A stretch of DNA of 49,500 nucleotides, the filler included, from Bipalium vagum (lineage: Eukaryota), in the NCBI GenBank assembly GCA_037834085.1. It is 2 parts of 2 records of this genome, joined end to end, with 100 filler letters (N's around TTAATTAATTAA, not from the genome) between each part and the next. Parts side by side here need not be neighbours in the genome. Positions count along the whole stretch, not along the records: positions 23,090 to 49,500 come from JBBMKC010149285.1; 1 more part is not named here. One strand, 5' to 3'. The translations under genes and the position numbers were made by a program. The notes below the pieces were generated by a model. The model was not told where the DNA came from and searched no databases. It saw nothing but the letters and a program-made list of their open reading frames with translations. Of this stretch, positions 1 to 49,500 are shown piece after piece. Every line of letters starts with the position of its first letter. Positions within the stretch are counted from its first letter, which is position 1.

Positions 1-707
1 TAAAAGTTCTTTAATTATTAAATTTATAAAAAAAATCAGACTGTTTTTCAGAACATGCTTAAGATTCTTCATATTGTAAAGTTGATATTTCGTTCGTTGT
101 TTGCTAAAAATGAAAGTTACGTGTTTGACTTTAGCGACTCTTCTCATTGTTAAAAGAGTTGTGATATTTGTTTGCTCATTGAAAAAGAAAAAAGATTTTG
201 TTTACCTTTTTTTCTCAGAGATGGATCTTAGGAAAAAAAAATAAAAAAATTTTAAAATTATAATAAAGAAAATTGTATTAAAGTCTTTACGACTGCTATT
301 TCTTAAGTCCCGGTTTCTTCTTATATAACCTTTGATATATATTATCCATTGCAATATTTTTAACATATATTTCTGGATATTGCCAGGAAAAAATATTTAT
401 ATAATACATTACTTCGACTTCCATTTTCCAAGTCATTCTCAAGTTCAAAAACAGTCTTAATTATTTCACCTCTTAGCTTCAGATCTCAATCGCAACTTCC
501 GAGAAGTGATAAATTAAAATAAGTTTAAAACATTTTAGTATCTTTAAAAATGCAGTTTTTTCAAAGAAATATAATAAAGAGGGCTTAACAATTGTTAAAT
601 TAACTTAATTTGTGTTCATGAATTCCTGATCAAAAGATATTGATTTTTGTGTAATAGTTATTGTCTATTATGACGTTTTGAAGTGACATTAAAATTTTCT
701 CATATTA

Positions 708-1090
708 CACGGTGTGTTATATAAGTAACCGAACTTCTGATTGAAATCATACACTAAAAGTTTCATTTTTTAAAACTAATCTACGTAATTCATCTTTGAA
801 AATCATAAATATTTAATATATTCGGATAAGTATATCATGCTTATGTCAACGATTTACAATGGAACAAAGAGCAAATATTAAATTTTCTTTTTAAATCGAG
901 AAAAAATTTACAGAGAAATATGCTCAAGAAAATTCCTTTAAATGACTTTGAAAAGTCTATACATGAACTTGCTGACCGTGCTAAACGTTTTATCGAATCC
1001 CATTTTGAGTAATTATAATCTTTCATGGATAATATAATGTGTATTTTACTGTTTATCATTAAAGTTCGATTATTTATATAAGCGAGCTGT
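708..1090 (+). mobile_element. Internally deleted mariner (MITE-like)
   Basis: Imperfect TIRs TA|CACGGTGTGTTATATAAGTAACCGAACTT and AAGTTCGATTATTTATATAAGCGAGCTG. Inside, a transposase N-terminus (MEQRANIKF) is fused to a C-terminal remnant (RAKRFIESHFE*). Confidence 0.65.
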
Positions 1091-3770
1091 TTTAAACACT
1101 TTTTTAATATTACAAACTTAATAAAAGTTTTTTAAAAATAACCAGTAAAAATATCGTTAGCTGTTTATCCTTACTCACGAAGATTTATTTTAAATAAATA
1201 ATTTTATAATTCAGGTATTCAACCTTACGTTATATTTCTATTTGGTTGAATATTGAAAATTTTAAACTGATCTAAAGAGCAAAGACTAATAATAGTTTCA
1301 GAATTAATCTAAACTTCATTTTCTACCGCATGGTATTCTATGTTATCATCACATAGTTGGTTGATGGGTCTTCATTGATTAATTTTGAAATTTTTATGTT
1401 AATTTTATCTCGGTGGCTTATCAACTTCCATCATAAAAACGAACCATAATTTTCCTGAGAGATTTTAATAATAAGGATAATAATAATATTTCCCAGTAGA
1501 TGTTAGTGAGTATTGATCAATTGTATCTTCATACAAATTATTTTTAGCAAAAAAATTCCATTATAATTTTGATATTTAATAATCTCGTGGTTATTTCCTT
1601 TTTCTTTAATATCCTTTTCATTTATGTACAGGTTATGTACAATGTAAGTACCGATTTTTTAAATGCATTAATAATTAAATATACTCAATTTATATTTTCC
1701 AAGAAATAGAATTTCCGAAATTTATGTAACTGTTTAATTGTTTTAATAAGTCAATGTTATTGGATTTATTTGCAGTAGACTTAAATTTCATTAATGTGTA
1801 AAATTGAGTGTAAATTGATTTACTAAATCAGTGATATTATTTACACTGCAATTAGAACACTTAAAATGGACAAAGATACCTAAACGAAGTCAATGACGAA
1901 AATATTTTCAAATATGAAAGGGACCGTGAGTGTTTTTGATTTTAAAAGCCTGAAGGCAGTCAATCAAAAATGAAAATATTAGCGAAATAAGTCATGTTTA
2001 TGAAGACGCATTAAAAAAATTGCTAAAACCGCTGCCAAGGCAGTTAGGTGGAATTTTAAAGCTTTAGATTATGTATATAATGTAATACATATATTATATA
2101 ATATAATGTAATAAGAGAAGATCTTGACTTTATCTATGCAAGTTAAATTATGAAGACTACTAAAAGAATTGCAATGCACGAAAGTTTAATTAATGAACAA
2201 TAATCAAGAAAGCAAAACCTGATTTTCATTGATGAAGCAACATTTTCTTTAAATGGATTATTCAATAGCTAAAAGATATTATTAAAAGAAAGACAGCTTG
2301 AAAGCTACCAGAAGTATATCACGATTTTATGAATGACTTTTATAATAGCTTACGAAAGCGATTTAATGTTAATTGTCATTTTGTAGAAAATTTTAAATTA
2401 TAATAAATAAATGTTACTGTGTAAAAATTTAAAAGTCTCATGTTGAGTTTTATTGTATTACCTTTTAAAATTAGATACTTACTTTATACACACTGCATTA
2501 AAAACATAGCTTACATATAACAAAATTAAGTAACGTAAACTTTATCTTTCTTAAAGTACATTAGTCCGTCACCTGATATATACTAACATACTGTAATGTT
2601 ATACGAAAGTCCTAGGAAGAAAAATATACCTTAAGGATTTTTGTTCAAAGTACTCTATACATTCAAGGAAAAAGTTGATCATTTATTTTATTGATTTCAG
2701 TAAACCGTCTCTGAGAAATAGCTCAACATTTTTAATAAATATTACAGGATAAAATAAAAGAAATAAGCTTGACATCCTACTAAATCACTTTTCCATCCAT
2801 GGGAATTTTAGAAATCTAATTGTAATGGTTCAATTTGTCAACCTTGTGCTTATTAAAAGCTAATCTTATCAACACGTTTTTTAAATAAATTTCAATAAAA
2901 AAAATATAATCTTTTTTCTTTCAATCATTAAATATAAATAATTATTTTCGACTTTTTCCTGATTAATCATAATTAATAATTTATTACCCACACATCTTTG
3001 ATATTTATGAATTACTTTTAATTATACATGTGCAGCGGGGATTGAATATGTATTTTTGTTTGAATTAAATGAAATATTTAAAATATCAAATCCATAGACC
3101 TACATTTCTTTAACTTAAACGCATTTCTTTATTTTTTTTATTAGAGAATAATGGGTTTTAGATGTTTTTACACTAAACAAAGCCGAATTCAATAATCCAC
3201 TATCAAATTTAGACATGTACCTCTGGTAGTGTTTGCTATCTTTCAAAATTATTTTCTATTTTCCTATGGATTCATTTGTCTTTTATGAATTTTTTATGAA
3301 AAAATCTGATGTTCTTTCTCCATTTTTATGTTTATGGTATAGTTTAGCTTTGTGGGTTATATTAAAGATGAGTGGGATAATCTGGAAATAAAGAAATCAA
3401 GCCACTTTTGTATTTTATATTAGTCAGGAAATTCCGATTTTTTTTACAAATGGGATTCTGAAATAAGTTTCTAGATGGAGAAAATGAGTAGAATTCAATG
3501 GTGAATGTAGTAAAATAAAATTTTTTGTCGAAAAAGGTGTAACATGTGAAAATTGATCTAGCACTTAAAATCTTATGATAATTATAATTTTTATAATATC
3601 CTTTTTGCCAATATTGCTAAATAAATGTCTTATTTTTTCTTTACGAATTTAAGTAATAACTTGGCTATGTGAACGTTTACTATTTACAAAACTTTAAATT
3701 TTGAATATTTTTTATTACACTCTCAATTGAAAATTATTTTAATTATCGGTCAGTTAGGTTTGGCAAACGT

Positions 3771-3956
3771 TCAAATTTAACCACAATAATGAATACCAAT
3801 CCTGAATGAATACCAATAATGAATAAATAATATAACTTTATTAAAACAATTAATAAAATGAACGACAATGCTAAACTGCTTTGAGTGTTAAATCACAATT
3901 TTCCCATGTTTCAGAGGGTAACAGAAATTTTTTAGGGTATTGTGGTTAAAATTTGA
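3771..3956. repeat. Inverted repeat pair (MITE-like)
   Basis: TCAAATTTAACCACAATA (3771) versus TATTGTGGTTAAAATTTGA (3938-3956), with internal AATGAATACCAAT duplication. Confidence 0.5.
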
Positions 3957-4339
3957 CCTGAAAATTCTAGGTCTTATTCCACAACTGTTAAATTAAATTA
4001 AATTAAATTAAAGAAACAATTAAAATATTTTTAAAAATATGGTTACTTTACTGTAAATTGATAAATGGCTTATTTTATTTTAAAATATTATTAGGTCCTA
4101 CTCAAAATGAGCTATTTTAACAACTTGTATAATATATATAATATTGAAACGAGGATTTACACAGAAAGGATTTTAATATTTATTTTGCTACCATTATTAT
4201 ACATATGAATTAATTCTGAACGTTTTTTAATAAAAAACTACTTAGAAAAAACAATTATATGTACACTAATCAAAGTATTTTGTATCGTTTGCTTTTATTA
4301 TAGTTACACGGATCTTCATAAATTAGCACATGTAATTCA

Positions 4340-4670
4340 TGGCCCTCGAACTTTTCCAGCTTATCTAAAAGAAATTTGTGATGGATCCTTAATTTCTAAA
4401 CTATTCTTTTATGATTTATAGGTCGGAGCAATTTCACTATAATCTTCCATAAGTATTCGATGAGTTTCAGCTGCTGCCTTATGACATTTTTAATTGAATT
4501 AAACAATATGTTATTGTTATAGTTCATATTGTTATTGTTATAGATTATTAGCTAAAAATTAAAATATATCCAAACTAAAAAAGATAAATAAATCTCAAGT
4601 TATTATAGGTTAAAATAATAATCAATAATTAATTGACATAAAAGCGGAGCAAATTAATTCACACACCTCA
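4340..4670 (-). mobile_element. Mariner relic (5' end, Mos1-like N-terminus)
   Basis: The minus strand reads KAAAETHRILMEDYSEIAPT, resembling the Mos1 HTH region, next to a TIR-like sequence at ~4641-4670. Confidence 0.55.
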
Positions 4671-5213
4671 AGACAAATTAATTCAAGGACAGAAATTACG
4701 TATTTTGATGATTAAAAGTTGCAAACGATTTAGGAGACCTTAACGACATGTAAAATCATTCTTCATAGCATATTACGATAATTTTGTTCCAAAAAATATG
4801 AACTATTAATTATACCTTAAAATAAAAAAATGCAAAATGTCTTAGTATCGTTATTTTCTTAATAAAAAAACCCGTGTGATGAACGATCGTGAATTACAAC
4901 AGTGAATGAAGGCAAAGAATGTTGAAAATATGTGTAGCCAGTGTCATAAGAAAACTCGCTTATATTTTTCCATCAATATCAAATGTTCAAGTTCCATGTC
5001 ATACTTATCGGAAATTAAATCTATTCTCTCTGAATTTCCCCAGCCTAACAAAGTAGCGTGAAGGAGTTATTTAATTTAAAATAATTCAATTTTATTTCTC
5101 TTATTGAATTGATCACTAGTATAATATATTTCGACAAAATAATGTTTCTTTTATCACTTTTTTATTATTTCACTTATTATAATTATTTCAATTATTGTTA
5201 TAAAGAAAAAATT

Positions 5214-5244
<31 letters not shown>

Positions 5245-5579
5245 TTATTATTATTACTTTTTTGTATTTGAATAAGGCGAACTTTATATTATTTTTTTAC
5301 ATTAATTTATATATATCATTACATTATTCTTAGATAATGAAAAATCTATAAATTACCTCTAAATATTTTCAACAAGTATATTCAGTCTTAACGTATTTAA
5401 GAAGATAATAATTATGTATATGTAACTTTAAAAATTTATTATTTTTAATATATATTTTAAAACATAACTAAAGCTAAGCTAAGATTAATTTATATTTTAA
5501 ATACAAAAAAGGTAACAATTAGATTCTATGCGATTTTATATTGATATATATTGATATCGTAACATTTTTTCAGTTTGAC

Positions 5580-6038
5580 ATGGAAAAAAGCCCACTGGAA
5601 TCGATTTCCAATAACATATCCCAATATCAGAACAGTTCAAGAATACATTCAACGTCTTCTGATACCAGTAAAAAATGGCAACCTAGTTTAAAACCTCAAC
5701 CAAATGACCCTGCTCACAATGAAAGTCAAAAGAACTATATGAATAATCTCGAAAGACAATATCTTCTCGCAGTCGAAAGAAGTGACATGAACACCATTAA
5801 AAAGTTTCTTGAATCGAGTCAACAAACGGGATTTAATATTAATTGTCGTGATGCTCTTGGACGGAATGCCATTATGATTGCTATTGAATGTGAACATATT
5901 GAGCTTCTAGAATTCCTTTTAAAATATGATTTGAACTTAGGAGATGCTCTTCTTCATGCTATCAGCGAAGAAAACCTGGAAGCTGTAGAAATAATACTAA
6001 ATGCTCAAGCAGAATATTCTCATGATAAAAAAGCTTCG
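5580..6038 (+). CDS. TRPC: TRPC coding exon 1 (ankyrin repeats)
   Basis: Acceptor ttttttcag ends at 5573, ATG at 5580, donor TCG|gtatct at 6039. An upstream exon is likely because the frame is open at the acceptor. Confidence 0.9.
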
Positions 6039-9000
6039 GTATCTTTTGAACATACATTTTTGAATGGTCTTTTATTAATCATTAAATAATAATTAATTTA
6101 AAGAACATTAAATTCATTTTGTCCTTTAATTGTGCGGATTTTTGTTCAAATTTATTTTTTGTTTTCCGAATTATAATGGTATAAGAAATGTGAAAAAACT
6201 GAAAATGCTGAAGAAATTATTTTTTATTTATATTTTTTTACTAACCAAACCAATGATCATGCATCACTTCTGAACCATACATGGCTAAATCATATTATTT
6301 TACCATTGTTTTTTGTTAACTTATCCTATTATAAAATCGAGGTTAATTAAATATTTATGAATTTAATATTTCTCATGTTATATAATATTTTTGAATCTAG
6401 ATTTACATAAAGATTTTTTCATTAGCGGAGCGTTTTATTGGAGCAAATTGATCTTAATAGCGACCATTTTCGTTAAACATAAATAATATACTATATAATT
6501 ACAAAAGTAAAGCTAAAAATACTTACTTTGAGATTAAATTAGTCATTTAAAGCAAGAACAACATGCTGCAGGTAATTCGAATGAGATCCAAAAATTGTTT
6601 TGCAAAAATCATTATATTAACAAAATAATTATTTTAAAAGTTAAAAAATTAAGTTTTGTTTAAATATTCTAATTTATATTAAAACTGACAATATTATTAT
6701 TTGAAAAATATGTTATGATAATATATTAAATAATATAATTACAAATTTAGAAACTTACAACAATAAAATAAAGAGCAAATTTTAGAGAAAATAAATAAGT
6801 GGGGTATGCCGCCAAAAGTCAAGAATGCACGGATTGCGCAAATAATAATGAAAATCACAGTGAAAATGTTATTATTTTTCGATTTCTTATGCCATTACTT
6901 AACCACAGAAAAAGAAATTTTAAAAAAAATTCAGCACAAGAAAAAAAATTTTCTTAAAAATTATTTCCGCAAAATCTTTTTTCCTGTTTCAGTCTTCTGG
7001 TAATATTCAGTAACCAAAACACTGAAAACCAGTTAAGCGAAGTCTACTTCATTAATAAATTTTTAACTAATTAATTAAATTACTGTTTTAGCCCATTTAA
7101 TGTGTAAATTGTCAATTCAGGATTCAGACATGTCCCATTTAAATAATTGGGCAGTCTCAAAATCGAATGATAATGCTGATAATAATGACAGCTCTTTTCA
7201 TTTAGGTTTCTCTTGTTAAATTAACAATTCTTTCAACTTTCTGACAACAATGATCACTAAAAAATGTATTTCTTCTGTATAGGCATGACCTTATGACATT
7301 GTTGTAACCATCACCGTTATCATAGAAAATAAATAATTTTTCTTTTTCCTAAAATCAATAAATCGAAAAAGAAATAAAAGAATAGTTAATTATATTTTTT
7401 GATACCCACTATATATAGAGATGCCTAATGTAAAAATGATTAAAAACAAATATAGAAAATTGGCTTCGATCCATATAAAATCTGTTCAATAATTTCTTCA
7501 CTAACGACAATTTTAATTGAAAGTGAATTAATGTTTTTTTCATTACCTTTGTTGAAAAAAAATTAAAATTATTTATTTATAATTTCCAGAGGTTGATATT
7601 TTCTCTGGTAATTAAATAAATTTCTTCTTGAAAGTAATTTCATGTTTTCAGCATGATACAGATAAATTAAGACTCCATTAAAACATTTTTTAAAATAAAT
7701 ATCATTTTTGAAATATTTTTATCAAATTTAATTCGATATGGATCTCATTTACCAAATTATTTTATATTTAGAAATTTAGAAATTTTAAGAAAACAATTCA
7801 ATGAAGAGATTCCATCAAATATTACAAATTTTGTATTATCATTATTATTATTTATATTATTATTATTTATATTATTATTATTTATATTGTTATTATTATT
7901 TATATAATTATTATTATTTATTGTTATTATTATTATCATAATTTTTATGTTTATTATTATTATTATAATTATTTTTTTATTATTGTTATAAATATAAATA
8001 TAAATATTATTATAGTTATTATTGTTATTATTTTTTTATAATTATAATTATTGTTATTATTATAGTTATTATTAATAAATAATTATTTTTATAATTATTT
8101 TTATTATATATTACTCTTTATATCTTTATATCTTTTACTTTATAATTGGTTTTCATTGAAATTTTATAAATCAGACAAAATTTAATTCGATGCTAAAGTT
8201 TAGAATTTATAAGATATTTTTTAAAAATTTTGAAATTAAATTATAATTTTTGAATAAAATAATAATTTTATAATTGTATAAAAATTTCCTCATATAATCA
8301 AGCTTGTTTCTTAATTAAAATATTTAAATTTATAAAGCGTATTTTTCTTTTGCCATTTCAAATGAAAATTAAAAGTTCATGCTCATCGATTTGAAAAAAT
8401 ATTAATATAATCAATATTATCAAAGAGAAATGTTGAAAAGGGATAAAGGGATAAATGTTTACCAGAGAAAAATAATCAAGAGATAAAAGTTGAACTCAAG
8501 CAAAGTATTCTTCAGCTGTTATGGAGATCTTTTTTTTATGAAACTAATTTCTGGAAAACGAACTAAGGAATCGGCCTCAATGGGAACTATGTGGAAACTG
8601 ATATCTATTTTTACGTCTAGTTTGTAAATAAAAATGTTGATTTTTTTTAATATTTTTAAAATTTCAAAATGAAAAAAAATAAAAATATTTACCATCAATA
8701 TTATTTATTATATTTAATAATATTATTTGAATTTTAGGACAAAAATTTATACGACTTAGTTTCCGATTTGTTTTAATAAAAGAAAATGTCCAAAACATTT
8801 TTTCGTAATTTTTCTGATCAGGAAAGATTTTATTTTTGATAATTTTAGAAGTTTTGTTCAATTTATTTTTCAAAAACATTCTTTTACAAATAAAACGCTT
8901 AATAAAATTTGCAAAAAAATTATATTTCCCATATTTCGTAAAATATTTTTGTTTATATTTTACCGGGGTCTTATACTTCGCAGGCATATTATGCATCCAA

Positions 9001-12000
9001 CCCATCCAGCTCATTTACTCCGGATATTACTCCTCTGATTTTAGCGGCACATAGAGATAATTATGAAATTATTAAACTTCTTCTGGAAAGAGGTGATCGA
9101 ATTCCGAAGCCGCACGATCTGCGTTGTGCTTGCAATATTTGTACGGAATCTCAAAAGCAGGACTCCCTCAGACACTCGAAATCAAGAATCAATGCATATC
9201 AGGCACTGGCCTCACCATCCTTAATTGCATTGTCGAGTAAAGATCCAATATTGACGGCATTTGAGCTTAGTTGGGAATTAAAGAGACTGGGTAGACTGGA
9301 AAACGAGTTTAAGTCTGAATATGAAAGACTGTCAAGTAAATGTGAAGAATTTGCTCGTGCTCTTCTGGAACAAACCAGGGGATCAGAAGAGCTGGCAATA
9401 CTACTTAACCACAGCAATGGTTCATTTACCAACAAGACTCTCAACGACAGAAATGCGGATTCCCTTGTAGATACTCACGGCCTGGCCAGACTAAAATTAG
9501 CAATTAAATACAACCAAAAATCGGTTAGTTTCTCATTGTTTCGGAACCGTTGATTTAGAGCTTTCATAGAAATATTGATTGTTATTTATAAAAATATTTA
9601 TTAATAATTTTATTCCCTCTTTTACAAATCTTAAAACATAATTAATTTTTATTATCTGTGTTAAACTTTTGAAAGGAAAAAGTTGATGGGAAAGTAAATT
9701 AATTTTATCATGAAAAATTAATATAAATAACGATCCAATCTGTGCTCAGGTTTTTTTGTATTTATATTTGTCAGTTATTATTTATATTGTAATAAATAAT
9801 ATTAATAATTAATATTTTATCCATTTTTATTGCAATTATTATTGCTGAGAAAAATGGAAGAGATGCTCGTGAAGGTAAGCCAACCGACTTTTAATCATGT
9901 ACAAATTTCAGATCATGTTTCTATTGACCAATAAATTTTAACCTGGGGTTTTTTCGACATACAAGCCTTTATTTCAAAAAAACATTGCAGGACTTTTCAA
10001 TCAGAAGAAAATCTTTTTAGAGAAATTTAAGGTGTCTCTGAACAAATGTATTCAGTTAATACATGTATGGGGCCCAGATATTTTAGAAGTCACAATTTGA
10101 AAAATCTCGCGGCCTTTGTTTAAAGAATTAACAAGAAAAAAATTCAAACAAATATAGTAAAAAAATATTGTTAAATAAATTAGTTCTTTCATGTGACAGT
10201 GAAAATGTAGCTGGAAATCGATTTCAGATAATTTTTACGGTATTTGTCCAAAATTATTTCAAGAAAAAAATTATTGAAGAAATCCTTATATTGTACAACA
10301 AAAATCACATCATATTAGGTGTCCAAGTAAGTTCTGGCCGAATTCTTTTAAAAGAAATGAATTCAAAATTTTTAACTTCAGATATACAATGCAATTACAT
10401 GAATGCATTACATCAGTACTACATATAAATACTGTGTTTCACTTCATAAGTTTCTTTATCTTTTCTAAATCTAAATTTTCTTATGAAAAAGGTGATCGTA
10501 CGAATACTTTTTGCAGGTACTGTATATATTCATCAAAATATGATCAAATTTTATTACTTCTTTCCAATGTTTTGCACCTTGGTAGTTTAATTTTTATAAA
10601 AATCTTTTTTCTTACTAAGGATGAAATTGCACACTTCATTTTTAGATCCTCTTCAATAGCCAATGTCTTTCTCCTCAAATAGTTATCAAGATTAAGAAAT
10701 AAGTGAAACTCGGCTGTGGGAATATGGCGGATGTCACATGATCTCACATAAAGTTGCGTTTTTTTCCCCATGCAACCGAGCATTATTTTGAAGAAATAAA
10801 ACGAACGGCGGTGGTTATTCTACCAATATCAGTTGTTATTGTTCCGATTTTAGAAACTTATTATGAATGATTCCTTCACAAGTCCAACAGACACAGTAAA
10901 AGGTTTAACTGGAATATTCTAGCCTTTAGAATTTGTGTTAGGAGAAATAACCAATGATGTATTCTCTTTGGTTTAGTGTGCATTACATCATCGAGTGTCA
11001 GTATTCTATGGAAAAATGGCTTTATTCTTAGCCGACTACGATGAAAGGTCACATTATCAATTACTAACATCTATTCTCTGACATTAAGTTATCTGGAACC
11101 ATTTGTTTCTTTTGCACCTTATTCCAATCTGATGCATATGGAATCTGATATTTTCTTCGTTGAAATTAAATTTCAAATCAATTTTCTTACATGTTTGACT
11201 TAAATCTTATCGGATTGTTTTTCTGAAATCAGTAATGTTTATATTAACCGGTCTCTCAAATCTCGTTGCACCTTCCATATTTCATAATCAAAACAAAATT
11301 TCTCAAACCAAACATGAGCAGTTCTTTTCTTTACTATACTTATCCAAATACTGAAAAAAAATTTTCAATCAGTTTCTGAGGCTTCGAATCCGAGTTTAAA
11401 TTTATACGGTAAGTAGGAACGCATGATTCAGTTTCTGTGCACAATTTGGACTACTAAAAAACTTAAAATATCAATTAATAATAATTGTTTTAAATATCAG
11501 GTTACATTTTTAATTTAAAGTAATCTAATAAAACAAATTGATTTTCTGAGGAATAAAAAAATATTTAATTAAGTTTTAGAACCATCCATAATACATGTAA
11601 ATATCAATAAATGTTTTAAAAATCATTTTATATTATCAAGCCTAAATTTACTTAATTTTTTTTCAAAAAGTGTTTTCTTTTTAGCAACTGGCTCTTAGAA
11701 AATATTACAATTGTGATATATTTTTAAAAACGAAGGTTTAAAAATTGAAATGTTTATCTTAACTAAAAATTATAATATAAAATTTATTTATGTTGGAAAA
11801 TAAATAATTAAATATTAAATTGAATCACGATATACTTTAGTTCCAATTATTATTATTATTATTAAAAATATTAAAGAAAATAAAATATTCACTTTCAAAG
11901 AGAGTGAAATAAAATTTTAATTAATAATTTTCCGATTTCGGTTAAATATGTTTATTTAATATTATAATTTTGATGAATGTTTGGATAAGAACGACATCAA

Positions 12001-13214
12001 ACCGAAATTTGAAAAATAAATAGAGAAATCTTGACCATTTGCTCCAGCTTTTTTGTCTGGATTTCAAATCATTGCAAATCAATATTTATTCAATTTAAAA
12101 ATTAATATTATTAATGGATTTAATAAATATTGGAACATCAAATTTAAGTACCATATGAGATTATTTTAGTAAATAATAAAATAAATTATTACTGATATTC
12201 AGTTTCAATACTTGACATCAAGTTTTATTACGGATAACAGATATCCGATGAAAAATAAAGGGAATTCAATCAATATTATTAAATAATAATATTAAAATTA
12301 AAATTATAAAATATCAGAAAATTTCAAATTGGCACATTGTCAGTGGTATTAAGCTATATACAATATATGTAATATATTTATATATCAGTTATATCAATTA
12401 ATAATTATTAAATGGGTTTCAAAAAATTTTCGTATTTGAATAAACTTCACTTTACTTAGTGTGTTTTATTTTTCACCTTCTGATATTTCTTTAACTTTCT
12501 GTGACTTACCAGAAATATTCGGTGTAGCAGTTAATTCTGTGGAATTTTTTAAAAAATAAAATGTATTTATTTAAGTCTGTTGAGGGAAAAAATTATATCA
12601 GTTGTGGAATTAAGCCCTTGCCGCTTTTTTATAAAAAGTGAAAGTCCTTATCTTTAAATTATCTTTTTCTTTATTTATCGAAATAGCGTCCATCAGACTT
12701 TTCATTTTGTCTTAACGGTGTTACAACTGAGTTCTACCATTTTGTTGGGCTTGCCAAAGGCACAAACCGTGAAAATATGAGATTAATAATAATAAAAATT
12801 AAATGTGAATATTGATAACTAGCATCACATAAAAATTATTGAATTGTCGGTCACCTTAATTTTCGAAATCAATTATGATTTATTAAAATATATCAATTTA
12901 TGAATTTTTTATGCCTATTCCATAATTATTGATTGGCCGTATATAATTCAATAAGCAGGAGATCCTTGACCACATATAACTTGTAGATATGATAATTTAA
13001 TTCAGCTCAGTTTTTTAGAAGGATATCAAATTCTCTTCTCTCCAAAATTTAGTGGCTACATATTCTGACAAACAAAGTTTTTAGCAAAAATATTAAAACT
13101 ATTTATTATGATATAAATAAATATCTAAAAACTAGAGATTTATGGAAATTATTTCAATACGACAACTTTGCACTATAAATAAAATTATTAAACTTTACTT
13201 TAAATAAATAATTG

Positions 13215-13286
<72 letters not shown>

Positions 13287-16200
13287 CAGGATGACCAGAA
13301 AAACCGGGACACACATTTTTAACTAAAATTTATTAACCAAAAGAAACATAAGAAGAAATTAACAATAAATGAATCATTTTGAACTTATATATTTAATTGA
13401 TTTCGAAAATTTCACCCTTTTCGCGAATACAGCTTGCCAAACTTTTGTAAAATTTTCAATTGGCCGGAGGTCTTTGGGTGAAAAACAGCCTCATTCTCGA
13501 CTCAGAGATTTTGTCAGTGCTTCTAAATTTTGGTGACGCTCAGCACATACTCTGCTCTCCAAAATAGACCATATACTGTAGTCCATTGGGTTAAGATCCG
13601 AGGAGTATGGCGGCCGTTCTTTAGACGTGATAAAATCCGGAAAATTGGATCTGCACCATTCCTGCGTCTTTTTGGCCTTATGGGCTGGAGCGGAGTCATG
13701 TTGAAAGACTCATTCTTCGTTTTTAAAAGCTGTTTGGACCAAAGAAGTAATTCAGATTGCAATATGTCCCGTCGATATACTTCTTCGTTGATTTTCACCC
13801 CCTTATCCAAGAAAATTAGAGGAGTTTTGCCACTTGCACAGATACCACATCAGACCATGACAGATTCTGGATTTTGGAGAATAGTTTTGAATATAGTTTT
13901 GAAGTTCGCAGTAGCCTTTGGTGACCATATCATATTGTTTTGGTGATTATGGGATTGATCGATGGTAAATCACTTCTCATCTGAGAAAAGAATTCGCTCC
14001 CTGCGGTGACCTTCGACCAGCAGTTTCAGTACTCGACATCTTTGGAGTCTTACTCGTTTGTTTTTATCCGTTAAGAACTAAACTTTTTGGAACTTTTAAG
14101 GCCGTAACAGCAGTTCGTTTTTTGCTATCATTCGAACAGATTCGCGTTTGAGCTCAGTCTCACGGGCGACTTTTCTCATGGAAAGTCTGTGATTTCGCTT
14201 GATCCTCTTACTAATGATTTGGCGATTAGAAGAAATATTGATAGTCTGTTTCCTTCCATTTCCTGGACGCCGACCGCTATGGCCAAGTTCCTTGAATCAC
14301 CGAATGACGTCAGAGATTGTTTGTTTTGGGACATTCAACAATCGACTATTTTCACAGACCTTTTCCAAAAAGAAAAAATTCAAAAATTACCTCACGTTTA
14401 TTTGACATTTAAAAATAAAGATGATTAAACATTAAAAAACTAAAGATGATCAATATTTAAACAAAGAAAAAAATCATAATACTAACACGTGCCTAGTTTT
14501 CAATAAACGAAAAACTATAATAATAAAACAAAAAAGTTTCTTTCAAGTTTCAAGTGCAATTCCATAAAAGATTAAAAATCGAATAGATAGTAAGATTGGT
14601 TCAAAAGAACTTTACATTAGCTGAATATTTCTCTGAAAACCAGGCGAAGACTCTTGCTGTTAATGAAAAATATTTTGGCTCAATGTGTTAAAATGAAACT
14701 TTAAGTTTTTTTTACCACAAAAAGATCCTTATCATACTTATATACCTAATGATATTTCAAATATATATATATTAAAATAATTTAACATTTTTAATAATAT
14801 TTTCGAGCTAAAGATATCATATCCTGTTACTCTTCTAATAATTAAAACAAGTGATAATCATTTGACCCATCTCTTTCTTGGATAATTCGGACAAATATAC
14901 TCTCTAAAAGTAATGAAAAATATTTCCCACTATTCTCTGAAACTTACAAAAATCGTAAAATAATAAAGAAATATTTGCATGAAAGAAAGATAATTATTAT
15001 TCTTTTATTTAAATTAAAGGACAAACGCCAACTGGGATTTAGTCTCATCCTATTCAATATTTTCAAGCCGAGTTTACAATTTTCATTGAGTATAAAGAGA
15101 GCCGTATAAAATAAGGATCCAAAAATAATAAAATAAATTTAAAGTTTATATTATTTATTTATTTAATAAGCAGAATCATGTATATTCTTTAATATTAATA
15201 TAAAAAATAATTAATTAAAAATATTTTTTATATATCTTTCTTTTTTACCGGTAGCATTAGTCTGTGAAACACATATTGATAAGGATGCCAATTATTAAAT
15301 TTTTTGGAAAGTTAGTTTTTTCATTTTTAGAAATATTTAATATAATTATATTATATATTTCATAAAATAATTATTTCACGTTAGAAGATTTTAATCAAGA
15401 AGTTAAAAATTCATGAAANNNNNNNNNNNNNNNNNNNNNNNNNNNNNNNNNNNNNNNNNNNNNNNNNNNNNNNNNNNNNNNNNNNNNNNNNNNNNNNNNN
15501 NNNNNNNNNNNNNNNNNNNNNNNNNNNNNNNNNNNNNNNNNNNNNNNNNNNNNNNNNNNNNNNNNNNNNNNNNNNNNNNNNNNNNNNNNNNNNNNNNNNA
15601 TATTATTAATTCTTATTCTTATTCTTCTTCTTCTTATTATTATTATTATTTTTATTATTTTTATTATTATTATTATTGATTTTAAAATTGTAAATTACTC
15701 AAAGTAATTAGTCACTCTATTGTAATTTTTAATTGCAAGGTCATAATTAAAATAATTTAAATTATAATCATATAAAAGTTATAATAATTATATCAAATGT
15801 ACAAAACCAAAATAATTAAATATCCCATAGTCTTATAATGAAATTTATTTGAAGATCTACATGTCTCCACAAATGTATACCATTTTAAAGTCAATTTTCA
15901 ATTTTTACAAGTCCATGTTTATTTGTGTTCGAATACTAATCCAGCCGCTGTATTGACAACGTTTCTTGTCATGTTTCTTGTTTCGAGTCCTCTAACAATA
16001 AGATCCTTCAAATCTCCATTCTCATCAGCTCTCAGCATCTCCTTGATGTAAGATACCATATTAAAAAATTCAATTTTTCGATCCTTCTGTTGGCTTTTTA
16101 TCCTTACGAAATTTTTTTTAAAGTCATTGATGGTTCTCCAAACGGTATTGTATTTTATGCTGAGCGCGGAAGCAGCTTCTTTTAAGTTGTACGATTTTTC

Positions 16201-19200
16201 GAAATACATTTTCAGTAGGCTGTGTCCTTTTTCATTCGACAGATTTTGGTGTATGTTTCCTTTTGAATACAACCTATTCATATATATAAAATAATTTATA
16301 TCAAATATATAAAAGTAACTCATTATTCATTGTTATATATATTTTAATAATTCTTATTAAATTTTAAACGAAGTACAGGGTAATTTTTTATTTTATATTT
16401 ATTTTTAAATATTGTAAAAAGAATGAATTTATGTATATCAGGTAATGGTAGTCATTTCGAAAAATTGTTATAAATATTTTATATGAAATAAAAATTAAAA
16501 GATTTGTCTTTGATTTTATAAAGCAAGCGATTAAATATCTAAATCTGCTTAAGAAATATTTAAGTTTACTTTCCGCGGGGACTTATGGGACACCCTGTAC
16601 AAATGAAATATTTAAACACAATTTGAAAATTGACTTAAAATGGTACAGTTCAAACCCCTTGGTGTTATAAATATTTTCTTTATTCACATCCATTTTGACC
16701 TTGAATGACTACAGAAATAGTTAACTTAACTTAAAAAATAAACCCAGCAAAGAAATGAATTGTTTTCATAAGCATTGATTTCGTATTACGTATTTTGTTA
16801 GGGATTAACAACTTTGCTTTTTAAATATCATTTTTCGAAGTTGTTTAAATAATACACATTATTTTGGATTTCTTTTTTCAGTTTGCAATAATAGTGTACA
16901 TGTAATAATTTCTATTATAAATCGATATGATTTGGCCACCACATTTTGATCTGATCAGAAAACAATCAGAAACCCACAGGAAAAATCAAGTTAAGGGGTT
17001 GAGTTTTGCACAAATTGATAATTAGAATTTATAAAAAAAAATCTTGTGCTGCACCATTCTTTAGAATACAAACAATCCATTTTGAGCGTTTGATAAAAGG
17101 ATTTGCAAAATTGGGTAAACCGATATGGTAAAACCGATAGAGATAGGCAATAATTAAATCCTATTCAAACATCCCTGTTGGCTGTGAAATTAGTTCGGCA
17201 CCTTAAAAGTTAATATTGCGTGTTTGGTGGAACACCAATGGAATCGTACTATAAATGCCGTACTCTATGTTAGACAATTAAGGCTAAGTTATAATGTTAG
17301 ACTGCTTTAACTAATAGGAAAGCTATGCTCCTGCAATACCTTAGCGAGAGACCATACTTAGCTGAATGGGCTCGAAATGAGATACAAAATCTAAGATGGA
17401 AAGTCTTGACGCATTCACCATTTTTTCCTGAATCATCATCATTGGATTAATATTTATTTCCATCTCTTCAAAATCATTTAAATTGGCCAGAGTTTCTGAT
17501 TAAGAAAGCCGTCACATCAGAGACCATGGGTATTTTGTCTCAAAAATTACGGGATTTTTTCACACCTGCTTCTATTTACTTGTATAAGCGATATTAGTTT
17601 GTTTGTATAATAAATTTAGTAAATATAGACGTTTTTTTCTCCGATTTATCACTGTATGTATACTTTTTCACTCACAGTACAATCAAAAGACGAAATTATT
17701 TATTCCCCAACCAAATATACCACTAATGATTTTGGAAGTTTGCAGTAGAAATAAAATTCTATCAGAAATTTGTTATACTACATTGATTTTGTTAAACGTC
17801 CAAATAAATTGTTTAAATATATGGGATTTTACAGTTTAATAACTGCACTTAAATCCAATGATAATTATATTTCATTTAACACTATTATACAATGTATAAC
17901 CATATGAAATCTCTACATTTTTACATCAAGACCATTAAAAGTCTATTTTGACGTAAATGTTAGGTTTATTGAATTTCCTAAGCTTATCAATTTGTCTTTG
18001 ATGATCGGTTCATAAGTTAAGAAGGGAAAAACATCAAAAACTGGGAAAGAGAGCTTATATCCGTTTCAATAATGTTAACAAAAGATTTGGAGAAATAGCA
18101 ATTATTAATGTAAATAAAGGAGTTTTTATTCATTATCCTGTTTTTATTATTTTATGTCTATTTCGAGCTCAATAAGCTCCCTCATATACAATCTAGTAAA
18201 ACAATTGCTAAAAATTCTAAAGACATAATTTAATTTATAAATTAATATATTACGTATTAAAAATAAAAGTATAATGTGATTTCTTTTGATTCTTTTTAAA
18301 TTTCAAACCGTTCCATAATTCTATTGCCTTTTTTTAGAATTTACAAGAAGAATATCATATATTTCGTAATTTATATAAAAATAAAATATTATATTTTAGA
18401 AAATATTAGCTTTAAAATGATGATATGTCGGATATGTAATGTTGATAATATTCATATTAATAATTTTTACAGTTTGTGGCACATCCCCATTGTCAACAGT
18501 TACTTGCTTCATTATGGTATGAAGGCTTACCGGGATTTAGGAGAAGACCCTTTCTTTACAAAGTTGTCATGATCTCCGGGATATGCTTCATGTTTCCAAT
18601 GCTTGCAACGACTTACTTGATCTGCCCACGAAGTGCTGTTGCAGGCTTGATGAAAAAGCCTTTTATAAAATTTATTTGTTACAGTAGCAGCTATATGTGT
18701 TTCTTGTGTAAGTATTTATTAAATGTTAATTAATTAAAGAATCATTAATGTAATATTCATTTCTGGTAGATTAATTTTATTTTCAATTAGTTCAATATTA
18801 ACGAAAATAATAATTTTACAAAATCATTATTAAAACAAAAAATTGAGAAATACAGAGAGATCGTGAATTAATCCATTTGCTAAAATGAAATAAATAAAAT
18901 TATTTTTACTTTTATAAATAATATTAACTTTTAAAAAATATATTTATTCAAAATAATGTTATTTATTATTATTTTACTGTTTGAATGAGAAATAAAAAAT
19001 TCTCCTGGACAAAGATAAATTAATTAAATGAATTTAAATAAACCCTTTCTTAATTTATTTATGTTAATTGTAATAATTGAGAAATTTATGCAAACTAATT
19101 TTAATCATTCTCTTGAATTAAAATAATTCAATTCTTTCACTGAAAATAAATTAAATATTTAAATTTATTTACACAAAAATATTTTTCTAAATCTTCCGTA

Positions 19201-20803
19201 TATGTAATAATATTTTGTATAATAATAATAATAACAATAAAAAATATTGTGTATTTAATAAATGTTTTTCAAATACACGCTTTTTAACAAACATTTCAAA
19301 ACATAAAACATTTTATTTATTATATATATATATTTTTTTTTAAACATGTTTCCATCCTTTCATTCAGATCTTAATTCAATTTTAGTATTTCTCTCAATTA
19401 TCTTCAATTGATATTACATTCATGATTTTTTATAAATTCTTTTCATCTTTATTGTATTGAAGTGAATTTGAAGAATGTTTTTAATATTTCTAAAATTGAA
19501 AACTTTGTTCTATTAAAAATCAAAAATCTTTAAAAGATTTTAATTTTCTTAAAGTTTTTATTTTATAAAGTATTTAAAAATCTTTATGACATTGTAATTT
19601 TACAAAATATTAATTAAGTAAAACATCGATCATCCATTGATTTCTGATTTCTCCATTACTTAGTCATTATTAAAGTTTACTAGATAAATTACTGCAAAAT
19701 TCACTTTCATTTGTATATTTTTTCCATGCCATTCTTTACAACTAATAGTATGATCAAACCTTACCTGGACCACATTTTTGAGAATGATGAATAATTAGAG
19801 TTTTCAGATGACGTTATGATTATCTTATGATTAGATGACCACATTCGTGAAATTCAAATTTATAAATAATATTAACTTTTTATTATTTTATTTATTTTGC
19901 TGCTTTCCTTATCTTCGCAGTTATTGCGATTATCTTTAGGTCTTTTCCGTTTATGGTATGTAGGATTTTTTTACAATTTTTAAAAGTGAAACTATAATAA
20001 AGTTAATTTTTTATTTATTTATTGTTTATAAAAAGTATGAGAAATGAATATGTAATATTTATCTGGTTGTTACTTATGACGTTGCAGATTTTTTGTAATA
20101 TATTTTTGAATGCTTTGTTTCTGAAAAATTGCTTGAATTATCTAATTTAATACATTAAATGGAAAACTTAAAATTTCGAAAAAATTTTAAAAATGTGGTG
20201 AAACAATAAAATGGGATAAATACTGTACCGAAAACAAAAAAATGCATGAAACCGTTATCAAAAGATACCGGTATTTGTGAATGGAAAAGGTTACATTTTT
20301 TACACAGCAATGCCTGACAGAACCTCACGAATAACACTACAAACGCTAAATCAGTTGAAATATGAAATTCAACTGCATCCATATTAATATCCGGGTAAAA
20401 GCAAATGATTTGCATGTTTCAGGCTTCTTGAATTGTTATCCGCTAAAAGAAATTCACTGATCAAAATATGCTTGAAGAAAAAATTTAATAATACATGTAT
20501 TGCAATTATATAATATTTCTAGCAATTAAATGATAACTAATTAGCATGCTTTTTCTAATTAAACCTAACTAATTAAAAAAAATAAATAATACTGTAATAT
20601 ATATATAATTATTTTTAATTATTACAGAATAACAAAGCCACTTGAATAACATCAACAATAATAATAATAATAATAATATATTATATTTCCAGTGCTTCTT
20701 ATTCTCGCTGCCCTTCGTATAGAATATAATCATCTAGGAAATGATGATTACCGAGGAAATAAACCAACTACAATTGAGTGGATTCTGATCATATATATTG
20801 CAG
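5580..20803 (+). CDS. TRPC: Canonical TRP cation channel (TRPC/TRPgamma-like), 5' half; coding exons 5580-6038, 8984-9523, 18473-18707, 20693-20803; 3' exons absent from window
   Basis: All four exons join in frame through GT-AG introns (phases 0,0,1). The spliced protein has ankyrin repeats ([29 protein letters not shown]), [24 protein letters not shown], the TRP_2 Cys/His motif [44 protein letters not shown] and KPFIKFI. Confidence 0.95.
7841..8110 (+). repeat. Degenerate (ATT)n low-complexity tract
   Basis: Imperfect ATT/GTT repeats. Confidence 0.85.
8984..9523 (+). CDS. TRPC: TRPC coding exon 2 (last ankyrin repeat, TRP_2 domain, linker)
   Basis: cgcag|GCA TAT TAT...; [25 protein letters not shown]...[14 protein letters not shown]|gttagt. 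Confidence 0.95.
10700..11430 (-). mobile_element. Degenerate mariner relic in TRPC intron 2
   Basis: Minus-strand fragments [22 protein letters not shown], a WVP..L-like and a RILTLD-like segment; many stops. Confidence 0.55.
13221..13284 (+). repeat. (ATT)n microsatellite, ~21 units
   Basis: Perfect trinucleotide run. Confidence 0.97.
13287..14400 (-). mobile_element. maT-type (DD37D) Tc1/mariner transposon, degenerate, in TRPC intron 2
   Basis: TA|CAGGATGACCAGAAAAACCGGGACAC TIR-like end at the edge of an (ATT)n tract. The minus strand reads [19 protein letters not shown] and [42 protein letters not shown] (37 residues between D2 and D3), with stops and frameshifts. Confidence 0.9.
15419..15599. 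other. Assembly gap (181 N) in TRPC intron 2
   Basis: N run; TRPC exons on both sides join in frame, so this scaffold join is probably correct. Confidence 0.95.
15816..16597 (-). mobile_element. Non-autonomous Tc1/mariner-type element carrying an intact 120-aa HTH ORF (16281-15919)
   Basis: Right end TTATGGGACACCCTG|TA is a typical Tc1/mariner TIR; partial mirror TATCCCATAGTC at 15821. The ORF has the HTH-like [24 protein letters not shown] and no DDE domain. Confidence 0.6.
16900..17717 (+). mobile_element. Degenerate mariner relic in TRPC intron 2
   Basis: Fragments VWWNTNGI and [29 protein letters not shown] (cf. WEVLPHPPYSPDLAPSDYHLF); TIR-like TTATTCCCCAACCAAATA at the end. Confidence 0.7.
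18473..18707 (+). CDS. TRPC: TRPC coding exon 3 (pre-S1 elbow, start of S1)
   Basis: tttttacag|TTT GTG GCA CAT CCC = [23 protein letters not shown]...[17 protein letters not shown], then T|gtaagt. Confidence 0.95.
20693..20803 (+). CDS. TRPC: TRPC coding exon 4 (end of S1 to S2)
   Basis: tttccag|TG CTT CTT ATT...: [38 protein letters not shown]|gtaaat. Phase matches exon 3; RG..PT.IEW is the TRPC S1-S2 signature. Confidence 0.88.
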
Positions 20804-21688
20804 GTAAATAATAATGATCAGTAACTAATTATGCGATATATTCTAAAGCTTAAATGATATTAAAAGGAAAACAAGAACTGCTGTCAACAAAGAATACTTT
20901 TCTATATATAGATTTCTATGGACAGGCCCTGAAATCTAATGAAATAGCATTTTAGAATTTAATAAAATAAATCTTTAAAATACAAGAAAATAAATTTGTT
21001 TAATCTAAGTTGTAATGTTGCGACAAGTTATAAAAATGTAAAATTTCTAAAATCTATTCAAACACTCACAATTATTATATATTAAAATTGAATATTCTTA
21101 ACTCTTACTGTTCTACACTTATTAAATCAAAGTCTAAAATTAAAAAAATCAATAAAAATATAAATTATTTTATTTTGTAAAAATCACAATTAACTTTTAA
21201 ATTGAATAATTTGTTTTAATGTTCATTTTGTTAATTTTCTCCAAAATTATAAAAAGTAATTTAATTAGTAATTTTCAAAAATATTTTCACTAAATTTTTA
21301 ATTATTTTTCAAAAAAAATTATCGATTTTGACTTTCTATTGGTGTGTTTTTACCTAAATATACTTGTTATTGTTGACAAGTATTAATCAGAAGACAGTAT
21401 TTCAATGGGTTCAGGTTTTGATCTTATTTTATAATTAAGCAAATCATTTCCATTTTAATTCTCATTCTTGTATTTTACGTATTATTCAGTACAAGTAATG
21501 TCATAATTAGAAAATAATAATTGTCATATTTCTTTGGGAACGATGTTAATATAATTATAAAATATTTAATCATTTTTTTATTAGACTTTAATTTCAAAGG
21601 ATTACTAATAGATGTAATAATAAATAAAAAATTAATCAAAACCTTTTAATGATCCAATCAAAATTGATTTCAATATCACATTTCAACA

Positions 21689-22360
21689 TAGTGTAGTCCG
21701 GATATTACACAATCGGGTATTACAAAAATAAATTACTGACAATGTCGCTTGGACGAAGAATTATACATTATTTCTCCACAACATTTCATGAAAAGTGATT
21801 AGTAGTTCTATATTAACTTTATGAGTTTCTAATCTTATTTATTTATTATTTATCGCTATCAACATTTGGGAAATATATTTGAGAATATTTTTGGGCTCTG
21901 CATTTTAAAAAATACAGTGAGCATGGTTCAGTTCATCAATATAGATAAGAATTTAATAACCAACGAACTACGTGCGATGAAGATATTGATATTTCAATAA
22001 CTTCGGAAAACAGGGATTTTGCTAAGAAGGCTGTAGAAGAAGTAGATGACGACGTTTTGGAAAATTTTCAGACTCCATAAGAAGACATCCATTTACTCGA
22101 AGGGGTCCGACTGAGTTTTCTGAAGAATTCTGATACTTCAATTGATTTTTAGAGTCTAGATAAACTTCATTCTGTCATTACAGAATTTCCTTTTTCATCC
22201 TTTAATCAAACAATCTTGAAGCGGTATTTTAAAAATAAATAAAATGTTTAATGAAAAATTGTTTTGTCATTACATAATAATAATAAGTAATTACTTTTAT
22301 TATAAATCAGTTATTTGGAATTTATGACAGTAACCGTTTTGTAATATCCGAACTAAACTG
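21689..22360 (+). mobile_element. pogo/Tigger-like deletion derivative
   Basis: Imperfect TIRs TAGTGTAGTCCGGATATTAC / GTAATATCCGAACTAAACTG|TA (CAGT-type terminus). Internal acidic stretch and a C-terminal NQTILKRYFKNK* typical of pogo/Tigger transposase ends. Confidence 0.65.
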
Positions 22361-22989
22361 TACAAATATATCAGTCCTAAAATGATATATAAACTATATA
22401 TATAGGGTATATAAATGGTATAAAAACTATGCCTTGTTATGATCCATGTATTGATCATGGTTCGATACTCACTTTCCTTCAATAAATGTATATATTTTAT
22501 ATATATAATATTATTTTCAATTATGTTTATTAACTAGGAAGATTAATATTATAAAGATTCAAGCGTGTGATGTCCTTTATGGATAATTTCTCCCAAATTT
22601 GAGAAATATATTAGATATCGGTTAAAACAAGAAATATTATATGCAAATTTCATCGGCTTAGTTTTATGAAAAACAGAAGAAAATTATCAACAATAAATGA
22701 ACATTGAAAAATTGATAAATGGATAAGATTTTTCTTTCGAAGATTTCATTTAATTAACTTTATTAAGTTATAAAAAGTTTGTTTCTAAACAAATAAAATA
22801 GTGACAATGTGATTTTGTAAGAATCTCAGTAAAACAGTAAAAAGAAAATCAACTAAACTTTTTACAGTCCATTAATTAAAGTATTCTGCCTATATATTTA
22901 GTTAATCAATGATTAAAACAAATTGCATGCATTTAAATAATCGGTTCATTAATTATTTGTTTATAGAATAATTTTTTATATTAATAATA

Positions 22990-23089
22990 NNNNNNNNNNN
23001 NNNNNNNNNNNNNNNNNNNNNNNNNNNNNNNNNTTAATTAATTAANNNNNNNNNNNNNNNNNNNNNNNNNNNNNNNNNNNNNNNNNNNN
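22990..23089. other. Artificial contig spacer N44-TTAATTAATTAA-N44 (six-frame stop linker)
   Basis: Exactly 100 nt and symmetric; the central 12-mer has a stop in all six frames. Confidence 0.9.
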
Positions 23090-24085
23090 ATTATTATTAT
23101 TTATGCATTATTTATCATTTTTATTATTTATTTTTCCCCGGGGGGGTGTCTTGGTAAACCCAACAATACCAAATAATAGGAGAGGAAAGAATCTAATTAG
23201 TACATATTAAAAGCTAGAGTTTTCAAGTCCATAGTTTTATTTATTGCAAATAAAAGTTTTCAAAATTAAATTATCACATCATTGGAGTTTCACTTTATAA
23301 GCTTAAAAAGGATATTGAATTGATTTAATTGTTTTACTATCTTAAACAATTTTAATAAGTTTATTTGACAATTCTAAATATTTATTAATTTGTCATTTTA
23401 TTTTTTTATTAATATTTTTATATTATAATTTAACGTTTATCTTATGATTTTAAAATAAAAATCACTTATACTGTATACGTACTCTATATGCACACATAGC
23501 TCCAGAATGTATTAATTCTAAATGACTAGGTCAAGTAGAAAAATTTAGCTCCAGTTTCAGACAATCTTTATGATTTTTTTATTATTTAAATGAAGAAATG
23601 CTGATCGATTGAGACTCTTTATTTCCACATACTATTATTCTACATAATGTATATCAAAATTTTTTTTACTGAACATTTGATTTTGGAGTTCTTGACTCAA
23701 TCCAATTTTACTCTTTAACCCGTTTACATTAACTTTTTACTTTTCTATTATTCATTTTTTTATTTAAATTTAATCTTTATAATAAAATATTATTTAATTA
23801 ATTGACTTTTTTGACCTATTGTTGGCTTTATAATTTTTTTTACATTAAATATATTATTAAATAAATTATTATATTATTTTAAAAAATATTTGATAAAATA
23901 TTATCTAATTAATCGATTTTTTGAAATACGATTGACTTTATTGACAAAAATTGCCATGTTCATAAGTAGCTTCAAAAACTAATTAAATAAAATTTTTTAG
24001 ACAATTCAATTTATGAAAATGTTGAGTTAAAAATTAAATTAAAATCCATTTATTACAGTTATCAAAATAGGAAGTTATCACTTAC

Positions 24086-24311
24086 TCGTAATATTGCTCG
24101 GTTGGAGACATCTTATAGGCACTCTCAAGGAGATGTTGAGTCTTATTGAAACCGTCAAAACAAGTATTATTATCATTCCAGTAATTTCCACAAACACTCC
24201 AAGGTAATTTACTCGTAAAACTGGAAACCAGATAAAACAAGCAATGTGCAATGATTACGTTGTAGTAGAGTGTTAAGTACCATGTTATCATAACCATTCC
24301 ATAGCCGACAC
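24086..24311 (-). CDS. SLC6: SLC6 coding exon 3 (TM3 and EL2 with two cysteines)
   Basis: tttaaag|GT GTC GGC TAT...TAC GA|gtaagt; YYNVIIA and [11 protein letters not shown] motifs. Confidence 0.93.
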
Positions 24312-27300
24312 CTTTAAAAATGAATATTAAAATATAATGAATTAATGCGAAGAAATTTGTGAATTGTATTGAGTTAAATCAGTTGTCAATTCAATTTTGT
24401 TAAAATATATTTCTCAACTTGTGGGATATGAGATTCTTCACATCCTGTTTAGAATAATAGAAAAATCAATTAACTTAGAAAATTAAAGTACCTTTCCCCC
24501 TTATGAAAGGTCGTTATTTTCTTTTGATCTTAATTTTGAATAATTTAGTTATTTTTTGTTAAATATTAACGATATGCATATAAAATTCCGTTGTTTTAAT
24601 TATTTAAATTTAATAAGAATTAGTTTATTTAAAAATAGCTCAATTACTGAGTGTTCGTAATTTAAGATATTGTTCTACTAATTATAATATTTATCTTGGA
24701 TTCTTTGATTTCTGGTGTGAATTATTGTTTAAAATAAATTATTTTATGATAAAAATACCTTAAGTTTTTAAACTTTCCTTGTTGAATAGTTTTAATGTTA
24801 TTCTAAGTACTTGCTTTTCACGTTTCATGCTCAATTTGCAAGAATATCTTAAAATTTTCAAAAATGTTAAGAATTTTTGTGACATTTTTCTTACAGAAAC
24901 CTGTATTTCAATCCCTCTTGTAAATTTTTTCATCTTAAGAGTCGAAAGACATAAACATACCGATCTTTATAGCATTTTTATTTCGAAATTTTTAACCTAA
25001 AAGACAATGCAAAATCGACCAAAATAAGTGATATTCAGAGGTTTTGTATCTGGGGAATAAGGATCAAGGGAAATATCATCCAAATATAATTCTGCTGAGG
25101 ATTATCATAACTAATAAGTTTTATAAAATAAAATTATATATTTTAAACTCTAAAAGACCTGGTGGATAATTACTTTCCCCAGGTTAAGAATGAAAATAAC
25201 TGATTTGCCCTAACAGGGTTACATAATAATTAATTTACTTTTCACCCGAGTACGCTTTATAGTTATTTCTATCCGATTTGGACTGAAATTTCATTAGTTC
25301 GACTGATTAAGATTCAAAATTTCTTACTCCTAATTGGGCTGTTCAGAAAAAGATTACTCTTAGTTCTCAGACCCTGTGTTCATTGGCTGAAGAGGATCAT
25401 AAAAGCTTTCAGAATTAACACGCTACAGTAATTTGAGTTGAAATTCCACATTTTTCAATGTCGCAGAGTTTCGAAATACAAGTATGAAGGATATTTGTTA
25501 TAAGGTGTGATCGGGAATAAGAAACGGTCGAGATTCTCATTGGTGAGATCGCTTTATAATTATTTGTTGTTTTTATTATTTCTGGAAATTGACGAAACTG
25601 AAATTAAAGGAAAGAAATATTTAAATATATTATCTGGCATTATTAAAAATCCTAGTAAAATATTTGTGTTAAATGTGAAACAGGTGGTAAATCTTTCCGT
25701 TGACATTGAACTTATTCTGACTTATTTAGATTTAACACAAAAATAGTATTAACCTCCATCAGGTTATTCTAATAATCACGGGTGCTGCCAAATATGGTTA
25801 ATACTAAAATATGATCAAAGCACGTAAAGTGTTAAGTTTTCAAAGCAAGTTTTTTTCATGTAACATGTCCTGCGGATTTAAATCATGATTGTTCATGAGA
25901 ATAAGGACAAATTATTTTAATGTTGATAATTGTATTTCAAGAATTAAAGCAATCATAATAAAAAATAAATTCGATGCAAACTATTTCAAACATATAGGAA
26001 AGTCTCTAGAAGTTATCTTTACTCGATGGTCATAGTGCCTGAAAGCTGCATTATATTATTTGAAGAACTTGCCCGTTATTAAATCTATAGTTAATAATTT
26101 TGGGGTGGTGGGATATTAAATAAATGAGCTAAAGAGGCGTTAAGGAATGAAAACTTAGTTTCTGAATTATTGGAAATATTAAAAAATTATCATGTTCTAA
26201 TTGATATTTCAGATAAGTTTGAAGACTTAGAATATAATATTTAAAGTGGATAATACGATATATTTAACATAAATTTAGGATTAGATCCAATAGATCTGAG
26301 AAGCTATCTGCATAAAATATTAGAAGACAATGGAATATCCGATCTGCTAAAGTTTAGTAAAAAAAGAAGAATCTCCAATTGAATATTCTTATTTAAAATA
26401 ATTCCCACTTGCAAGTATTGTGGTAGAGTGAAGTTTTTCTAATTTAGAAAATCTCCTAACTAACCAAAGAAATGTTAACAGCGATAATATTTTTCACAAT
26501 ATTATAATATATTTGATGAATCAAGTTTGTATTGTAATAATTATTTTTTAAATTTTAAATGCCACTTCAATAATAAATGTCATTTTTTAAGTGCTATTTT
26601 TAAATTGCCCTACTCATTACAAATCAGAAATATTCAAAAAAATCTAATCACACCAGTTGAATCATGTGTTACAAGAATAGTACGCTAAAATTATATACCT
26701 TCTTTGAGTTTTTTGAACCATCTCGATACAGTTTTTTGTTGGTAGTATTCTAACCTTCAACTGCACAGATTTTGGCTGCAGTTGCTTGAGCGCTTAATCT
26801 TTGTTTCCATAAGAACCTAATTACTGCTCCAAGCACTATTTTTATCCATGTTATCAAACAAAATTACCGCAATTATTGATATATTGAAATAAAAACAACA
26901 TCATATTCGTATTATGTTATGACAATTAACCTTGAAATGTTTACTATATTTGATTAGCAAAACAACGAGTATTAAAAAAATAATCGACAAATAATGATGG
27001 TGATAACGTATCATAACATGTGGGACATCCTAATATATTTAGTATCAATATTAACTACGTTTTTATGTTTTTTCTTCTGATTCTAATTTTTAAATCATTA
27101 ATGGATTGTTTGGCAAGTGGATAATGAAAATAAATTAATTAATAAAATAAGAATTTTTAATTCATGATAAATTAAATCGAAATAAATTGCTACTCGATTT
27201 TAATTTTGTCTACTGTTAGACTGGATTTTGTCTTTTCAATCTGTTCGAAATTTTTTCCAGAAATCTTTGGTAATCTCAACAGTTTTTCTCCTTTTGAGAG

Positions 27301-29433
27301 GATTCGTTCCTAATTTATATTGAACTAAATCAACCCATCTAAACTACAGAAACATTTATGTAATGAAACATTCACAAAAACAACAATCATGGGTCACAAT
27401 TTATGTTCATCGTAAATGGATATTACCACTTGTCTTCGTCATCTCTTCCCTATTCCTCTTAGCTCTGGCAGGATCAAGTTCTCTTTTCGATTTTTCGATT
27501 CTATCCTATCTCTAATTTATATCTTGAGCCGTTATCTTGAATCTTAATATCACCAGCTTCTATTCTTTACTCTTTAGTGTGTTGTACATGAATATCCGCT
27601 AGAGAACTTACCATTCTTATTATTTTTCCCTTCTTATTAATTTTGATGCTTTTTTTCTCTCACTTGATGATCCTCCTAATAATTTAATGTCTTCCGTGAA
27701 TACAATTGCATCTTCTTTCACCTCTTGTTTTTCCGTTTTGTTAAATGTTACGGGTATTTCCTATGAAATAGTCTCATTATTGGTCTTTCCGGTGAAATCC
27801 GTCCTCACCACCGATACTCCTTTCCGAACAATATGTTCAATAAGTTTCTCAAACGATACTTACTTTTTGTCCCATGACTCCGCATACGAATAAGAATTCA
27901 GAAATTTCCTACTTTTTCTTATTACCTTATTATATTACGAAAGTTTTCATATTAATATAAAGCGTAACAATAAAGTTACTTGTAAAAGTAAAAATTCTTA
28001 ATTTTGTTAGACAAATTGGTTGATTATAACGAATAGTTTATTATATGAATAGTGACTATAACTGAAGTAATACGCCAGAAAAAAAATTAAAATTTGGGAC
28101 TTCACAAACTGTTGATTATACTCGTTACTTATATACGAAATGATTAAACAGAGAGTAGGCCGTATATTATAATATTTTGATGTTAATAAATTGTTCATCC
28201 TTTCTTCCTTTTATATGTTAATATGGTTATATTTTCTAAATCCAGCTTGTATCCAAAAACTATCATATATGATCGTCAACTAAATAAAAGCCAGATAAAC
28301 ATTATCATCAATATTCAAAAGCTTAGAGACTATAATTACCCAGAGTAATTAGAATTACTAGAATTCATCAAACTGGTCGATTATGTAACATATCTAGAAT
28401 GTGTTGACACTGAAAAATGAAAAAACAATACTATAAAGGAAATTTCCGAAATAACGCTTTATAAAATTATAGTTAAATAATTTGTAAGTGGAAAAATATA
28501 TAGTATTCATTTTTTTTGTAATGTACAGTCTCCATAATCAAATGAAGAGAAGCACTTTTAAATAATAATAATTTTCGTGTCAAAAAATATATATATCAAT
28601 AATTTATTAATGGATTCTAAATTAGTTTTGATGAATGGGATATCGAAATTATAAGATATTTTAATTCGGAGATTTCTATGATTCTTTACCTATAAGATAA
28701 ATAAATTAAATTATAATTTTAATTAAATAATAATAAAATTATGGGAAACAGAAGCTTCGTAGAAATGAGTACCGAATTACTTGTTTTCAGAAATAAAATA
28801 AGATCAATACTAAAATTATTTATTGGATAATAGTCTTAAAAAGTGATGAGAAATGAGTAGACATTTCTGAGAATCTAATCAATATTAAATGATTATTTTT
28901 CTATAAATACACAGTTCTAATTTATAAATTCTCGAGATTGACATAGGCATCAAATTTTAAATACAAAATTTAAAATTAATATTATTTTTAACTCATTACC
29001 CTTAAATAAAGGACTTATAATCCAGCAAGATATAGGACCAAGACTTGAAAATTGACCCAAGGCAAACTCCAGAAAGAAAATTGGTAGTCCCACACAGACA
29101 AGCATCAAACAATATGGAACCAAAAATGCTCCTAAAATGAAAAAAATTTAATGAATTCATTAAGGAATAATTTTTTATAAAAGAATTACTAACTGTTTTT
29201 TAAATAATCTTGGATAGTTAAATGATAATTGTTATTATTTTTTATATTACAGACTTACCACCACCATTTTTATAAACTAGATAGGGAAAACGCCACACAT
29301 TCCCAAGACCAACAGCAAAGCTTATACAGGTAAAAATAAAGTCGATTTTGCCACCCCATTCTCCTCTTTCAAGTTTTTGACGGTCATATGTTATCTTAAA
29401 AACTTCACCTTCTGATCCCAACATTTCAAACAT
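24086..29433 (-). CDS. SLC6: SLC6 Na+/Cl- dependent transporter, amino-acid branch (proline/glycine transporter-like), 5' part; coding exons 29259-29433, 29000-29131, 24086-24311; 3' exons absent
   Basis: The spliced protein [38 protein letters not shown]|[44 protein letters not shown]|VGYGM...YYNVIIA...[11 protein letters not shown]...SPTEQYY is the SNF family signature. GT-AG junctions are in phase. Confidence 0.95.
26640..27034 (-). mobile_element. Mariner relic (5' end)
   Basis: Minus strand [13 protein letters not shown]; TIR-like CATAACATGTGGGACATCCTAATA at ~27012-27035. Confidence 0.55.
29000..29131 (-). CDS. SLC6: SLC6 coding exon 2 (TM2)
   Basis: ttttag|GA GCA TTT TTG GTT CCA TAT ... 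TTT AAG G|gtaatg; 132 bp, phase 1-1. Confidence 0.93.
29259..29433 (-). CDS. SLC6: SLC6 coding exon 1 (TM1)
   Basis: ATG at 29433 (an acceptor at 29443 with open frame means the true start could be upstream); donor G|gtaagt at 29258. Confidence 0.9.
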
Positions 29434-30679
29434 TTCAGTATACTAAAACATGAATGAATACTATACATGAAGAATGTATTTTGCTTATGCAAAGTTAAAT
29501 ATTTATTTATTTATTATTTAAAATATTTATTTAAAATATTATTTTTGTTTAACACCCATAATAAATAATAACGTTATATTTTTACTTAAATTATTACCAC
29601 TACAATCGTAAAGCATGTGAACAAGTGGGATTGAGTTTATTCTTATTGGAAGTTACTGAGATATAAAAAAGTTTATTTAATTGTTAAAATCTAAAAATTT
29701 ACCAATTAGAGGCTATAAAAATAATTTGGATAGTTATCTTGAATGTCAAAATAATATTTTTCTTCTCTAACTACCATTAACACAATGTAAATATTATCAT
29801 CTTTTTGATTCATTTTATTTGAAAAGCGGAAAAAAATATTAAAAACTTATTTTCCATATGTAATTTTGAAAATAAACATACCGGCTCTTTTTGCAATAAA
29901 ATTCGATCACTAAGTGTAATATGTTGAAGAGGACGACTATCGATAACGATTTTCTGTTGATCTTGTTGCTTGGGTATAGATCCTTTAGTATTAAGTTCCA
30001 TGTTTATGTTTGAACACAATTTCAAATTCAACTATATCAAAGACGCAATTTGTAAAATTAAGTACGAAAATAAAAAATTGATTATTTCTATTGAATTTAT
30101 ATCAAAATATTTCATAATTGTATCGTTTTTATTGGTTGTTGTAACTATGTTGAAAGTGTGTATCTGATTTGACGAGAAAATATTTGCCCAGAGGAAGAAT
30201 AGCAATCTATCCAAACGTGAATGTTTAGTAATAAATCGAAACTCACAAGATGAATGCAATCCAGATAGATTTATTTAGGAAATGTATATTATATTTTCCT
30301 TTTTCTTATATGGATGAATAGAAATGCTGAATTCCTGGAGTGTAATTATTTGAAATTTGATATCAATTTAAAATTATAGTTTTTGTTAAACTACTTACAG
30401 TTTTATACTGAAAGCATTACAAATATTGATTGAATTTTTCAGTTTTAATGAATATTACGATAGATTTTCAGATATTCATTTATTAAAATAATATTAAATA
30501 AAATAAGGTAAATGTTAATATTCATGGGGTCTACAAATTGAAAAGGTGCATATTTTAAATAACATTACATCAAGAGATTTATTTTATAAATATATATATT
30601 TCTACAATATTTAATTAAAAGTCATTCTGTGAAATAATCTCTATTATTGTCGAAGTATTTTAACCATTTTTCAAGTAGA

Positions 30680-31100
30680 TGGTGAATACCTGTCTTTTAA
30701 AAATTGCGATTTTGATTCAATGTAATTTGAGATCGATTTTTTTATATCTTCAATCTTTTTAAACTAAGAATCAGCCATATAATGTTGAAGATACATGAAT
30801 AAATAATAATCTGATGGGGTCATGTCAGGTGAGTAAGCCCCATATGCGAGAAATTCCCAGCCTAAAGAGGTTAGATGGTCCATTGTTGTCTTTGACATGT
30901 GTGGTCGGGCATTATCATGCAGAAGAATTACAGGCCTAGTTCCAGCACTATTAAATAGCCTATTTTTTCAATCGTCTCTTTCGGGTGACTCAATTGGATT
31001 TTGTACGTTTCCGATATGATTGTATCTCCTATTTTCATGAAATCATAGTACGCTACTCCCAGGTAGTCCCACCAAATGCAAAGTAAAAGTTTTTTTATTA
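30680..31100 (-). mobile_element. Mariner (DD34D) relic, catalytic region
   Basis: Minus strand LLHDNARPH ... LGWEF ... YSPDMTPSDYYLF. Confidence 0.8.
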
Positions 31101-32069
31101 TTTTAATTATTTTTTTACTTCAAGACTGTCTGATCGATGAACAAAGCCCGGTTGGAAAATATTTAGCACAATACTTCATTTAAATTGAGAACTCAACAGT
31201 TAGTATATTATGTGGAATTTATTTCTAACTGTCTACCACTGGTTTATTATAAAAAAATAAGCAATTGTTGGAGTAGGAGTCAAAAAGAAAGAAAACATAA
31301 CTTGCATCGCTTTGATGAAAACTTTCATTATAATCAATTTATTAGTCAATAATCAATTCAAGGAATTCAAATTTAAGAAATCCATGAAAAATTTACATTA
31401 TTGTGGGATTATGGAAAAGCAGTTACATTTACATTTTATCTTTACATTGGTGTACAATTAAAAACTTTTTGTGTGATTTACATTTTCTGATAATAATTTT
31501 TTTTAAATAATAATAATTAAATAAATAAAATAATTGAGTTAGAAGCTCCCAACCTAAAACAAACAATAAACAAAAATAGAATAAACATTCAAAACCTTGC
31601 ATTATGGACAACCGGATGATAAGGTCTTGTGACCTAAAAAATAATTTAAGATAAAAAAAATAAAATGACTTTACAAATTTTAAAAGTTGAAATAAAACAA
31701 ATTAACCTTACAAATATTTTTAAATATTAAAAATCAATTGGTTAAAAAATATTATTACAAAATATATTTATTACAAAATATAAAATATAAAGAAATGATA
31801 TAATAGAAAAGAATATAAATAAAAAATAACATCATATAATAAATATAGAAATGACGTCTATAATAAATATAGGCATAACGTCAATAGGAATAACATCAAA
31901 ATGCACAGAGCACATGGTGAACAAAGGTACGGGTTTCCGTGAAGGCTCTCCGATCCAGAAGTATAGAATGTGAATTCTTTATTTTTGAGGAGGAGATTAA
32001 GCTAAAAGTAACAATTAAGTTGACTAACGGTGAGTCGACGAGTTATTTTTTCGGAAATAAGAATATAGA

Positions 32070-32639
32070 TAATACCAAGGGCTTGGTATACATTACTTCA
32101 ATAGGTGGATGAGTCACGTGGGCCAAGGTCGGGTTTTGGGTTGTTCCTCAATGAGTGTTCGATCCAATAAAATCATGATGAAAAATACACTGCCTGCAGC
32201 GCATTGATTCTTCTTGATTAAATCCCGGAGCAACAATATAGCACTAAAATATCGTCCTCTAAACATTGTGAGCGGGAGAGATATCCACTGTAGGCTCTGC
32301 AAAACTACGATGTAAGCACAAGCCCGTGTGCTAAATCATTGCCACGCCCGGCCACACCAACCAAAAGCGAAACACAATCACGTAACGCTGCTGTTCAACT
32401 TTCTAAAGGACTCGGGATTGGACGTAGATATGGATGTATATCCACATGAGGTGAAAACCACACTACGACCAGACTTAATTTTCAGATCCAATTACAAGAA
32501 AGTTATAAGTCTCATCGACCTCATAGTGCCATATGATGAGCGTAGTAACTTCTCTGAAGGTCGTAAAAGAAACCAGAAGAAATATGAGGGACTCACTAAG
32601 CAAATAGCACTTAATTGTAAACAAAACCTATATAAGTAA
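32070..32639 (+). mobile_element. RLE-type (R2/R4/NeSL-like) non-LTR retrotransposon, 3' ORF relic
   Basis: One frame reads ...HVGQGRVL...FFLIKSRSNN...CRLCKTTM*AQARVLNHC (degenerate CCHC knuckle) ... KHN ... LRPDLIF ... LIDLIVPYD ... KRNQKKY, the PD-(D/E)xK restriction-like endonuclease; internal stops. Confidence 0.8.
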
Positions 32640-33244
32640 AACATAAACTAATTATTTTTTTTAATCTTAATAATAACTTTCGGAATCAAAAAACCTCTAC
32701 CTTTTAACAGAATTAAGTAAAACCTTAATTTTCTAATTTAAAAAGTTTTTTACTCTTATCAATAACTAAAAAACTTCAAAATACTAACCTAATGTCTCTC
32801 ATATACTTTATAAGTATATATTTAACTATTTTAATTTACTCTTTAACTATTTTAAATTTTTATATTACCTTTAAATATAATTACAAAATTATCAAGGCTG
32901 ATGATAATTTTGTGCCGAGATCACTATACATGAGAAGTTTGACATCCCAAGAATCATGTGACGAGAACAAAAATGACAAAAAGAACAAACCGAAGATGGG
33001 GAAATAATCCAAAATCCGCTGCTCACGGTATATTGGAGGAATTATTTTTTCCTAGGAATGTTCTTTATCCCTAATACTTGTCGCCCGAGTAGCCTGAAAT
33101 ACTACAGCTCAATAGTAGGAGGACAAAAAGACTGATAAGTATTAGGAAATATTGTGTTTTAAGATTTGTAGTTTTGTTAAAGATGTTGGGTTTATCCAAG
33201 ACACCCCCGGGGAAAAATAAATAAGACAAACCGTAAATAGAGTA

Positions 33245-33270
33245 TAAATAATAATAATAATAATAATAAA

Positions 33271-33301
<31 letters not shown>

Positions 33302-33325
33302 ATATTAATATTAATAATTAAATTA
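33245..33325 (+). repeat. (AAT)n/(ATT)n microsatellite
   Basis: Direct reading. Confidence 0.9.
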
Positions 33326-33572
33326 ATTAACACTTGAAAAGCAATTAAAATTTTACAGATATTTTTAGTTTGAACATACTTAGAAAATAAAATAACCCTC
33401 TAAAAGTAATTTTATTTTTAAAGAAGTCCAAAAGAGGGAATTTCAAATATTAATGGTCATCAGAATATAATTTTTCAGGGAATTTTAGAGTTTTAATAAA
33501 ATTTTAAGAATTTAAGATTAATTTTGAGATAATAATAAAAATAATCTCCAGATAATCAGTTTCAGAAAAGTA

Positions 33573-34600
33573 TGTAAGCAAAGAGATTCTACCATAATTT
33601 CACCCCTCAGAGAACGTACAGAATAATTGGAAGAGATTATTTGAATTTGAAAAAGGAAGATATTATTTGATTTTGAAAAGGAAGATATTATTTGATATCG
33701 ATAAAAGAAGATATTATTTGATACTGAAAAAGGAAGATATTATATTATTTGATAAAAAGAAGAATATTTGAGATCAATCATCGACAAAGGATTATTATTA
33801 AAGGAAAACTCTTCGTCACAAGAAGAAGCCCATTGAAAACCATTGGAATCAAGTATTTTAGTGAATTATGCTTAAAATTCCCCACCAGAGGGTTATCGGT
33901 GAGCAACCGCTAGGGCTCAGACGATAACTCGGGAGTTTTAACCGAAGACAAACCGTAAGCTCGTTCTATTTACCTTCTTTTGTTAAAGTATTTATTAAAG
34001 TATTATTTTGCTTTTAATCGTATTTTTAATAATTGATTAACCCTTGATTATATTTAATTTAATACTACAGTTGACCCAGTTAGACTAAATTTGACTATTG
34101 TTAGTAGTGATTAATTATATATTTAATTCATTCTTTATTGTTGTGTTGTGATAAGATAGTGTGAGATTGGTGTAACATTTCAGACAGTAGTTGTGATCCC
34201 AGACTCTTGCAATATTCCGTGTATTTTATTTTGTGTTTGTATAAATACAAGTGTTGCTTTACTGATCGTTTTTATTTGCACCACCTAAGATTGGGAGTCA
34301 GGTTTAGATTTGATACACTAAATAGTGAACAAAGACATTGAAAAGGAGTTTTTTATGGTCGAGAGTTTTGTAATTTTATGATATAGGATTATTTTATAAT
34401 TTTTCTGAGGGGGTAATTCCTAAGATCCCTACACTTTGTCAACACCCTTTGTGAACTCCGAGAAAGAATTCACAGGTCTTTTTGTGTTCTGTGATATATT
34501 TTTGACGTAAGGCATAGGGTTTTCTCCCTGAATAAACGAATGGGTGATGTGTGGGGTGAGTTAAGAAATACACCCTCTAGACTCAGTTAAGTTTGTTTAT
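33573..34600 (+). mobile_element. LTR-like segment (tandem repeats, hairpin, GT-rich tail); boundaries uncertain
   Basis: Starts with TGTAAG, then a ~26-bp tandem array, a 70-nt hairpin, a splice-donor-like GTAAGC and T/G-rich sequence. No gag/pol, clear PBS or TSD seen. Confidence 0.3.
33649..33770 (+). repeat. Minisatellite, ~5 imperfect copies of a ~25-28 bp unit with core AAAAGGAAGATATTATTTGAT
   Basis: Direct reading of the repeated units. Confidence 0.85.
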
Positions 34601-35781
34601 TGTGCTTGTGTTTATATTTTTCTTGGGTATTGATGTGTGAAGGAAGAACAGCGCAGTCGAAGACTGGCGTAAAAGGTAAATATATTCTTGTTTTATGTTA
34701 AGCGCTACCTGCCCAGCTGATGAAGGGTAACAAAAATACAAAAAAATGTGGCCACAACAAACATCATTTATGAAAAAGAAAATCGTAAAAAAATCTGTCA
34801 ATTAGAAACGGAAACAAAAAGAACTTCAGCAAAGTGTTAATTAAAATAAATGTTGCTTTTTTTAAATGAGTTTAGAAAATAGTATAAATGGGTAGCTGAA
34901 AATCATAATATCGAGTTTTCAAAAACTTGAATAATTCGTTTATAACAACTAATATTTTAAATTTAGAAAATGTTTATATAGTTAAAAGAAACTAAAAATA
35001 TTCAAAGCTTCAAATTTAAGTTTATAACTCTAAGAATAAATAGATTAAAAATTGTAAGTGAATTATTACATTTATAAATTCTAAATAATTTAATTTAGCA
35101 GAACATAAATATAACATCTTGTTTCAGCTTTTTTTTTAATTAAAAATTCCAGATTCTTCTATTTGTTTTTCTTTTCCGGCATTTACGATTTTAAATGCTA
35201 TATAATATTAAATAATCTTTAAATAAGTTATTTGAATTATTTAGTTTTAATGTAAATAAACGAAAAACAAAACTTTCTGAACAACCTAATAATTCCCATA
35301 TTTATAAGAGACAATGTATAACTTTTGCCAAAGACAATAAGACCTTGTCATTTCTGAAACAGAATCAGTAAACCAAAACAATGAAAATATATAGATTTAT
35401 TTAGAGTTTTAAGAATTAATGAGTTAAATGGCTACTAATTATTTCGTAGGCTAGAATGGTTGTGTTTACAAGGATGCAAAATTTCTGGACATTTAGTAAT
35501 TATTAATGAGTGATATTTTTTTGGACAATCTCAATATATTTTCTTTTTTCAGTCTTTTAATAATACAGATGTATGGAATTTGCAGACCATATACTTTTAG
35601 CTCTACTAACATACAATTGATTCAGGTTCAGTCTCCAAAGATTTATCTGAATCATATTCTTTGACTTCCTCAATATTTGTTTCTTTTTCAGCATCTGATG
35701 AAACATAAGTTTCTTCGATATTAGATCTTATTTCTGTTAATGATAACTATAATTAAAGTTAAATATGCAAACAAATATATA

Positions 35782-36640
35782 CGGGGTGGTCAAAAAGTTA
35801 GTATACAGTTACGTTTAAAATAAATTTATTTACAAAAACGTGTATAAAACTATTTACAGATGATTTCCTAACACAAAACATACACAGATTAATGTTTAAC
35901 ACAGTTTTATCAACGTGTATCTTCAAATTGCTTGCCCTCTGCTTTTATCATTCTTATAAATCTGGAGGGCACACTTCAAAAAATCTTTCCATAAATCTTT
36001 GTTTGCAACAATATCACGTAATGCTTCAGAAATGAAAAGTTTGAGATGAGAAAGGGTTTCTTTGCATACACTAGATTTTTTACAATTCCCCAAACGCTGA
36101 AGTCCATTGGAGTCAAACCTGGAGAACAAAGATGGAGTTATATGGGACCATGACGTCCAATCCACTTTGTTTAAAGATTTCATCCAGATAATTCCTAACA
36201 GCCTATGCAAAATGCGGAGGAACACCATCCTGTTGAAGAAAAAGTGTTTCAAAGTCATCACGTAATTGTAACTGCAGTAATTGCAATCGTATTTCTCAAA
36301 GCTTTCAGGTAAATAGTATCAACTACTGCCCATTCAAAGAAAATAGGTCGTATAATTTCAGATGAAGTAATACAAGTCCAAACCGTGATGTCTGGTTGGT
36401 TTAACTGACACTGGATAGTTATCTGAGGGTTTTCTGAACTCCAATAGACCGAATTATGACGGTTAGTGCCATTCACTAAGCTTAAATTGAGCCTCATCAG
36501 ACCAGATTATTTGGTGTAAAATTTCATGATGGTCCATAGCTTCGCTAGTAAAGATTTCCGCAAATTGCAATCGACGATCAGGATTCTCTTCTAGGAGTCC
36601 ATGTAGAAGACGTGGTCTGTGCGGTTTCATTTTCTAGCTT
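35782..36640 (-). mobile_element. Degenerate Tc1/mariner transposon of rosa (DD41D)-like type
   Basis: TA|CGGGGTGGTCAAAAAG TIR-like end. Minus-strand motifs IWSDEAQF, NRHNSVYWSSENP, LQQDGVPPH, LTPMDFSVWGIVK. Indels prevent an exact spacing count. Confidence 0.8.
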
Positions 36641-36968
36641 TGCCAAAGAAATGGTAAGACATTGTCAACCAATGTGGTGCATATGTAATTTAATAAAGTT
36701 CTAAAATTATCTTAGTACTCTTACGTTTTTCATATTGCAAAAATCGGCGGAAACGTTTCAGACAATCCAATATATTTATTATAATTTTACTATTTTTAAC
36801 TAAACTTATTGTTATGAAAATAGGAAAAATTATAAAATTTAATTATTTGCATTCATTTATTTTTTATAAACATTTATTTCATAAATTCTAATCTTAATGC
36901 ATTCCTAATTGTTATTCATTTTTTCCAGAAAGAATGTAGAAAAAGTTGCTATTGAATAATGAAAATTT

Positions 36969-38876
36969 TTAGGCTAATTGAGGAGTAAGACACCAGTGCA
37001 TACTGTAATCAAGGGATCTTACACATTTCCGTAAATTTTCAGTATTAGGAGCAGCTAATATAATTATATTCTTCAAAAATCCACACTTAGGTACCTTAGA
37101 ATAAATCTCAATATCACAATTATGACGATCACAAATGGCTTTTATTCGCCTATCAGATGGATCACGCAATATTTGCTCAATATTGGCACTCTCCGGAACA
37201 TAAAATTTATGTTTAATAACTTTCATGGTGCAGTATTTCGCTCTTACGGTATTGCGACTACATGACTGGTTTGTTTCTTTAGCATTCGTTATTTTATTTG
37301 ATTTACATCGATCAAATGAAACTGTTCTTTTTATTTTATTATTTTCATTGGGTGTAACGCAGACTTTGTCGCTTAAGCTGGAATTCCTAGCGGTTTTTTT
37401 AGTTTTTTTAGAATCGTAATTGATGGAATAAGGAAAATTGTTTCTTGTCGGCGATTTTGGAACTTGGTTATCAATCGAATGAGGTGAATATTCAGGAGTC
37501 AATTGACAGATATTTGCCGGATTATCAGTTCGTTCATTCTGGTTTTGTTGAAAAGAATTTAATAATGATATTGGAGGAATGTCTTCATTACTTATTAAAC
37601 TCGTGTTTTTACCCATTCGTGAATGTTTCATTAAAAATTTTTGTTTCTTACGCAATGCATTAAGATTATCCGATTCGGAAGACTTTGGTTGTTCATATTT
37701 TTTTAATTCTTCAGATCCTTTCATGAATGTTACAGTGGCTGCAGTACTTTTATTAATCCTTTCTGAAGCACATATACTGTTGTCATTAAAACCCTTATCG
37801 AGAGAATTAGATATAGATTTGGGCTTTCCGGACTGATTAGATTGCTGTAAAAATGCTTGGATAAAATTACTGTTTGGAATTTGATTTGTTCTTGATAATC
37901 TTTCATTATTGAGATTTTGTTTGTTCACATTATCATTACATTTTCTTTTCTCATTTTCCTCTCCATTGGTATCAGGTGTAATATCTCCACTATTTGACAC
38001 AAACATTGATTTATTATCTTTTATATTTCCAAAACTTGAATTAGAATCGCTACTTTGGTTTTCAGGCATTTCATTTGGTCCTTCAGTCAAAATACGAGAT
38101 TTTCCAGTCCCACTACGAATTAAACTATCTTTTATATTAGTTTTAAAGTCGCTTTGACGTGGTTGGCATATTGGATTAAAATTAAAATTATTACTAAATT
38201 TATAACTATTTTGATTTAGTGGTTCATTGTGCTTGTTACAGTTATCATTGTCTTCCATCTTTATGAGCTTCTCGTGTAAAGAATAATTTGATATGGTAGC
38301 TGACAAACTGTCAATATCATCTTCATAATATCTACGATTTTTTACATAATCATTACAAAAAGGCCTTCGAAAAAACTTAGAAGAATCTCTTAATTCCGGA
38401 GGTTCTTGAGTAATTGGAGTAAATACTTCTGGTTTCCTCTTAAATATTTCCACGTGTTTAAATGAATCGACACTGGCTTTTAATGGAACAATAGAATCAT
38501 TATCAGACGATCTAATTTCCTTATGAAAACGATCATTCAATGTTTCTCCTCGTTCTATAAAATGATTTTGTGAAAGATATCCTGAATAATCAACATGATT
38601 TTCAATAATATTTTTAATGGTTGCTTCACTACACTGCACGCCTCTAGACACTACAACATGTCTATGGGCTTGATATCCTGGATATCGTTTAAAGCAGCAT
38701 TGAGCATTTCCCATTAGGGTATCAACTACATTATTCTCCTCGCTAGGTCGTTCAACTGGAACGTTAAATAAATGTAAATTAGTTAATAAATCAGAATTTT
38801 CAGAAAAATCGTCAAAATTAGTGGCACTGTTTAGCTCTTGTATTTCTGCAAGAAAATCAACGGCATATTTAGGCAT
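36969..38876 (-). CDS. Uncharacterised 635-aa single-exon protein; N-terminal eIF4E-binding-like motif, N/S-rich low-complexity middle, C-terminal KH-like domain
   Basis: A 1.9-kb stop-free frame in strongly AT-rich DNA; first in-frame ATG at 38876. The C-terminal ~83 aa (HKFYVPESANIEQILRDPSDRRIKAICDRHNCDIEIY...IIILAAPNTENLRKCVRSL) follows the KH type-I beta-alpha-alpha-beta-beta-alpha hydrophobic pattern by eye. The product call is inference. Confidence 0.85.
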   Translation of the reverse strand: MPKYAVDFLAEIQELNSATNFDDFSENSDLLTNLHLFNVPVERPSEENNVVDTLMGNAQCCFKRYPGYQAHRHVVVSRGVQCSEATIKNIIENHVDYSGYLSQNHFIERGETLNDRFHKEIRSSDNDSIVPLKASVDSFKHVEIFKRKPEVFTPITQEPPELRDSSKFFRRPFCNDYVKNRRYYEDDIDSLSATISNYSLHEKLIKMEDNDNCNKHNEPLNQNSYKFSNNFNFNPICQPRQSDFKTNIKDSLIRSGTGKSRILTEGPNEMPENQSSDSNSSFGNIKDNKSMFVSNSGDITPDTNGEENEKRKCNDNVNKQNLNNERLSRTNQIPNSNFIQAFLQQSNQSGKPKSISNSLDKGFNDNSICASERINKSTAATVTFMKGSEELKKYEQPKSSESDNLNALRKKQKFLMKHSRMGKNTSLISNEDIPPISLLNSFQQNQNERTDNPANICQLTPEYSPHSIDNQVPKSPTRNNFPYSINYDSKKTKKTARNSSLSDKVCVTPNENNKIKRTVSFDRCKSNKITNAKETNQSCSRNTVRAKYCTMKVIKHKFYVPESANIEQILRDPSDRRIKAICDRHNCDIEIYSKVPKCGFLKNIIILAAPNTENLRKCVRSLDYSMHWCLTPQLA

Positions 38877-39096
38877 AATGAACAACGACCATTTTGATCG
38901 TTGTTAAATTATTCCAAAAATAAATACAAATTGACAATAATACAAATAATTTTTATATAAATTATATTAAAAATTTTTCTATTGATGAATTAATAAAAAT
39001 CAATGCTGTAATCATTCGAACATATTTAATGTATTTTTATAATATCCCTTCAGAAATTCAATTAAATAAAATAATTGACCAATATCTTTAAGAAAT

Positions 39097-39117
39097 ATAT
39101 ATATATATATATATATA
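39097..39117 (+). repeat. (TA)n microsatellite
   Basis: Direct reading. Confidence 0.9.
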
Positions 39118-39665
39118 GCATTTTAATTATATAATGAATTGTCTTTAAAAATAAAATTATTTTTATCTTTGTAAAATAGACATAACAAAAAATAAATAAT
39201 ATTTAATTAAAACCTATAAGTTTGGATATTTTTTACAGAAAAATATTAATATATTTTCTGAATTATTTTAACATAATAAACAGTATTAATAATAAAAAAT
39301 ATTAATTATTTACACTGAAGTTAAGTTATTAAACTCAGAATAAGCACAACTTATAAAACTAATAAATTTGAGAAAATACAGAAATTTTAGAATGTTTAAA
39401 ATTCTTAATTAGTAATAAGCTCTAAAATTTTTAATATTAAACATTAAAATAGTTTATGTAATAATAAAAATAAATTATCTTGAAAATGAAATTATGATAG
39501 ATCAAAAATTTTTAAAAATAATATTCTTAAATTCCTATATAAAACTGTAATTGAGAAACTTATTTCAATGTTACTCTGAAGATCTCTTTACATGTCAGTA
39601 AATAAGATTTTATTAGGTATAGCCGTTAATTCTGCAGATTTTTTAAAATGTAAATATTGATAAAT

Positions 39666-39983
39666 TGTGCTCAATATAAAACTGCAAAGGTGTTGGATGA
39701 ATTAATAAAACCATTAAAGAACACCCAAAATGAAGTAAAAGACACACAGAGAGGATCAAATAAAATTGAAAGAAATACTAATCACACAATATGAAAAATA
39801 ATGTTAATGTAATAATAAGCACACTCTTAGGATAATAATGTTAATGTAAGAAATAAGCACAATATTAGTGATCAGTTTTTGGTTTGGATTGGTTTGGATT
39901 GTTGGGAAGTGGTTGCTCCTGGTTTGGTTGATTTGAATAATTCTGCGCTTGACTAGGGGCTTGACCTGGTTGTAGTCTCCACA
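39666..39983. mobile_element. Possible solo LTR / repeat (TGTG...CACA, ~318 bp) with internal duplications
   Basis: TG...CA termini; duplicated AATAATGTTAATGTAA.AATAAGCACA and TTGGTTTGGA units; no matching target-site duplication. Confidence 0.3.
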
Positions 39984-40199
39984 GATGAATTAATATATAT
40001 TTTTGAAACTTGTTAATATTTATTGTTTTTGCTTGCTAATTAGAAACTTGCTATATGTCTACATTTTGAAGACTTGTTTAAATTGTAATTTCTTAAATTT
40101 TATAAATTATTATTGGAAAATTTTTTCTGGCAGTAAGTAAATTTTTACTTATAATAGTTTTAAATAAAAATTTTATTTATGTATTCAAAGGAATTAAGA

Positions 40200-41010
40200 A
40201 ATATTGTCATGTTAAACGTTCATTGGGTGAATCGTACAGGCAAATTTCCGCAGATTTGAATATTAAAAAATGCAATTAAAACTATTATAACATACAAAAT
40301 AAAGGATCAAGATTAAGATAAAGAAGGCTGATGCTCTTAATATCAGAAGAACTATATCAAAAGAGGCTGATAATCATCACAAGGTTACATGCAACAAAGT
40401 ATTGCAGTTAACCAAGAACACTAAATAATTAGATGCTGAAGAATGACATGCTATATCGAAAGGTGACACAGAAAATTATGTTTTCTAATAAACATAAATT
40501 GGAAAGAAATCGTTTAATTTCGCAGTGGATTGGACAGAATATTGATTGGAATACAGCGATATTTAGGGATGAAAAAAGATTCAGTCTTGACGGTCCTGAC
40601 TACTGGTATTAAATAATTATTGATATTTTAAAGACGCTTATGATACATAGGCTTTCGAATGTTAAGAAGGGGGAAACATTTCTCCGTCAAAAACGTCAAT
40701 ATCAAGGTGGAGGAATTATGGTGTGGAGCATGACTATGCCAAACGGTCTAATTGCTGCCAAAATATTGGAAGGAAAACAAGACAGTGAAAAATACATTCG
40801 CCTTTTTAAAGACTTTGCTGTACCCATTATAAATCTCAATTATCATGAAGACTATCATGTGATTCAGGATAATTTTCCAATCCATGTTTCCAAAAAATTT
40901 TAAATTATATTCTGAAACACAATCTTTTCAAGTCCTGAATTGGCCAGCAAGATCCCTAGATTTGAATATTATGGAAAATGTTTGGAAAATGTTTGGAAAA
41001 TGATTTCCAT
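40200..41010 (+). mobile_element. Tc1/Tc3-like (DD34E) transposase pseudogene containing a 45-bp intron (40606-40650)
   Basis: WNTAIFRDEKRFSLDGPDYW | LSNVKK...GGGIMVW...IQDNFPIH, then (frameshifted) VLNWPARSLDLNIMENVW. Boundaries approximate. Confidence 0.85.
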
Positions 41011-41501
41011 TTAAAAATGCAGTATAGATATTATTTTAAAAAATCTTCGAAATGTAAACATTAATATTTATCTGAGGATTAAATAATTTTTTATTTTTCC
41101 ATTTCTAACTTTTTTTCTTTTGTTTATTATTTTACACGCTAAGTGGGGCGGTGAAAAAATTTGTTTTTCTTCACTGAGGACCTATGAGCCCAAGAGCGAG
41201 AGGATTTGTCATAATAATAATAACCCTAATTAATAAAATCCTTTATCAATCAAGGTCGATATCAACGTTGTGTACATTGTCATATTATTTTACAAAAAAT
41301 ATAATTTTTAAACTAAATCGTTTTCTCAGTGATTTTAAATAACTTTAAATTAAAAATCAGCCTTCACCGTTAAGACCTAAATTAACAGCTCCACTTATTT
41401 ACACCTTTTTCAGGATCTTAACAATTATGAAAAAAATGTTCTCCTGTAATAGTATAAATTTCATTATGATTACAAAATTATTTGGTTCAGAATCATATAT
41501 A

Positions 41502-42786
41502 CGAGGGTGGGGTGAAAAGTTCTCGGCCTAACAAAGAAATAACAAACTTATTGACAAAAATTTTATTTATTTTTCAACATAGTCTCCTTGCAATTCAATA
41601 CATTTATTCCAACGATATTCAAGTCTTTTAATACCATCAGCATAATATGATTTATCAAGGGCTTCAAAATATGATTCAGTTTCACATTGAACTTCCATAC
41701 TTGATCTGAATCGTTTTCCTGCAAGCGACTTCTTCAAGTTTGGAAACAAGAAAAAATCACTGGGACCCAAATATGGAGAGTACGCTGGATGAGGAAGCAA
41801 TTCATATCGAAGTTCATGAAGTTTAACTTGTGCAACTGTTGAAGAATGGGCTGGTGCGTTGTCATGATGAAAAAGAACCTTTTTTCTTGCTAGATGAGAA
41901 CGTTTATTATTGATCTCGTCATTCAACTTGCTCAATAATGAAGCATAATATACTCCTGTAATGGTTTTCCGTTTTTCTAGATAATCAATCAATATTATGC
42001 CATTTGCATCCCAAAAAATGGTTGTCATGACTTTTCCTGCTGAAGGAAAACTTTTGCTTTCTTTGGTGCACTGGAACCTGCTTCTACCCATTGCTTTGAC
42101 TGCTGTTTTGTTCTGATGGTGTACCCATGTTTAATCAACAGTAATAAAACGCCGTTGAAATTCATTTGGATTCGACTGAAAAATCTGTAAGCTTTGAATT
42201 GACAGATTCATTCTTTGACGCTTTTGATCAATGGTTAGCAAACGCGGCACCCATCTTGCAGATAGTTTTATCATATTTAAATGGTGATGTATAATGTATC
42301 GAACACGTTCCTCTGAAATCTTCACAATATCAGCTAGTTCATGAATCTTTATACGACGATCATTCAGAACTGCATTGTGAATCTTTCCAATAATTTCATC
42401 AGATGTTGCTGTGCCTGGCCTTCCAGAACGGTCATCATCTTCAATTGATTTGTGACCACGTCAAAATTCAGCTGCCCATTTTTTTATTGTAGAGAATAAA
42501 GGAGCAGACTCACCAAGTGTTGAATTGATTTCATTTTTGATTTCCGTTGGACTTAAGCCTTTCAATACGAAATATTTTATCACAACGCGATGTTCCATTT
42601 TATCCATTTTTTGAAAACTGCAATTATAGGCGAATTCAAACAAGTGTTGCAACAGAATTATTTAAACAAATGAAATGAAAATCATAATACAATTACCTAG
42701 ATAATTATAATTATCAAAAATAAGATAGATTTTATTAAATTCATGTTTTTTCTTTATCAGGCCGAGAACTTTTCACCCCACCCTCG
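41502..42786 (-). mobile_element. Full-length mariner (DD34D, irritans/Himar1-like) transposon with a disabled transposase
   Basis: Perfect 28-bp TIRs CGAGGGTGGGGTGAAAAGTTCTCGGCCT (41502-41529 / 42759-42786) flanked by TA. Motifs WVPRLL, SAGKVM..FWDA.GII.IDYLEK, FHHDNAPAH, YSPYLGPSD. Stops at 42461-42463 and 42131-42133 plus a frameshift near 42100. Confidence 0.97.
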
Positions 42787-45117
42787 TACATACGTAAAAC
42801 ACTGTATAACTAGAATTATGAATTATAAATTTATATAATTTCTTATAAATATTAATTTTCTTTCATTAATAATTCTTGAAATATTAAAAAAGATCCTATT
42901 TCTATGATCAATAAAATCAATTCCTTTTTGTTGTTTTTGAAATGAGGAATTTCTCAAATATTCAGAAAATATTTTTTGATAAATAATTCTAAATCTTGTC
43001 TTTATATATTTTATTAATGAAAAGATATATTAATAATCCATAGGATAAATTTAAATTAAATATTTTATTAAAATTCCAATTAAAATTTTGTGAATATCTT
43101 ATTTATGATTTCTCTGATTTTCTGTCTATCTAATTGTGAATCCATATTTTTTTTTATAATTTTATTTATTTTAGTTATAGTTATTTCGGTTACTTTGGTA
43201 CTTTAGGACTTTTAGTTATATTTTAGTTTGTGTACGCTTATTCGTACTTTTTTACTGAAATCGTTATCGTTGTTTATTTTCGATTTTTTCTTTGTTGTTT
43301 TATTTTTTTGTTATTTTAGTTATTCTGGCTATTTTCTTACTAGTTTTTAAAAATGATTTTTTGAGAAATCCTATTAATTCTTAAAATTCCATTCTTATGT
43401 GATTTTTTTTTTAAAAAAAGTAAAAAATGAACCCATTCCTATACAAAAAATTTTTTCAAAAATCCTTTTTTTATATTTTTACACTACTCACCTGTTCCAA
43501 GCCAACCATTAGCTTTGAGAAGTTCACGATTCTGAACCCAATGGTCCGTTTTGTAGTTGCTAGCTCGATTGGCACCATCTATTTATGCAATCATTGGGTC
43601 TTAGCTCCGCAAATTTATAAAAAAATATTGTAAATGAAACTAAAATTATTAAACTAAATTAAGTTAACTTGTAAAAAATACAATTTTAAAAATTGGTTTA
43701 TTATTAATTAACTACTTTCTATTATTAATAAATAAAGATAATTTATAAAATCATTAGCTTTGAAATTATAAATCATTTATAAAGTATTTATTTCCTTCTT
43801 AAAATTTTGTGCAGATCAAAAATCAACATTTATTTTATAACACTTTTCTGACATCTGTTCGTTTAATTTCTAATTTCCTAGCTTTTTAATATTGTCTTGT
43901 TCATCACATTGGTTTTCCTTCAAATTAACTCAAAAACCTTTTAAGAGTTTCTTTAATATTATTAACATTATAGTATAAAATGTATAATAAATAATTAATT
44001 TGTAAAAATATTGTTAGAAATACAGTATCAAGATAAAATAAAAACAAATAAGATATTAGCTTATACATGTAAATTTGTTTGGCTGTAAATTATTATTATC
44101 CTATACTATTTTCACCAGGGTCAAGTGAGTTGATATGTTGCATAATAAAACTAAATATTAATGTTAGTAATGATTAATATTTCATTTTATTTAACTAAAA
44201 ATTATGTAAGGTTTATAAGCACTTTTCTAACCTTAGGAATATATAATTGAAATTTTATTGACATTAAATGCTTTTTAAAATTATCGGGACAATTGTGTAA
44301 TAATAATTTAATAATCATGTCCAATAATTAACTTTTATTAAAATTATAAAAATTAAGAGTAAATAAAAAATCACTTAAATTAATAAATTGTTATAATTAA
44401 TAAATTGTTATAATTAAAAAATTATTAATTCTGTAGAAGAACTGAATTGTTAGATCAAATACTTAATTGTCAAGTGCTTTATATAAAACTTTTTGAGCCA
44501 AGGAAAATATTAGAATTTTATGATGAGTTTAAAAAAGTATTCCTTAATTATATAAAAATTATAGATAATAAGAAAAGCTTTTAATACACTTCGAATGTGA
44601 TTGTTAAAATTATAATTATATTTCAATTTAAGCAAAATATTGAAATAAGTTTGGTCAGATTTTCACGATATTAGGTATTAAAATATAAAACGCAACCTTT
44701 TAATTTTAAATAACTCAATTATAGTATATATTTATTTTCATTTATAAATAAAGAATTTTAAGCGTGGAGATTTTAAAATTAGACAATTAGAATGTAAACT
44801 AAAAATTATTTTAAACTTTTTTAAAAAAATGTAATTTAAAAATAAAATTATTTAATCTTTGATTTAAGATATTACAATTTTATTTCTAGTATCATTTAAA
44901 ATAAATCTTATTAAAAATCTTCTGATTGATATTTTTTCTATTATTATTAAAAATATCATATAAAAAATTTAATTTACTAAGTTTTCTTGTAGGTTTATAT
45001 ACAAAATCTTAATATATTTTGATTAATGTTATCTTAATTTAAAATATTTTCATAAAATATTTTTTGTTGTTTTACTACATCAATTTTATTTTAATTAATA
45101 CGTAAAGATTGCCAACT

Positions 45118-46744
45118 ATGGGATGTAAGTTTACTTTCATTTTTGATTAATTAACTTAATCTTTTATAATGGGTCGTAAGTCAATTAATTTAAAGTAATT
45201 TTTCAAAATTTTATCTTTTAGTTAAATTCCTGGATTTGGTAAAACCTTTTTGCCAAGTTCTTCCTGAAATATCAAAACCAGAAAGGAAAATACAATTTCG
45301 CGAAAAAGTATTATGGACCGCTATTACTCTTTTCATATTTCTTGTATGCTGTCAAGTACCGCTTTTTGGTATAATGTCATCAGAATCAGCCGATCCATTT
45401 TACTGGATGAGAGTAATTCTTGCTTCAAATCGAGGCTCATTGATGGAATTGGGGATCAGCCCTATCGTTACATCGGGTCTAATAATGCAGTTATTGGCTG
45501 GTATTAAAATAATAGAAGTTGGAGACACACCTAAAGATAGAGCACTTTTTAATGGTGCGCAAAAATGTTAGGATTATATATACTAAATACTTAACTTTAT
45601 TTAATTATTAACTAGTATTTGGGATGGTTATAACTGTTGGTCAGGCAATGTTATATGTTATGTCAGGAATGTATGGTACACCTGGAGAGCTAGGAGCAGG
45701 AGTTTGCTTACTTATTGTTTTTCAAGTAGCGATTTTCATAAATTAAAACTACTTACAATTTTTTTATTCAACATATAGCTCACGTTTGCTGGTTTGCTCG
45801 TTTTAATGTTGGATGAGTTATTACAGAAAGGTTATGGATTAGGGTCTGGAATATCTCTTTTTATTGCTACAAATATTTGCGAAACAATAGTTTGGAAGGC
45901 ATTTAGTCCAACAACAATCAACACTGGTCGAGGAACAGAATTTGAAGGAGCAATAATTTCTTTATTTCATTTGATGGCCACAAGAACTGATAAAGTCAGA
46001 GCACTTAGAGAGGCTTTCTACCGTACAAATCTGCCAAATTTGATGAATCTATTAGCGACTGTTCTCGTTTTTGCTATTGTCATCTATTTTCAAGGATTCA
46101 GAGTTGACTTACCAATTAAATCCGCTCGGTACAGAGGACAGTACAGCTCTTATCCAATCAAACTGTTCTACACAAGCAATATACCGATAATATTGCAGAG
46201 TGCTCTTGTCTCTAATCTCTATGTGATTTCGCAGATGCTTTCCAACAAATTTCGCGGAAATCTAATCATAAATCTCCTTGGAACGTGGTCAGATGGAGAG
46301 GCCGGATCGCGATCGGTTCCCATAGGCGGAATTTGTTACTACATGTCACCTCCGGATAGTTTAACGGCAATGTTTCACGACCCAGTTCATGGAATAATCT
46401 ACATTGCATTTATGCTTGGAAGTTGTGCATTTTTCAGTAAAACGTGGATCGACGTGTCGGGATCGAGTGCAAAAGACGTAGCGAAGCAGCTGAAGGAGCA
46501 ACAGATGGTTATGAGAGGTCACCGTGAAAAATCAATGATTCACGAACTTAATCGATATATTCCCACGGCTGCTGCTTTTGGCGGTCTGTGTATCGGTGCT
46601 TTGTCAGTACTAGCTGACTTTTTGGGAGCTATTGGTAGTGGAACAGGTATCCTGCTGGCCGTTACTATAATCTACCAGTATTTCGAAATATTTGTCAAGG
46701 AGCAAAACGAAATGGGTGGCAGCATGAGTACATTGTTGTTTTGA
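45118..46744 (+). CDS. SEC61A: Protein transport protein Sec61 subunit alpha, complete, 475 aa; exons 45118-45124 (or alternative 45169-45175), 45222-45566, 45616-45725, 45779-46744
   Basis: Highly conserved Sec61a motifs ([108 protein letters not shown]). Introns of 97/46, 49 and 53 bp are all GT-AG and in phase. Confidence 0.98.
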
Positions 46745-47845
46745 ATGGTTCACACTGATTGAGAGTAAAGAAAAAACCAATAATGATGTATGTATTTAAT
46801 ATTTATAGTACAGTTTTATTGATAAAAATGTTTCGATAACATCTTTGACTGGAATTTGTTTCAGGAATCGACATGTGTACCATTTGTCTGATGGAATATA
46901 CAAATATAAATCTGATCCTATAAAACCTGTTAATTTTTCTTAATTTTGGAGTTCAAAACCAAGAATTCTGGTTCTGGAATGTTGATTTTTTTATTATTTG
47001 GTTTTGGTTTGTTCGTAAATATCATAAAGAAAATTTTAATTATTCTGTACATGATTGGGAAATCAAATAATTTGAATAAAATGTAAATGAAGAAATTTAA
47101 TTTTTAAAGTAGGCCTATAAAATAATAAATCCAGAAATCATCGTAATAATTAGTTTTTGTGTAGAAAATATTTTTTCGTTATCACTTTAATTTATAATTT
47201 TTGAAAAAATCAATATCTGTTGAAAATAAGTTTATTCTGATCTAGGATTTTCATTTTGTTTAATTGTCTGACTTTCTGATTACCAGTCAAAATGGTTCAA
47301 CTTTGTATGTATTTCCTGCAATTTTATTATTTAAAGTGGATGTTGCAATATGAACAAAAATAATCGTGTATAATAGGTATAATAAAATTCATTCTAATTT
47401 TATAGAATGATACTTAAATAATTTTACTGTACTTTTAAAATAGTTTACTGATAATTTTTTTGTTTTGGTAATAATTGAACTTTAATAAAATTGTTTAAGG
47501 TCTTCTAAAAGCAAGCAATAGAAGTTTTAAGATATATCAGTAACTGAAATTACAAAGATATTCAAAATCCGTTAATATGAAAATCTATTGAAATGACGTA
47601 GGTCATTTTATATATAAAACATTTAATTTTTTATCTATCATAAATGTTATACAGTTCTCTTTAGAACCATATCTATTGATTGTTAAACTATTCCATTTTC
47701 ATAAACCGAACCAACTCAAAATTCTAGTGATAAAATCGAAATGAAAATCAAAATTCTTTGGAGAGTGTCCCATTTACATTTTTGGTTGAATGGATTTAAT
47801 AAAAATCTTATAGATGATTCAATTAAGTTTTTCGATTATATTATA

Positions 47846-48700
47846 ACGGGTGTTCAACATATAATGATACTCATGTTTAAATTTCAAATTTTTTAAAATA
47901 AATTGAACTTAAAATATTTAAGTAAAAAATATGTTCACCGTTAGCTTTCCATATGAGATACAATGGACGGTACCAGGATTTACAATTTTCCATAATTTTA
48001 TCCTTGTGAATGTTCTTCACTGCAATCTTCAGTTCAATTTCATTTTGAATGTTATTCGATCCCAACTAATGTTCCGAACAGAATCATTCTAAATGCAATA
48101 ACAAAAGGATTTAAATCAGGTGAATTAGGACGAAATTTTTTGGAACGCCATTCAATTGATTTCCTCCCGTATGACACGTTGCATCTAGTTGATATGTCCA
48201 ATTATTACCATATATCTTTGCCACTGGGAGTACTTTATTCTGTCAATTTGGTTATTCCATTCATATGGAATATTTTTTTTCGTCCGAGGAAGTATTCTTT
48301 TGATATCTTTTTTGAAATTATCTTTCACTCAATTGTAAAATCTAATTCTGGTTTTTAAATGCTTCATTGTCAACAAACGCTGTTTTTGGATCTTGTAGAT
48401 TTTTTTGAATATGGATTGAGCTGATTCAATTGATATTCCAGTTTTAGTAGCCAATTTTCTAACGGCCCCCTTTTTCCCTTTGACTAATCGTTTTACAGTT
48501 TGTATCATTCTAACTGTTTTGGCATCTTTTTTCTTCCTGGTATCGGTTCCATATCTGAACCATTTTTCATGATCATGCTGTACCATCATTTAATGGTTGA
48601 AAGGAAAGGAATCCTTTCAATGCTTGGAAAAAAAATTTTGTATTTCCAACGATTTCATCTTGAAAAATCTATAAAATTTAAATTAAAAAATAATCTTTTG
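47846..48700 (-). mobile_element. Degenerate Tc1/mariner transposon relic
   Basis: TIR-like CGGGTGTTCAAC near 47847; minus-strand RKLATKTGIS (HTH), WTYQLDATCH and RPNSPDLNP. Confidence 0.65.
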
Positions 48701-49500
48701 TTTATTTGTACTATATGACAAGCCTTTCAGTTAACCCTCTTTAGATTTTAATAAAGTATAATTATTTATATCCGGACTTAAAATTTTGTGGTTATAATTA
48801 TATGAGTAACAATTTAAAAGATAAAAATATATTAAAACTATGGCATGATGAAAAAATAAAAAATAATACAAATTTTAATTTTCAAATAGAAATTTTTTAT
48901 TATTGCTTAACTAATATTGTGATCTTAACTAAAGGCTGTTTTATTTATAGAGATTTTTTTTTAAATATAAATTTTTCAGAAGAAAAAACTCTAAATATGG
49001 ACCTTTTTTAATATATGACAATAATCAAAATTTGTAAAAATAATATCTATCTATGATAAATAATGAAGAAATTGGAATTCCACGATTAGATGATTTTGAA
49101 AATGTATATTCTGATAAATTTATTCATTGATTAGAATATTTAAGTAAAATAAAAATATATAAATATTTGACATGCTAAAAGAGAAAAACAATTAATGTAG
49201 GTAAAAATTCTTATAAAGCTGATAGTTATTATTATGATCAACAAAATAAAACGTATTATATTTATGAATATAATTGTCAAGATCCTAAGTGGGTAGGTAT
49301 AAAGATGTTAGAAGTCGGAGCTTTATTTCTGTTTAGGTCTCAACGGTTGAAGGTTGCTTAAGGATGTGTTCGATTAATTGAATGAACTGAGAAAACGATT
49401 TTTAGGTTTAATACTTATATTTGAAAACTAATTTAAAAATTATTATCTTTACAAATGAGTGATAACAATTCTGACCGATTATTGATTTTATTAATTGTAA

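Follow-up and report, generated by a model that had tools for sequence, protein, structure and literature searches.

The window, a stretch of 49,500 nucleotides of Bipalium vagum DNA, encodes a 635-residue protein that we read, with a probability of roughly 0.5, as a flatworm adaptor that has two start codons, an LC8 site, a lipid anchor that can be switched on or off, and a KH fold with an acidic loop. The two start codons of a single open reading frame (ORF) would give a short form from M55 and a long form from M1. The M55 form would be myristoylated and palmitoylated and thereby held at a membrane, whereas the M1 form would stay soluble, its extension masking the glycine. An LC8-type dynein light chain would pair both forms as dimers, and the KH-fold domain at the end of a disordered tether would grip a protein partner, not RNA.

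Translation of the window gives an uninterrupted ORF of 635 aa for the long form from M1 (36969..38876, minus strand), confirming the 635-aa protein of the original prediction. It opens with MPKYAVDFLAEIQ, an in-frame stop lies 10 codons upstream, and the Y4 codon begins at 38867, where this tyrosine had been placed. The hexamer AATAAA, a sequence common in AT-rich DNA, occurs twice past the stop, at distances of about 90 and 110 nt (36856..36878, minus strand), and both copies are candidate polyadenylation signals. The locus is spanned with 0 differences by a single 2,601-nt contig from the sole DNA run containing it; since this run may be the source sample, the match is not independent support. 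The gene is present in one copy within the window, and a metagenome scan for related loci gave 26 pattern matches, 0 of them confirmed.

The surroundings are AT-rich eukaryotic DNA with intron-split neighbouring genes and mariner elements, and no evidence in this analysis links the neighbouring genes to the 635-aa protein. The neighbours comprise the exons of a TRPC-type TRP channel with ankyrin repeats and a TRP_2 domain (5523-9553, plus strand), those of an SLC6 sodium:neurotransmitter symporter (24082-29442, minus strand; SNF match for 24082-24378, other exons by eye), and Sec61-alpha (SecY match; 45194-46744, plus strand), which has a long exon of 321 codons. A near-complete mariner element at 41496-42792 has 49-nt terminal inverted repeats that are 92% complementary, and a stop breaks its transposase at about 42131. 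A decayed Tc1/mariner-like remnant (about 35800-36720, minus strand), multi-copy by read depth, lies immediately downstream of the gene for the 635-aa protein, with further remnants of this kind near 13.5, 30.8, and 40.6 kb. An ORF at 32316-32639 (plus strand), for which a Pfam match is absent, includes an RPDL...IDLIVP stretch, which we take to resemble the restriction-like endonuclease of non-LTR retrotransposons.

The conserved, compact part of the protein is its last ~83 residues (residues 553-635; 36972..37220, minus strand), and these are predicted, with high confidence, to adopt a type I KH fold. The AlphaFold2 model based on the family alignment (A2, described below) reaches a pLDDT of 81.8 and folds as beta-alpha-alpha-beta-beta-alpha with a short terminal helix. 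The top Foldseek ranks are KH domains of FUBP1, MINA-1, and hnRNP K (best E-value 6.7e-4, TM by target about 0.7), and most of the top rows in a wide VIA search are KH domains, with Z-scores of 7.0-7.8 and an rmsd of 2.2-3.9 over 66-80 residues. In VIA, the KH domain of MINA-1 comes first (rmsd 2.4, 76 aligned residues) at Z 7.8, a value in the range that the tool calls common, a Z below 8 not being decisive alone; as rows within 1 Z count as tied, VIA does not single out MINA-1. The KH-like C-terminal domain of the original prediction is thus supported by the structural comparison. Pfam gives no family for the window protein even at an E-value of 10, its KH family is absent in 49 further homologues at E 0.1, and searches with protein parts and homologues return weak unrelated matches only. 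The PDB sequence search, with the single sequence and with a profile, yields 0 matches.

A search with the last 92 residues against 1.84 billion representatives gave 53 matches, from which P0049 and P0050 were excluded as repeat proteins in which only about 30 residues matched, several times. Alignment A2 accordingly has 52 rows, made up of 51 homologues (50% clustering) and the window protein. All 12 homologues that could be named, directly or via a cluster member, among the 24 of 51 looked up belong to the Platyhelminthes (Fasciola, Fasciolopsis, Dicrocoelium, Trichobilharzia, Mesocestoides, Dibothriocephalus, Hymenolepis, Protopolystoma, and Macrostomum), and none of those 24 was named from outside the flatworms, which supports the earlier proposal of a lineage-specific protein. 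A profile search restricted to proteins of 1,865-5,000 aa, a range outside which non-flatworm proteins of normal length fall, found no relative, and two bacterial hypothetical clusters in the ESM Atlas, at 0.80 and 0.77, are leads only. A tree computed from 82 columns has poor resolution; in it, all 12 proteins beginning with MP[KR]Y fall in one 25-row group (support 92/95, below the star of the tool), separate from most of the MG-starting paralogues. Open-access text searched for flatworm-specific KH domains, accession or locus names, and MINA-1 with GxxG contained no paper on the family. The "helicase" label on the Macrostomum protein P0048 was rejected, as it has no Pfam match. P0056 from Fasciolopsis buskii is 1,489 aa long and shares a 90% cluster with the 678-aa P0017, possibly reflecting a fusion or a merged gene model.

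At the position of the GxxG loop, the window protein reads D572-P-S-D575 (37152..37163, minus strand), in a register that is our own sequence reading, counted back from the downstream I-K. Asp is invariant at both loop positions in 52/52 rows, with Gly at neither in any row. The original prediction had recognised the loss of the loop glycines, but the residues in register are DPSD and not the RDPS it had named. A third acidic residue is often present (DPDD in 12 of 52 rows), and DPxD in the loop may be only a helix cap. The helix-loop-helix has a median net charge of 0, and R576, R577, R584, K594, and R620 are near-invariant across the domain alignment. With DxxD at the GxxG position in every row, the KH-fold domain probably lacks canonical RNA binding, and it likely binds protein instead. 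GxxG-less KH domains serving as protein platforms are known from GLD-3, the KH-like domains of BICC1, PARP14, and the oocyte SCMC KH proteins, mostly in tandem KH arrays or together with enzymes. In the accessible part of PMC3413153, KH domains without the GxxG loop are associated with lost nucleic-acid binding and with extensive contacts to proteins, and a GDDG substitution impairs nucleic-acid binding. For the di-KH of KHNYN, the available excerpt of PMC11997328 gives RNA binding as undetectable and proposes the domain as a protein site. The flatworm domain is like KHNYN/N4BP1 KH1 in combining a KH fold with the loss of the glycine loop, but it is a lone KH borne by a disordered tether that has an acylation motif, and no sequence similarity between them was found. 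The predicted fold and topology are those of the type I KH domains of FUBP1, hnRNP K (KH3), PCBP2, and MINA-1 (254-334), from which it differs in its invariant DxxD, in an identity of 12-25%, and in being single and C-terminal.

The second feature of the protein is M55-G-N-A-Q-C-C (38694..38714, minus strand), a likely second start with a myristoyl/palmitoyl-type motif that would open a short form of 581 aa. It is preceded by an acidic, Met-free N-terminal extension of 54 aa (38715..38876, minus strand). In 12/12 MP[KR]Y proteins, the second Met is followed by G-N and then by a Cys within seven residues. The 12 extensions are in frame, acidic, and 34-111 aa long, with a median linker identity of 25%. 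They contain 0 Met in 1,015 residues against 16.7 expected, Met being the sole residue type absent, and the nine less related ones contain 0 in 751 against 12.3 expected, counts that give no exact probability because the rows are related. The MG site occurs in 32/52 rows, 18 of the 52 beginning directly with MG, and some MG-starting members retain the downstream QC motif. A PROSITE-type myristoylation pattern fits 28 of the 32 MG sites, 21 of the 32 have a Cys at positions 3-10, and GN follows 0 of 458 other internal Met residues; our motif patterns were composed after viewing the alignment, and the shuffles ignore shared descent. MGNAQCC itself fits the myristoylation pattern, which is relevant only if M55 is a start.

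The site is absent in 20/52 rows, some of them probably fragments. A clade of five proteins of 491-550 aa (P0026, 29, 30, 31, and 34) has no N-terminal motif at all. In P0003, with 66% identity over the domain, CC and the QC motif persist but MPKY and MG are both missing; in P0005, MGN is present and QC absent. The context of M55 has a C at -3, which is not ideal, and the stretch from M1 to M55 contains two out-of-frame ATGs. An out-of-frame upstream ORF (uORF), MVVVHYA and stop, starts 16 nt before M1 in the context aaaATGg and overlaps the M1 codon (38869..38892, minus strand). A splice-acceptor-like ttgattttcttgcag lies within codons 6-11 (38846..38860, minus strand); it is the sole such site in the 1,908-nt ORF and a weak signal, being no more than the window background of 0.93 per kb yields. 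Splicing there would eliminate M1, making M55 the first in-frame ATG. As a guess from one species, either of these features, the uORF or the acceptor-like site, could favour M55 or set the ratio of the two forms.

N-myristoylation requires an N-terminal Gly, so the 54-aa extension would turn the anchor off. These sequence features are most simply read as selection for a pair of N-termini: in one, Gly is exposed for myristoylation, with Cys for palmitoylation, and in the other that Gly is masked. We expect that both start codons would be used, and a short form, if made, would quite probably be acylated. The anchor motif MGxxxC[C] is like that of SH4-type dual acylation, as in the Src family and plant CDPKs. 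Alternative initiation is an established route to a changed location in the available part of PMC13082882. In the N-terminal proteoforms of GRS1, c-Myc, and CDC20 described there, an upstream in-frame start adds a location-changing extension, as we propose here, whereas in the flatworm family both starts are AUG and conserved from the window protein to trematodes, and a conserved block of its own marks the extension. An extension that masks a myristoylation site is not among the cases in that part of PMC13082882.

The candidate LC8/DYNLL-type motif is VSRGVQCS (residues 76-83; 38628..38651, minus strand), with Q81 as position 0. It forms a conserved island in which S77, R78, and Q81 are retained by 92-100% of 12 relatives, the background being about 10%. 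Its flanks are mostly below a pLDDT of 50, placing it in a disordered region, as is likewise the case for the 8-residue motifs of LC8/DYNLL clients. The motif columns of the family read [IV]-S-[RK]-[AG]-[VTI]-Q-C, and the pattern [KR][GAS][TVI]Q[TC], composed after viewing the alignment, is found in 20/52 rows against 0.5 in shuffles. The density of strict sites is 7.1 per 1,000 aa within the first 110 aa that follow the MG site and 0.4 in the remaining linkers. Several paralogues have tandem sites, one of them a canonical RNRATQTE; the strict pattern is missing in 32/52 rows, and P0013 has QY.

The portion of PMC6607443 at hand describes a [TVI]-Q-[TVC] anchor with a small residue at -2, a basic one at -3, and a polar one at -4, rules that VSRGVQCS obeys except at +2, where it has Ser instead of D/E/P. 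The selected LC8 optimum in the excerpt of PMC3078936 is VSRGTQTE, the sequence also given for EML3 in the text available, to which VSRGVQCS is identical at 5/8 positions. GVQC is identical in the validated binder gephyrin (EDKGVQCE), which together with Ana2 (STTGTQCD) is a listed binder with Cys at +1 in Table S4 of PMC6607443. The near-fixed Cys at +1 in the flatworm motif is rare among known clients, occurring in 2/79 binder and 2/32 non-binder rows of that table. LC8 anchor motifs often do not bind, and only 7/19 predicted motifs bound in the part of PMC6607443 seen here. Judged by its residues, VSRGVQCS is a likely LC8 binding site.

Residues 96-549 (37230..38591, minus strand) are predicted to form a disordered linker, with a pLDDT below 50 over nearly the whole range, and are poorly conserved except for the EDDIDSLSATIS block. 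The original prediction had described an N/S/Q/K-rich, low-complexity middle; the Asn richness holds (13.4%, against 3.8-10.6% in the 13 relatives compared) and presumably derives from the AT-rich genome, but the linker is hardly low-complexity, with one 12-aa window only at <=2.2 bits, and Gln, at 4.5%, is not enriched. A prion-like or granule-forming N/Q-rich middle was rejected, as the composition is not conserved in relatives. This conserved acidic/serine block, EDDIDSLSATIS (residues 185-196; 38289..38324, minus strand), is letter-identical in the Fasciola gigantica protein P0006 and has related forms in most of a 14-row alignment; we offer a phosphorylation cluster as a guess at its nature. 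EDDIDS was rejected as a caspase site because the P4 Asp is not retained in relatives. The paralogues P0028, P0032, P0033, and P0036 have in common a conserved block LLxPPxxxDLARQ after the QC motif and, about 38 aa beyond it, a second TQT-like site. The trematode members P0007-P0013 (alignment A3) have R-S-[LF]-S-E-S-R-[IL]-P in common, with a faint match in the window protein near 326-334; to our eye, presumably, this has an SxIP/EB1-like or 14-3-3-like look.

The original prediction regarded the protein as an eIF4E-binding translational regulator on account of the N-terminal block (residues 1-13; 38838..38876, minus strand), in which KYAVDFLAEIQ was said to match Y(X)4L-phi save for an Ala at phi. 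Relaxed Y-x4-L is present in 68% of 2,000 shuffles of the window protein, so the match is not above chance, and the canonical YxxxxL[LMFIV] is absent from the protein, phi being Ala in YAVDFLA. The block, with the consensus MP[KR]Yx[VI]xF[IVL]A[DE][VI], occurs in 12/52 rows and not in the other 40. Among the 12 proteins, Tyr is found in all, Phe at +4 in 10, and an aliphatic residue at +5 and +8 in all, a pattern loosely like eIF4G. However, +5 is Ile in six, Leu in three, and Val in three, +6 is Ala in 11, and the full YxxxxL-phi is found in 1/12 (P0004). The motif is thus not kept in the homologues, and of the two blocks expected to be conserved, the C-terminal domain is, while the N-terminal one is kept in a form other than YxxxxL. 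Mextli contains a KH domain, and the KH fold and the conservation of the block would suit a regulator of cap-dependent translation like Mextli, Cup, or 4E-T. Such proteins, and 4E-BP, are alike in being disordered with a Tyr-led hydrophobic motif; here YxxxxL-phi is not conserved, homology is undetected, and candidate acylation and LC8 motifs stand instead. According to the part of PMC3763552 available, the eIF4E motif occurs too frequently by chance and its structure is an extended stretch plus a short helix. Among the matches listed for the eIF4E-motif literature, planarians are not mentioned. The residue pattern and a low-confidence strand at 4-13 in the full-length model (pLDDT about 43; free protein, no eIF4E in the model) suggest a beta-strand. 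The protein is therefore probably not an eIF4E binder, and regulation of translation through eIF4E is a very improbable role. As it is conserved, the block probably binds something.

The remaining alternatives each retain part of the proposed anatomy. With the same N-terminus, the KH-fold domain could bind RNA non-canonically and the protein tether mRNPs to the membrane, for which the near-invariant basic residues, including the arginines directly after the loop, leave room, as does a fold matching RNA-binding KH domains, the best VIA match being that of MINA-1, an RNA-binding protein in the accessible part of PMC9704514. We consider this unlikely, given the Asp at both loop positions and the absence of Gly, the frequent third acidic residue, the net-neutral helix-loop-helix, the single KH with 0-3 RG dipeptides in the linkers, and the tie of MINA-1 with other VIA rows. 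About as unlikely is the use of one start only, be it M1, with GNxxCC as an internal palmitoylation site, or M55, with the MPKY frame as an untranslated leader or a splice-acceptor by-product. Internal di-Cys palmitoylation is possible without a second start, a 5' leader would likewise be ATG-poor, the acceptor-like site lies inside the MPKY block, and the MPKY rows are an ascertained set, since gene callers choose the first in-frame ATG. M1 alone leaves unexplained the conserved Met-Gly-Asn, which is the true first residue of paralogues, and the lack of intervening Met, whereas M55 alone leaves unexplained both M-P-[KR]-Y in 12/12 rows, among them named trematodes as well as the window protein, and the stop-free in-frame spacers of 34-111 codons. 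Finally, the QC motif could be a lipidation or redox Cys, or form a small beta-module with the MPKY strand, leaving an acylated adaptor with no dynein light chain partner. Cys stands at +1 in 20/21 matches though the pattern also permitted Thr, the hydrophobic strand of the MPKY class (R-x-[FV]-V) extends further upstream than LC8 requires, and residues 4-13 and 73-81 are both strands in the full-length model. These strands have a pLDDT of only about 43-64, however, the residues at 0, -2, -3, and -4 fit the LC8 rules in the portion of PMC6607443 at hand, and paralogues have TQT-type and tandem variants, so that we give this possibility very little weight.

The kinds of constituents of the preferred two-start adaptor are already known, namely, a GxxG-less KH domain, an LC8 client, and an N-terminal proteoform, and we could not match their combination to a described protein. 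We tentatively propose, at less than even odds, that flatworms have their own class of "acidic-loop" KH adaptors, LC8-dimerised and with the DxxD groove repurposed for protein, in one branch of which an ancient two-AUG switch has persisted in free-living forms as well as in liver and blood flukes and gives, from a single ORF, a form anchored by myristate and palmitate and a soluble form with a private N-terminal docking strand. The named members of this unannotated domain family, which is without a Pfam entry or a sequence-matched solved structure, include trematodes and cestodes as well as a monogenean and a free-living flatworm. As a natural case of GxxG-to-DxxD replacement, the KH domain would offer a direct test of what the KH fold does without its RNA loop, and the Met-free conserved extension would be an unusually clean signature of a lipid-anchor on/off switch operated by start-codon choice. 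The dynein light chain family is expanded in parasitic flatworms, and the candidate motif would make this protein a client of such light chains in flatworms.
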